A stretch of 64,000 nucleotides of DNA from an uncultured Verrucomicrobiae bacterium (GCA_963706955.1 CAVPOC010000007.1:32001-96000); one strand, 5' to 3'. Numbered from the stretch's first letter, positions 1-64,000 are shown. The notes: generated from the letters alone by a model not told the origin. Program-made: numbers and translations.

Positions 1-967
1 GCTGGTAAGAGTATTCGTTTTGATGAAAGGCGCGTCGTGCCCAGCGCATCGCGTCTCCCCCCGCGTCGAGGATGGTAAAAGCGTTCCAGTTTTGGCCGTC
101 AACGCTCATCACGTTTGTAATCGTTGGATCCAATGTGGGATCACTGGTACAGAGTGTCACCAGCGTCGAGGTGCCGGTGGAATCTGATCCCGTGCCCGGA
201 CGAAAGACGCCGGAACCGAGCAAGCTGGCGGGAAAATCTCCGACCCCGGTGATTACTGGAATTCCCTCGGGTAATCCGGTTTGCTCGGCCGCCTGCCGGG
301 TTACTTCGCCGACATACTCTGCCGGGAGCTTTAACGGAGGAAGAAGATCATAGTTGAGGTCAAGGAGTTCTGTAATCTTTCGGCTCCAGCCGTTTTCCTG
401 ATAGCTAAAGAGAAAGCTGCAGGAAGCCTCGGGGTAGTCGATTGCGCGTTGATTCGTCAGCTTGAAGTTGACGTAATCCTTCGGCATGAGCAGCGTCGCC
501 GCTCGCCGGTAGGCTTCCGGATGATTCTCCTTGATCCAGGCTAACTTGAAGGCTTGCCATGCTGAGGCAGGAGGGTTCGCCGTAATCCTCAAGAGCTCAT
601 CAACCGGATGATTTTGCTCGAAACGAGCGACCAGGTCACGAGTGCGTTTGTCATTCCATAGCGGAACTGCGTCCAGCACGAGCTCCCCTCCCGAATCAAT
701 CAAGACGGTCGCATGCATTTGTCCGCAGGCCGCAACCGCAGCAATTCGTTCGGCCGCGCCGCTGAGCGATTTTAGAACTGAGCGCGTGGTTTCGACCGCT
801 CCCTCCCACCATTGGCTGGGTCGCTGCTCAGCCCAACCGGGACGCGGGACGATTTGGTCGTGCTCCTTAGCCTCAAACGCCAGAATCTTGCCGTGGACGT
901 CGACCAACGCCGAGCGAACGCTTCCGGTCCCCACATCGATGGCCAGAAACAAATCGCGCGAGCTCAT
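1..967 (-). CDS. FGGY-family carbohydrate kinase (xylulokinase-like), runs off the left window edge
   Basis: Manual translation from ATG at 967: MSSRDLFLAIDVGTGSVRSALVD...GWAEQRPSQWW...AACGQMHATVLID...PLWNDKR, typical FGGY N-terminal motifs; not in the ORF track because no stop lies in the window. Confidence 0.85.
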   Translation of the reverse strand, partial: MSSRDLFLAIDVGTGSVRSALVDVHGKILAFEAKEHDQIVPRPGWAEQRPSQWWEGAVETTRSVLKSLSGAAERIAAVAACGQMHATVLIDSGGELVLDAVPLWNDKRTRDLVARFEQNHPVDELLRITANPPASAWQAFKLAWIKENHPEAYRRAATLLMPKDYVNFKLTNQRAIDYPEASCSFLFSYQENGWSRKITELLDLNYDLLPPLKLPAEYVGEVTRQAAEQTGLPEGIPVITGVGDFPASLLGSGVFRPGTGSDSTGTSTLVTLCTSDPTLDPTITNVMSVDGQNWNAFTILDAGGDAMRWARRAFHQNEYSYQ

Positions 968-1162
968 TGGAGATCAATCGTGAGCATCTGTTTCAGGCAA
1001 AGGCATGCCAAGCCACTGAGGAGGCTAGGACCACCAATATGTTTTGGAGCGGATGGATGTGAAAATACGAAAGCGTGCCCGGGAAAGCCAGCAGCTCTTC
1101 AGCCTTCATCCCGTTCGTCCGATTGATGCTCGCCCCGAGCCGGGTCGCAGTCGGCTGAGCGC

Positions 1163-1936
1163 TCACCAGCAAGTGTATCCGCCGTCGACGACAAGATTAC
1201 TGCCGGTAAAAAAGCTGCTCGCGTCCGACGCGAGAAAGACGACCGTGGCTGCAACCTCGCGTGGTTCACCTACCCGTCCCATCGGCGTGAATTTGAGCCA
1301 ATCATCATACCACTCGGTTCTCGCCATGCCCTTCTTGGTCAGCTCGGTTCCGATATACCCAGGCGAAACGGAATTGACTCGCACGCCACGCTTGGCCCAT
1401 TCCCCGGCCAGTGATTTGGTAAGCATAATCACCCCGCCTTTCGATGCATTATAAGCGGATTGCGGTTGTGGGGTATTCGAAATAATACCCGACATGGAAG
1501 CGGTGTTAATGATGCTGCCCTTGCCTTGCTGCAGCATGATCTTGCCGAACTCACGGCAACAAAAGAAAACTGCGTTCAGGTTGACGTTAATTACCCTTAG
1601 CCAATCCTCATCGGAACAGTCTTCCGAAGGGACGTTGCAAGCGATCCCCGCATTATTGAAGGCAATGTCCAGCCGTCCATATTTTTGTTGAAGCTGATCA
1701 GCGACCTTCTTGACCTGTTCGGATTTCGGTCAGATCGGCCTGGAAAAGAAATCTGTGTCGAGTTCCTTGGCAGCCTTTTGCCCTAGCTCTGGATTGATAT
1801 CGACAATTGCGGTTTGCGCACCGCCTTCTCGCAGCGCTTTGACGGTTTCGTACCCGATACCGCTAGCTCCACCTGTAACGACGGCCACTCGCCCATCCAG
1901 TCGGAAATTATAAGAGTCGTCTCATAAGTATGCCAT
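1163..1936 (-). CDS. Short-chain dehydrogenase/reductase (polyol/sugar), disrupted by small indels near 1725-1750 and an in-frame TGA near the start (likely sequence errors)
   Basis: [18 protein letters not shown] upstream, NNAG motif, YNASK catalytic YxxxK and VVDGGY C-terminus (ORF 1163..1537). Confidence 0.8.
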
Positions 1937-2196
1937 ATTAATCGTCTAAGTGCCTAACTTACTAGGATTACCGCCGTGTCAGAACTCCGGACGGGAGCAG
2001 GTACGGCGACAAGGATAATGATACCCTTGACAACCAATGCCACAAAAAATAGGGGCGATGTTGCTTATCGAGGGGAAAGATTTTGTTACCCAGGGAAAGC
2101 GAGGCTCCTCGCTCGTTGAGATTATTGAGACGCTACTCTCGCAGGAGGCGCTGCTTGGAAACAGCGCTGGGGACAGCGCCACGACACAGTGGAGAC

Positions 2197-3222
2197 CTAC
2201 GAGACGGCGACGGGCTTGCTTCTCAAGCGTTTGACAGTCTCAGGTTGGGCGACCCGGCAGCTGATGGGCGGCAGGCCTCGCAGAAGGAGTTCGACGTCGC
2301 TCACGACCAGGTTTCCGATCTCGGTAAACGCTTCCTGAATACCTCCGGAGCGATGAGCGGATAGGACCACATTCGGAAGGTCACGTAACCGGTGGTCTTT
2401 AGGAAATGGTTCTTCCGGAAAAACATCGGTCGCTACCTTGAGATGCCCCGACTCTGCGGCAGAGACGAGTGCTTCGAAGTCGACTACGCCGGCTCGGCTC
2501 ATCAGCACGAAGAGGCCCCCACGCCGAATAAGCGAAAGCTCACGCGCACTCAAGAAGCCTTGATTTTCGGCAGTGACGCTCGCGAAAACAAAAATTGCGT
2601 CCGACGTGGAGAGCAACTCATCGAGGGGGGATGGCGAGCAGTCATTGTTGAGGATTTCGCGTTCAGGCAACCATGGATCGTAAACTTTGACGGGACAGCG
2701 GAATGGGCGCAGTAACGGGCGAAATGCCCGCGCCAGATCTCCATAGCCGATGATTCCGACTCGACAACCGGTGAGGAGAAAGCAATCCCGATTGCTCTCC
2801 AACCCGTAGATCTCGTTCCGTTCGCGGAACGCGCGATCACTGTTGCTGACACCTCGGGCAAGATCGAGAGCGAGCGCAAGAGCCATTTCAGCGACGGCGA
2901 GGGCGAAGGCCGGACTTGCCACGAGCACACGAATGTTGTGCGCGAAGCAATAGTCGTAGTCGATGTTGGGAAGGAAGTTGCCTTCGACATTGAAAATCGC
3001 TCGCAGTTTCTGGCAGCGGGCTAACCTTTCCCGGGGCAGGTCGGTTTGACCAATGATTAGCTCTGCGTCCGTTAGCGCGGATTCGACCATTTCGGCCGGC
3101 ATCGCCCCCGAGTCGAAAATGGTGAGATCCGCCAGTTCGGCGAGTTTGTTGTGCGCTCGTTCGTTGAAAATCAGCTTCATGGTCCGAGGATGGGGGTCAA
3201 TGATGATTCTCGGCTTACTCAT
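2197..3222 (-). CDS. D-isomer-specific 2-hydroxyacid dehydrogenase family protein
   Basis: GIIGYGDLA Rossmann motif, SRAGVVD, DVFPEEP, LSAHRSG. Confidence 0.85.
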   Translation of the reverse strand: MSKPRIIIDPHPRTMKLIFNERAHNKLAELADLTIFDSGAMPAEMVESALTDAELIIGQTDLPRERLARCQKLRAIFNVEGNFLPNIDYDYCFAHNIRVLVASPAFALAVAEMALALALDLARGVSNSDRAFRERNEIYGLESNRDCFLLTGCRVGIIGYGDLARAFRPLLRPFRCPVKVYDPWLPEREILNNDCSPSPLDELLSTSDAIFVFASVTAENQGFLSARELSLIRRGGLFVLMSRAGVVDFEALVSAAESGHLKVATDVFPEEPFPKDHRLRDLPNVVLSAHRSGGIQEAFTEIGNLVVSDVELLLRGLPPISCRVAQPETVKRLRSKPVAVS

Positions 3223-3384
3223 GTCCGCGATTGGAGGCTCCAGTGACCAACATCGTGCCCAAACTATTGTCTAGATTCCGGATTGTCACTGGGTAACTGG
3301 CGCGCACAAGATCACCCGGGGGACTGGGCAACGCCAAGAGCGATGAGTATTTCGTCGAGACTCATTTCGTGATTATGCTCCGGC

Positions 3385-4074
3385 ATGCTGAAGATTTCCT
3401 GCAAAGCGCTCTTGTTTGATATGGACGGAGTTCTGGTTGATTCCACGCCAGCGGTGGCGCGGGTTTGGTCATGGTGGGCGCGACGGCACGGCTTTGATCC
3501 GATAAAAACAGTCCACGAGGCCCATGGTCGTCCGAGCATCGCTACGATTCGCGAGCTCCTTCCCGACGCAGATCATGAAGCTGAGAACCGCGAAGTAGAA
3601 CGCCGTGAGATTCTCGATGTCGAGGGTGTCATTCCACTCGCCGGTGTCCACAGACTGCTCACCTCTCTGCCGGCGGATCGCTGGACGATCGTCACGTCAG
3701 GCACAAAGCCGCTGGCAGATGTGCGGCTACGCGTGGCCGGGATTGCTCCGCCAGCGCAGTTCATCACCGCAGCCGATATCACCGTCGGCAAGCCCGATCC
3801 CGAACCTTATTTGAAGGGAGCGGCCTTGCTTGGCTTTGCTCCGCAAGATTGCATTGTCGTCGAGGATGCCTCCGCTGGAGTCCGTTCGGGCAAAGCGGCG
3901 GGGGCGCGTGTCCTCGCAGTTCTAAGCACTGAAACAAACGAGGCACTCATCGACTTAGGCGCGGACTGGATCATCAAGGACTGCAGCTCGCTCGCATTGA
4001 ATGGAGCGACGCCATCCGGAGATCTCCTTCTTGAAGCCACTTTGGCGGGTGCTCAGCCAACGACAAGAGGATAA
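3385..4074 (+). CDS. HAD-superfamily sugar/polyol phosphatase (YfbT-like)
   Basis: LLFDMDGVLVDS motif I, GKPDPEPY, VVEDASAG. Confidence 0.9.
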   Translation: MLKISCKALLFDMDGVLVDSTPAVARVWSWWARRHGFDPIKTVHEAHGRPSIATIRELLPDADHEAENREVERREILDVEGVIPLAGVHRLLTSLPADRWTIVTSGTKPLADVRLRVAGIAPPAQFITAADITVGKPDPEPYLKGAALLGFAPQDCIVVEDASAGVRSGKAAGARVLAVLSTETNEALIDLGADWIIKDCSSLALNGATPSGDLLLEATLAGAQPTTRG

Positions 4075-4102
4075 CTAAGGATGACGGAAAGTGGCGTCCG
4101 CT

Positions 4103-4160
4103 GTAGCGGCGGTGTCCGCACCGCCGAAAACACCCTCGACGATGAGGACATCGTCGCTAC
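4103..4160. repeat. REP doublet, family A (inverted pair of GTAG palindromes)
   Basis: GTAG-CGGCGGTG-TCCG-CACCGCCG, 10-nt spacer, CGACGATG-AGGA-CATCGTCG-CTAC; lies between convergent genes. Confidence 0.9.
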
Positions 4161-4236
4161 AACAGCCCTCGACCGAATGTGGTTCTAAGCTAGAGAAAAG
4201 CCAGCTTAGCGAAATGCTGAGCCAAATTTCCACCGC

Positions 4237-5394
4237 TCAGGTCTCTGGCAACTTGGTCCAAACGGCACCAGCTTTCGCACTTTGCACAGCAGCTGCGATG
4301 AACGCCATACCTTCAACTCCGTCGTCAACGTTCGGAAAATCGAGGTCCTGTGGGGGCGGCTGACCAGCCACCTCGGCTTCGATGGCGCGGCTTGCCTCGA
4401 GATAGATATTGGCGAAGGCTTCAAGGAACGCTTCTGGATGACCGGCTGGCAGTCGCGTAAAGCGCTTGGCGGCGTCGCTCAGATAGCTATTTCCGCGCCG
4501 GTAAGTTTGCCGGGGAGCATCCTGAAATTTCACAACAAGCTCGTTCGGATGTTCCTGATGCCACTCTAAAGATGCCTTTGTGCCATAAACCCGGATCGTC
4601 AGATTGTTCTCCTCGCCAGCGGAGATCTGCGAGGCATAGAGCACACCGCGCGCGCCATCCTGGTAGCGCACGAGCATGTTACCATCGTCTTCAAGCCGCC
4701 GGCCTTCGACAAACGAGGTAAAGTCAGCGCACAGTTCTTCGATTTCCAGGCCGCTAATGTAGCGAGCCAAATTTTCGCCGTGGGTGCCGATGTCGCCGAT
4801 GCAGCCACTGGCGCCGGCCCGCTCCGGATCGGTGCGCCACGAGGCCTGCTTTTGTCCTTCCTGATCGATCGGATTGAGCAGCCACCCCTGAGGGTACTCG
4901 GTCACGATCTTGAGAATCTTGCCGAGTTCGCCGCCGCGCACCATGGCACGCGCCTCTTTCACCATCGGGTAGCCCGTATAGTTGTGCGTGAGGGCGAAGA
5001 CCTTTCCGCTTTTCCGGACAACCTCTCGTAATTTCAACGCTTCTTCGAGATTCAATGTCATTGGCTTGTCACAAATGACGTTGAAACCGGCCTCGAGGAA
5101 CGTTTTGGCCGCCGGATAATGCGCGAAGTTTGGAGTGACGATGGAGACAAAATCGATGCGTTGGTCCGCTGGCAATGCGGCTTCTTGTTTGGCCATTGCC
5201 TCGTAGCTGTCATAAACCCTGTCGGGACTTAGCAAGAACAGCGCCCCGCTTTCGTGCGACTTTTTCGGGTTGGATGAAAACGCGCCCGCAACAAGTTCGA
5301 TGCGGCCATCGAGGTTAGCGGCGAAGCGGTGCACGGCTCCGATAAATGCGTCTTTGCCGCCGCCGACCATTCCCATTCTTAGTTTGCGTGTCAT
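4237..5394 (-). CDS. Gfo/Idh/MocA oxidoreductase
   Basis: MTRKLRMGMVGGG, ICDKP, GDIGTH motifs; start placed at ATG 5394 inside ORF 4237..5706. Confidence 0.9.
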   Translation of the reverse strand: MTRKLRMGMVGGGKDAFIGAVHRFAANLDGRIELVAGAFSSNPKKSHESGALFLLSPDRVYDSYEAMAKQEAALPADQRIDFVSIVTPNFAHYPAAKTFLEAGFNVICDKPMTLNLEEALKLREVVRKSGKVFALTHNYTGYPMVKEARAMVRGGELGKILKIVTEYPQGWLLNPIDQEGQKQASWRTDPERAGASGCIGDIGTHGENLARYISGLEIEELCADFTSFVEGRRLEDDGNMLVRYQDGARGVLYASQISAGEENNLTIRVYGTKASLEWHQEHPNELVVKFQDAPRQTYRRGNSYLSDAAKRFTRLPAGHPEAFLEAFANIYLEASRAIEAEVAGQPPPQDLDFPNVDDGVEGMAFIAAAVQSAKAGAVWTKLPET

Positions 5395-5410
5395 TTCGGA
5401 AAATCTCTTT

Positions 5411-6448
5411 CTAATTCTTTTTCTTTTCGAACGCAGAATCGAAGGCGATTCCGCTGGGCGTGAAATCGTAATTCCGAACGATCCGGCAGGCTTCAGCGCC
5501 TCCATGGACTCGATCCATGCGGATGTCCTCCCATTCAATGGAGAGCGGACCCTGGTAGCCGATATCGTTGAGCGCCACAATGATGTCCTCGAATTTGACG
5601 TCACCATGACCGATTGATCGAAAATCCCAGTAACGTCTGTGGTCGCCAAAGTCGGTGTGACCCCCAAAGACGCCGGCATCGCCGTTACCGTGTCCCCACC
5701 ACGCATCCTTCATATGCGCATGGTAGATACGATCAGGAAACTGTCGGATGAACTTCACGTAGTCGACCCCTTGATAACCGAGATGTGAGGGATCGTAATT
5801 GAAGCCGAAGCGTTTGTGTTCCTTGACGGCATCCAGAGCGCGCTGAGCGGAAGCGATATCGAAAGCGATCTCAGTCGGGTGGACTTCGAGGGCGAAATTT
5901 ACGTCGACTTCCTCGAAGACGTCCAAAATAGGAATGAATCTGCGGGCGAAGTCATCGAAGCCTTTTTGCAAGAAGGCTTGGCTGGTAGGCGGAAAGGCAT
6001 AGCAGGCGTGCCAGATGCTCGAACCGCTAAAGCCGTTGACTACGGCAGGAAAATCCAGGTCGCGATGGGGCTTCGCGTCCAGGAAGCGGCGGCAGGCCCG
6101 CGCGGTCAGTTTGAGCTGTTCGGCAGCGCGTTGTCGGACCCCCTCAGGATCACCATCTCCCCAAATGGTTGGGGGAAGGATGGCCTGGTGACGCTCATCG
6201 ATGAGATCGCAGACCGCCTGACCAACCAGATGGTTGGAAACTCCGAAGGCCGTCAGGCCAGCATCAGTCAGAATGCTCCAGCGTTCCTTGCAGTAATCTG
6301 AAGAATCGGCAGCTTGGTTGACGTCAAAATGGTCACCCCAACAGGCGAGCTCCAATCCGTCGAAGCCCATCTTTTTGGCGAGCGGCGCAAGTTCCGTGAG
6401 GGGAAGATCGGCCCATTGGCCGGTGAAGAGAGTTACAGGTCTGGCCAT
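5411..6448 (-). CDS. Sugar phosphate isomerase/epimerase (xylose-isomerase-like TIM barrel)
   Basis: FALEVHP, YDPSH, HAHMKD, LSIEWED metal-binding motifs. Confidence 0.88.
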
Positions 6449-6673
6449 TCACATATGCAACAGAACTCGCCACGGCACGACAAATAGAAAAACACAGTTT
6501 CCATCCCGGCCTGAAGGCATGACTTGGCGATCGAGGGAAGCCCCCACCTGCTTTCTTGCGCGAAAAACGTCCAAAATTTGAGGCGTTTGTTCTATACGAG
6601 TGGAGATGTGAGGCTAGTCTCCTAGGCGAGGAGGAGCTGCGCACCAACCGCGCGTGAATCGAAGAATAAGCAA

Positions 6674-7807
6674 ATGAAAGCGAAAGAAGATGGATCAGTA
6701 AAGATCAGCAATTTGGTCAAGACGTATACCGATGATCGAGGGCGGCCGACCTTTACGGCGGTCAAGAACATCAATTTGGAGATCAAGGACGGGGAGTTCA
6801 TGGTGTTGGTGGGTCCCTCTGGGTGCGGGAAGTCGACGACCTTGCGGATGGTAGCCGGGCTGGAGAAGATCTCCAGCGGGACGATCTCCATTGGGGGCAA
6901 GGTGGTCAACGATCTGGAGCCGAAGGATCGAGGGATTTCGATGGTCTTTCAGAGCTATGCGCTCTATCCGCACATGAATTTGTTTAACAACATGGCCTTT
7001 GGGCTGAAGCTGGCCAAGAAGCCCAAGGAGTTTATTTCCGATATCGTGGGGAGGACTTCGAAGGCGTTGGGGTTGGATCACATGCTGGAGCGCAAGCCGG
7101 GAGCGTTATCAGGAGGGCAGCGGCAGCGGGTGGCCTTGGGACGGGCGATCGTGCGCAATCCGATAGTATTTTTGTTTGACGAGCCGTTATCGAACCTGGA
7201 TGCGAAGATGCGGGTGCAGATGCGTTCGGAGATATCGCGGCTGCATGCGGAGTTGGGCTCGACGATGATCTATGTGACCCACGATCAGGTGGAGGCGATG
7301 ACGATGGGCGATCGGATCTGTGTGATGCGCGACGGCTTGATCATGCAGGTGGCCGATCCGCTGACCTTGTTTCGACAGCCGGAGAACCTGTTTGTGGCCG
7401 GGTTCATCGGGAGTCCGCCGATGAACTTGCTCAAGGGGAAGATCCAGAAAGGGGACGGGGGTCTTGTCTTTGTTGAAAACGCGGACGCCAATCCGCTGAC
7501 CCTGCCCTTGCAGGGCAATGCGGAAGCGGTGGCCGCCAAGCACGTGGATAAAGAAGTGGTCTTTGGGATTCGGCCGGAGCAGATCGGCAACGAGCCCGAT
7601 GGCGCAATTGGACCGATACCCATGAAAGTGGAGATCGCTGAGCCGATGGGGTCCGAGTCGCTGGTCTATCTGAAGACGGGCTCGGGGAGCGTGATCGCCC
7701 GCATTCAGGGCGACCACATCTTTCATCTCGGCGAAGACGTGCCGGCCTACTTCGACATGGACAAGGCCACCCTCTTCGATCCCAAAACCGAACAGGTGCT
7801 GAAGTAA
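6674..7807 (+). CDS. Carbohydrate ABC transporter ATP-binding protein (MsmK/UgpC type), no adjacent permease
   Basis: Walker [34 protein letters not shown]-terminal TOBE-like region. Confidence 0.92.
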
Positions 7808-7885
7808 GTTTTAATTGTTAAGAATTAAGCTTTAAATGCGCCGCGAAGTCGTTTGCTTAAAACTTACAATCTTAAAACTTAACAC
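7805..7885. repeat. AT-rich inverted heptad-periodic repeat element
   Basis: TAA at 7805/7812/7819/7826/7833, a short GC-richer spacer, then TTA at 7857/7864/7872/7879. Confidence 0.65.
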
Positions 7886-8953
7886 CCTACGTTACAGACC
7901 ACATCTTCGGCACAAGGCATAGCGATCGCGGTTGCGCGACTTACCCACGGCCACGTCTCCTGGATTTTTGAGCGCGCTGAGAAGCGGGACATTGAAGTTG
8001 TCGGCATCTACGAACCCGATCGCGAAGTAGCGGACCGGTACGCTCGCAAGTTCGGGTTCGATCGGTGTCTTCTCCATACTGATCTGCCCAGGATGCTCGA
8101 TGCCACCCGGCCGCGGACGGTTGCGGCATTTGGCCCCATTGCCGAGCACGTCGCGGTGGTCGAAGCGGCCGCTCCTCGTGGTATTCACGTCATGGTGGAA
8201 AAGCCTCTCGCGTTCAGCCTAGAAGACGCGATGCGGATTGAAGCTCTGGCAAAACGACATGGCATTCACGTGCTGACCAACTACGAGACGACGTGGTATC
8301 CGAGCGGCAATTCCGCCTATGAACTGGTGCACAACAAAGGAGCCATCGGTCCGATCCGGAAGTTGATCATCCGCGACGGACACTTCGGCCCAAAAGAACT
8401 CGATGTTCCGTCCGAGTTTCTCTCCTGGCTTACTGATCCGAAACAGAACGGCGGTGGCGCATTGATCGACTTCGGATGTTACGGTGCAAATTTAGCGACG
8501 TGGTTGATGCGTGGCGCGCTCCCGAATTCTGTCACCGCGGTGACCCAGCAATTGAAAAACGATGCGACCTACTTGCGCGTAGATGACGAAGCAACAATTA
8601 TTCTCACCTATGCGAATGCACAGGCAATCATTCAAGGATCGTGGAATTGGCCCGACCATCGCAAGGATCTCGAGATCTTTGGCACCCATGGTTATGTTTT
8701 CACCCCCGACGCAACCAACGTCCGCATGCGCCTGCGGGGCGAACCCGCCGAAAGGTCAGTTGCGACCACAGAATTAGACAGGAACTACGACAACTGCTTC
8801 GCCTATCTGGCCGCAGTCGTTCGTGGCGAGTTGCCAGTTGAAAAGACTGACCGCTCCTCACTGGCGAACAACCTCATCGTCGTTCGTATTCTCGACGCTG
8901 CGCGACGCTCTGCGCAAACCCGACAGACTATTATCTTGGAGGGTGAATGCTAA
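7883..8953 (+). CDS. Gfo/Idh/MocA oxidoreductase; 5' end lacks a canonical start codon
   Basis: Frame is open from 7883 (GIAIAVARLTHGHVSW...VVGIYEPD) into ORF 8093..8953 with VEKPLA and GGGALIDFGCY. Confidence 0.75.
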   Translation, partial: HPTLQTTSSAQGIAIAVARLTHGHVSWIFERAEKRDIEVVGIYEPDREVADRYARKFGFDRCLLHTDLPRMLDATRPRTVAAFGPIAEHVAVVEAAAPRGIHVMVEKPLAFSLEDAMRIEALAKRHGIHVLTNYETTWYPSGNSAYELVHNKGAIGPIRKLIIRDGHFGPKELDVPSEFLSWLTDPKQNGGGALIDFGCYGANLATWLMRGALPNSVTAVTQQLKNDATYLRVDDEATIILTYANAQAIIQGSWNWPDHRKDLEIFGTHGYVFTPDATNVRMRLRGEPAERSVATTELDRNYDNCFAYLAAVVRGELPVEKTDRSSLANNLIVVRILDAARRSAQTRQTIILEGEC

Positions 8954-8998
8954 ATCGATCTGATGAGACTTATTAAAAAGTTGTCACGCTCGTTAGCT

Positions 8999-9054
8999 GT
9001 AGCGGCGGTGTCCCACCGCCGAAGAACCCTCGACCGTGAGGACACGGTCGCTAC
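8999..9054. repeat. REP doublet, family A
   Basis: GTAG-CGGCGGTG-TCC-CACCGCCG, 9-nt spacer, CGACCGTG-AGGA-CACGGTCG-CTAC. Confidence 0.9.
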
Positions 9055-9113
9055 AATGCACTCTTTGTCGATTGTAGTTCAACTTTTAATCTAAGCTTAC
9101 TGGAAACCCCTTT

Positions 9114-10235
9114 ATGACGGCAACTAACAACTCTATTCGCGTTGCGCTCATCGGCTATGGCTTCGTGGGCAAGGCGTTTCACGCGCCGCTGATCAAGTCC
9201 GTGCCAGGCTTCGAGATCGCCGTCGTCGGCTCGCGAGACCCTGCAAAGGTGCACGCAGATCTGCCGGCCGCGCATGTAATTGCCGATCCCAAGGAAGCGG
9301 CTACCAACGCCAAGGTCGATCTTGTTGTCATTGCCAGCCCCAACGAGACTCATGTCCCGCTGGCGACCGCTGCGTTGAATGCAGGCAAGGATGTGGTGAT
9401 CGATAAGCCATTCACGGTCACGCTCGCGGAAGCGCGCAAACTCACCGAGTTGGCACTGAAACAGAAACGGCTTCTTTCGGTATTTCAGAACCGCCGCTGG
9501 GATAGCGAGTTCCTGGGAGCGCGTGCGGCGATCGAGGAGGGTCGGCTCGGTGAGGTTCTCCACTTTGAATCCCACTTTGATCGTTTCCGCCCTGAGGTGC
9601 GTCCGCGGTGGCGCGAAACACCCGGGCCGGGTTCGGGGGTGTGGTATGATCTCGGTCCGCACCTCGCGGACCAAGCGCTGCAGCTATTCGGATTGCCAAA
9701 AACAATTGCCGGGAATTTGACGGTGCAGCGCCGTGAGGCGAAGACCGACGACTGGTTTCATGTCCTGCTGAACTACGATCGTCTCCGCGTGATTTTGCAC
9801 GGTTCGGTCGTTGTTGCCGGAGGCACTCCCCGTATGGCCATCCATGGCACTGGCGGCAGCTGGCTAAAATACGGATTGGACGTTCAGGAGGAACAACTCA
9901 TCAGTGGTGTGATTCCTGGACAGCCAGGCTGGGGTCAGGATCCTCGACCAGCCCTCTTCTACAATGGCCGAGATAGCCAACCTCTTGAGCTCCCTCTCCC
10001 CGCCGGCGATCAGCGCCAATACTATTTTGGAATTCGCGATGCCATTCGCAACGAAGGAGCGAATCCGGTCTCCCCCGCACAGGCAGTCGCAGTGATGGCG
10101 GTCCTGGAAACAGCCATCGAATCTTCGACCTCGGGCAAAGTGTTGCCGCTTCCCCTCACGGAGGCTGAGCAGGCCGCCTGGCAACAGTCGGTTGACCGGG
10201 CGGCTCGCGGAAACCCGCGGACGCCGGGCTCCTGA
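9114..10235 (+). CDS. Gfo/Idh/MocA oxidoreductase (YdgJ/IolW-like)
   Basis: IGYGFVGKAFHAP, VIDKPF, FQNRRWD, WYDLGPHL. Confidence 0.88.
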   Translation: MTATNNSIRVALIGYGFVGKAFHAPLIKSVPGFEIAVVGSRDPAKVHADLPAAHVIADPKEAATNAKVDLVVIASPNETHVPLATAALNAGKDVVIDKPFTVTLAEARKLTELALKQKRLLSVFQNRRWDSEFLGARAAIEEGRLGEVLHFESHFDRFRPEVRPRWRETPGPGSGVWYDLGPHLADQALQLFGLPKTIAGNLTVQRREAKTDDWFHVLLNYDRLRVILHGSVVVAGGTPRMAIHGTGGSWLKYGLDVQEEQLISGVIPGQPGWGQDPRPALFYNGRDSQPLELPLPAGDQRQYYFGIRDAIRNEGANPVSPAQAVAVMAVLETAIESSTSGKVLPLPLTEAEQAAWQQSVDRAARGNPRTPGS

Positions 10236-11216
10236 AGCGTGATAATTTTCTGTTCCGCCCAGGAGCGGCTGGCCGCATCCGCAAGCTCCAATGCCTTCAC
10301 ACCATCCTCAATGGTGATTGGGACAGGTCCACTCTCGTCGCACCGCGCCGAAGAATTGCGCCATCTCAGTGGCGTAGGCGGCGCTATAACGCTCGAGGAA
10401 GAACGCCTCCGGCACATCGGTGCTTACCGCTTTGCTCGTATAGGAGGCTACCTCGGTAGGTCGCACATTGCCGGCCTGAAGCATCCCCTTGCTTCCAAGG
10501 ACTTCGAAACGCTGATCGTATCCATAGACTGCGCGCCGGCTCGTGTTTATTTGGCAGAGTTTGCCGCTGCGGGTCCGGATGGAGACGACGCTGGAGTCGA
10601 TGTCTCCGGCTTCAGCGATCGCTGGATCGGTCAGACAACTGCCGGTGGCATAGACCGTCTCGGCATCCTCGCCGAGAATGAATCGAAACATGTCAAAGTC
10701 GTGGATGAGCATGTCCTTGAATATGCCCCCCGAGCCTTTGATGTAAGAAACCGGCGGTGCTCCCGGGTCGCGACTCGTGATGATGAGCATCTCCGGTTCG
10801 CCGATCTCGCCGGAGTCCAGCCGCTTTTTGAGGGCGGCAAAGGTCGGGTCGAAACGGCGGTTAAATCCGATCATACAGGTGACACCCGCCTTCGCGACAG
10901 ACTCGGCACACCTACGAGCCCGATCCAGATCGAGATCTACGGGCTTCTCGCAGAAAATCGCCTTGCCGGCCGCCGCCGACCGCATGATAAGATCCGCGTG
11001 TGTCTCGGTAATGGAAGCAATGACCACTGCCTTGACAGAGGAGTCTCCCAGGACCGTTTCGCTAACGGCAGCTTGGGCCCCGTATTGCCTGGCGAGTTCA
11101 GCAGTCGCGTCAGGCGAAATATCAACCACGTATTTAAGTGACATCCCAGGCTGCCGAGCGAGGTTGGCAGCATGAATCTTTCCGATTCGACCAGCTCCAA
11201 ATAATGCAACGTTCAT
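10232..11216 (-). CDS. iolG: Inositol 2-dehydrogenase, frameshift near 10335; 3' end approximate
   Basis: GAGRIG, FCEKP, GFNRRFDP, ITSRDP, GGIFKDMLIHDFD, YGYDQRFE; C-terminus DGVKALELADAASRSW lies in another frame. Confidence 0.8.
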
Positions 11217-11333
11217 AAAAGGCAAGATAGCTAACGAATGAATTGTTCGAGAGGCATTCAATCCGAATGGTAAGGGGCCAAGTTGGTAATTCGATATTCG
11301 GTTGAGCGTCTCGTGACTTAGAAATTCCAGCTC

Positions 11334-14279
11334 TTAGAGTAAGGCATCATAGAGAATTTCTGCGGGATGGTGCGCGATGCGTCCAGTGCCATCCTTGATC
11401 TGATGGCGGCAACTGGTGCCCGGCGCAGCGATGATCGTTTCGGCTGGAGCGGAGCGCACGCTAGGCAGCAGCACCAACTCTCCCACTTTCATTGACACGT
11501 CAAAATGCTCCTTTTCATATCCAAAGGATCCCGCCATCCCGCAGCAGCCGGAGGGGATAATTTGAACCTTGTAATCGACTGGCAATTCCAGAGCCTTGAC
11601 CGTCGGGGTGAGGGACGCCAACGACTTCTGGTGGCAGTGGCCGTGCAGTTTGATATGCCGGGGCTTCTGAGTGAACGCTTCGCGACGGATGCGACCTGCA
11701 TCCGCCTCGCGGGAGATGAATTCATCGATCAAGAGGGCGTTGGCCCCCAGAGCCTTGGCGGCGTCGACCAGACGCTCCGGAACAAGATCGGGAAACTCAT
11801 CCCGAAATCCGAGAATCGCCGAGGGCTCGATCCCGACAAGGGGCGTTTGTGAGCTGACGACATCTTTGAGGAGCTCAACATTGCGGGTGGCCAGCTTCGC
11901 TGCGTCCCGCAGCAGACCTTTCGAGATTTGCGCTCGCCCACTATCCACGTGCCGAGGGATGATCACCTCGTAACCCAGACGATTGAGTAACTGAACGGTC
12001 TTGATACCGACATCGGCATCGTTGAAATTAGTGAATTCGTCGCAGAAGAGAAGGACGCGTCCATTAGCAAAGGAACCGTTCTTGTTCGCATGGAGACGAT
12101 GCCAGCGACGTAAAGGCGTTTTGTTGAGCTTCGGAATCGAACGGCCGGTGGCGAAACCGGCAAACCTCTTGAAGAGCTGGGATGTCACCGCGTTGGTCAC
12201 CACAAAGTTGAATAAACCAGGCGCCAGCGAGGCCAGGGACATCGCCTTGGAAAATCCGCCGATGAGCCGCGCCCGCAGCGGAATTCCTCGAGCATCGTAG
12301 CGTTGCTGCAGCCACTCGGCCTTGAGCCGTGCGACGTCAACGTTCGACGGGCACTCCGCCTTGCACCCCTTGCAGGAGAGACAGAGATCCATCACCGGAG
12401 CGATCTCGTCGCTGTCGAAGGGATTTGCTTTCGTGGAATTCGTAAGGACTTCGCGCAAAATGTTTGCGCGTGCGCGCGTGGTGTCACGCTCGTTCCGTGT
12501 GGCCATATAGCTCGGGCACATCGTGCCGCCCATGAGATGGGACTTGCGGCAGTCGCCGGAACCGTTGCATTGCTCCGCCGCTCTCAAAATGCCACGAGCC
12601 TCTGAGAACCTCAGGATGGTCTTGAATTCACGGACCGGCTGGTTGGGCTTGTAGCGCAAGCTTGCATCCATCGGGGGCGTGTCCGTGATCTTGCCCGGAT
12701 TGAAGATCCCCGCCGAGTCCCACGTCTGCTTGATCGCACGAAAGAGCGCGTAGTTCTTTTCTCCGACCATCATCGGAAGAAACTCGCCTCGCAGGCGACC
12801 GTCGCCATGCTCACCACTCAGCGATCCCCCGAACCGCTTGGTGAGTTGCGCGATCTCCGTGCCGACGATTCGGAAGAGCTTCTGATGCTCTTGAAGCTTC
12901 AGATTCAAGATCGGGCGGAGGTGCAGTTCGCCGGAGGCGGCGTGACCGTAATGCACGGCCGAGAGACCATAACGGGCCAAAATCTCGTCGAACTCGCGCA
13001 CATAGGCTGGCATGTCCTCCGGATCGATAGCCGTATCTTCGATCACCGCGACCGGCTTGGCATCGCCAGGGATGTTGGCGAGCAACCCAAGCGCCGCCTT
13101 TCGCAGGTTCCAGACACGATTGACATCCGAACCCCAGACAACCGGATAGTGGTATCCCAGCCCAGCAGCGCGCAATTCGCTCTCGACCTGCGCCGCGACC
13201 GCGCCGACCTCCTCGCGTGTGCCGGCGGCCAATTCAACAGCGAGAATGGCGCCCGGGTCGCCCTGCACGAAAAAGCGATTCTTGCTTTGCTCGAGGTTCG
13301 TCTTAGTGCACTCGAGAATATTGTCATCCATTAGCTCGCAGGCGCGCGGCGCGTGACGCAACGCCACCAGATTTGCGCGAAGGGCCTCGTCGATGTTGGT
13401 GCAGTGAACGCAAACGAGGGCCGATTCACGCGGTGGCAATGGCTCGCAAGTCAAAGTGATCTCAGTCAAGAAAGCGAGCGTCCCCTCTGACCCTGCAAGC
13501 AAACGGCAAAAGTTGAACAGCGGACCGTCCGCGGTCAAAGGGGCGCAATCCGACAGCAGGTCGATGGCATAGCCGGTATTGCGGCGGTGAATTGATCTTT
13601 TCGGAAACTGGCGGTTGATCTCGGCGCGATTTTCGGGATCGCCGAGTAGCCGTTTTGTCTCGCGATAAATTGCGGCTTCCAGAGTATCGCCTGCGCACTT
13701 GCCTTCAAATTCATTGGAGGAAAGTGGTCCGAACTCCGCGATCGAGCCATCGCTTAAGACCGCTCGGGCCGAGGTGACATGCTCGCGTGTGCTGCCATAA
13801 ACCACCGAATTCGCGCCGCAAGCATTGTTTCCAACCATGCCTCCGATCATGCAGCGATTTTGTGTCGAAGTCTCGGGAGCGAAGAAAATCCCATGGGGGA
13901 CGAGCGCAAGATTCAGCTCGTTTCGAACCACGCCAGGTTGGACGCGCACGCGGCCACGCTTGGCATCAATCTCGATGATGGCGTTAAAATGACGTGACAC
14001 ATCGACGACAATCCCGCGACCGACGACCTGCCCGGCCAGGGAAGTTCCGGCCGTCCGTGGGATCAGCGAAGTATGATGGGTGCGGGCAAAGGAGACGAGT
14101 TTGCGGATGTCTTGCTCGTTCTTGGGAAAGGCGACCGCCTGCGGAATCTCCCGATAGACCGACGCATCCGTGGCGTAAAGTTTTCGCGACATCGCATCGA
14201 AATGGAGCGAACCGTCAAGTTCAGCGCTTAATCGCCGGAGGTCGGAAGTGTTGTCGGAACTCACATTGCTTCCTGCCAA
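11334..14279 (-). CDS. FAD-binding and 4Fe-4S-containing oxidoreductase (GlcD/GlcF fusion, YdiJ-like)
   Basis: GTSLAGQ, GEHGDG, CNGSGDC, CLSCKGCKAECP, CCGMAG motifs; start uncertain. Confidence 0.88.
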   Translation of the reverse strand: MAGSNVSSDNTSDLRRLSAELDGSLHFDAMSRKLYATDASVYREIPQAVAFPKNEQDIRKLVSFARTHHTSLIPRTAGTSLAGQVVGRGIVVDVSRHFNAIIEIDAKRGRVRVQPGVVRNELNLALVPHGIFFAPETSTQNRCMIGGMVGNNACGANSVVYGSTREHVTSARAVLSDGSIAEFGPLSSNEFEGKCAGDTLEAAIYRETKRLLGDPENRAEINRQFPKRSIHRRNTGYAIDLLSDCAPLTADGPLFNFCRLLAGSEGTLAFLTEITLTCEPLPPRESALVCVHCTNIDEALRANLVALRHAPRACELMDDNILECTKTNLEQSKNRFFVQGDPGAILAVELAAGTREEVGAVAAQVESELRAAGLGYHYPVVWGSDVNRVWNLRKAALGLLANIPGDAKPVAVIEDTAIDPEDMPAYVREFDEILARYGLSAVHYGHAASGELHLRPILNLKLQEHQKLFRIVGTEIAQLTKRFGGSLSGEHGDGRLRGEFLPMMVGEKNYALFRAIKQTWDSAGIFNPGKITDTPPMDASLRYKPNQPVREFKTILRFSEARGILRAAEQCNGSGDCRKSHLMGGTMCPSYMATRNERDTTRARANILREVLTNSTKANPFDSDEIAPVMDLCLSCKGCKAECPSNVDVARLKAEWLQQRYDARGIPLRARLIGGFSKAMSLASLAPGLFNFVVTNAVTSQLFKRFAGFATGRSIPKLNKTPLRRWHRLHANKNGSFANGRVLLFCDEFTNFNDADVGIKTVQLLNRLGYEVIIPRHVDSGRAQISKGLLRDAAKLATRNVELLKDVVSSQTPLVGIEPSAILGFRDEFPDLVPERLVDAAKALGANALLIDEFISREADAGRIRREAFTQKPRHIKLHGHCHQKSLASLTPTVKALELPVDYKVQIIPSGCCGMAGSFGYEKEHFDVSMKVGELVLLPSVRSAPAETIIAAPGTSCRHQIKDGTGRIAHHPAEILYDALL

Positions 14280-14365
14280 AGTTTCCCTAGCGGCGTAGAT
14301 CCTCGCTCATGCGGTTCTCAGAAAGCGGTGCCGGAGTTCCGCGCTCTCGTGAACAGAACGATCGC

Positions 14366-15376
14366 TCATTGGATTTCAGAAATCTTGACCGGTCGTCTTT
14401 CCTTCCAGCTCGTGGTCACCGCGATCGCCAGACGCAAAGTTTCCAGGGCGTCTTCAGGGCCCGGCGACGGTTTCTTACCCTCCTGCAGAGCCTTGAAGAA
14501 GCTTTGCAGCTGAAGTTGGTAGGCCTTTTCGAATCGATCCGGAAAGTTCTCGAAATGATCGAACGTGGATGAGAATTCGCGGGCGAAGAGCAGGGGAGTC
14601 TTTTGAGGTGCCTCGATGACGACCTTGCCAATTGCGCCCGCGACCTCCGTCCGGATATCATAGCCCCAATTCGAGTGACGGGATGTTTCCGCGACCCCTA
14701 AGACCCCGTTCTGAAAACGCAAGAGAGTCGTCGCCGTATCAACGTCGCCGGCCTGGGAAAAGCGTTCATCGATCAAGACCGCTCCCCAAGCCTGAACTTC
14801 CTCTACTTCGCCGACCAAAAAGCGCGCAAGATCAAGATCATGCACCGCCATGTCGAGGAACAAGCCACCGCTAGATTTTAGGAAGTTGAGGCTAGGCGGA
14901 TAGGTGTCGCGGCTTAGCGCGCGGAAGGTTTCCAGCTTTCCTAATTCGCCTGCGTCGATACGTGCCTTGGCCTTGGCATAGCCCGGATCAAACCTTCTCA
15001 TAAATCCGATCTGGACCAAAGCTCCTCGTTGCTGTGCCAGCCGAACCACGCGGTCGGTCTCGGCAAGGTCAAGCGCAATTGGCTTCTCGCTGAAAATCGC
15101 CTTGCCCGCGTTGACGGCCAACTCGATGAGGCGCGCATGCGTCTCGGTGGGTGTGACGATGACGACAGCATCGACGCCAGGATGCGTAATCGCCTTCTCG
15201 ATATCGGTGAGGGCGACTTCGGCATTCGAAATGCCCTTCCCGCGCTCAGCCGCATCCCTGTTCGGATCGGCAACGGCGACCACCCGCACGCCGCTTAACC
15301 CCACCAGATTTCGGAGATGAGTTTCGCCCATCCGGCCCACGCCCAGAAAGGCGACGCCGATCGTTCCTGCTGCCAT
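14366..15376 (-). CDS. Gfo/Idh/MocA oxidoreductase, IolG-like
   Basis: GVGRMG, SEKP, GFMRRFDP, GGLFLDMAVHDLD, GYDIRTE. Confidence 0.85.
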   Translation of the reverse strand: MAAGTIGVAFLGVGRMGETHLRNLVGLSGVRVVAVADPNRDAAERGKGISNAEVALTDIEKAITHPGVDAVVIVTPTETHARLIELAVNAGKAIFSEKPIALDLAETDRVVRLAQQRGALVQIGFMRRFDPGYAKAKARIDAGELGKLETFRALSRDTYPPSLNFLKSSGGLFLDMAVHDLDLARFLVGEVEEVQAWGAVLIDERFSQAGDVDTATTLLRFQNGVLGVAETSRHSNWGYDIRTEVAGAIGKVVIEAPQKTPLLFAREFSSTFDHFENFPDRFEKAYQLQLQSFFKALQEGKKPSPGPEDALETLRLAIAVTTSWKERRPVKISEIQ

Positions 15377-15382
15377 AGGGCT

Positions 15383-16306
15383 CTATTTAATGAGTGATTT
15401 AACCCGCTCGCTTAGGCGAGGCGGAGACATCTTAAACAGATCAAGCAGATAGTCATTTGGGGCCGACTCGCCCCAGCGATCCTCGATGCCGAAGCGAACG
15501 ACTTTTCGGGGCGAAGCTTCGGACAGAATTTCAGCAACCAAACCACCCAACCCGCCGTAGATCGTGTGTTCTTCAACCGTAATGACCAACTTGGCCTTCT
15601 CGGACGCGCTGACGACTTCCTCCTTGTTTATCGGTTTGATCGAGGGCAAATGCAGCACGCCCGCCGAAATACCGTCAGCTTCGAGGAGCTTGGCGGCCTC
15701 GACGCAACGCAGACTTTGCGGTCCGGTCGAAATCAACAACACGTCGCTGCCCTCCCGCAAGGAAATCGTCTTCCCCGGCACGAAGCTATACGACTCATCG
15801 AAGAAATTTGGCGATGCGTCGCGCGCCAGGCGCAAGTAGACCGGGCCCTGGAAGTCAGTGGCCCAGCGAATGATCGCTTCCCCCTCGATAGCGTCGGCCG
15901 GCGCGAGGACGGTCATATCCGGCATCGCGCGCATGATGGCGAGATCTTGAACGTCTTGGTGCGTCTTGCCGGTCAAGCCGGTCAGAATCCCTGAATAGGC
16001 GGCGCCGATCTTAACATTCGCACGGGTCTGTGCGACCAGCATGCGGATCGGATCGATTGCCCGATGCGTGAAGAAGACCGTGAAGGTGGAAAGCCAGGGC
16101 ACAAACCCTAGCGATGCCAATCCAACGGCCACGCCGACAAAGTTCTGCTCGGCAATTCCCATTTGCAAAAACCTGTCCGGATAAGCGATCGCGAATTTAT
16201 CCGCCTTCGTGGAATTGGCCAAATCGGCGTCCAGGACGAGGACATTGGGATTTGTCCAACCGAGAGCGACCAGCGTATCTCCAAAAACATCTCGTAGGGC
16301 TTTCAT
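15383..16306 (-). CDS. Transketolase, C-terminal (pyrimidine-binding) subunit
   Basis: LDADLANST, MGIAEQN, THQDVQD, PVYLRL, VEEHTIYGGLG; its start overlaps the stop of the N-terminal subunit. Confidence 0.9.
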   Translation of the reverse strand: MKALRDVFGDTLVALGWTNPNVLVLDADLANSTKADKFAIAYPDRFLQMGIAEQNFVGVAVGLASLGFVPWLSTFTVFFTHRAIDPIRMLVAQTRANVKIGAAYSGILTGLTGKTHQDVQDLAIMRAMPDMTVLAPADAIEGEAIIRWATDFQGPVYLRLARDASPNFFDESYSFVPGKTISLREGSDVLLISTGPQSLRCVEAAKLLEADGISAGVLHLPSIKPINKEEVVSASEKAKLVITVEEHTIYGGLGGLVAEILSEASPRKVVRFGIEDRWGESAPNDYLLDLFKMSPPRLSERVKSLIK

Positions 16307-17181
16307 GCTATTGTCTCCTCGATGCCAAGCTCCTTGGCAATGATTCTCAGTTCATCTTTGGTGGCAACTTTCGAGTGCCATTCGTGCTTTCCTTCCGTGA
16401 AATGCACTCCCTTTCCTTTGACAGTATGCGCGATGATCATCGTCGGCTGATCGGATTCTCCGGACGCTTTCACGCTTTGTAAGGCGGGGACGACTTGCGA
16501 GAAATCATGGCCGTTAATCTCGATACATCGCCAGCCGAGTTTTTCGAAGATCCCTCGCAGATCAACTCCTCCCCACGGATCGCGACGATCACCGCGGTGC
16601 TGCTCGTTCACCGCGAGCACCCAGCCAAATTGCTGCAAGCCGTTCCAATCAAGAATCGCGGTGAGATTTCCCAGCTTATAACGCGGTGCAATGTGCAAAG
16701 CTTCCCAGACCATCCCCTCCTGAAGTTCACCGTCACCGAGGACAACAAACGTGTGGAACTTCTTACCGCGCAATCGTGCGCCCAAGGCAAAACCCAGGCC
16801 AACCGAAAGCCCCTGGCCAAGCGAACCGGTTGAAGTATCGATGCCAGGCAGCTTGGTAACATCGGGATGCCCTTGCAAACGCGAGTTTCCTTTGTCGAAA
16901 GTTTTTAACTCCTCGATGGGAAGATATCCCCGCAAAGCCATCACCGCATACTGGCCAATGGATGAGTGGCCCTTGGAAAGAATGAAGCGGTCGCGATCCT
17001 CCCATCCGGGGTCTTCCGGCTTGACGTCCATGACGCGAAAGTAGAGCGCGACCAAGAGATCCATCGCCGAGAATGGGCCTCCGACGTGGCCTGCACCGCT
17101 ACCCGCCACCGTGCTGATCGCCAGCCAGCGGCCCTTTCGAGCCAGCGCCTCAAGCTCCTTGTAATCTGAATTGTTGCTCAT
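16303..17181 (-). CDS. Transketolase, N-terminal (TPP-binding) subunit
   Basis: RDRFILSKGH, LQGHP, STGSLGQG, GDGELQEG, TVKGKG. Confidence 0.9.
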   Translation of the reverse strand: MSNNSDYKELEALARKGRWLAISTVAGSGAGHVGGPFSAMDLLVALYFRVMDVKPEDPGWEDRDRFILSKGHSSIGQYAVMALRGYLPIEELKTFDKGNSRLQGHPDVTKLPGIDTSTGSLGQGLSVGLGFALGARLRGKKFHTFVVLGDGELQEGMVWEALHIAPRYKLGNLTAILDWNGLQQFGWVLAVNEQHRGDRRDPWGGVDLRGIFEKLGWRCIEINGHDFSQVVPALQSVKASGESDQPTMIIAHTVKGKGVHFTEGKHEWHSKVATKDELRIIAKELGIEETIA

Positions 17182-17220
17182 ATGTCTTAGGTTAGCCTAG
17201 TTGTTCTAAGGTTCGTTGAC

Positions 17221-18390
17221 TTAGCGTTTCGTAGAGGTCCACTGGCCGGAACGCGCCGACTGGTCCATCGCCTCGATGATTTCCTGATTTCTTGCTCCGA
17301 AGGAGAAATCCGGAAAGCAACCCGCGTTTGATCCAACTCCCTGGACGAGGTCGTGGACTTCGAAGACTTTCATATCAAAATAACCAAGCCCACCGCCGGC
17401 GAAATCGAAACCAAAGAAGGCCGAATACTGTGGAACTTGCGAACCGCAATAGATTGTTTTGAAACCGCGATCGCGTTTTTCCTCGCCCATGCGGAAAACT
17501 TGCAGCTCGTTGAACCGCTCTCCGTTGTTATAGATTGTCCCCTCCGTCCCGCAGACCTCCCAGAAGACGCCGAAAACCCGTCCGGCACAGACGCGCGAAG
17601 CTTCGATGACTCCAGCGGCTCCTGATTCAAACTTAACCAGAGACTGGATCTGATCCTCATTTTCGACGACGCGTTTTTTAGCATCCGCGGTGATCTTGCT
17701 CCCGTAACCGGCATCAAAATCCGGCACCGGACGTTCCTTGAAGATGGTTTGGGTGGAAGCGGAGACCTCGGTGATGTCTCCCATAAGGAATTGGGCCACC
17801 GAGACGGTGTGCGCACCAAGATCGCCCAACGCTCCACTTCCGGCCAACTCTCTCGAGCAGCGCCATGACCAGGGCAGCAACGGATCGTTGAAAAACCCCT
17901 GATCGAACCTTCCGCGAAACCTGATCGGCTCCCCAATTTCGCCTCTGTCGATAATCTGTTTGGCGACGAGCGCCGCGGGCGTTTTCAGGTTGTTGAAGGC
18001 GACCAGGGTATGCACGCCGGCTTTCTTTGCCGCAGAAGCCATTTGCTGGGCGTCCTCGACTTTCACGGCCATCGGTTTCTCGCAATAGACATGCTTGCCC
18101 GCTTCCATGGCGACCAGCGCCGGCTCGACGTGTAAATTGTTCGGAGTGGTGATATCGATCACGTGGACGTTTGGATCTTCAATCATGCGCCTCCAATCGC
18201 CGTAGGCCTTTTCAAAGCCCAAGCGACGGCGCGATTGCTCGGCCAACGTGTCGTTCTGATCCGCAACTGCATACAAGACCGGTGTGCAAGGCAGGTTGCG
18301 ATAGAGAATGCCCGCCCTTCGATAAGCATCTGCATGCGCCTGCCCCATAAACCCGGACCCAATCAGTCCAATGTTTAGTGTCTTTGACAT
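17221..18390 (-). CDS. Gfo/Idh/MocA oxidoreductase
   Basis: IGSGFMGQAH, YCEKP, GALGDLGAH. Confidence 0.88.
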   Translation of the reverse strand: MSKTLNIGLIGSGFMGQAHADAYRRAGILYRNLPCTPVLYAVADQNDTLAEQSRRRLGFEKAYGDWRRMIEDPNVHVIDITTPNNLHVEPALVAMEAGKHVYCEKPMAVKVEDAQQMASAAKKAGVHTLVAFNNLKTPAALVAKQIIDRGEIGEPIRFRGRFDQGFFNDPLLPWSWRCSRELAGSGALGDLGAHTVSVAQFLMGDITEVSASTQTIFKERPVPDFDAGYGSKITADAKKRVVENEDQIQSLVKFESGAAGVIEASRVCAGRVFGVFWEVCGTEGTIYNNGERFNELQVFRMGEEKRDRGFKTIYCGSQVPQYSAFFGFDFAGGGLGYFDMKVFEVHDLVQGVGSNAGCFPDFSFGARNQEIIEAMDQSARSGQWTSTKR

Positions 18391-18408
18391 AGATTTTTTC
18401 GCCGGCGG

Positions 18409-19323
18409 TTAAAAGATCAGGTCCTTCGCAAAACGATACGCTTTTTCCGCATAAACCTTCGGGGTCGCCTTGGCCGGGTCTTGTTCCGCTTCAACGATCA
18501 CCCAGCCACGATAGCCCGAGTTCCGGACAAACTTTCCCAATTCGGAGAAGTCCACATCACCATCGCCGGGGACAGTGAAATATCCCTCCCTGACTCCGGC
18601 GTTGAAGCTGGCATCACTTTCTAGAATTCGCTTGAGGACAGCTCGACGGACGTCTTTGAGGTGAATGTGCACGATGCGGCTGCCAAATCGCCGAATAATT
18701 TCAGCGTAGTCCGCGCCCGCCGCGGTCGCATGGCCGGTGTCGAGCAGCAAGCCAACCGAATCCTTGGTGGCGTCGCAGAAAGCTGCAATTTCGTCGGCCT
18801 TCTCCACCAGCATCATCAAGTGGTGGTGATAAGCAAAAACGAGTCCCTCTTCTTTCAGGCGCTCGGAGAAAACCTCCACCTTCCTCGCGTAGGCCGGAAG
18901 ATCGATCGATTTTAGCTCGGGACTCTGGCTCAACGGCAGGTTAAGGTCAGCGTTGCCCGGCATCTTGCCACATTCTCCATAGACGAGGATGCTCGTTCCA
19001 CATCCCTTGAGTAAGGCAATATGATCTGCGGCCGCCTTCCATTCTTCTTCCAATGACCGGTCCGCAAGGAATCCCGAATACCATCCAGCGGCCAAGACAA
19101 GGCCATATTCTGAGAGCTTCGCTCGCAACACCGCGGGATCTTTGGGAAACTTCCGCCCAAGCTCCACTCCTTTGTAGCCGATTTCCGATGCTTCGCGCAG
19201 ACATTGCTCCAGTGGAATCTCGTCACCGAGATCGTGGAGCACATCGTTGGTCCAACTCAGCGGACTGATTCCCAACCGAACGCCATCGAGAGATTTGTTC
19301 GAAGTTTCCGTCTTACTATTCAT
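18409..19323 (-). CDS. iolE: Myo-inosose-2 dehydratase
   Basis: GISPLSWTND, YHHHL, LLLDTGH, HIHLKDVR, FTVPGDG, VEAEQDP. Confidence 0.85.
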   Translation of the reverse strand: MNSKTETSNKSLDGVRLGISPLSWTNDVLHDLGDEIPLEQCLREASEIGYKGVELGRKFPKDPAVLRAKLSEYGLVLAAGWYSGFLADRSLEEEWKAAADHIALLKGCGTSILVYGECGKMPGNADLNLPLSQSPELKSIDLPAYARKVEVFSERLKEEGLVFAYHHHLMMLVEKADEIAAFCDATKDSVGLLLDTGHATAAGADYAEIIRRFGSRIVHIHLKDVRRAVLKRILESDASFNAGVREGYFTVPGDGDVDFSELGKFVRNSGYRGWVIVEAEQDPAKATPKVYAEKAYRFAKDLIF

Positions 19324-19809
19324 AAAACAACTCTGTGGCGGTGCGTCTCCGTTGAGACAACTGGGGAACCGCTGGAGATTAGCCGCAGACGATGAGCTAT
19401 TCGCTCACAAGCAACGGCGTGCTTCTCTTTTGCCAGTATTTCAGGCAACGAAGCAACCCATTTTCGGGCGCCGGACTCGGTTCTGGGTCAAAATCTCCGG
19501 GATCGTGTCAATCATTCATTCGTAAGCAATCCGTAAGTCGGCCGTCAAGGAAAGAATCCCAGATATTTCTGGCGGCACCAGCTGGAGGCGCAATCTGCCG
19601 CCTCGGTTCCCCATGGATCGCCGAGCGATTTATTCTATAGTAAGTATTTATGGTTAATTCATATGCGTATATACTACCGTTCTGCGTCGCGCCGCGGGCA
19701 ATTTGAGATTGCTTTCTGCGATTTTCTCCTTGATCTTGCCTGAACGATTCGCAACTCTGCGCTTTCGCTTGAAAGCGAGCGTGCGATTTTCCCCGAGAGA
19801 CCAGCAGTT

Positions 19810-21280
19810 ATGACGACGACACTTTCTCTACAAGACTCCGATCTCTTTCGGCAGCAGGCATATATTGGCGGCCGCTGGTGCGACGCAGAGAGCGGGGCAA
19901 CCATCGAGGTGAATAATCCTGCCACAGGAGAAATCATGGGAACGGTTCCGCGGATGGGCGCAAACGAGACCTGGCGTGCCATTGAGGCCGCAAAGGACGC
20001 TTTCAGCGACTGGAGCCAAAGACCTGCCAAGGAGCGAACCAACCTGATGCGCCGCTGGTATGATTTGATCATGGCGAACGTTGACGATCTGGGTGCGCTG
20101 ATGACTGCGGAGCAGGGCAAGCCCCTGGCCGAGGCCAAGGGCGAAGTGGCTTATGCCGCTTCCTTTATTGAATGGTTCGCCGAGGAGGCCAAGCGGGTCT
20201 ACGGAGATGCGATCCCCTCGCCCTGGAAGGATCGCCGGCTTAGTGGTAATCAAACAGCCGATCGGCGTCTGTGCGGCGATGACGCCGTGGAATTTTCCGG
20301 CGGCCATGATCGCGCGGAAAGCCGGTCCGGCGCTGGCGGCTGGCTGTACAATGATCGCGAAACCGGCGAGCTCAACTCCCTATTCCGCTTTCGCGCTCGC
20401 GGTCCTGGCCGAGCGCGCCGGGATTCCCTCCGGAGTCCTGAACGTTGTCACTGGCGATTCCAAGGAGATCGGAGGGGAAATGACTTCGAATCCCGATGTC
20501 CGCAAGATCACCTTCACCGGGTCAACGGAAGTCGGCCGTTTGCTCATGAAGCAGAGCTCCTCCACAATAAAGAAGCTTTCCCTGGAGCTGGGCGGCAACG
20601 CTCCTTTCATTGTCTTCGACGACGCTGATTTGGATGCCGCAGTCGAAGGGGCGATTATCTCGAAATATCGCAACGCGGGCCAGACCTGCGTTTGCGCGAA
20701 TCGGTTATATGTCCAGGCGGGCGTGTATGATGCTTTTGCGGAGAAATTGGTCGCGGCGGTCGCGAAGCTTAAGGTGGGCAATGGCTTCGAGCCGGGAGTC
20801 CAACAGGGTCCTTTGATTGATAAAGCCGCCGTCGAAAAGGTGGAGGAACATATCGAGGATGCCGTTTCGAAAGGCGGCAACGTTCTGTTGGGCGGCAAGC
20901 GCCATGCCCTCGGCCAGACATTTTTTGAACCGACGGTGCTTGCCGGCGTCACTTCCCAAATGAAGGTGGCCAAGGAGGAAACCTTTGGCCCATTGGCTCC
21001 TCTCTTCCGGTTTGAAACCGACGAAGAAGGGCTCCAAATGGCCAATGACACGGAATTCGGCTTGGCCAGTTACTTCTTCAGTCGCGACGTCGGTCGGATT
21101 TGGCGCGCCGCCGAGGCACTGGACTCGGGCATGGTGGGAATCAATACCGGCTTGATCTCGAACGAGGTCGCGCCATTTGGTGGCGTTAAGCAGTCGGGGC
21201 TAGGCCGCGAAGGCTCCCACTACGGCATCGAAGAATTCCTCGAGATCAAATATCTCTGCTTCGGCGGCCTCGATAAGTAG
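19810..21280 (+). CDS. gabD: NAD(P)-dependent succinate-semialdehyde dehydrogenase, copy 1 (+1 frameshift near 20240)
   Basis: ORFs 19810.. and 20153..21280 join into a full ALDH ([30 protein letters not shown]) collinear with copy 2. Confidence 0.85.
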
Positions 21281-21291
21281 GCGCTGTGTAA

Positions 21292-22758
21292 ATGATCAAG
21301 TTCCCCCTACAAGACTCGGATCTCTTCCGGCAGCAGGCCTACATCGGGGGGAACTGGTGCGACGCGGAGAGCGGCGCGACTATCGAGGTAAACAATCCAG
21401 CCACTGGAGAGATCCTGGGCACAGTTCCGCGCATGGGGGCGAACGAAACCTGGCGCGCCATCGAGGCGGCCAAGGATGCCTTTGCCGACTGGAGTCGAAG
21501 ACCGGCGAAGGAGCGAAGCAACCTGATGCGGGGTTGGTACGATTTGATCATGGCCAACGTGGACGATTTGGGAGCCCTGATGACGGCCGAGCAAGGCAAG
21601 CCGCTCGCTGAAGCCAAGGGAGAAGTTGCCTACGCGGCCTCCTTTATCGAATGGTTCGCCGAAGAAGCCAAGCGGGTCTACGGAGATACGATCCCGTCGC
21701 CGTGGAAGGACCGCCGACTCGTCGTGATCAAGCAGCCCATTGGAGTTTGTGCAGCCATTACACCGTGGAATTTTCCAGCGGCGATGATCGGTCGAAAAGC
21801 TGGCCCGGCGCTCGCCTCGGGATGTACCATGCTTGCCAAGCCGGCTGAATCCACACCGTTTTCCGCCTTGGCCCTGGCGGTGCTTGCTGAGCGAGCCGGC
21901 ATCCCGGCAGGCGTCTTCAACGTTCTCACCGGGGAGGCCAAAGAAATTGGCGGGGAGATGACCTCCAACTCGGATGTCCGCAAGATCACCTTTACCGGAT
22001 CAACGGAGATCGGCCGTTTGCTCATCAAGCAAAGCGCCGACACCATCAAGAAGCTTTCGCTAGAACTCGGAGGCAATGCACCGTTTATCGTCTTTGACGA
22101 CGCTGATCTCGACGCCGCGGTCGAGGGAGCAATTATTTCCAAGTACCGCAACGCCGGGCAAACCTGTGTTTGCGCGAACCGTATTTATGTTCAAGCCGGC
22201 GTTTATGATGCCTTCGCTGAAAAACTCGTGGCGGCGGTTGGAGAGCTGAAGGTTGGCAATGGATTTGACCCCGAGGTTCTCCAGGGACCGCTGATCGATT
22301 TTGCCGCCGTCGAGAAGGTTGAAGATCATATTCAGGATGCCGTCGCCAAGGGAGGCCGAGTTCTCCTTGGTGGCAAGCGACATGCCCTGGGTCAGACCTT
22401 TTTCGAACCCACCGTTCTCAGCGAGGTAACTTCCCAGATGAAGGTTGCCCGCGAGGAGACCTTCGGCCCTCTGGCGCCGCTTTTCCGCTTCGAGAGCGAT
22501 GAAGAAGGCATTCAGATGGCCAACGACACCGAATTTGGTCTGGCGAGCTACTTTTACAGTCGAGACATCGGCCGCGCGTGGCGAGCCGCGGAAGCGTTGG
22601 AGTGCGGTATGGTCGGCATCAATACGGGACTGATTTCCAATGAAGTCGCCCCGTTCGGCGGAGTTAAACAATCGGGACTTGGACGCGAAGGTTCTCACTA
22701 CGGCATGGATGACTTTTTGGAAATAAAGTACCTTTGCTTCGGCGGCCTCGAAACGTGA
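21292..22758 (+). CDS. gabD: NAD(P)-dependent succinate-semialdehyde dehydrogenase, copy 2
   Basis: Intact 488-aa ORF with [38 protein letters not shown]. Confidence 0.9.
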   Translation: MIKFPLQDSDLFRQQAYIGGNWCDAESGATIEVNNPATGEILGTVPRMGANETWRAIEAAKDAFADWSRRPAKERSNLMRGWYDLIMANVDDLGALMTAEQGKPLAEAKGEVAYAASFIEWFAEEAKRVYGDTIPSPWKDRRLVVIKQPIGVCAAITPWNFPAAMIGRKAGPALASGCTMLAKPAESTPFSALALAVLAERAGIPAGVFNVLTGEAKEIGGEMTSNSDVRKITFTGSTEIGRLLIKQSADTIKKLSLELGGNAPFIVFDDADLDAAVEGAIISKYRNAGQTCVCANRIYVQAGVYDAFAEKLVAAVGELKVGNGFDPEVLQGPLIDFAAVEKVEDHIQDAVAKGGRVLLGGKRHALGQTFFEPTVLSEVTSQMKVAREETFGPLAPLFRFESDEEGIQMANDTEFGLASYFYSRDIGRAWRAAEALECGMVGINTGLISNEVAPFGGVKQSGLGREGSHYGMDDFLEIKYLCFGGLET

Positions 22759-22823
22759 ACGTCCACTCTCACGAAGGCGTGGCCACCTCGCTCAGCGGGA
22801 CGTCGAAGCAAAGCGCGACCATC

Positions 22824-23666
22824 ATGAACAACCAACGGCGGACAAGGCGACTTGCCAAGACTTCCCGCGCGGAGCCGCCGTTGACCATGGACGAACGCCG
22901 CGAAACCATTGTCGACTTCTTAAAAAAGGAAGCTAAGATCAGCGTCGAAGAGCTCTCCGGTAGACTTAAGGTTAGTCAAGTCACGATCAGAAAGGACTTG
23001 GACAGCCTCGAGAAGCGAGGACTGATCGAGCGAAGTCATGGGAACGCCATCTTTTCGCAGCAGAGCCGATTTAATATTGCCTTCCTCGAGAAGCTGCAAA
23101 TGCAAGCGCGGGAGAAGGACCTGATTGCCAAGGTTGCCGCCAGCTACGTTCACGAAGGAGATTCGATCATCCTGGACTCGGGAACAACCACCCTCTCGCT
23201 GGCGAAGGCTTTGGTCGGAAGGTTCAAATCCCTCTTCGTCATTACTAACTCAGTTCCGGCCGCTCTGGAATTAACCAAGGCCGGATACGATCTTCTCTTG
23301 GTCGGCGGGCAGGTGCGTAAACATAGTTTGTCGCTCCTCGGCCCTTGGGCGGTCAAAAATCTCGAAAGCTATCATGTCGACCGAGCATTTATGGGAACTT
23401 CGGGCATCACCCTGGCACATGGATTTAGCACCCCCGATTCATTGGACGCTCAGATGAAACAGACAATGATCCGGATTTCCGATAAGGCTTATGTTCTCAC
23501 AGATTCGTCGAAGTTCGGTCACAATTGCATGGTTAGTTTCGCTAAGTGCTCAGAGATCCATCTAACACTTACGGATTCGCGCCTTCCGCAAAGGCTTCTC
23601 AAGGAATTTAAGCAACAGGGAGTCGATATTCGGATTGTCAGCGCCAACTCCAACTCTGAGCATTAG
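22824..23666 (+). CDS. DeoR/GlpR-family transcriptional regulator
   Basis: VSQVTIRKDLDSL HTH, ILDSGTTT, VITNS, DSSKFG; start 22824 or 22887. Confidence 0.9.
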   Translation: MNNQRRTRRLAKTSRAEPPLTMDERRETIVDFLKKEAKISVEELSGRLKVSQVTIRKDLDSLEKRGLIERSHGNAIFSQQSRFNIAFLEKLQMQAREKDLIAKVAASYVHEGDSIILDSGTTTLSLAKALVGRFKSLFVITNSVPAALELTKAGYDLLLVGGQVRKHSLSLLGPWAVKNLESYHVDRAFMGTSGITLAHGFSTPDSLDAQMKQTMIRISDKAYVLTDSSKFGHNCMVSFAKCSEIHLTLTDSRLPQRLLKEFKQQGVDIRIVSANSNSEH

Positions 23667-24108
23667 TTATGCAAAAGCTTAGAACACCATCTGGGATTGG
23701 CGAAGCTGCCCCGTCTCCACAAGCGTTCGACGCCAGGTCGAGAAAGTCACTGCCACGAAATCGACCGCGCCGTCTCTTACACGGAACTGCCGTGGCCGGT
23801 CCCGAGCCGCTCGCCGGGCCCGTTTCGTCTCTGATTTTTCACACCCTGAAGCTCTTCCCGATGAACCTTCAATTAGCGCCGCGCAATATTAGCTCGGCGG
23901 CATTTTTCACCATTATATTCTTGCATAGATGAAATCGATGGCTTACGAGTCCCCCCAGAGGCTAGCTGAGCAGCGATCGGCCGCCGGGCATGTGTCCCCG
24001 GGAGTCGAGAGCTGGTCTTCAGTCTTTCAACAAGAAAGTCCCCAGGAAATCACAAACACTTACCCGCCCGCAGAGTCCGGGCGTTTACACTGCAGGAGAA
24101 TACACCAA

Positions 24109-25029
24109 ATGAAACGCTTAGTAATGGCCCTGGCCGCTATCGCCCTTATGATGACTGCCGCGATCGCACAGAACGTCGGAGTGTCGATGGCTTATTTCGA
24201 CGACCTTTTCCTCACCAATCTTCGTGAGGCGATGTCGGCACAGGCAAAGCAAGCAGGAGTAAAGCTTCAATTCGAGGACGCCCAAGGCGACATCGGCAAG
24301 CAACTCAGTCAGATTCAAAACTTCATCGCCCAGAAGGTCGATGTGATCGTGGTCAACCCCGTCGATAGCTCGGCGACCGCTCAGATGACCAAACTGCTCA
24401 AAGATGCGAAGATCCCGGCGGTTTACGTGAATCGGCAGCCGCTCGAGCCGCTCGATCCTAATGATCCGATCGTCTATGTGGGCTCGGACGAAAACGTGTC
24501 AGGGAAGCTCGAGGGTGAGGCAATCGCCAAACTTCTTAAGGGCAAAGGCAATGTCGTCATTATGATGGGCGAGCTCGCCACCCAGGCGGCCGCGCTGCGC
24601 ACCGAAGGCGTCGAAAAGGTCTTCGCCCAACACCCTGAGATAAAGGTCGTGCAAAAGCAGACCGCCAACTGGCGCCGCAACGAGGCCATCGACCTCATGA
24701 ACAACTGGCTGGTGGCGGGCACCAAGATTGATGCGGTCGCCGCGAACAACGACGAAATGGCCATCGGAGCTATTATCGCTTTGCAACAGGCGGGCAAGGA
24801 TCCGAAGAGCATGGTTATCGGCGGCGTTGATGCGACTACTGACGCCCTCAAAGAAATGGAGAAGGGCAATTTGGCAGTGACCGTTTTCCAAGATGCCAAG
24901 GGGCAAGGCAAAGCGGTGGTTGATTCTGCCGTCAAGCTCAAGAAGGGCGAAAAGTTCGAGTCTCCTTACGTCTACATCCCCTTCCAATTGGTTACACAGG
25001 AGAACTACAAGGAGTTCCTGAACAAGTAA
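24109..25029 (+). CDS. Sugar (inositol-type) ABC transporter substrate-binding protein
   Basis: AGGAG before ATG 24109, signal peptide MKRLVMALAAIA..., EDAQGD, YVGSDE, ANNDEMAIGA. Confidence 0.88.
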   Translation: MKRLVMALAAIALMMTAAIAQNVGVSMAYFDDLFLTNLREAMSAQAKQAGVKLQFEDAQGDIGKQLSQIQNFIAQKVDVIVVNPVDSSATAQMTKLLKDAKIPAVYVNRQPLEPLDPNDPIVYVGSDENVSGKLEGEAIAKLLKGKGNVVIMMGELATQAAALRTEGVEKVFAQHPEIKVVQKQTANWRRNEAIDLMNNWLVAGTKIDAVAANNDEMAIGAIIALQQAGKDPKSMVIGGVDATTDALKEMEKGNLAVTVFQDAKGQGKAVVDSAVKLKKGEKFESPYVYIPFQLVTQENYKEFLNK

Positions 25030-25038
25030 GGCTGTTTA

Positions 25039-25064
25039 GCTGCGCCGCCGCAAGGCGGCGCAGC
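25039..25064 (+). terminator. GC-rich hairpin after the binding-protein gene (partial terminator or mRNA stabiliser)
   Basis: GCTGCGCCGCC-GCAA-GGCGGCGCAGC, perfect 11-bp stem with GNRA loop, no U-tract. Confidence 0.55.
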
Positions 25065-25102
25065 CTCCTGCGCTCATCAACATCTAAACGGAGAGTTACG
25101 CC

Positions 25103-26662
25103 ATGTCGCCCTCAGCTCCTCAGGAACCTTTCAACGCGACCCAAGTTGCAGGGGTGGTGTTGCCGGACGCTCCTTACCTCCTTGAGGCCGAGGGGGTCCG
25201 TAAAGAATTCCCGGGCGTCGTCGCGCTCGATGGAGTCAGGCTGCAGATTCGTCCGGGAACCGTCCATGCGTTGATGGGTGAAAATGGCGCCGGCAAATCG
25301 ACGCTGATGAAGATCATCGCCGGCGTTTATCAGCCGGACACCGGGGAAATTCGCCTGAAAGGCAAACCGGTAAAACTCACGACGCCCCTGGCCGCGCTGG
25401 ATGCGGGAATCGCAATGATTCACCAGGAGTTGAACCTGATGCCTTACATGACCGTGGCCGAAAACGTCTGGATTCGGCGCGAGCCGATGAAGGGCCTCGG
25501 ATTTATGGACTTCGTGGATCATGCGGAGATGCGCCGAATGACCGAGCATCTGTTTCGCCGCTTGAACATCGACATCGATCCGGAAATCGAAGTTCGGTAT
25601 CTTACGGTTGCCAATCGGCAGATCGTCGAGATTGCTAAGGCGGTCTCTTTCGAATCCGACATTCTGATCATGGATGAGCCCACTTCCGCGCTGACCGAGC
25701 GCGAAGTCGAACATCTCTTCGCGATCATTGCGGACCTCAAGGCCCATGGCGTCGGTATCGTCTACATCACCCACAAGATGGATGAGGTCTTCGAGATTGC
25801 CGACGACGTCTCCGTCTTCCGCGATGGTCGCTACATTGCCACTCATCGGGCGAAAGACATCAACCGTGAGATCCTGATAAAAGAAATGGTCGGTCGCGAC
25901 CTCGACGCCATGTTCCCCAAGGAAATTGTCCCGATCGGCGACGTGGCTCTCTCGGTGAAGAACCTTACGCTTGAGGGCGTTTTTCGTGATATCTCCTTCG
26001 ACCTCCGCAAGGGGGAGATTCTGGGTTTAGCCGGGCTGGTCGGGGCAGGGCGAACCAACGTCGCCGAGACGATCTTCGGAGTTACCCCAGCCACCGGAGG
26101 AGAGATCTTCGTCAATGGCAAGAAATTGGTCGTTGATTCTCCGCACACGGGCATGCACGCAGGAATGGCGTTCTTGACTGAGGACCGCAAGGACACAGGT
26201 TGCTTCTTGGTCCTCTCCGTGCTTGAGAACATGGAAATCGCAGTCCTGATGGACCGCTACGTCAAGGGTGGATTCGTCAACCAGGCGGACGTAAATTCAG
26301 AATGCGAAAAGCTTAAGAGCGTTCTTAGAATCAAGACGCCCAATCTCCATGAACGCATCGAGAACCTGAGCGGTGGCAATCAGCAAAAAGCTTTGATTGG
26401 ACGCTGGCTGCTGACTACGCCGAAGATCCTGATCCTCGATGAGCCCACCCGCGGGATCGACGTGGGGGCTAAAGCTGAAATCCACAGGTTGATCTCGAAG
26501 CTGGCCGGGGAGGGTCTCGCGGTGATTATGATTTCTTCCGAAATGCCGGAAATCCTTGGAATGAGCGATCGAATTATGGTGATGCACGACGGCCACGTTA
26601 CCGGTTTTCTGGACCGAGCCGAGGCCGATCAGGTCAAGATCATGCACCTCGCCTCCGGCTGA
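25103..26662 (+). CDS. Sugar ABC transporter ATP-binding protein (RbsA/MglA type, two ATPase domains)
   Basis: [38 protein letters not shown]. Confidence 0.92.
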
Positions 26663-26727
26663 TTAATGGACCCAAGTCGGACGAATCAGGATAACGCAGC
26701 AATACCGATGAAATTGGAGGAACAGTA

Positions 26728-27774
26728 ATGAGCAACGAGGTCAAAACTCAGGTGGGCCAGGAGGTAAGTGCCACTGCGCCTCCGGAACGAAAACGAGAGG
26801 GCCGTAAGCTGCCCGCCGAAGCGGGCATACTGTTCATTCTGATCGGTATTGCGGTGCTCTTTGAAATCATGGGCTGGGTCTTTAAGGGTGACACGTTTCT
26901 GTTCAATCCCCAGCGGCTGTTTATCATCGTTCTTCAGGTTTCGGTCGTTGGCTTGCTTGCCATTGCGGTGACCCAAGTGATTATCACGGGAGGCATCGAT
27001 CTATCTTCCGGATCTGTCCTGGCGATCTCCGCAATGGTCGCGGCAAGTTTCGCTCAGACGCCTGAGAACACCCGTGCCGTTTATCCAGCGCTAACCAATC
27101 TCCCCTTCGTAATTCCACTGCTCGCGGGTTTATGCGTGGGTATTTTAGCGGGATTAGTTAACGGCAGCTTGATTGCTAAAACAGGGATTCCTCCTTTCAT
27201 CGCGACCCTCGGCATGATGGTGGCGGCCCGTGGACTTGCGCGGGCTTACACCGGGGGCCAACCCGTCAGCATGCTTTCTCCAAAGTTTACCTGGATCGGA
27301 TCCGGGTACATGCCGGTGATTATTTTCCTGGTGACCGCGCTCATATTCCACATTGCGCTGAAGTATACCCGATACGGTAAATTCACTTATGCCATTGGAG
27401 CGAACCCGCAGGCGGCGCGCGTCTCTGGTATCAATGTCGGGCGCCATCTGATCGTTGTTTACTCGATTGCGGGCCTGCTTTCAGGACTCGCCGGAGTCGT
27501 AACTGCAGCTCGCGCGTCCACTGGTCAAGCAGGCATGGGACTGGGTTATGAACTCGATGCCATCGCTGCAACCGTCATCGGCGGCACGAGCCTTACTGGT
27601 GGGATTGGCCGCATCGGCGGGACCGTCATCGGCATGGTGATTCTCGGCATCATGACGAGCGGATTCACGTTTCTCGGTGTAGACGTCTATTACCAGGATA
27701 TCGTGAAGGGCGTGATCATCGTCGCTGCGGTCTCCGCCGACATGTATCGCCAGCGCAAGCGCAGGAAGGCTTAG
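26728..27774 (+). CDS. Sugar ABC transporter permease (RbsC type)
   Basis: [29 protein letters not shown]. Confidence 0.92.
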
Positions 27775-27869
27775 CCTCGAACGATTCTGCGGCAGCCGCT
27801 GCACTCGCCGGAGTGGGCAGGCGCGTTCGCGAATGACTTGTCTTCGACCGAGCAACGCACGATCCATCT

Positions 27870-29036
27870 ATGCCAGCTAGTCTTCAGAGAAAAGTAAGAG
27901 TGGGAATGATTGGGGGCGGACCGGGCGCATTCATCGGCGGCTCGCATCGGATCGCCATGCGTCTCGATGATCGCTATCAACTCGTCGCCGGTGTCTTCTC
28001 GCGAAATCGTGAAAAGTCCCTGGCCGCTGCACGCGAGCTCGGGATTTCTGAAGATCGCGTCTACCCAGATTATGAAACCATGGCCACGCGCGAGACGGAA
28101 CGCGAGGACGGAGTCGATGCGGTGGCCATTGTCACGCCGACCGACAGTCACTACAAAATCGCGAAAAAGCTGCTCGAAGCCGGGCTCAATGTAATTTGCG
28201 ATAAGCCCCTCTGCCTCTCGGTGGTGGAAGCAAGGGAATTGCAAGCTCTCGCCGAAAAGGGCGAACTAATTCTTTGCCTGACGCACAACTACTCGGGTTA
28301 CGCCATGGTGCGCCACGCTGCGCGCCTGGTTCGAAATGGCGACCTCGGAGAGGTCAAGATGGTTCAAGTGGAACACGCTTCCGGTTGGGCAGCCAAGCTA
28401 CTGGAAAAACAGGGCCACACCCAGGCTGCCTGGAGAATGGATCCAGCCTTGGGTGGCGAGGCGAGCGTTCTCTACGATTTGGGAACCCACGCGCATCAGT
28501 TGGCGCGCTTTATAACAGGTCTGGAAGTTTCGGAAGTGGCCGCTGAATTGAGCAAAGTGGTTGCCGGTCGGGAGATCAATGATAACGCCAACGTGCTTTT
28601 GCGCTTTACGAACGGCGCTCGCGGTAGCCTCTGGGTAACGATGGCCGCAGTCGGCAACGAACACGGACTTCGTATTCGTGTCTATGGAGAACGCGGCAGC
28701 CTCTTCTGGCATCAAGAGGACCCTCACCATCTGCTCTTCTCCCCGATCGACGGCCCCCCACGGATTCTCGCGCAAGGCGCCGAATGGCTTTCCCCAGATG
28801 CCGCCAAATGGACCCGCGCAGGTCTTGGGCATCCGGAGGGCTTTTTCGAAGCGTTCGCCAACCTCTACACCGAGGTTGCCGACGCCTTGCTCGCCAAAGC
28901 AGAAGGGCGGCCAGTCGCGAAAGCAGAGTTGGGATTTCCCGACGCTTCCGATGGCCTCAAAGGGGTCGCCTTTGTCGAGGCGGCGATGCGCTCTTATGCG
29001 GCTGGGGGCGCATGGACTGCGTTAGAAACCAACTAA
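27870..29036 (+). CDS. Gfo/Idh/MocA oxidoreductase (paralog of 4237..5394)
   Basis: GMIGGGPGAFIG, ICDKP, THNYSGY, DLGTH, GHPEGF. Confidence 0.88.
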   Translation: MPASLQRKVRVGMIGGGPGAFIGGSHRIAMRLDDRYQLVAGVFSRNREKSLAAARELGISEDRVYPDYETMATRETEREDGVDAVAIVTPTDSHYKIAKKLLEAGLNVICDKPLCLSVVEARELQALAEKGELILCLTHNYSGYAMVRHAARLVRNGDLGEVKMVQVEHASGWAAKLLEKQGHTQAAWRMDPALGGEASVLYDLGTHAHQLARFITGLEVSEVAAELSKVVAGREINDNANVLLRFTNGARGSLWVTMAAVGNEHGLRIRVYGERGSLFWHQEDPHHLLFSPIDGPPRILAQGAEWLSPDAAKWTRAGLGHPEGFFEAFANLYTEVADALLAKAEGRPVAKAELGFPDASDGLKGVAFVEAAMRSYAAGGAWTALETN

Positions 29037-29053
29037 AAACTAATACTCGCAAT

Positions 29054-30049
29054 ATGCTTAAAATAGCCGTCATCGGAGCTGGTTTTATCGGCTCGGTCCA
29101 CGCAAAGAACGTCGCCCGCCATCCTGGGACGCAATTGGTCGCTGTCAGCGATGTAAATTTGGAAGCCGCCAAGAAGCTGGCCGCGACGACCGGTGCGAAG
29201 GCAGTGGGCGACCCCGCCGAGATCTTCAGCGACAAGGAGGTGGAGGCCGTCTTTATTTGTTCCTTAACAAGCACGCATGTTGACTTTCTGAAACGATCAG
29301 CCGAATCCGGCAAAGCCGTTTACTGCGAAAAGCCGATCGGTTTGGATTACCAGGAAGCGGTCGAGGCGGTGAAGGTCGTTCGAGCGGCCAAAGTTCCCGC
29401 CATGCTAGGCTTCAATCGAAGGTTCGATCCCAACCATGCAGCCCTGCAAGATGAAGTGAGGCGTGGCGAAGTCGGTAAGTTGGAGATAATCCAAATGACC
29501 TCGCGCGGACCGAGCCTGCCGGCAATTAGCTATCTGGCGACCTCAGGCGGGCAGCTCAAGGACCAAACCATTCATTTTTTCGACCTTCTGCGGTGGATTA
29601 CCGGTGATGAAGCAGAAGAGGTGTATGCTATCGGAGCGGCCATGGTAGATCCACGAGTGGCCGAAGTTGGCGATGTCGACACGAGCATCTTGGCAATTCG
29701 AATGGAATCGGGAGCGCTTTGCCAGATCGACTCCGCGAGACGCACCGGCTACGGATACGATGAGCGCATCGAAGTCTTCGGATCAACCGGAATGGTGGAG
29801 TCGCGACGCCAGCGGGCGCGAGGAGTTTCGCGCTATGTCGGCGACAAAGTCATCGACGATGGTCTGCACGCAGGCTGGTTCGAAAGAATAGAACAAAGCT
29901 ACTTTCAAATACTCGACGCCTTCGTCGATGCCCTCGCGAACGGGACAGAACCGAGTCCATCACTCGAGGATGGCTTGAAGGCTCAGTTGCTGGCGGACAA
30001 GGCGACTGAATCTCTCAAAAGCGGCAAGCCGGTAAAGGTTCAGGGATAA
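29054..30049 (+). CDS. Gfo/Idh/MocA oxidoreductase, IolG-like
   Basis: MLKIAVIGAGFIG, YCEKP, GFNRRFDP, GYGYDERIE. Confidence 0.87.
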   Translation: MLKIAVIGAGFIGSVHAKNVARHPGTQLVAVSDVNLEAAKKLAATTGAKAVGDPAEIFSDKEVEAVFICSLTSTHVDFLKRSAESGKAVYCEKPIGLDYQEAVEAVKVVRAAKVPAMLGFNRRFDPNHAALQDEVRRGEVGKLEIIQMTSRGPSLPAISYLATSGGQLKDQTIHFFDLLRWITGDEAEEVYAIGAAMVDPRVAEVGDVDTSILAIRMESGALCQIDSARRTGYGYDERIEVFGSTGMVESRRQRARGVSRYVGDKVIDDGLHAGWFERIEQSYFQILDAFVDALANGTEPSPSLEDGLKAQLLADKATESLKSGKPVKVQG

Positions 30050-30079
30050 CAGCGAAAGCATTCTCGCGCGCAGAACAAT

Positions 30080-31040
30080 ATGAAATTATGTGCCGTATCG
30101 GAGAGTTTGGGGCACCTTGGATTTGAAGAGGCTGCCAAAGTTTCGGCGGAACTCGGACTAGCAGGCTTGGAGATCGGCACCGGTAACTGGAATGCCGGTC
30201 ATCACGTCGATCTTGCAGGCATTGCTGGAAAGCGCTGATGAGAGACGAAAGTTCCTCTCGGTGTTTGAGCGGAACGGCTTGGCGCTCTCGGCGCTCAATT
30301 GCAATGGCAATCAGCTTCACCCCGTGGATGGTGAACGGCAAAGCAAGGTGGTTTACGACACCCTGCGGGCTGCCGAACTGCTCGGAGTCAAGTCAGTTGT
30401 GCTGATGTCCGGCTTGCCAGCCGGCGGACCGAAGGATGTCAGACCGAACTGGGTCACTTGCGCATGGCACCGGGAGAACTTGGAAATTCTTGAGTGGCAA
30501 TGGAACGAAAAGTTACTGCCTTACTGGAGCAAGCTGGCGGCGGCGGCTAAGGACGCCGGTGTGAGGCTTTGCATCGAACTCCACGGGCATCAACTCGTCT
30601 ACAACGTTCCCACTTTGCTCAAACTGCGGAAAGAAGTGGGCGATATCGTCGGCACTAATTTGGACCCCAGCCATCTCTTTTGGATGGATGCCGATCCACT
30701 GGTCGCGATCGACGCACTCGGCGACGCCATTTACCACGTCCATGCAAAGGACACCTTCATGAACAGGCCAGCTCTCGACCTGACGAGCCGCCTGGAGACC
30801 ATCCCACACGAGAAGGTCAAGGAGCGCTCCTGGAGCTACATCACTCTTGGTTACGGGCACGATGAAAAATGGTGGCGGGAGTTTTGCTATCGTCTTCGCC
30901 TGAATGGATATGATGGGTGGCTCTCCATCGAACACGAGGACATCGTGCTTTCGCGCATGGATGGGATGCGAAAGTCAGTCGATCTTCTCAAGCGCACCAT
31001 GATCGAGGAGAAGAGCGACTACGCGCTGCCCGAAAGCTAA
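30080..31040 (+). CDS. Sugar phosphate isomerase/epimerase TIM-barrel protein (frameshift near 30212)
   Basis: MKLCAVSESLGHL...LEIGTGNW from ATG 30080 joins ORF 30192..31040 (IELHG, LDPSH, HVHAKD, LSIEHED). Confidence 0.82.
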
Positions 31041-31076
31041 AGCCGATACAAGAGACAGAGCGTCTCAACGCGCCCT

Positions 31077-31131
31077 GTAGCGGCGATGTCCTCATCGCCG
31101 AGGTCTCCGCCGGTGGGGACACCGCCGCTAC
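31077..31131. repeat. REP doublet, family A
   Basis: GTAG-CGGCGATG-TCCT-CATCGCCG, 7-nt spacer, CGCCGGTG-GGGA-CACCGCCG-CTAC; lies between convergent genes. Confidence 0.9.
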
Positions 31132-31187
31132 AACAACAAAGCGACGTCTTTCGCAAAGGATCTTGCGGCTGCTTTGCTCGGCAACGG

Positions 31188-32231
31188 TCAGCGGACCTCT
31201 TGCGGCAGGAGCGGCTGAAGCTTCTTGATGTCTTGGGCTGCGTCGCGATGACAGACCAGCACGGCGTCGGGCGTCTCGATGACGATCAGGTTTTCGACAC
31301 CGCAAAGGGCGATCAACCTGCCGTTGCTCAGCGCGATGTTATTCCGCGACCCCTGCTCGATGACGCCGCCGCGCACCGTATTTCCCGCTTCATCGCGTCC
31401 CAAGTGATCGGGAAGAGCGGTCCAAGAGCCGACATCGTCCCAATCGAAGGCCGCTTTAAAAGCGAGCACTTCGGAGGCTTTTTCCATGATCGCGTAGTCG
31501 ACGGAAATCTTAGGCAACTTGGCAAAGCGTTCCGCTAGATATTTGGTCGCGTCGCCCTGTGGGAAGTCGCGGATAAATTCGGCCAACGGAGGAGTAAGTC
31601 TCTCCGCTTCGCGCAGGAAGATCTCAGCTCGCCAAATAAACATTCCGGCGTTCCAAGCATATTCGCCGCTCCGATAGTACTTCTCGGCGGAAGCGAGATC
31701 CGGTTTCTCAACAAACCGAATCACTTTGTGAACCGAGTCGCTTCCCTCCCCAAGCTGGAGATATCCGAAGCCGGTCGAAGGATACGTCGGGGGGATGGCG
31801 AAGGTGATCAAGGCATCTCGCTTCGCCGCCACCTCGGCCGCAGCGGTCAGTTGTTTTTGAAAGACGGGAGTGTTGTGAATGACGGCGTCGGCTGGAAGCA
31901 GAGTGCAAATCGCGTCCTTATCGCGCGCACGGGCAAAGCCAACCGCCAGCGCGCAGGCCGGTGCGGTGTCGCGCTTCTCTGGCTCTGCGACAATGTTCTC
32001 CGGGGGAAGAAAAGGAAGTTCCTTGCGAATGGAATCCACCTGCGTCGCATTGGTCAGAATGAACACCTGATCCCACGGGACCAGGTTCTCGACTCTGCGA
32101 ACAGTGGTTTCCAAGAGCGTCCGGTCGCTCAGCAGACGCAAAAGATGCTTGGGCGTTTTCGAACGGCTGAGCGGCCAAAAGCGTTCTCCGCTCCCGCCAG
32201 CGAGAATAAAGGTGAAGAGATGATTGGACAT
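31188..32231 (-). CDS. manC: Mannose-1-phosphate guanylyltransferase
   Basis: ILAGGSGERFWPLSR, EPEKRDTAPA, FVEKP, WNAGMF, ISVDYAIMEK, WDDVGSW. Confidence 0.9.
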   Translation of the reverse strand: MSNHLFTFILAGGSGERFWPLSRSKTPKHLLRLLSDRTLLETTVRRVENLVPWDQVFILTNATQVDSIRKELPFLPPENIVAEPEKRDTAPACALAVGFARARDKDAICTLLPADAVIHNTPVFQKQLTAAAEVAAKRDALITFAIPPTYPSTGFGYLQLGEGSDSVHKVIRFVEKPDLASAEKYYRSGEYAWNAGMFIWRAEIFLREAERLTPPLAEFIRDFPQGDATKYLAERFAKLPKISVDYAIMEKASEVLAFKAAFDWDDVGSWTALPDHLGRDEAGNTVRGGVIEQGSRNNIALSNGRLIALCGVENLIVIETPDAVLVCHRDAAQDIKKLQPLLPQEVR

Positions 32232-32315
32232 GACTGTTGCAACTCCGCAAATGATGTTCGTAACGAAATGACAAAGCAAGACTTCGCTGGCCAGCGGTCT
32301 TGTGGATTGCAAAAT

Positions 32316-34905
32316 CTAGGCCGCAAGTGCGTCTCGGGCTCCGCGGAGAGCTTCGAGGCGAGCTGACCATGTTTCTAGCCGCTGGCGATGCTCGAAGACC
32401 ACTTCTGGCGGCGCGTTCAGTGTGAAAGACGCCGAGCCCAGTTTCCGTTCGACCTTTTCGATCTCAGCCTGCACCTTGCCCATTTCGCCCTCCAGCCGGC
32501 GACGCTCGGTTGAGGGATCAACCACTCCCTCGAGCGAAAGGTAAAGAATGCCGATGTCGGTGGGGCAAGCTGCTGCATGCGCCGGTCGTTGCTCGACCAA
32601 GGTAATCGACTCCGCATTCAAGAGCACCCCAAGCACGGCGACCTCGCTTTTCACCCAATCCTCGCTCGACTCGAGCAGCCAACGCAGCCGCTTACTCGAA
32701 GGCAAATTGAACGTGGCGCGGAGTGTGCGAGCCGTCACCACCGCGCGCGATAGCTCCACTGCTTTCGACTCCGCTCCGATACTTCTCGCGCCAGGCCACT
32801 GTGCAAATTGAATGGTCTCGGATCCGAAGCCCATCCCGTGCCACAGTTCTTCGGTGAGAAAAGGAGTGAACGGGTGGAGCAACAACAGAATGCGCTTGAG
32901 GGCGTAATCCATTGTCGCAAGTGTTCCAGCTTTGCGGACGGAATTATTTAAATCCGCCTTGGCAGCTTCGATAAACCAATCGCAGAATTGCGCCCAAACA
33001 AGATCGTAGAGAGCCTGCGCGATGTCGCTGAAGCGGTAATCCGCATATCCCGATTCGATGCGAGAGACCGTTGCCTCCAGTTTAAAGAGAAGGTCCTTGG
33101 CGAAGAGCGACAATTCGTGGCGAAACGGGTCGGCTTCCGGATCAACTGGCCCCTGGAGAAGCCGAAAGCGGCAGGCGTTCCACAGCTTGTTGCAAAAATT
33201 GCGTCCTTCGACGATCTGCTGCTCGTCGAAGCGGATGTCCTGACCTTGCGGTGCGATGCGCATCAGCCCGAACCGCAATCCGTCGGCCCCATATTTTGTA
33301 ATCAAGTCCAGCGGGTCCGGCGAGTTGCCGAGGCTCTTGGACATCTTGCGCCCCTGCTTATCACGTATTATTCCGGTGAAGGACACGTGATGAAAAGGGA
33401 CTTCGCCCGTATACTCCAAAGCGGCCATGATCATCCGCGCCACCCAGAAGAAGATGATGTCCGGGCCAGTGACGAGCGCGCTCGTCGGATAGAACTTTTT
33501 GCGAGTAGGTTCGTCCATGGTCTCGTGCGCCCAGAGCCACGAAGAAAACCAAGTGTCGAGCACATCCGGATCCTGAATCCATCCCTCGCCAGGGGACTCA
33601 ATCTGGCACTCCACGCATGTGGTCCCCCTCACCTTCCTTGTACCAGACGGGAATGCGGTGGCCCCACCAGAGCTGGCGTGAGATGCACCAATCCTGGATG
33701 TTCTCGAGCCAGTGATCGTAGACTTTCTCCCAGCGCTCCGGAAAAAATCGGATGGAGCCGTCACGCAGCGCGGCACGCGCTGGACCGGTCTGAGGATATT
33801 TTAAAAACCACTGCTCGGAGAGGCGCGGTTCTACGGGAACATCCGCGCGTTCGCTGAAACCCACGTTATTCTCGTATGGTTCCTCGCGAACCAGAATTCC
33901 AAGCTCACGCAATTTTTCCACGGCCTCGACGCGCGCCTCAAAACGGTCGAGACCAGCAAAGTCTTCCCCCGCCAGCTCGTTCATCGTTCCGTCCGGATTC
34001 ATGATATCGACGATCGGGAGCGCGTGGCGCAGGCCGATTTCGTAGTCCGTCTTGTCATGCGCGGGAGTCACCTTGAGGACACCGGTGCCAAACTCGAACT
34101 CTACCGCCTCGTCGCCGATGATCGGGAGCAGGGCCTGATTCTCGACAGGGAGTGGACGTCGAATCCTTCCTCCGATCAAGTGGGCATAGCGTTGGTCCCT
34201 CGGATTCACCGCGACAGCTGTGTCTCCCATGATCGTTTCCGGACGTGTCGTTGCAATCTCGAGAAACACACCCGGCGCTCCGACCACCTCGACTTTAAAA
34301 TAATAGAGATAACCCTTCTGTGCCTTCGGAATCACCTCCTCATCGCTGAGTGCAGTTAACGAGACGGGACACCAATTGACCATTCTCTTGCCGCGATAGA
34401 TCAAGCCTTTCCGGTAGAGGTCTACAAACACCTCTTGAACTCGGCGCGCGTAGGCCTCGTCCATAGTAAAACGCTCTCGGCTCCAATCGCACGAACAGCC
34501 GAGTTTCTTCAGCTGTTCGATGATGATGCCGCCGTGCTTTTCCTTCCACTCCCACACCCGCCGAAGAAACTCCGCGCGTCCGAGATCATGTCGCGTTTTT
34601 TTTTCTTCCTTGCGAAGTTTCCGCTCTACCACCGTCTGCGTCGCAATGCCGGCGTGGTCGGTGCCCGGCAGCCAGAGGACCTCGTGTCCCGTCAGACGCG
34701 CCCGGCGTGCGAGAATGTCCTGGATAGCATTGTTGAGAACATGCCCGAGGGTGAGCACGCCAGTGACATTCGGGGGCGGAATGACAATTGAGTATGCGGG
34801 CTTAGTAGAGTAAGGATCAGCCACAAAATGACCCTGCTGCAACCACCAGGCATACCACTTTTCTTCAACGGTCTGGGGTTCGTAGGCTCTTGCAAGTTCG
34901 GACAT
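32316..34905 (-). CDS. valS: Valine--tRNA ligase (frameshift near 33615, likely sequence error)
   Basis: PPPNVTG, DHAGIATQ, DWCISRQLWWGH, DVLDTWFSS, KMSKS and C-terminal coiled coil across ORFs 33598..34926 and 32316..33776. Confidence 0.93.
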
Positions 34906-35002
34906 GAAGCGTTCGATTCTGCGCAAAAACGTCCTGCATTCAACCGGCTTCTATCGTAAATTCAACTTGCAGGTGCCAGAATCCCGGTCAACTTGCAAGC
35001 GC

Positions 35003-36109
35003 GTGCGGAACGTCCTGATCATCTCCGTTTTGTTGTTTTGGGCGGCCTCGTCAGAGGCAAAATGGAATGTCGTCATTCACGATAGCAGGCGGTACGTGCC
35101 GATGGAGGATGTTGCCGCTTTCTACAAGATGAATATGCCGGCGACGAGTACGGATCGATTCCGACTCGAAGCTCCCGGGCGAAGCATCGAGGGCGCGGAC
35201 AATGGTCGCAATGTTTACGTCAACGGCGTCAAATATGCGCTCTGTTTCCCGATCGTATCTCAAGGCGGTCAAACGCTCATTTCAGCGATGGACGTCGTCA
35301 AAATCATCGAACCGATTCTTCGTCCGCAGAAAATCAAGAATGCCGGCCCGGTCCGCACGGTGATTCTCGACGCCGGCCATGGAGGGATCGACAGCGGAGC
35401 CACCGGAGCGCTGGGAAGGGAAAAGGATGCGACACTTGACGTGGTCGTTCGCGCGAAAAAGCTTCTCCAGGAGAATGGCTATCAAGTGCGCTGCACGCGG
35501 CTAACTGATTTCCTGGTTCCCCTGGAGAAACGCGCACAATTCGCCAACCGCCATGCCAACGCTATCTTCGTAAGCGTCCATTTCAACAAGAGCAATCGAC
35601 GCGAGGCGACCGGTTTGGAAACTTACTGTCTCGCACCCCGCGGGGTTCCCTCGATGGATGAAGAGAATTTGAGTTACAGCGACTATGTCCAGCATCCTGG
35701 CCACGCGAACGATCCCGCCAATGTTGCCCTGGCCACCACTGTTCACGCGGCCCTGGTGCGCAATTTGGGTTTGACCGATCGTGGGGTGAAACGAGCGCGG
35801 TTTGTGGTCATCAAAAACGTCACCATTCCCGGCATTCTCATCGAAGGCGGGTTCATGAGCGGAACGCCGGATGCCCGACTTATTGCTACGCCCGAATACC
35901 GGCAACGCATCGCGCAATGCATCCTGGACGGCGTCAATCGGTACAAAGAAGCCCTTACCAATCAGGCGCTAAAACCGTCTGCGGTCGTTGCTGCGACCGA
36001 TCCGACGAGCGTGCCGAACCTCGACCGTGCGGTCGGTACGCAGACCGGAATGGAACCCTCGGTCGCACAAGCTCAGGACGCTCTCCAATCTTCTGGCAGC
36101 GGCAACTAA
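35003..36109 (+). CDS. N-acetylmuramoyl-L-alanine amidase (Amidase_3)
   Basis: Signal peptide from GTG 35003, ILDAGHGG, FVSVHFN, ILIEGGFM. Confidence 0.88.
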   Translation: MRNVLIISVLLFWAASSEAKWNVVIHDSRRYVPMEDVAAFYKMNMPATSTDRFRLEAPGRSIEGADNGRNVYVNGVKYALCFPIVSQGGQTLISAMDVVKIIEPILRPQKIKNAGPVRTVILDAGHGGIDSGATGALGREKDATLDVVVRAKKLLQENGYQVRCTRLTDFLVPLEKRAQFANRHANAIFVSVHFNKSNRREATGLETYCLAPRGVPSMDEENLSYSDYVQHPGHANDPANVALATTVHAALVRNLGLTDRGVKRARFVVIKNVTIPGILIEGGFMSGTPDARLIATPEYRQRIAQCILDGVNRYKEALTNQALKPSAVVAATDPTSVPNLDRAVGTQTGMEPSVAQAQDALQSSGSGN

Positions 36110-36244
36110 GATCGATCTGCTGAAAGTTCTGCAGAGGATCGTTCGGCCAGATCTTCATCGTCCTCGTCTGATGCCCTAGAGGGTCGGCGGCGGCTTGCGA
36201 TTGGAAGCGAGGTTCCTTACGCTGCACGATCGCACTAGATTTCC

Positions 36245-37075
36245 ATGGACACCGACGCTCCTTCCGACCCGAGTCTTGATCCCATTGGCGTATTCGATTC
36301 GGGAATCGGCGGACTGACGGTGGCGGCGGCGCTGAAGAACCTGCTGCCCTCCGAAGCAATTCTCTATATAGGCGACACCGCCCGCGTTCCCTATGGAGGC
36401 AAGAGCCGGCGAACCGTCGAGCGTTACAGCATTGAAATCGGAGGACTGCTCCTCGCAGAACAAGCAAAGATCATCGTTGTCGCTTGCAATACTGCCTCCG
36501 CGCTGGCTGTGCCTCGCATGAAGGAACTCTTCAAGGTTCCCGTGCAAGGGGTCGTCACCCCTGGTGCTGAAGCCGCTCTACGCGCCACTCGCAACCGTCG
36601 CATCGGTGTGATCGGAACGCGCGCCACAATCGCCAGCGGAGCCTATGAACGCGCCATCCACGCTCTCGATAGAAAAGCGAAGGTTTTCAGTGAGGCGTGC
36701 CCGCTTTTGGTGCCACTGATCGAAGAGGGAATGTTTGACGATCCGATCACCGATCAAGTAATCGATCGCTATCTTAAATCTCTGCTCGCTGAGGACATCG
36801 ATACCCTCGTCCTGGGTTGCACGCACTACCCGCTGGCACGCGAAGCGATCGCCAGGGTCGCGGGCGAAAAAATTCATCTGGTCGATTCGGCCGAGAATTG
36901 CGCCCTGGCGGTCAGGGATCTGCTCACGGAGCAGCGACTGGCCGCACCGGCCGAGCAATTGGGACGACTTGATGTGGCGCTGACCGATTCAACCGAGGGC
37001 TTTCTTCGCACTGCCGAGCGAGCCCTTGAGCTGGATATCGGCGACGTCGAGCTGCGCATGGTCCAGTCAGAATAA
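36245..37075 (+). CDS. murI: Glutamate racemase
   Basis: IGVFDSGIGGLTV, PYG, ACNTAS, LGCTHYP. Confidence 0.95.
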   Translation: MDTDAPSDPSLDPIGVFDSGIGGLTVAAALKNLLPSEAILYIGDTARVPYGGKSRRTVERYSIEIGGLLLAEQAKIIVVACNTASALAVPRMKELFKVPVQGVVTPGAEAALRATRNRRIGVIGTRATIASGAYERAIHALDRKAKVFSEACPLLVPLIEEGMFDDPITDQVIDRYLKSLLAEDIDTLVLGCTHYPLAREAIARVAGEKIHLVDSAENCALAVRDLLTEQRLAAPAEQLGRLDVALTDSTEGFLRTAERALELDIGDVELRMVQSE

Positions 37076-37156
37076 GGCTCGAAAGCACAGAAAATTCCCG
37101 GGTCGCCTGGGCGCTCGCTATGGACAACACGCGTTGGCGATGCCAAAATTCGGATC

Positions 37157-38248
37157 ATGGAAGCCAGTGTGGCCGAAAAGGACGTTGTGGATCGAGTCCT
37201 CGATGGGGAGAGAATTTCTCGAGATGACGCCCGGGCGCTCTACCAATTGCCCTTGCAGGAACTCGGGGCGCTCGCTGACTTCCGCCGTTCCGCTGTCAAG
37301 GACAGCGCCTACGATGGTCGCGGTGCGGAGATTGTCACCTACATTGTTGATCGCAACATCAACTACACAAACGTTTGCAACGTCTACTGCAAATTCTGCG
37401 CCTTTTACAGAACCGAACGGGACGAGGATCATTACGTTCTCAGCATCGAGCAGATTGACCAGAAGCTCGATGAACTCGCGGCTGAGGGAGGTGTGCAGGT
37501 GCTTCTTCAGGGGGGCCACCATCCAAAATTGGGCATCGACTTCTATCTGGAGATGCTTTCGCACATCCGCGCGAAATATCCGCAAATCAACATTCATGGG
37601 TTCAGCCCTCCGGAGTTCAACCACTTTTCGCAGGTTTTTCGGATGCCCCTCCGTGAAGTGATCGCTCGATTTCAGGAGGCTGGTTTAGGTTCGATCCCTG
37701 GCGGCGGTGGCGAGATCCTGGTGGACCGGGTCCGCGATCGAATCGCTCCTCTCAAGTGTAAGACCGATCAATGGCTGGAGGTGATGCGTATTGGCCATGA
37801 ACTTGGCCTGCGCTCGAGCGCGACGATGATGTTCGGCCATGTCGAGAGTGTCGACGACCGAATCGAACACCTTCAGCGCCTGCGAGACACACAGGATGAA
37901 ACCGGCGGCTTTACCGCCTTTATCTGCTGGACTTTCCAGCCCGAGAACACCCGATTGAAAGCCGAGACCGTTACATCCGCAGAGTATTTGCGGATGCAAG
38001 CTCTCTCGCGCATCTTTCTGGATAACTTCGAGAACGTGCAGAGTTCCTGGGTGACACAGGGACCGAAGATCGGCCAGATTGCGCTGAAGTTTGGAGCCAA
38101 CGACTTCGGCAGCGTGATGATGGAGGAGAACGTAGTCTCAAGTGCTGGCACTACCTTCCGCCTCAATGCCGGAGATATCGAGCACCTTATTCGCGAGGCC
38201 GGTTATCAGCCGCATCGCCGCAGCACCTGGTATCAGCTGCTCAACTAG
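37157..38248 (+). CDS. mqnC: Cyclic dehypoxanthinyl futalosine synthase (radical SAM)
   Basis: RNINYTNVCNVYCKFCAF, QGGHHP, PGGGGEIL, QSSWVTQG, GANDFGSVMMEENVV. Confidence 0.88.
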   Translation: MEASVAEKDVVDRVLDGERISRDDARALYQLPLQELGALADFRRSAVKDSAYDGRGAEIVTYIVDRNINYTNVCNVYCKFCAFYRTERDEDHYVLSIEQIDQKLDELAAEGGVQVLLQGGHHPKLGIDFYLEMLSHIRAKYPQINIHGFSPPEFNHFSQVFRMPLREVIARFQEAGLGSIPGGGGEILVDRVRDRIAPLKCKTDQWLEVMRIGHELGLRSSATMMFGHVESVDDRIEHLQRLRDTQDETGGFTAFICWTFQPENTRLKAETVTSAEYLRMQALSRIFLDNFENVQSSWVTQGPKIGQIALKFGANDFGSVMMEENVVSSAGTTFRLNAGDIEHLIREAGYQPHRRSTWYQLLN

Positions 38249-38294
38249 AGTGGTTCTCCTCGAAAACGTCCTAGTAAGTTGGACGGCTGTTGCT

Positions 38295-38409
38295 GTAGCG
38301 GCGGTGTCCCCACCGCCGAGGGAGCTATCAACGAGGCGCTCCAAAGGCCCTCGGCGATGGGGACATCGCCGCTACAGAGAGCCCTCGACGGTGGGGACAC
38401 CGTCGCGAC
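38295..38409. repeat. REP triplet, family A
   Basis: GTAG-CGGCGGTG-TCCC-CACCGCCG (38295-38318); inverted CGGCGATG-GGGA-CATCGCCG-CTAC (38352-38375); inverted CGACGGTG-GGGA-CACCGTCG-CGAC (38386-38409). Confidence 0.9.
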
Positions 38410-38457
38410 ACATGACGCGACCCTCTCCGCTCTCAAGCGTTACTCTCGGTGCATTGA

Positions 38458-39498
38458 ATGTCTGAGCCCGGACGAAAGACCATCTCTCAGCTCCGCGCCG
38501 AAGCGAGAAATGGCGCCCTGGTGGCGCGGATTCATGCCCAAATCGAAGAGATTGTGCGCAAGGATGCGAGCAATGGAAAACCGTTCTGGGAGGTGCGAAT
38601 CCGCGATGCTGCGGATTCCATGACCCTGAAAGCTTGGAGCGACTCTCCAAATTTCAGCACCTGCGAAGGACTCGAACGCGGCATGCCCGTGGCCATTGAG
38701 GGCGAATTTTCTGTGGGAATCTTCGGTCTGGATGCGAAAAGATGGTCAGTTCTGGCGCTCCCTGAAAATGAGGCCCAGGAACTACTCCAGGGTGACGAGA
38801 CCGAGCGGGCGGCAGCTCAAGCCGAGTTCGATTTGATCCAGCAGAAGCTCAACAGTGTGACGGATCCCAGGCTGCGCGCGCTAACGGAAGCTTTCCTGGC
38901 GGAGTTCGGCTCGCGCTTTCGTCGCGCTGCCGCGGCACGCCGCAACCATCATGCCTTTCGGGGCGGTCTCCTTCGGCATACGGCGCAGATGATGAGGTGC
39001 GCCGATGCCATTTGCGCAGCCTACCCCACTCTTAATCGTGACCTATTGATCGCCGGTGTTCTGGTTCACGACTGCGGTAAGCTCTGGGAAATGTGCCCGT
39101 CGGAAACGAGTTTCGAAATCCCGCGAGATCTTCGTGGCGAGCTCCTCGGACACATCAGCATAGGCATCGAGGTCGTTAACGCGCTTTGGCGCAAGCTCCC
39201 GCTGGAGAACTGGAAAGATCTGACGCCACCTTCAGAGGAAGTTCGGCTTCACCTGCTCCATCTGATCGCCGCCCACCATGGAGAACTTCAATTCGGCTCT
39301 CCGGTCGAGCCGAAGACGCCTGAAGCTATTGCTCTCCATTTCATAGACAACCTCGACGCGCGGCTGGAGATGATCTTTTCCTCTTACCGGCGGCTGGTTG
39401 AAGTCGCGCCGGGCGTTTTCGAGCGAGTTCGCGGGCTGAACGTTTCTCCGGTGCGAGCACTTCCCGCCTCTGGTCCGCCGAAGGAGCAGCCCGGCTAG
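38458..39498 (+). CDS. OB-fold + HD-domain 3'-5' exoribonuclease (YhaM/Cbf1-like)
   Basis: AAARRNHHAFRGGLLRH, VHDCGK, LLGHI, AHHG, IDNLDA. Confidence 0.85.
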   Translation: MSEPGRKTISQLRAEARNGALVARIHAQIEEIVRKDASNGKPFWEVRIRDAADSMTLKAWSDSPNFSTCEGLERGMPVAIEGEFSVGIFGLDAKRWSVLALPENEAQELLQGDETERAAAQAEFDLIQQKLNSVTDPRLRALTEAFLAEFGSRFRRAAAARRNHHAFRGGLLRHTAQMMRCADAICAAYPTLNRDLLIAGVLVHDCGKLWEMCPSETSFEIPRDLRGELLGHISIGIEVVNALWRKLPLENWKDLTPPSEEVRLHLLHLIAAHHGELQFGSPVEPKTPEAIALHFIDNLDARLEMIFSSYRRLVEVAPGVFERVRGLNVSPVRALPASGPPKEQPG

Positions 39499-40199
39499 CC
39501 AGCTTTCCGATCCGCCATGGAAAGAAAACGCGCCGCCATTACGACCAATAGCGACACAGGGAGAAGCAAAACGCCCGCTCGGAAGGCAAGCAACCCGGCG
39601 CTGCCCGATAAAGCGCCCAGGAGATAGCACAGCCAGAGCCGGGCGGCACGGCCGGCTGTGCGGCTGTCCGCTCCGCTTTCCTCGCGGCTGATGACAGCCA
39701 AGGCCACCGACTTCGCTAGAGTATCAAGCACCCCCGTGATGTAGGTGCTTGGAAATGCCGAGCGGCCAACTTCGCGCAGCGTGGCATTCTGCAAACCCAT
39801 GGCCAGAAGGGGCAGCGCCGCAAATCCAAAATAGGCCAAAGAGTTGCGCTCGGGAGAACCGTCCCGAGCGAAGAGCAAAGCGAACAGCGCGAGTAAGAGC
39901 GCCTCAATCAATAGAATCGATGCACAACGCCGATAAGTAGGAGCACGCAAGATCCAGAGATAACCGGCGAAAAGCCCGACCAGAAAGAGAGGCACAGCGA
40001 AGAGATGCGGCAACCCTGTCCGCCAATCGCCATGACCAAAGGCAGCTCCAAGTGCGGCGCTATTGCCACTCATGTGCGAGACAAAAAGCCCACCGAGAGT
40101 CAAAACGCCAATCGCGTCAATGCATCCGCCAACGCCCGAGAGGAAAAAGGCCTCGGTGGCTGCGAACACCGGTGCATGGCTGCCTCTTGTCGCAGACAT
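39495..40199 (-). CDS. YoaK/DUF1275-family membrane protein
   Basis: FVSHMSGN, AMGLQNA, TYITG motifs; hydrophobic. Confidence 0.82.
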   Translation of the reverse strand: MSATRGSHAPVFAATEAFFLSGVGGCIDAIGVLTLGGLFVSHMSGNSAALGAAFGHGDWRTGLPHLFAVPLFLVGLFAGYLWILRAPTYRRCASILLIEALLLALFALLFARDGSPERNSLAYFGFAALPLLAMGLQNATLREVGRSAFPSTYITGVLDTLAKSVALAVISREESGADSRTAGRAARLWLCYLLGALSGSAGLLAFRAGVLLLPVSLLVVMAARFLSMADRKAG

Positions 40200-40203
40200 C
40201 CGA

Positions 40204-41121
40204 CTATCGGGAACTGGCCTCCGGCGGTGGCCGGTCTTTGTACCAGAGAATTCCACTGCGTCGCAAATTCGAAACCAGGGCCCGTAAGTTTTCGGCCATC
40301 TCGCGATCGGAGATGAGCGCGGCGAGCGCGCCCCTTCCCTGTTTCGCTTGCTGAATAAGTGAGCGGAGATCACCGATGGCCTTCTTGAGGTCATCGGCGG
40401 CACTCTTGGCCGAGGTAAACGTCTGATTAGCGGAGGTGAACGTCTCATTGGCCGAGGTGAAGGTCTGTTTCCCGGAATCGATCGCTTCCCCAGCCTTTTT
40501 TACCACGCCGTCAATCTTCTGGGAGGCTTCCGAGACGGCCGTGCTGGCTTCTTTGAGGTTCGCGAGAGTCGTGCTCAGATTCGCAATTGTCGTATCCTTG
40601 AAGACTTCGGTGTTCAGCTTTTCGGCAACTTTGTTGATATTGCCCACCGCGGTTTGGACGTCCGTCAGGAGCGACGCAGCCTGCTCGAAGACATCGCCCA
40701 TGCCTGCTTCACTCTTCCCCTGGATGACCGCGCCTGGGGCAATCGGCGGTGCCGACTTGGCATCCTTACCGAGAACGATCTGGATGAAACGGTCGCCAAG
40801 AAGACCCGAGCTGCCAATGGTGAACTCCGCAGCGGTAGGAATTTTAACCTCCTCGTAAATCCTTAAATCTATGTAAACGCCATCCATGTCCGGCAGGATC
40901 ACGGGATTGTTCTCGACGGAACCGATCTTAGCACCTGCCAGAAGGACGCTGGCTCCCTTGTAGATTCCGCTCGCGTTCGCATATTCGACGCGAATTCTGT
41001 AGGCACCATGAATGCTTTCTCCAAAGCGTCCGAAGTAGACCACCATCAGTCCTATGGCGAGCAGACCGATTGCCATGAAGATGCCCACTCGCAACTGTGA
41101 TGCACGTTCTTTGGAGGTCAT
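40204..41121 (-). CDS. mlaD: MCE/MlaD-family lipid transport protein
   Basis: N-terminal TM segment, GASVLLAGAKIGSV, SGLLGDRFI, helical C-terminus. Confidence 0.85.
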   Translation of the reverse strand: MTSKERASQLRVGIFMAIGLLAIGLMVVYFGRFGESIHGAYRIRVEYANASGIYKGASVLLAGAKIGSVENNPVILPDMDGVYIDLRIYEEVKIPTAAEFTIGSSGLLGDRFIQIVLGKDAKSAPPIAPGAVIQGKSEAGMGDVFEQAASLLTDVQTAVGNINKVAEKLNTEVFKDTTIANLSTTLANLKEASTAVSEASQKIDGVVKKAGEAIDSGKQTFTSANETFTSANQTFTSAKSAADDLKKAIGDLRSLIQQAKQGRGALAALISDREMAENLRALVSNLRRSGILWYKDRPPPEASSR

Positions 41122-41127
41122 AAGGCT

Positions 41128-41889
41128 CTAATCTTCGCCGTCCTCCGAATGTCCGTCCACAAAATCCCTAACGATGGAATCTTGGGTAGCATGCAGATCA
41201 TCGAGTGTCCCGTAGAAATGGCGCCGGCCTTCGTTGAGCAAGGCAACCCGATCAGCGATCCGATTGCAACTGGTCAAATCATGCGTGACAACAACCGAGG
41301 TGACCGAAAGTTGCTCTTGGAGTCTTCGAATCAGCCGATTAATACTGTCGGAGACGATCGGATCGAGGCCGGCAGTCGGTTCGTCGTAGAGGATGACCTG
41401 CGGAGGGGAGATAATTGCACGGGCGAGGGCCACGCGCTTGCGCATGCCGCCGCTCAGATTCACAGGCATTTTCTTGTCGTGGCCGCTCATGTTTACGAGG
41501 GCGAGCGCTTCGTGCACTTTCTGCCGGACAACCTTCTCGTTCTTTTCACCGCGCTCTTGAAGGGGAAAGGCGACATTGTCATACACGGTTAACGAATCGA
41601 AAAGCGCGCCATCCTGAAAGAGCATGCCGATCTTGCGGCGCACCGGCGCGAGTTGGCGCTCATCCAAGTGCGCGATGTCCTCTCCCTCAAAGAGGATCTC
41701 CCCGGAGATCGGTTTCATCAAGCCAATCAAATGACGGAGAAAGACGCTTTTACCCCCGCCGCTTTTCCCGAGGAGCACCAACGTTTCGCCTTGAAAAATG
41801 TCGAGCGAAAATCCCCGGAGGATCTCCTGCTTGCCGATCTTTTGCACGAGATCGCGCACGGAGATGAGAGGCTCTACTTCTTCGCTCAT
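41128..41889 (-). CDS. mlaF: MlaF-type ABC ATP-binding protein
   Basis: GKSGGGKS, LFQDGALFDS, LSGGMRKRVALARA, YDEPTAGLDP. Confidence 0.88.
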   Translation of the reverse strand: MSEEVEPLISVRDLVQKIGKQEILRGFSLDIFQGETLVLLGKSGGGKSVFLRHLIGLMKPISGEILFEGEDIAHLDERQLAPVRRKIGMLFQDGALFDSLTVYDNVAFPLQERGEKNEKVVRQKVHEALALVNMSGHDKKMPVNLSGGMRKRVALARAIISPPQVILYDEPTAGLDPIVSDSINRLIRRLQEQLSVTSVVVTHDLTSCNRIADRVALLNEGRRHFYGTLDDLHATQDSIVRDFVDGHSEDGED

Positions 41890-42677
41890 CGCTGTCCTGC
41901 CGGAAAGAGGATATTGAGGAACATGGTGAGAAAGAAATTGGCGATCAAGATGCAGAGCGAACAGATCACGACGGTTTCGGTGGTGGCGCGTCCGACCCCG
42001 ACGGCACCGTCCTTGGCATTCAAGCCTTCTCGACAGCTGATAAAGACGATGATGTTCGCAAAGACGAATCCTTTGATCAGCGACATCGCGATATCGCTGG
42101 CCTCGGTAAACTTCTGCATATTGTTGACGAAGTAGACCCCTTCGATATTGAGCACATGCACGGCGACGAGGTAAGAGGCGAGGATCCCGCAACCGACAGA
42201 TTCGACCACCAATAAGGGCATGGAAATCAACATCGCCAAGGCCCGCGGAACCACCAGGTAGTCCACCGGGTGAACCGCGAGCGCACGCAGCGCATCGATC
42301 TGTTGGGTCACCTTCATGGTCCCAATTTCCGCACTCATGGCAGCGCCAACTCGTCCTGCGACCATCAAGCCCGTCAAGACGGGGCCCAACTCGCGGAACA
42401 TCGATAAAGTGACCACCGGACCCACCGCCGTCTCCATGTTCAAGCTGGCAAATTGAAAGTAGGCCTGCGCGGTAAACACCGCCCCGGTAAATGCCCCCGT
42501 GACAACGACGATGAGCTGGGATCCGTATCCGATTTCAGCGATCTGCAGCAGCGTCAGCCTAAAACGAATCCGTGCCGCAAAGATCGACCGAAAGGTCTCT
42601 CCAGCCAACAAAGCGACCTGACCCAGGTAGGTGAAGAAACCAAAAAGCCCGCTTTTGACGAGATCGAGCAGGGCCAT
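41886..42677 (-). CDS. mlaE: MlaE-type ABC permease
   Basis: RELGPVLT, AGRVGAAMSAEIGTMKVTQQIDAL, GVGRATT. Confidence 0.9.
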   Translation of the reverse strand: MALLDLVKSGLFGFFTYLGQVALLAGETFRSIFAARIRFRLTLLQIAEIGYGSQLIVVVTGAFTGAVFTAQAYFQFASLNMETAVGPVVTLSMFRELGPVLTGLMVAGRVGAAMSAEIGTMKVTQQIDALRALAVHPVDYLVVPRALAMLISMPLLVVESVGCGILASYLVAVHVLNIEGVYFVNNMQKFTEASDIAMSLIKGFVFANIIVFISCREGLNAKDGAVGVGRATTETVVICSLCILIANFFLTMFLNILFPAGQR

Positions 42678-42711
42678 TCAACGGTGGCTACGAAGCGAAG
42701 AGTCTCTCGCG

Positions 42712-42984
42712 CTAGGCGGCGGCATTTTCAATCCGCTGCGTACTCTTCTTCGAATTGATCTCTGGCGGCAACTGACCAACGAATTTTGCTTCTAAGCCAG
42801 TTTTGATAAAGACGGACTTCAGGGTGGAAAGCGTTGGAACACTTTCGGTGAACTCCATATATACAATGTCGTGATTGGTGTCCACCTTGTAGCGAAGGCC
42901 GGCAATCACGTCCAACTCCAGGGCGAGCGCCATCATCTTCTCGGGATTACGCACACCGGCGGCATACACCTCAAGTTCGATCAT
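42712..42984 (-). CDS. Small hypothetical protein (about 90 aa)
   Basis: MIELEVYAAGVR... fills the gap upstream of mlaE in the same orientation; protein-like composition. Confidence 0.6.
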   Translation of the reverse strand: MIELEVYAAGVRNPEKMMALALELDVIAGLRYKVDTNHDIVYMEFTESVPTLSTLKSVFIKTGLEAKFVGQLPPEINSKKSTQRIENAAA

Positions 42985-43124
42985 GCCAGAATGCTTCGTC
43001 GGCGGCCGGTCAAAATCAAGGCACAATTTGAAGGAGAGGATTAGACGCTCTCCAATCTGTCGAATTGTGCGGTTTGCCTTTGCGAGGGTCGCGGTTATCG
43101 GGTAGATCGGTCCGCCGTCTAGTC

Positions 43125-46350
<3,226 letters not shown>

Positions 46351-46405
46351 CTCCACCGTCTTAGCGAGCGTGCCATGCTTGCAGGCATTGCGCGGCGTAT
46401 TTGTT

Positions 46406-46463
46406 TTAGCGGCGATGTCCTCATCGCCGGAGTGATCTTCGGCGGCGGGGACGCCGCCGCTAC
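46406..46463. repeat. REP doublet, family A
   Basis: TTAG-CGGCGATG-TCCT-CATCGCCG, 10-nt spacer, CGGCGGCG-GGGA-CGCCGCCG-CTAC; lies between convergent genes. Confidence 0.88.
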
Positions 46464-46503
46464 AGCAAATGAGCGATTCGACGTTGAATGATGTTGGCCA
46501 CCT

Positions 46504-46995
46504 TCAGGGTTCCACCAGCAGGGAGGCGCGGACGACCGCCAACTCTGCCTCTTCCATCAGGCGCCGCGTCACCGACCGTAATCGCTTGCTGAGAACCGAC
46601 GCCAGGCTGATGACGAGTTGCATGCCGGCTTGAGGATAATTGTTGATAAACTCCTCGAGATTCGGGCGGCTAATCGCCCAATATTGAACTCGCTCGACAA
46701 CGATCACCGAGCACATGGCGCTGACGGGGTCAAAGAGATCCACTTCGCCCACCCATTCCCCACTGCGAATCGTCCCAAGCAATACCTCCCGGTCCCCGTC
46801 ACGACGAACGGCATGAAGCAGACCACTGAGGATAAAGAAGAGGCGACCCTGCGAATCACCCTGCGTGATCAACACCTCGCGCTGATCGGCCAGGTGAAAG
46901 TCGCCGTATGAACTGCAAATGCCTCGTTCTTCGTCCGACAGCGTAGCCACCGGACCCACGGCGGGAAGATAGGGACCTTCAAGTTCCTCAGGCAT
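46504..46995 (-). CDS. Cyclic nucleotide-binding domain protein (no HTH)
   Basis: LITQGD, LFFILSG, GEWVGEVDL pattern typical of cNMP domains. Confidence 0.75.
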   Translation of the reverse strand: MPEELEGPYLPAVGPVATLSDEERGICSSYGDFHLADQREVLITQGDSQGRLFFILSGLLHAVRRDGDREVLLGTIRSGEWVGEVDLFDPVSAMCSVIVVERVQYWAISRPNLEEFINNYPQAGMQLVISLASVLSKRLRSVTRRLMEEAELAVVRASLLVEP

Positions 46996-47254
46996 GCGGC
47001 AGAAACTACAGCATCTATCGGAAAATCACTTCCGAAAAGCTCATCCTCCTCCATGTCCGGCCGCCTTCCATTGTCTACACAACCACCTCAGCCAGGGCCG
47101 ACGCTCGAAGGTCGGATCACGCTCCAGGAGCCGACGCTAATCGCTCTTTTCCAGAAGCTTTCATACGCCGAATCGACGCGCGCTGGAAAAACTCTTCTTG
47201 CGCACTGCGGCCGTCGATGTAACTCTAGAAGGTTTACAAAGTTCAAAGAAGAAA

Positions 47255-47515
47255 ATGGCAAAAGCAGAAACGTTCGAGGTCGATACTCTTCGGCTTCATG
47301 AGAAGGATACAGGCAGCGCGGATGTTCAGATAGCGTTGCTGACAAAACGCATTAACGAGCTCACCGAGCATCTCAAGGGTCATGTGAAGGATCACGCTTC
47401 ACGACGGGGGCTTCTCAAGCTGGTGGCTCAGCGCCGCAGTTTACTGGACTACTTAAGGAATACAGCTTCCGACCGGTATCAAACGGTTGTCGAGAAGCTT
47501 GGTTTGCGCAAATAG
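47255..47515 (+). CDS. rpsO: 30S ribosomal protein S15
   Basis: [34 protein letters not shown]; upstream of pnp. Confidence 0.96.
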
Positions 47516-47601
47516 CACTTGCAAGTCGAAGCCCCGCTTCTGGGGCATTCATTTAAAACCGTTTCGGGCTCGCTGTGCCACGAAACGAATTAGGTTAGAT
47601 T

Positions 47602-49731
47602 ATGTCTCATTCCGTTACGGCCACTGTTGGCCAAACCTCCATCACCATTGAAACAGGCAAGCTGGCGCGACTCGCCGATGGTGCAGTTACAATTCGCTCC
47701 GGGGAGACCATTGTTCTCGTCTCCGCTGTTTCCGCGACGACCGTTAAAGAAGGTCAGGATTTCTTTCCACTTACTGTTGATTATCGGGAGAAAGCGGCGG
47801 CGGTTGGAAAATTTCCCGGCGGCTATTTCAAACGAGAAGGGCGTCCTTCGGAGAAGGAGACGCTTACCTGTCGGATGACGGACCGCCCGTTGCGGCCCCT
47901 CTTTCCGAAAGGCTATCTTTACGACACGCAGATTATCGGCGTTCTGCTGAGCGCCGACGGCGAACACGATCCCGATATGCTCTTTATCAATGGTGCCAGT
48001 GCGGCGCTTTGCGTCTCGGACGTTCCGTTTGCCGGGCCCGTGGGTGCGGTTCGCGTCGGCCGTGTTGATGGCGAGTTTATCGTCAATCCGATGCACAGTC
48101 AGCGCGCTACGAGCGACCTAGATCTTGTCTACGTGGGAACAGAGGACCAGGTGGTAATGATTGAAGGCGAAGCCAAAGAGATTTCTGAGGCCGACTTCGT
48201 CGCGGCGTTGGCTTTCGCGCATGAAGAGGTCCGCCACCTCATCGCCGCGCAACAGGAACTGATGGTCGCCGCTGGAAAACCAAAGCGCCAGGCAGCGCTC
48301 TTCGTTGTTCCTGACGAACTTCTCGAGATCGCCTATCGCGTCGCCGGCGATCGCATCGAAGCGGCGCTCTACACTCCCAGCAAGGTCGCTCGGCAAAAAG
48401 CGGTCGAGGCGCTCAGAGATGAGGTCGACGCGGCCATCCTGGAAACCTATCCCGAAGCGACGAAGTTCGAGATCAGCCAGGCTTTTGATTACCTGCAGAA
48501 GAAAGCGTTTCGGATCAGTATTCTCGACAAGAAGATCCGGTGTGATGGACGCAGCTACGAGCAAATCCGTCCCCTGAGCGCCGAGACAGGCCTTCTTCCC
48601 AGAAGTCACGGCAGCGCCCTTTTTCAACGGGGCGAAACCCAAGCCATCTGCCTGGCGACGCTGGCGCCTGCCGATGAAGCTCAAGAGCTCGACGGCTATA
48701 CGGGCGGAGAAACCAGTAAGCGCTTTATCCTCCACTATAACTTTCCGCCGTTCAGTGTCGGTGAAACTGGCCGCACGGGCAGCCCTGGCCGCCGGGAGAT
48801 CGGCCATGGAGCGCTTGCCGAGCGGAGCATCGCGCCGGTCATTCCTGAGGTCAGTGAATTCCCCTATGCCATTCGTGTGAGCAGCGAGATCATGGAATCG
48901 AACGGCTCGAGCTCCATGGCCAGCGTCTGCGCCGGTGTTCTCGCGCTGATGGATGCAGGTGTTCCCATCAGCAAGCCGGTCGGCGGGATCAGCTGCGGGC
49001 TCGTCACTGAATTCAGTGGCGACGTGATTTCGCGCTATACGTTGCTAACGGACATTATTGGCAGCGAGGATTACTTCGGCGATATGGACTTCAAGTTATG
49101 CGGCACGGAAAGCGGCATCACAGGCTTCCAACTTGACCTCAAGCTTGCCGGAATTCCGCTCAAGCTTATGGAGGAAGCGATTTATCGCGCCCGAGACGCG
49201 CGTTTCGAAGTGCTCAAGGTGATGAATCTCGCTCTCGACGCTCCGCGCGCCGAGTTAAGCCCATACGCGCCCCGGATTGAGACCATTCGGATCAAGCCGG
49301 ACAAGATTGGACTGGTCATTGGCCCAGGCGGCAAGACGATCAAAGGGATCGTGGCGGAGACTGGCGCAGAAATTAATATCGAAGATGATGGTTCGATTCA
49401 TATCTATTCGAGCAGCGGTGAGAGCCTCAAACGAGCCAAGGAAATTATCCTGGGCATGACCAAAGAAATTGCCGTTGGTGAAGTCTACCAGGGGACCGTT
49501 GTCTCAACCAAAGAGTTCGGCGCCTTCGTCGAAGTTCTTCCCGGCAAGGACGGCCTTTGTCACATTTCGGAGCTCGCCGACTTTCGTGTGAACAGGACCG
49601 AGGACGTTGTCAAAGTCGGCGATACCATCTGGGTTAAATGTATCGGTGTCGACGACAAGGGACGCGTCAAACTCAGCCGCAAGGCTGCCATGAAAGATCG
49701 CGACGCCAAGGCGGCCGGACTCGCTGCCTAG
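47602..49731 (+). CDS. pnp: Polyribonucleotide nucleotidyltransferase
   Basis: DFFPLTVDY, DRPLRPLFP, RREIGHG, ESNGSSSMAS, GDMDFK, KH and S1 domains. Confidence 0.97.
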   Translation: MSHSVTATVGQTSITIETGKLARLADGAVTIRSGETIVLVSAVSATTVKEGQDFFPLTVDYREKAAAVGKFPGGYFKREGRPSEKETLTCRMTDRPLRPLFPKGYLYDTQIIGVLLSADGEHDPDMLFINGASAALCVSDVPFAGPVGAVRVGRVDGEFIVNPMHSQRATSDLDLVYVGTEDQVVMIEGEAKEISEADFVAALAFAHEEVRHLIAAQQELMVAAGKPKRQAALFVVPDELLEIAYRVAGDRIEAALYTPSKVARQKAVEALRDEVDAAILETYPEATKFEISQAFDYLQKKAFRISILDKKIRCDGRSYEQIRPLSAETGLLPRSHGSALFQRGETQAICLATLAPADEAQELDGYTGGETSKRFILHYNFPPFSVGETGRTGSPGRREIGHGALAERSIAPVIPEVSEFPYAIRVSSEIMESNGSSSMASVCAGVLALMDAGVPISKPVGGISCGLVTEFSGDVISRYTLLTDIIGSEDYFGDMDFKLCGTESGITGFQLDLKLAGIPLKLMEEAIYRARDARFEVLKVMNLALDAPRAELSPYAPRIETIRIKPDKIGLVIGPGGKTIKGIVAETGAEINIEDDGSIHIYSSSGESLKRAKEIILGMTKEIAVGEVYQGTVVSTKEFGAFVEVLPGKDGLCHISELADFRVNRTEDVVKVGDTIWVKCIGVDDKGRVKLSRKAAMKDRDAKAAGLAA

Positions 49732-50867
49732 TGCAGTCTAACGCATTGATATAAGATACGCGAGGTGTCAGAGTCAATGAGTGAACGACAAGAAAGTAGT
49801 GATTAGTCCGCGTGAACGCAGAGAACTGAGCCGGCGGGTTCGGTCTCGAACGATAGGAGCCGAGGATGCCCCACGCGCTCAAGTTATTCTTGCGCTGGGC
49901 TCGGGGCTTGGAGTGAGTGCGGTAGCAGGCATGCGTAGGTGTAGTTCCTCTTATGTGCAGCGCTGGAGAGAGCGTTTTATGGCAAGCCGTCTGGCGGGAC
50001 TGGTGGCCCGTCATCAAGGTCGCAAACTGCGGCACGATGCCGCGAAGCTTGAGGCACGCATTTTGGAGTGGACCCGACGTGGCGCTCAGGACGGAACCAC
50101 CGACTGGAGCAGCCGTCGGTTGGCCGTCGCGCTTGGCACCAATCACATGACCGTTTCGCGGGTTTGGGCTCGGCACGGCCTTCAACCTTACCGGTTGCGC
50201 CGTTACATGCTGAGCGAGGATCGCGACTTCGAGAAGAAGGCCGCCGACATTATCGGCCTTTATCTGAACCCTCCTGATCACGCCGCCGTCTTTTGCGTAG
50301 ACGAAAAGACTGCAATCTAAGCCCTGGACCGCCTGGATCCGGTGCTGCCCCTTTCTCCCGGCAGAGCCGAGGCTCACGGTTTTGAGTATTACCGCCATGG
50401 AACTCTTTCTCTTTACGCGGCTCTTAATACGCGAAGCGGAGAAATCCTTGGTAAGACGGCTCAACGCCATACGAGCACGGAGTGCGACGACTTTCTTGCC
50501 CAAGTGATGGCCTCTCAGCCCCTCGGACGTCAGATCTACGTCATCGCTGATAATCTCTCGGCCCATAAAACCAAACTCGTCGATGACTTTCTGGCTTATC
50601 ATTTTTAAGTTTGTATTTATTTTATGTTTATTTATTTTTTTTGGTTTAATTAAGTCGAAATCTGGTTCGCCAAAGTTTGAGAGCGCGCGAGATCAAGGTC
50701 ATAGAGCAGAGCGCATCGCACATCTTCGGCTCGCCGGTCTATGGCTGAGGCTTATGCGTTACATCAAGGCGTTACATCGAGACGGATACTACAATCTAAA
50801 GGGTGCTAACTATGTAGAAAACCATACGAACCTATAGCGTGAGATCGTTCAACTGTTACAGCTGCAC
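49731..50867 (+). mobile_element. IS630-family insertion sequence (decayed), about 1.14 kb
   Basis: Imperfect terminal inverted repeats GTGCAGTCTAACGCATTGA ... TCAACTGTTACAGCTGCAC, flanked by duplicated TA (49729-30, 50868-69) in CTAG context. Confidence 0.85.
49781..50780 (+). pseudogene. IS630 DDE transposase pseudogene
   Basis: WSSRRLA, DIIGLYLNPP, CVDEKTAI*ALDR, YYRHGTLSLYAAL, IADNLSAHK, VEIWFAK, LMRYIKA; in-frame stops at 50318, 50606, 50651 and a scrambled 3' end. Confidence 0.88.
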
Positions 50868-50914
50868 TAGTACGCGGATAGTTTGTAAGAACTACAAGCC
50901 GCAATCGACGAGCT

Positions 50915-51207
50915 GTAGGGGCACTTGCGTCAAGCGCCCAGCGAATCCAGAGGCGCTTGGCACAAGCGCCTTCTCCCATGACTGAATGGTCCACAGATTA
51001 CACCGATTAACACGGATTATGGTTTGGGCGTGAAGAGCGATGAACCTGCCAAGTTCGACAATACTCTGCCAGCCGCGAATCGTAAAAAGCCCGGAAAGCC
51101 AATCGCTGAATGACTCTTACCGCTGCCGTCAGCGATTTGCCGAAGTCATCTATGTCGATCTGCGAAACCTGTGGATTTCTTTCGTCAGGCGCTTGGCACA
51201 AGCGCCT
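50915..51207. repeat. Second REP-like palindrome family (B), three copies
   Basis: GTAG-GGGCACTTG-CGT-CAAGCGCCC (50915-50939); exact 21-nt AGGCGCTTG-GCA-CAAGCGCCT at 50951-50971 and 51187-51207. Confidence 0.75.
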
Positions 51208-51277
51208 CCATAAATTTTCGTATTTCGTAGCGGGAAATATTATAACTTAACACATCTGCGGATGGCGGGGTGCATCC

Positions 51278-51331
51278 GTCGCGACCGTGTCACCACGGTC
51301 GAGGGCACGGCGGTGAGGACACCGCCGCTAC
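51278..51331. repeat. REP doublet, family A, immediately upstream of the RAYT-like gene
   Basis: GTCG-CGACCGTG-TCAC-CACGGTCG, 6-nt spacer, CGGCGGTG-AGGA-CACCGCCG-CTAC. Confidence 0.9.
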
Positions 51332-51349
51332 AACTTAAAGCGCCCGCGA

Positions 51350-51634
51350 GTGCCCAATCGACCACCGCGCCTTAAGGTCTTTCAACGTTATGACCTGCCG
51401 TTGTTTTTCGTGACGTCCAGCACGCACAAACGGAAATCACTTCTGGCCAATCAGACAGTCCACGACATCTTCATCGCCTATTGTGAAAAAGGATCACTCC
51501 GCGGGGCAGGTGTTGGCCGGTATGTGTTGATGCCCGACCACATTCATCTTTTACAAGATGGCTGCGGGGGAACGCAAGAATGCATACGCGACCTGATGGC
51601 CGGGTACGTCGCTGTGGTCTTTGAGAAGTCGTAA
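51350..51634 (+). pseudogene. REP-associated tyrosine transposase (RAYT/TnpA-REP, Y1 HUH), 3'-truncated
   Basis: LFFVTSSTHKRK and GRYVLMPDHIHL (HUH) motifs; similarity stops after about 51550 and I see no WQ..F.DH or Y...NP catalytic segment in any frame. Confidence 0.78.
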
Positions 51635-51790
51635 GTGCGCAGATTCAAGAGGCCGTCTCGTTAAAAATCACGCGTTCAACTAGAACGTGGCTTGCGCTCC
51701 GGCCCCGGTGGCAAGTGTGACGAGAACGTTACAATTCCCGTCTTTGAGGCAGGCGTGTTGTCGGCAAGTCTCCGTGGCCTTGTCTCAACT

Positions 51791-53260
51791 ATGAATCCAA
51801 ATTTATTGCTCCATAAGCTGGCCGGAAGGGTCGTCGCCACGCTCGCTGCAATCGTGATCATGGGTCACGCTCATGCTGCTTTCTACGACAGACCCGTGAC
51901 CGGGGCTCCTCCACCGCAGCCATCGTCGGAACCGTGGTTTGAACAATGGTGGAACGGAAAATACGCCAGCGGAAATTGGTTCGGCGTTCGCGACACCCTT
52001 GAGGATCGTGGTCTGAAGCTCGGCGGAAGGTGGATCGGAGTCTACTATGGGGTCGTTGACGGTGGCAGACCGGGTTTTCGAGGCAGCTACTTCGACGAGG
52101 AAATCAAATTTACTGGAGAACTCGACTTCGCCAAGGCGACCGGTTGGGAACCGCTGGAGGGCCTCAGGGGCTTTGGTGAAGTGCGCTGGCGCGACGGGTT
52201 AAATCCTAACCAGCGGGTTGGCGCCTCGGGCAACTTCCAGCCCTCTCATTTTCAATCCGGTAAACAGTGGCGCTTGATGACCTTCGGTCTCACCTACTTG
52301 ACTCCGGAGCTCTTCGGCACCAAGGAGTTTTTGACTCTAACCGGCGGTTGGATTCAGCCGCAGAAAGAATTCATCGATCAGCCCCTTTCGAAGCAATTCG
52401 TGAACAATTCTTTTGAAAGCTCGAAGGGGATTGGAGCGAACATTCCCTTCTCATCCAGCTTCACAACCTGGGGTGGCACCCTAAGGATCAAACCGGTCGA
52501 ATGGCATTATATCAAGGGAGGTCTTTTCATGTCGTATCCGCAGGCCACTTCAACCGATAATCATGGATTGGCCTTCGAAGGTTTCGGACCTGACCCAAGC
52601 CAAAACGGATTGTTCGCGATTGGAGAGATCGGATTCACTCCAAAAATCGGTCCCTCGAAACTTCCCGGTAAGTACGCCTTCGGTGGATACTACTACGAAG
52701 AGGAAAATACTTCCTTTTTCGGAACAGACTACAATGGGCGCTACGGATTCTATTGGCAGGTGGATCAGATGCTTTTTCGCGAGCCCTCCCCCGAAGCCCC
52801 CGCTCCGTTGGCCAAAGGTCCTTCAGACGGAAAATCGACGATGGACGGAAAGTCAGGCAAGGAAATAGAGGAGCCGGTTGTCGAGAAAAAGCCCAAACTC
52901 TCGGAGCAGGGTCTCTATTTCTTCAGCCTGTTCACCTACTCTCCGAAATACAACAACATCCTGCCGTTTTACTTTCACACCGGACTTGTCTATAGAGGCT
53001 TAATCCCGACGCGAGACAACGACCAACTGATGGCTGCGTTTAGCTTTGGTCAATACAGCTTCTACAATATCGAATCCCTCCAGCAACGAGGCAATGTCAA
53101 TCAGCCTAATTACACGGGCGTCCTCGAGGTAGACTATCGCATTCAATTGAACAAATGGGCCTACCTTCAGCCTTACCTCCAATACATCATTCAACCCAAT
53201 GGGACTGGTGCCATTGAGAATGCGACCATCCTCGGAGTGATGGCCGGGGTCATCTTTTGA
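51791..53260 (+). CDS. Carbohydrate-selective porin (OprB family)
   Basis: Signal peptide, GNWFGVRDTLEDRG, LPGKYAFG, EVDYRIQL, QPYLQYIIQP, terminal Phe. Confidence 0.85.
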   Translation: MNPNLLLHKLAGRVVATLAAIVIMGHAHAAFYDRPVTGAPPPQPSSEPWFEQWWNGKYASGNWFGVRDTLEDRGLKLGGRWIGVYYGVVDGGRPGFRGSYFDEEIKFTGELDFAKATGWEPLEGLRGFGEVRWRDGLNPNQRVGASGNFQPSHFQSGKQWRLMTFGLTYLTPELFGTKEFLTLTGGWIQPQKEFIDQPLSKQFVNNSFESSKGIGANIPFSSSFTTWGGTLRIKPVEWHYIKGGLFMSYPQATSTDNHGLAFEGFGPDPSQNGLFAIGEIGFTPKIGPSKLPGKYAFGGYYYEEENTSFFGTDYNGRYGFYWQVDQMLFREPSPEAPAPLAKGPSDGKSTMDGKSGKEIEEPVVEKKPKLSEQGLYFFSLFTYSPKYNNILPFYFHTGLVYRGLIPTRDNDQLMAAFSFGQYSFYNIESLQQRGNVNQPNYTGVLEVDYRIQLNKWAYLQPYLQYIIQPNGTGAIENATILGVMAGVIF

Positions 53261-53282
53261 TTTAGATCATCGCGGGGAAACG

Positions 53283-53316
53283 ACCGCCGCCGAGCAATGA
53301 TTTGTCCGGCGGCGGT
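53283..53316 (+). terminator. Putative intrinsic terminator after the porin gene
   Basis: ACCGCCGCCG ... CGGCGGCGGT 10-bp stem followed by T-rich sequence. Confidence 0.5.
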
Positions 53317-53635
53317 TTCGCTCTTTGTTGAGCTCCTGGCATCTTCCAGGCAAACTGGCGAACTCGCTTTTAACTCGCGCCGGTTTGCCAAAAACGTGGG
53401 CGTTACCGCTCACATCCAAGGGGCACGGCGAGGGCCGGGCCGAAAGGATTTGACACAAATGATCGTGGCGCTTTCAATCAATCATTCCCCGTCCGGTCCA
53501 TGCGTCCACATCCTGCATGCTCCTCCAATGACAGCAATGAAGCACACACGGCCCGGTCGAATCGCTCGACCCTTCAGTGAAGCACGCAACGAGTAAGTGA
53601 ATCGCGTTCCGCCTTCCACGGCAATCCCTCAAGCA

Positions 53636-55112
53636 ATGACTACCAAGCTCAACACCGCGAACCTAAGCAAACTCGATCCGCAAATCCAAGTCCCTCGATA
53701 CGATCGTCAGAAAGTCGGCCAGTCCATTATGCACGTGGGCGTGGGCGGCTTCCATCGAGCGCATCAAGCACTTTACTGCGACGACCTTCTCAACCAAGGC
53801 GAGGATTCGAAATGGGGGTTCTGCGGCGTGGGACTGCTCAAGCATGACGCGCGCATCCGTGACGTTATGCGTTCACAGGATTGCCTCTATACTCTGGTCG
53901 AACGGAGCCTGGCAGGCGATTCGGCTCGCGTGATTGGCTCGATTGTCAACTTTGCCTTCGCGCCGGACGATCCTCAAAAACTGCTCGAGCAAATGGCATC
54001 TCCGGAGCACACTGATCCTCTCGCTGACGATCACCGAGGGCGGATACTATATTGACCAGTCCACTGGTGAGCTCGATGCCAAGCATCCGGATCTTCAGCA
54101 CGATCTTGCTCATCCGCATGAGCCCTCCTGTTCGTTCGGATATATTCTGGAGGCGCTTGATCGAAGGCGCTTGCGTGGGCTGGCTCCCTGCACGCTGATG
54201 TCGTGCGATAACATTCAGAGCAATGGCGAAGTCGCTAAGAAAATGCTCACCGCCTTCGCCGAATTAAGGGATCCCGCCCTGAGAAACTGGCTCGACGAGA
54301 AATGCCTTTTCCCCAACAGCATGGTCGATCGCATCACTCCAGCAACTACCGACGAGCATCGCCAACTGGTCAGGGACAAATTCGGAATCGAAGACGGCTG
54401 GCCCGTCATGACCGAATCGTTCAAGCAGTGGGTCATCGAAGACCATTTCATTCAAGGACGTCCCAAGTGGGAACAAGTCGGCGCGCAGATGACCAGCGAC
54501 GTGCTCCCTTACGAGAAAATGAAGCTGCGCCTGCTGAACGCCAGTCATCAGGCCCTTTGCTACATTGGAATGTTGCTCGGATACCAACTCGTCCACGAGA
54601 CCATGGAAGACGCGGACATTCGCACGCTCGTTCAGAAAATGATGGATGAGGAAGTCACCCCGATTCTTTCACCGGTTCCCGGGGTTGACCTGACCGAATA
54701 TAAGAAAACCCTGATTGAACGTTTCGCTAATCCGGCAATTCGCGATCAGCTTTCGCGCATCGGCATCTATGGTTCTTCCGGAATTCCGAAGTTTGCCCTG
54801 CCGTCGGCCACTGATCAGCTCAAACGCGGCGGACCTGTCAAGCTCCTCAGCTTTACGGTGGCGTCATGGTTTCGCTATTTGAATGGACTAAATGAGTCCG
54901 GGAAGGAGATGCCGATGCTGGATCCGATGGCCGCAACCCTGCGAGATCGAGCCAAGGCGGCTGGCAAAGACGCGCGGAAACTTCTGGGTATGCGGGAAGT
55001 CTTTAGCGAAGAGCTCGCCAATGATGCGACCTTTAGCAAGGAAGTCTCGAAGATCTTCGATAGCTTTTATAGCAAAGGCGCCCGGGCGACGTTGCGGGAA
55101 TGCATTAGCTAG
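53636..55112 (+). CDS. Mannitol 2-dehydrogenase family protein (frameshift near 54010)
   Basis: HVGVGGFHRAHQA, SLTITEGGY, MSCDN, PNSMVDRITP, QWVIED, MKLRLLNASH. Confidence 0.88.
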
Positions 55113-55190
55113 CCTAAGGCATGTCCGGTGCACTGACGAGTTCTCGTAGGGATGCGGAGACTTACTTAGCTTCAACCGATCTTCGATTCT

Positions 55191-55249
55191 GTAGCGACGG
55201 TGTCCTCACCGTCGGGGCGCTCTTTCGGCGGTGGGGACACCGCCGCTAC
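55191..55249. repeat. REP doublet, family A
   Basis: GTAG-CGACGGTG-TCCT-CACCGTCG, 11-nt spacer, CGGCGGTG-GGGA-CACCGCCG-CTAC; lies between convergent genes. Confidence 0.9.
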
Positions 55250-55288
55250 AGTTTAAGAAACTTTTCTTAGGTTCTCAGCCACGCAGAG

Positions 55289-56351
55289 CTACTTGAGCTC
55301 TTCATCGAAAACGACGGCGACCTTGCCAGACTTGCCGCTCGCCATAAGCGCATAAGCTTCGTCCGCTTTCTCGAGCGGAAATCTATCGGTAACGAGATCT
55401 TCGGGATGAATCTTCCAGCGGACGATGCGTTCCACTAAGTCCTCCATCAGCCAGATGCTGGTCACCCAGGAACCGTAGACCGTCTTCTGATCGTGAATCA
55501 TATCGTAGCTGGGCTGCAGGGCCAACGTTCCTCCCTCCCCAACAAGCGCGATTTTCCCCCACTTGCGCGTCGCTTGGATCGCCGTCAGGCGACCCTTGTC
55601 ATTGCCACTGGCATCAAAGGCTCTCTCGACTCCGTGCCCGCCCGTCAGGTTTCGGATCTCTTCGACGTTGTGTGGCCCAGACTTGAGCACATGATCCGCC
55701 AAGCCCGAGTTTCCGCGCCACTTCGAGGCGATCTTCGACCACGTCGACCCCGATGAGCTTGTTCGCGCCGAGCGCCTTTGAAAGCATGAGCGCGGCGAGA
55801 CCGACCGGACCCAGGCCCACAACCAGGACGGCGTCGTTTCCGGAAATCCCGATCTTTTCAAGTCCCTCATAGACGGTCCCAAAGCCGCAGGCGACTTGTG
55901 CGCCGTCGGTGTACGAGAGCTCGTCGGGCAAGCGCGACGAGGTCCTTCTCTTCCGCGAGGATGTATTCGGCCATCCCCCATCCCTCTGCCAGCCATAGGC
56001 GGCGCGAAAGGAACTCGTGCAGCTGATCATGTAGCCGCGCCGGCAGTCGTTACAAACTCCGCACCCGGAAATGTGATAGACGATGACACGATCCCCTTTC
56101 TTAAATTTTTTCAAGCCGGGTCCCTCCTCGACGATTTGCCCGCAGGGTTCATGTCCCGCGATCTTGTTTTGATAACCCTCAGGTCCCTTCCCAAGGTGTT
56201 CGCGGTAGATGGCTCTAATATCGCTGCCGCAGATCGTCGACGATTTTGTCTTGATTAAAACCTGACCGTGCCCTGGCTCGGGGACCGCAAACTCCTTGAA
56301 CTCTACCGTGCTGTTCCCGGGCAGCACTGCTCCCGTCATCGTTTTGCTCAT
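55289..56351 (-). CDS. Zinc-binding alcohol/polyol dehydrogenase (several indels, e.g. near 55975 and 55700)
   Basis: [25 protein letters not shown]-terminus GKVAVVF in ORF 55289..55996. Confidence 0.85.
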
Positions 56352-56421
56352 AAGCTATGAGGTTGTCTTCTAATAACCGGGCGCCTGCACTATCATGCAA
56401 GGCGAGATGTGGGGACGGGCG

Positions 56422-57552
56422 TTAGCCCTTGATGACCTTTTCAGTTTGGACGTCGAAAAGATGGACCTTCTCCATGTTCAATTGAACGGTCAACTGTTCG
56501 CCGGGATGGTAGTGATGCTCGCCGGGCACGCGGGCGATGACAGTGCCCGTTCCTGCCTTGAGATAGACGATTGACTCCGAGCCCATCGGTTCCGATATCT
56601 CGATGACCGAGCTGATCGGGACGTGGGCTGGATCGCTGACCTGGTCGCTGAGATGCTCGGGACGGATGCCGAAGATAATCGGCTTGCCCTCGTAAGGGGC
56701 GGCCAGGGTCTCGAGCTTGCCGCGTAGGGGAATGGTCAAGGCGTTTTGCTGGGCATCCTCGACAAAGCTCAGCCCTCCATCGAGCTTCTGCACTTTGCCT
56801 TTGAGGAGGTTCATCGGCGGACTGCCAATGAAGCCGGCCACAAAAATGTTCTCCGGCTGGCGATAGAGAGTCAGGGGATCGGCAATTTGCATGATGTTGC
56901 CATCGCGCATCACACAGATGCGGTCTCCCATGGTCATGGCCTCTACTTGATCGTGGGTCACATAGACCATGGTAGTGGTCAATTGGGTATGCAGTCGGGA
57001 GATCTCCGAACGCATGTGCACCCGCATCTTAGCGTCCAGATTGGAAAGCGGCTCGTCAAAGAGGAACACCTTCGGATCCCGCACAATCGCTCTCCCGAGG
57101 GCCACTCTTTGGCGCTGGCCTCCGGAAAGCGCTCCAGGCTTGCGGTCGAGCATTTTGTCCAACCCGAGGCTCTTCGCAGTCTTCGTGACGGTCTGCTGGA
57201 TGAAGTCCTTGGGCTTTTTCGCCAACTTCAAGCCAAAGGCGATATTGTCGAAAATGCTCATGTGCGGATAGAGCGCGTAGTTTTGAAAGACCATCGCGAT
57301 CCCGCGATCCTTGGGATGCACATTGTTGACCACGCGGTCACCGATGGCAATGCTTCCGCTGGTGATGTGCTCTAACCCGGCCAGCATCCGCAACGTCGTC
57401 GACTTGCCACAGCCCGAAGGACCCACCAGGACCATGAACTCGCCGTTCTGAATCTCCAGATTGATGTTCTTGACGGCGGTGAACGACGGCTTGCCATGCT
57501 CGTCAAGATACGTTTTGACCAAATTCTTAATGTGAACCGCTCCGTCGTTCAT
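56422..57552 (-). CDS. Polyol ABC transporter ATP-binding protein (SmoK/MtlK type)
   Basis: [24 protein letters not shown]; last gene of a binding protein-permease-permease-ATPase run. Confidence 0.9.
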
Positions 57553-57564
57553 AAGCTTTCTTTT

Positions 57565-58380
57565 CTATTTGACCGCTCCAAAGGTCAATCCGCGCACCAG
57601 TTGTTTCTGGGTCATCCAGCCCAGCACCATGATCGGGGCTACCGCCAGGAAGGAAGCCGCCGACAGCTTTGCCCAGAAGAGCCCCTCCGGACTCGAATAA
57701 GAGGCGATAAAGACCGGCAACGGCGCTGCGTTCACACTCGTCAGATTCAAGCTCCAAAACGCCTCATTCCACGACAAGATCACCAGGAGCAGTCCCGTCG
57801 AAGAGAGACCCGGGAGGGTCATCGGCCGGAGGACATGCCACATTTCTTGCCAGATCGTGGCGCCATCGATCCGCGCCGCCTCCAGAATGGCCGCTGGGAT
57901 TTCGCAGAAATAGGTGTAGGCCATCCAGACTGCTATCGGCAAGTTGATCAGCGCGTAGATGACGATCAGGGCAACGATGTTATCCAAAACGCCAAAGAAT
58001 TGGCAGAGGATATAGAGCGGAATTAACACACCCACTGCTGGCATCATCTTGGTTGACAACATCCACACCAAGGTCGACTGCGTCTTCGGTGTCGGATAAA
58101 AGGCCATCCGATAGGCTGCCGGGATCGCCAAGGCAAAGCACAAGAGTGTCGAGCCGATGGAAGCCAAAATAGAGTTCCACACGTAGACCGCGTAGTTGCT
58201 CCGCGCGAAGACCTCGTAGAAGGATACCAAGGTCGGAATAAAGAACAAACTCAAGCTCTGGGCTTCCCGCTCGTTCTTAAAAGCCGTAATGATCATCACA
58301 AAGATCGGGAAGAAGATGGTCAGGGCGACCAGCCAGGCCAAGATCCCCCACGCCCATTTGCTAAGCTTCGACTCGTGCAT
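57565..58380 (-). CDS. Polyol ABC transporter permease (SmoG/MtlG type)
   Basis: WMLSTKMMPAVG, EAARIDGA, QKQLVRGLTFGAVK. Confidence 0.9.
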   Translation of the reverse strand: MHESKLSKWAWGILAWLVALTIFFPIFVMIITAFKNEREAQSLSLFFIPTLVSFYEVFARSNYAVYVWNSILASIGSTLLCFALAIPAAYRMAFYPTPKTQSTLVWMLSTKMMPAVGVLIPLYILCQFFGVLDNIVALIVIYALINLPIAVWMAYTYFCEIPAAILEAARIDGATIWQEMWHVLRPMTLPGLSSTGLLLVILSWNEAFWSLNLTSVNAAPLPVFIASYSSPEGLFWAKLSAASFLAVAPIMVLGWMTQKQLVRGLTFGAVK

Positions 58381-58387
58381 ACTCTTT

Positions 58388-59312
58388 CTAGCGTGTCTGG
58401 AGGTTGCGGGACATCAGTCGAACCATGAAGAAGGCGACAACGTTGGCCAGCACCACTGCCAAAATGCCTCCGGCCGAGGCAATTCCCGCATCAAACTGCT
58501 GCAGGCCCAACGAATACACCAAAAACGCCAGGTTGGTCGTGGCCGTCCCGGGCCCGCCTGAGGTCGTCGTGTAGATCTCGGCAAAGATCGAGAGCAAGAA
58601 GATCGTCTCGATCATCACCACCACGCCAATCGCTCGGCTCAGATGCGAGAGGGTCACATAAAAGAAGAACTGCACCGGATTGGCGCCATCTACTGCCGCC
58701 GCCTCCTTCTGCTCCTGGTCCAGGCTCTTGATCGAGGTGAACAAGATCAAAAAGGCAAAGGGCAGCCATTCCCAGGACACAATGATGATGATGGACAACA
58801 GTGGATGCGTGCTGAACCAATCGATGGCCGGCAGTCCAAGCTTGTTCATCGTCACCGCGAGGAATCCATAGACCGGGTGCATCATCATGTTCTTCCAAAT
58901 GAGCGCACTCACCGTCGGCATCACAAAAAACGGGGCAATCACCAGCAAGGTGGCCACGTTCTTGCCGAAGAAGTCCCGGTCAAAGAGCACCGCAAAGAGC
59001 GTCCCTAAAACCACCGTGATAATCAGCACCGCCCCGATTAAGATGATGCTGTTGATGATCGCCGGGATAAAGGCCGGATCCTCCCACAAATACCTGTAGT
59101 TCTCCAGCCCGGCAAAGCCAGTCAGCTCAGGATTAAGCAGATTTTTGCGGATGAAGGAAAAGTAGATCGTCATCCCCAAGGGGACGATCATCCACAAGAA
59201 CAACACCGCCACCGAGGGAAACTGCAGCAAAGGCAACAGGAGGCTCGGCTTAGCCCTCCACCTCAGGCTCGACAGAGCTTGCGGGGACTACGGGCTGTGG
59301 AGCGGTGCTCAC
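58388..59312 (-). CDS. Polyol ABC transporter permease (SmoF/MtlF type); 5' end apparently frameshifted
   Basis: APFFVMPTVSALIWKN, EQKEAAAVDGA, TTSGGPG; probable GTG start at 59312 in another frame. Confidence 0.85.
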
Positions 59313-59362
59313 TTTACATCTTCAAAGCACAACCAGAGTTTTTTTATCCCCTCTTTCGCCGT

Positions 59363-60670
59363 TTACTTCTGCAATCCCGCCTGCTTGACGGCTTTGTTCG
59401 CTGCCGCCTGGCTCGCCTTTAAGGCGGCATCCACCGTCATCTTTCCCGCCAGCGCTCCCGCGACATTCTGCCCGACCACCGTTCCAAAGGACTGAAACTC
59501 CGGAATCCCGACAAACTGCACACCCGTGTACGGCACCGGCCGGATCGCCGGATTGGTCGGATCCGCCGTCTGCATCGCTTTCAGCGTGACCGCCGCAAAC
59601 GGTGCCGCTTTTTGATACTCCGCATTGTCATAGAGAGACTTCCGCGTTCCGGGCGGCACCGTCGCCCACCCAGTCTCGTCGGCTACCATCTTGATATACT
59701 CTTTGGAGGTTGCCCACAGCGCAAACTTCTTGGCCTCCTCTGCCGCCTTCGAACTCTTTGGGATGGCAAAGGCCCACGACCAGAGCCAGTGGGATCCATT
59801 AGGCGTCTTCTCGATCGGTGCGTTGGCAAAGGCCACCTTGTCGGAAACCTGCGACTCCTTCGGGTCAAAAAGCGGGCCGGCTCCAGAGGTCGCATCGATC
59901 CACATCGCCGCCTTTCCGGTAGCAAAGATCGTCAGGTTCTCGTTGAACCCATTCGAGGTTGCTCCGGGCGGTCCGGATGCCTTCATCAAATCCACGTAGT
60001 AGCTAATCGCACTCTTCCACTCCGGACTTTCAATGGTCGCCTTCCACTCCATGTCGAACCACGTCCCCCCGAAGGTGTTTACCAGCGTGCTGACAAAGGC
60101 CATGTTCTCTCCCCAGCCCGGCTTCCCGCGCAAGGTGATCCCATAGATTCCCTTGCCTTTGTCGGTGAGCGCCTCCGCCCATTTCTTGATGTCCGCATAG
60201 GTCGCCTGCTCCGGCATCGTGATCCCCTTGGCGTCGAAAAGATCCTTGCGATACATCAACATCGAACTCTCTCCGTTGAAGGGCAGCGCGTAGAGCTTTC
60301 CATCATAGGACAAGCCGTCGCGCAGGCTCTTGAAGACGTCCTCGATATCGTATTCTGCCGGCAGATTCGCCATCTCCGTCAGCCAGCCTCGCTTGGCAAA
60401 GATCGGCGCCTCATACAGCCCAATGAAAATAACGTCAAATTGCCCGCCCCCGGTCGACACGTCCGTCGTGATCCGTTGGCGCATGATGTTCTCTTCCAGA
60501 ACCAGCCAATTTAATTTGATGTTCGGATTGGCCTCTTCGAACTTTGTCGAAAGTTTCTTTAAGGTGATCATGTCCGGATTATTCACCGTGACGATGTTCA
60601 CCGTTTTTTGCTGAGCGAGGACGTTCAAGCTCGTCAGGAGGATGATAGCGAGGGAGAGAAGACGTTTCAT
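59363..60670 (-). CDS. Polyol (sorbitol/mannitol) ABC transporter substrate-binding protein (SmoE/MtlE type)
   Basis: Signal peptide, TVNNPDM, LRGKPGWGEN, AMWIDAT, PYTGVQFVGIPEFQ. Confidence 0.88.
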   Translation of the reverse strand: MKRLLSLAIILLTSLNVLAQQKTVNIVTVNNPDMITLKKLSTKFEEANPNIKLNWLVLEENIMRQRITTDVSTGGGQFDVIFIGLYEAPIFAKRGWLTEMANLPAEYDIEDVFKSLRDGLSYDGKLYALPFNGESSMLMYRKDLFDAKGITMPEQATYADIKKWAEALTDKGKGIYGITLRGKPGWGENMAFVSTLVNTFGGTWFDMEWKATIESPEWKSAISYYVDLMKASGPPGATSNGFNENLTIFATGKAAMWIDATSGAGPLFDPKESQVSDKVAFANAPIEKTPNGSHWLWSWAFAIPKSSKAAEEAKKFALWATSKEYIKMVADETGWATVPPGTRKSLYDNAEYQKAAPFAAVTLKAMQTADPTNPAIRPVPYTGVQFVGIPEFQSFGTVVGQNVAGALAGKMTVDAALKASQAAANKAVKQAGLQK

Positions 60671-61099
60671 GGGAGAACTGAGTTGTGGTTACGTTATCTT
60701 TGTGGCGGAGGGGGGACCTCTGGCGGAAGCCCTTGGCGAGAGCATCCACCCAACGTCAGCCATCCTGACGCAATTTGATCGACCACGCAAACCCCTTTTT
60801 TTACCGCCCAGCTAAACTGGTAGGACAGCGCCTCGTCTTCATCTCATCAATTAGCTACCCGTTAAGGGTAAGCGGCTTCCAACGTCGGGCGAAAGGGCTA
60901 AGGACATTTGAGCAGCTATCACTTGCGGGCCGTTGAACCGTCGGGCGCAGCCGAGATCCCGCGGCCGCAGTTAGCCTTCTAACTGCCTGTCAACATCTCA
61001 AGGGTCGTTGAGCACGTGACTAGAGCGCTTCCGTCGGCCAGCCGGCGGGCTGGCTTCCGACCACCTATTCCCCAAAGATCGCGCCGTCCACACCGGCGA

Positions 61100-61660
61100 T
61101 CATGAAGGCTCGCTATCCGCATTCGAGTAATCAAGCCGCGCCTGGTAGTCTTGATAAAGCCGGGCATAGGGTTCGACCCAGGCCGTCACAGGCTGAATTT
61201 CTTGCAGGTTCAGTCCCTCTACAAACGGCAATGCGACGCCTGCACCTTGCGCTGCGATGAGAGCTGCGCCGATGGCGGTAAGTTCAGGCTCATCGACCAC
61301 GGTCACCGGTTGGCCAAAAATGCTGGCGCGCAATTCTACGAAGGCGTGCGATCGTGCCCAGCCGCCAGCTGCGAAAATCGGGGCAGGCGTGGCCCCGACC
61401 CTCAATATCTCATCAAACATCCGTCGAGCGTAGAAGGTCGCCGCCTCTAATACGGTTCGCACATCCGCTTCGGTCGGTTCGTTCCCAGATCGCAAGAGTA
61501 ATTCGTCAGAAGCCGGAATCGGAATTGGACGGTCGCCAGGAACGCCCGGGATGCGCTCCAACGCAAGCAACCGCCTGACAAGGTCGGTGGTCCCGCGATG
61601 CGGATGAATCGCCGCCGCCAATTCAAAAACGCCGAGGTAGGATAAGCCATCATTGCCCAT
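61100..61660 (-). pseudogene. C-terminal fragment of an FGGY-family kinase
   Basis: AAGGWARS...RASIFGQPV...ELTAIGAALIA FGGY_C motifs; N-terminus replaced by IS256 sequence. Confidence 0.7.
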
Positions 61661-62305
61661 CGCCGGTCCTCCCAGTCAATACCGATAGCCACCAGCACGG
61701 CTCGTGAGCGGATCACTCTGCTCTCACGCGGTTTTTCATATCGCGTGTCGACGATGAGGTAGGGATACTCGCTATCCAACCCGCACCGAGCAAAGCGTCC
61801 GAGTTCGTTATCCAGCTTCTTATTGATCGAATCGCGCTCGCACTAAAGCTGTGCCCGCAGAGCTCTTCGCTGATCGCTTTAACTTTCCGAATCGACACTC
61901 CTTGGAAGCACCTCTCCCTCAGCGCAGCGACCCGCGCTCTCGCTGCGCTTGTAGCGCTCGAAGTTCTCAGTGAAAAATCGCCCTGGCGATCTTGGGGAAC
62001 TCTTAACTAGAGTTTTCCTATTCGCGTGACCAAGCTCCGGTTATAGTAGCCGCCGCGATAACTTAGACGCCTGTCGGCTCGCTCTCCTTTCTCCGCTCCG
62101 ACGGCTTACGCCATCTCCGCTTCAAGAAATTCCTGGATGACACTGCGTACCAGCGGACCGAAAAAATCCCGTCTTCACCACTCATCGCTTCTCTTCGGTT
62201 CCTTTGTTATCTCTCTTTTGAGTCAAGGTTCGATACTCCGTTCGGTTGTTTTTCACTCCAACTGCTTACCAAGACCTCGTCTCTTTACGGAACTTTCAGA
62301 CACTA
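61661..62305 (-). mobile_element. IS256-family transposase remnant (5' part, heavily frameshifted); boundaries approximate
   Basis: RGGYY, SIRKVKAISEELCGHSFSASAI and YPYLIVDTRYEK...AVLVAIGIDWE mutator-family motifs in different frames. Confidence 0.8.
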
Positions 62306-62835
62306 CGTTGCTAGCAGCACTGTGCGCTTACGATGCGTGCGCATATTGCGAGGATTTGTGCGCAAATTAGCGCTATTCATCGAAGATTCAAGCTGCATAT
62401 AATTGCGCAAGAAGCTCCCTCCAAAACGAATTTTTCGTCCTAGAATCGAATAAACTATTACCAATAAACCACTTATCTAGAACAAGAAGAAAAGTATGAA
62501 AAGGCTTTTCATCTCTGCTATATGCGCGAGGAACAGCGCGCGAGCGCCAATGAAATTTTGTGAGAGTGCCAGCGGCAACTTCTACGATGGGCTAACCGGC
62601 GAAAGCCCATCTGAAATGCCTATATTCCTTACCAGACCCGACTTTGACGCTCACGGCCGAGGCGCGGGCTAGGCGACCAGCTCCATTTCGAGTCGGGCAT
62701 GAAGCACTGTATCAATCGGGACGGAGAATCTTTTCGTGTTCGAGCGCTTCATTGATCCCAGGGATGGATAGGACCGCGCGTCGATCTACGAGCCGGATGC
62801 CGTATGAAGTGCGCCAGTCGCAATCTCTCCCGCTT

Positions 62836-63753
62836 ATGAACACCGAATTCTACACTTTTGGCGAAATCCTCTGGGACTGTCTGCCCTCCGGGCGGCATGC
62901 TGGTGGAGCGCCATTCAACGTCGCCGCTCACCTCGTCCAGTTGGGTGTCTCAGCGTCTCTGATCTCAGCGATCGGCCAGGATCCGCTCGGCGACGAGATC
63001 CTGAAGGTGGCCCAAGACAAAGGAGTCAACACACAGTTTGTAACCCGTGCGCGCATCGGTCTCGCCACCGGAACTGTTCTAGCAACTGTGGACGCCTGCG
63101 GGAACGCGACCTACGAACTCGTTCAACCGGTGGCTTGGGACGAGATTAGAGTTCTTCCGACAACCGTGGAAGCTGTTGCGCAGGCCCGCGGACTCATCTT
63201 CGGCTCGCTCGCAGGCCGGTCACCATACAACCTCGATCAGTTGAATCTCCTGCTGGCAATCGAAGGCCCGATGAAATTCTTCGATGTCAATCTGCGCCCT
63301 CCCTTCGGCCAACCGGAGCTGGTCATGAACCTTGCGAAGCATGCCGATGTCATCAAACTCAACGATGACGAAGCTGGCAAGCTTGCTTCTTGGGTGCGTA
63401 CTGGCGAAGCGAAGCTGGATACGCCGCGAAGCCTTGATGCTCTTGACGAAGCCTGCGCAGCCTTGGCGAAAGCAACCAACACCTCTCGGATCTGCGTCAC
63501 GAGGGGGGCCGATGGCGCGGCGTTGTGGGAGAGCGGAAATCTGGTCTCTGCCCCGGCTCCTAAAGTGGCCATTAAGGACACGGTCGGCGCGGGCGACTCA
63601 TTCATGGCGGGCCTGATGGTCGGACTAACACATGGCACGGACACACAAAAGGTGCTGGAAGACGCCTGTCGTGTCGGCGCCTTCGTTGCCTCGCACGACG
63701 GAGCGACGCCCTTGCTGCCGACGGAGATCACTCAGGAATTCAAAAGCAGGTAG
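62836..63753 (+). CDS. PfkB-family carbohydrate kinase (fructokinase-like)
   Basis: FGEILWD, GGAPFNVA, FDVNLRPP, KLNDDE, DTVGAGDSF. Confidence 0.9.
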   Translation: MNTEFYTFGEILWDCLPSGRHAGGAPFNVAAHLVQLGVSASLISAIGQDPLGDEILKVAQDKGVNTQFVTRARIGLATGTVLATVDACGNATYELVQPVAWDEIRVLPTTVEAVAQARGLIFGSLAGRSPYNLDQLNLLLAIEGPMKFFDVNLRPPFGQPELVMNLAKHADVIKLNDDEAGKLASWVRTGEAKLDTPRSLDALDEACAALAKATNTSRICVTRGADGAALWESGNLVSAPAPKVAIKDTVGAGDSFMAGLMVGLTHGTDTQKVLEDACRVGAFVASHDGATPLLPTEITQEFKSR

Positions 63754-63821
63754 CCGCTTCCCGTCGCAAGGGGTTCCCTACATCTCACGGCAACTTCAGC
63801 ATGGGTTAGAGAGGAAATGAG

Positions 63822-64000
63822 TTGAAACCTTTTAATTACCGGCATCCTACAGAAATCATATTTGGATGTGGGCGCTTCGCCGAGTTGGGATCAATCGTAA
63901 CTAGGTTCGGCCTCAAATGTCTGCTTGTGAGTGAACAGAAAACCGGCCCCCTTCGCGACATTTACGACAAAGCCGAACAGTTTCTGGCGACGGAAGGCGT
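63822..64000 (+). CDS. Iron-containing alcohol dehydrogenase, N-terminal part (runs off the window)
   Basis: Manual translation MKPFNYRHPTEIIFGCGRFAELG...KCLLVS matches the F..PT.I.FG.G start typical of the family; GAGG upstream of TTG. Confidence 0.65.
   Translation, partial: MKPFNYRHPTEIIFGCGRFAELGSIVTRFGLKCLLVSEQKTGPLRDIYDKAEQFLATEG

Follow-up and report, generated by a model that had tools for sequence, protein, structure and literature searches.

A pure C-to-T tract in the transposase gene of a defective IS630-family hybrid from a Verrucomicrobiae genome: observations and possible origins

In a single copy of an IS630-family transposase gene from an uncultured Verrucomicrobiae bacterium, the conserved segment that carries the catalytic Glu of the DDE triad reads as a pure C-to-T conversion, on one strand and irrespective of sequence context. 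Alignment to intact copies confirmed the conversion, and also confirmed that it lies far beyond chance. The copy sits in a defective, non-autonomous IS630-family hybrid that is inserted in the CTAG holding the stop codon of pnp. The window (the whole 64,000-nucleotide stretch that was analysed) is G000:C7:32001-96000, from a genome of 15 contigs, 4.16 Mb and 57% G+C that is 92.5% complete. An earlier note on this DNA had described the tract, had suggested from it a targeted hypermutation that inactivates transposases, and had named an artefact as an alternative; that artefact is judged here to be more likely than biology. The features discussed below are as follows.

47602 to 49731, plus strand: pnp (polynucleotide phosphorylase) ORF of 709 aa, taken from the ORF list and named from its translation
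49728 to 50866, plus strand: inserted block of 1139 bases, missing from the contigs of related strains
49731 to 50867, plus strand: element proper (GTGCAG...CTGCAC), its ends read from the sequence
49738 to 50530, plus strand: zone of private substitutions (26 substitutions and one 2-base insertion at about 49742)
49781 to 50320, plus strand: N-terminal transposase fragment of 179 aa (HTH region), ending at a private CAA>TAA at 50318-50320
50596 to 50651, plus strand: C-to-T tract, in which 21 of 22 ancestral C read T and C50600 is retained
50664 to 50675, plus strand: junction between the canonical body and an inverted foreign end, at a short stretch, TCGCCAAA, common to both parents
50676 to 50867, minus strand: inverted, degraded left end of IS-B (terminal repeat, leader and approximately the first 45 codons), placed by alignments

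The window copy was aligned with six full-length copies (one from contig C4 of the same genome, two from G001, two from G010 and one from G002) using MAFFT, and a position was called an ancestral C where the majority of the six other copies has C. In this seven-sequence alignment, every ancestral cytosine between 50596 and 50651 except C50600 had become T, and no difference of any other type from the six intact copies was present in that interval. The nearest cytosines on the left (50591 and 50595) and on the right (50656 and 50662) were unchanged. The earlier note had reported the absence of C from 50601 to 50655, preserved A and G, and flanks of normal C content; the sequence of 50600-50660 is as quoted there and bears all of this out, with the onset of conversion now placed at 50596, 5 bases to the left of 50601. 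Its description of a near-complete conversion in varied contexts and within sharp bounds also held. Converted cytosines were preceded by C, T, G or A and followed by A, C, G or T, all alike, and with all four 5' neighbors represented the tract does not have the TpC context of APOBEC. When T was reverted to C, the paralog's HHPQVRIHFTPTYSSWLNQVEIWF was restored exactly, the conserved segment of IS630 transposases with the catalytic Glu. The conversion yields two in-frame TAA codons.

A scan of the whole genome (4,155,808 bases) for tracts free of C or of G, as the earlier note had proposed, placed 50601-50655 (55 bases) first among the C-free tracts; the runner-up had 41 bases, and the longest G-free tract had 48. 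The other long C-free and G-free tracts were purine-rich or pyrimidine-rich runs, none T-rich, and no second long T/A-rich example was found genome-wide. Paralogous sequences were surveyed as well. The survey found 131 pairs of at least 400 bases, of which one pair of more than 17,000 bases was left out and 130 were aligned. Relative to the C4 paralog, the tract comprises 22 C>T differences in succession; the longest run of same-type differences in the other aligned pairs of at least 400 bases was 5.

The intact paralog (G000:C4:170062-171185) is 95% identical to the window over 49728-50677 and has 0 private changes. Its 346-aa protein scored 243 bits against NF033545 (IS630 family transposase, cut-off 100) and matched Pfam DDE_3 plus HTH_23/29/32, which identifies it as an IS630-family transposase. 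Seven more near-full-length copies were located in G001, G010 and G002 in a search of 41 genomes, and a JGI metagenome contig (L031) bears another near-identical canonical copy at a different site. The C4 transposase belongs to a 90% cluster of 273 members drawn from several public sources. Given the near-identical copies at other sites and the size of this cluster, the canonical element is active and widespread. In the window copy, the 179-aa fragment scored 80.3 bits against the same NCBIfam model, under the cut-off of 100 because it is truncated, and its closest relative (among proteins of 98-314 aa only) was 93% identical. The reading frame of this copy meets three stops before the junction and more beyond it. 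The change of CAA to TAA at 50318, also cited in the earlier note, is indeed C-to-T and is private to the window copy.

Elements of the IS630 family prefer CTAG/TA as a target. The pnp stop codon (TAG, 49729-49731) lies inside such a CTAG and is retained with or without the element, which is bordered by TA at 49729-49730 and 50868-50869, within C-TA/TA-G. The TA of CTAG is therefore duplicated and terminal inverted repeats are present, as in IS630-family elements. The window element thus resembles the family (part of the Tc1/mariner superfamily) in its HTH and DDE_3 paralog, its short terminal inverted repeats and its TA duplication, and differs from it in being a non-autonomous hybrid that terminates, on the right, in another member's left end in inverted orientation. 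Although oddly built, with two ends of the left type, this insertion in the stop codon of pnp adds an ordinary new member to the IS630 family.

The occupancy of the site was examined over window 48500-52500 in the contigs of four soil or rhizosphere runs from four studies. The empty site was bridged in three of the four runs (X5, X6 and X8, from three studies) by one contig each, with 49727 joined to 50867, so that 1139 bases were skipped and 5 letters (CTAGT) were common to both sides of the joint. Bridging contigs differed from the window at 9 of 843 and 8 of 1105 letters in the upstream flank, and at 0 of 151 and 0 of 221 letters in the downstream flank. The insertion is strain-specific, and close relatives are without the element. 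Contigs that covered the IS body had the canonical letter at every listed position that is private to the window; those of X1 and X5 had C at all 7 unmasked tract positions, and their canonical 3' continuation appeared as a loose end at 50674. The converted sequence was absent from all four runs, and no contig from them spanned 50675-50866. The best run contains only 0.48 of the sampled words, and the source sample is thus probably not among the four, so that these runs do not show the tract to be absent from it.

The right end of the element, which the earlier note had taken for scrambled sequence (about 50675-50840) that might be base-calling noise, turned out to be 68-77% identical to the reversed left end of a different IS630-family element, designated IS-B in this study. 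Window 50585-50870 was searched against 401 genomes of the order. The best foreign matches were all on the minus strand: 76% over 155 bases (E 2.7e-18) at G003:C15, 72% over 202 bases (E 2.0e-15) at G014:C85, and 71% at G006:C21. The matched part of these three loci is the first 140-185 bases of IS-B, beginning at the terminal repeat. Over 50676-50840, the window was 68-73% identical to the three reversed IS-B left ends, 55% identical to the canonical 3' end and 43% identical to the reversed canonical left end; the last figure led us to reject the idea that the element's own left end, reversed, makes up its right end. The notion that IS-B has long terminal repeats was likewise rejected, as only about 30 bases matched. 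In forward orientation the body of IS-B shares approximately 71% identity with the canonical element, and IS-B left ends are 85-96% alike among themselves. A 19-letter scan of the genome_contigs collection returned 6 loci, 4 of them of IS-B type and 2 without similarity to the element, and yielded no closer parent for the right end, the best being L045 at 77%; no other IS-B left end was found in the window's own genome. In the reverse-strand translation of the right part, pieces of the IS-B N-terminus (PAPFRL, RRA.DVR, QTLA) can be recognized as interrupted homology that moves from frame to frame. When the right part was modeled as a mixture of IS-B and canonical 3' end, 147 of 165 bases fitted one or the other, against a very wide null. 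Judged by these alignments, the right end is genuine sequence with relatives in other genomes, and not junk.

The position of the junction bears on what the tract could have accomplished. Window 50652-50674 is identical to the canonical copy and IS-B is followed from about 50664, so the junction falls within the shared TCGCCAAA, 13-24 bases beyond the last converted C. The earlier note had suggested that the tract, if real, points to a targeted hypermutation that inactivates a transposase at its active site; such a system would recognize the transposase gene. The tract does cover the catalytic-Glu segment, and a second private C>T change creates the stop at 50318, but the foreign end cuts the gene approximately 20 bases past the tract, and the gene was either already dead or died in the same event. 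Because the gene is truncated just after the catalytic Glu, "inactivation" of the enzyme by the tract explains nothing. The presumably active C4 copy in the same genome is untouched, no second instance of a tract-like run was found in the 130 aligned paralog pairs or in other repeat families, and the genome offers no candidate enzyme beyond TadA, RibD and two small ORFs of the CDA fold. With a single copy in a single assembly to its credit, a targeted anti-transposase system is close to refuted, and we regard it as extremely improbable.

Fungal RIP and DGRs each leave a base-specific signature in the repeated or mobile DNA that they mutate. The earlier note's judgment that the tract resembles neither was sustained. 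RIP is CpA-biased and eukaryotic, whereas here cytosines were converted alike whatever base followed, and the C4 copy was spared; DGRs are adenine-specific and need a reverse transcriptase and a template repeat, whereas here only 1 of 26 private changes arose from A, and none in the tract did.

The element carries a second set of anomalies outside the tract. In about 860 bases of the 5' part there are 26 private substitutions, 6 of them transitions and 20 transversions; the ancestral base was C in 15 cases, G in 4, T in 6 and A in 1. The earlier note had looked to intact copies for substitutions of purely C-to-T type, and such substitutions alone were seen inside the tract but not outside it, where the types are mixed. 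Transitions amounted to 6/26 (23%) compared to about 60% in 38 paralog pairs of the genome (p 1.8e-4), and in 11 copies of other repeat families with private substitutions they made up 46-100%. By codon position the private changes numbered 8, 7 and 10, and 10 of 25 were synonymous; they were therefore not filtered by selection. The 15 changes from C against 4 from G in the 5' part constitute strand-coordinated cytosine changes in the sense of kataegis, and the context preferred outside the tract is a 5' C: among 11 changes of C to A or G, 9 had a 5' C, with 29% expected (p 4e-4), and none of those 9 was the 5'-most C of its run (p 0.007). On the complementary strand they correspond to G>T and G>C changes that strike the 5' or middle position of guanine runs and never the 3' G. 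Such targets in G runs were changed at 9 of 71 on the minus strand and 0 of 60 on the plus strand (p 0.005). The density of C changes climbs toward the junction, being sparse over 49812-50530 before it reaches 21/22. Over the 5' 920 bases there were 47 substitutions, yet a single 2-base indel. The anomalies end at the ends of the element and the flanks are clean, with 0 of 254, 0 of 432 and 1 of 857 letters differing in the flank pieces. Thus, the element bears two lesion-type signatures, each on one strand and both confined to the inserted block.

These data bear on the possibility that the copy is an old non-autonomous hybrid that drifted neutrally and was mobilized in trans to the pnp site. 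Retained terminal repeats around a broken interior, private changes without visible purifying selection, and a hybrid right end that implies a history before insertion would all accord with such ordinary slow decay. Neutral decay in this genome, however, proceeds with about 60% transitions on both strands, not with 23% and a bias of strand and run position; it cannot turn 21 of 22 cytosines into T while leaving every other base of a 56-base stretch intact, and no relative of a decayed lineage was found. As the source of the tract, slow decay is refuted, and as an account of the copy we consider it very improbable.

The changes outside the tract have a chemical parallel. Products of guanine oxidation are described as giving G>T and G>C (PMC5537945), contiguous guanines are named the most easily oxidized (PMC4763079), and electron holes are stated to terminate at the 5' nucleotides of G runs (PMC12795821 and the preprint 10.64898/2026.10.14.759081). 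One-electron oxidation of guanine runs is matched in that 9 of the 11 C transversions fall on the 5' or middle G of minus-strand runs; it is not matched in that a single strand is affected in the window copy.

How two such signatures came to lie in one insertion may be explained by the way in which the consensus was made, and we put at about even the chance that only a handful of damaged or miscalled molecules underlie the consensus of a rare insertion allele. The insertion allele would be rare in a mixed population, and the consensus there would come from one or a few template molecules, or from copies of one, while the surrounding sequence would have been corrected by many reads of cells without the insertion. 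Uracils in those few molecules would have been read as T, and oxidized guanines copied as T or C. The substitutions would then be chemical damage or misreading, and neither mutations fixed in a lineage nor the work of a system aimed at the transposase. The allele is variable, with an empty site in three of four runs; the spectrum of the anomalies is unlike evolution in this genome (6/26 transitions), and the changes resemble lesions. A consensus of this kind accounts most simply for anomalies that begin and end with the insertion, that are strand-specific and that recur in no run, genome, metagenome contig or protein record, and for the other cases of bad consensus at IS elements in this assembly. 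Single-molecule sequencing is reported to register cytosine deamination and similar single-strand damage (PMC9949150).

The state of the assembly elsewhere is pertinent to this explanation by few molecules. An intact IS of another family (C2:154321-155873) contains a 482-aa ORF that matches DDE_Tnp_1_6 and DUF772. The IS copy at C5:135457-137213 aligned to it in reverse at 80% over the full length, with 127 gap openings, and the same bases aligned to it in the forward direction at 75% for bases 16-862 (E 8e-124) and 79% for 1150-1542. Since the C5 copy aligns both ways and the C2 IS has no match to its own reverse, the former represents no single molecule and is a consensus of reads in both orientations. 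In the overlap of contig end C14:1-8332 with C6 (98.1% identical), 13 of 14 one-base indels lie in the first 2 kb. The assembly therefore derives from a mixed population, and its consensus is poor at some mobile elements. Noise at IS elements is not general, however, since other IS copies, such as that on C4, are clean, which counts against the few-molecule explanation. Bleeding of the private changes from the reversed IS, the shifted IS or either flank was rejected, the best source accounting for 17 of 25 compared to 14-17 in 30 shuffles.

Several further observations fit poorly with a consensus built on few molecules. The low coverage of the insertion is deduced, not observed. A single 2-base indel alongside 47 substitutions is unlike the long-read noise in the poor regions of the assembly, and the tract is too clean for base-calling error, having no purine change and no indel even across T runs. 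For the right end, genuine relatives exist in other genomes, which makes this part real sequence. Finally, the tract points to lesions at plus-strand C and the oxidation-type changes to lesions at minus-strand G; lying on opposite strands, the two are not both explained by one simple read-out of a single strand.

Deamination that occurs spontaneously proceeds far too slowly for the conversion of 21 of 22 cytosines. Wherever it occurred, the event thus implies an actual enzyme at work on DNA that was truly single-stranded, and under either of the leading readings (a consensus from few molecules, or damage in the cell) the most likely source of the tract is true enzymatic deamination, on some real molecule, of a stretch that was single-stranded.

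A bacterial counterpart of kataegis, in which a real, heritable, one-off cluster of single-strand damage arose in the cell, is a possibility that we hold tentatively and think on balance unlikely. The hybrid element may have been single-stranded while it was formed or acquired, through a template switch or break at the junction or in an unpaired recombination loop; a context-independent ssDNA deaminase, possibly the toxin of a competitor, may have converted the cytosines beside the junction; and other lesions, such as oxidized guanine runs of the partner strand, may have passed through translesion or error-prone synthesis, with replication possibly fixing everything on one strand. Damage in the cell explains the chemistry well. 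The tract is pure C>T in four 5' contexts, is sharply bounded and lies 13-24 bases from a microhomology junction toward which the density of C changes rises; indels are almost absent, the specificity (C>T, C>G, C>A) is polymerase-like, the right end is real DNA with relatives elsewhere, and parallels are known in APOBEC, SsdA and DddA. On the other hand, damage limited to a 1139-base insertion demands a special single-stranded state of the element alone, and the same strand was seemingly hit on both sides of the junction, a misfit for a simple two-ended break. That the genome contains no further long T/A-rich tract free of C or of G also counts against damage in the cell.

Further converted copies were also sought. 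No partly or otherwise converted copy was present in 41 relatives, in 401 genomes of the order, in one JGI contig or in the four runs, which disfavors both a targeted system and an event in the cell. A degenerate tract pattern (Y at C/T) had 0 matches in genome_contigs, a collection searched with the records of the window's genome left out and in which relatives differ at other letters; in metagenome_contigs it matched 1 contig, wholly canonical. Exact look-up of three window ORFs returned no record, the 84-aa ORF over the tract had no homologue within 46-147 aa, and the ORF at 51350-51631 was without a Pfam match.

Enzymes were searched for in the whole genome. The earlier note had seen no deaminase gene in the window. 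Genome-wide, no DNA-deaminase toxin family was found in the 92.5%-complete genome (two of the family searches, for Pput2613-deam and DddA-like proteins, were silent in control genomes too and hence uninformative). Four CDA-fold genes are present, none on contig C7: TadA (182.8 bits, cut-off 150), a 342-aa frame with RibD-type proteins as its best matches, and two small ORFs (212 and 229 aa), both of which score under every NCBIfam cut-off. APOBEC_N had no match in the genome. The status of uracil-DNA glycosylase, which the earlier note had wished to see checked, is that four genes match the UDG family. The lack of a toxin-type deaminase and the presence of these four genes both weigh against damage in the cell, though a neighbor could have supplied the deaminase.

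Known deaminases offer the closest comparisons. APOBEC-generated uracils are reported to give C>T, or C>G after uracil excision and translesion synthesis (PMC11230362), and APOBEC kataegis in yeast and cancers consists of strand-coordinated C changes, with C>T mixed with C>G, near a rearrangement junction (PMC11230362, PMC4420506), as in the window copy. The window copy differs in its lack of a TpC preference, in near-complete conversion over 56 bases in place of scattered hits, and in a bacterial host without an APOBEC_N match, where an origin in vivo is only putative. SsdA (BaDTF2), which acts on ssDNA, is described as deaminating without strong context dependence (PMC12494967); it resembles the tract in this independence, the single-stranded state and the enzyme being presumed in the present case. 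DddA (BaDTF1), which acts on dsDNA at 5'-TC, is comparable in that it is reported to mutagenize bacteria that survive it (PMC7901873). No gene for either toxin was found in the window's genome, by family searches that were silent in the controls too. To our knowledge, reported footprints of deaminase toxins are scattered genome-wide and never form one bounded tract.

If the tract stems from few damaged molecules, genomes assembled from long-read metagenomes can hold lesion signatures and blended consensus at strain-variable insertions; nothing outvotes the lesions there, and scans for "hypermutation" need checks at the level of reads. If the tract was real in the cell, bacteria can undergo localized, strand-specific hypermutation akin to that caused by APOBEC in animals. 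It would then be the first kataegis-like cluster of lesions recorded in nature for a bacterial chromosome, would provide a direct footprint of where, and for how long, a mobile element is single-stranded, and would link deaminase toxins or oxidative damage to the decay of transposons.

A hairpin-forming repeat of approximately 65 bases lies directly downstream of the IS630-family insertion in the window (50907-50971; core, GGCGCTTGGCACAAGCGCC), and it occurs again near 51180-51205. Because about 30 more matches with identities of 79-96% were found throughout the source genome (G000), the repeat is REP/MITE-like. Adjoining these REP-like repeats is a 94-aa ORF (window 51350-51634) with an HxH-like "PDHIHLL" stretch; by appearance, it could have been the remnant of a Y1 transposase of the RAYT type, cut short, and a search of it against Pfam returned no match. 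Farther downstream of the insertion, a 522-aa ORF (window 51692-53260) scores 116 bits against the OprB family of carbohydrate-selective porins and appears to be intact.

Two small ORFs with a CDA fold were located on other contigs of the genome:
C1:127610-128245 (locus L033), 212 aa, CDA-fold ORF
C8:193281-193967 (locus L035), 229 aa, CDA-fold ORF
Both passed Pfam dCMP_cyt_deam_1 and MafB19-deam, and both fell under the cut-off for all NCBIfam equivalogs.

A DDE_Tnp_1_6/DUF772 IS is intact at C2:154321-155873, with a further copy at G000:C5:135457-137213 (positions 558-2314 of extracted locus L036). When the latter was compared to the intact copy, both orientations aligned across the same bases (80% identity in reverse, 75-79% forward, with 127 gap openings); the C5 copy is a blended consensus, impossible for any single molecule. 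The ends of contigs C14 (G000:C14:1-8332) and C6 (C6:1-8332, reverse) overlap by 8.3 kb at 98.1% identity, with 13 of the 14 one-base indels within the first 2 kb. This overlap looks like either two strains or contig ends with poor polishing.

The intact IS630 copy on C4 is flanked by two inverted 896-base copies of another repeat (G000:C4:165913-166808 and 171176-172071; loci L002/L011), which are 99.55% identical to each other. Since an IS3-like OrfB motif is encoded directly after this IS630 copy, the arrangement may represent one IS inserted into another.
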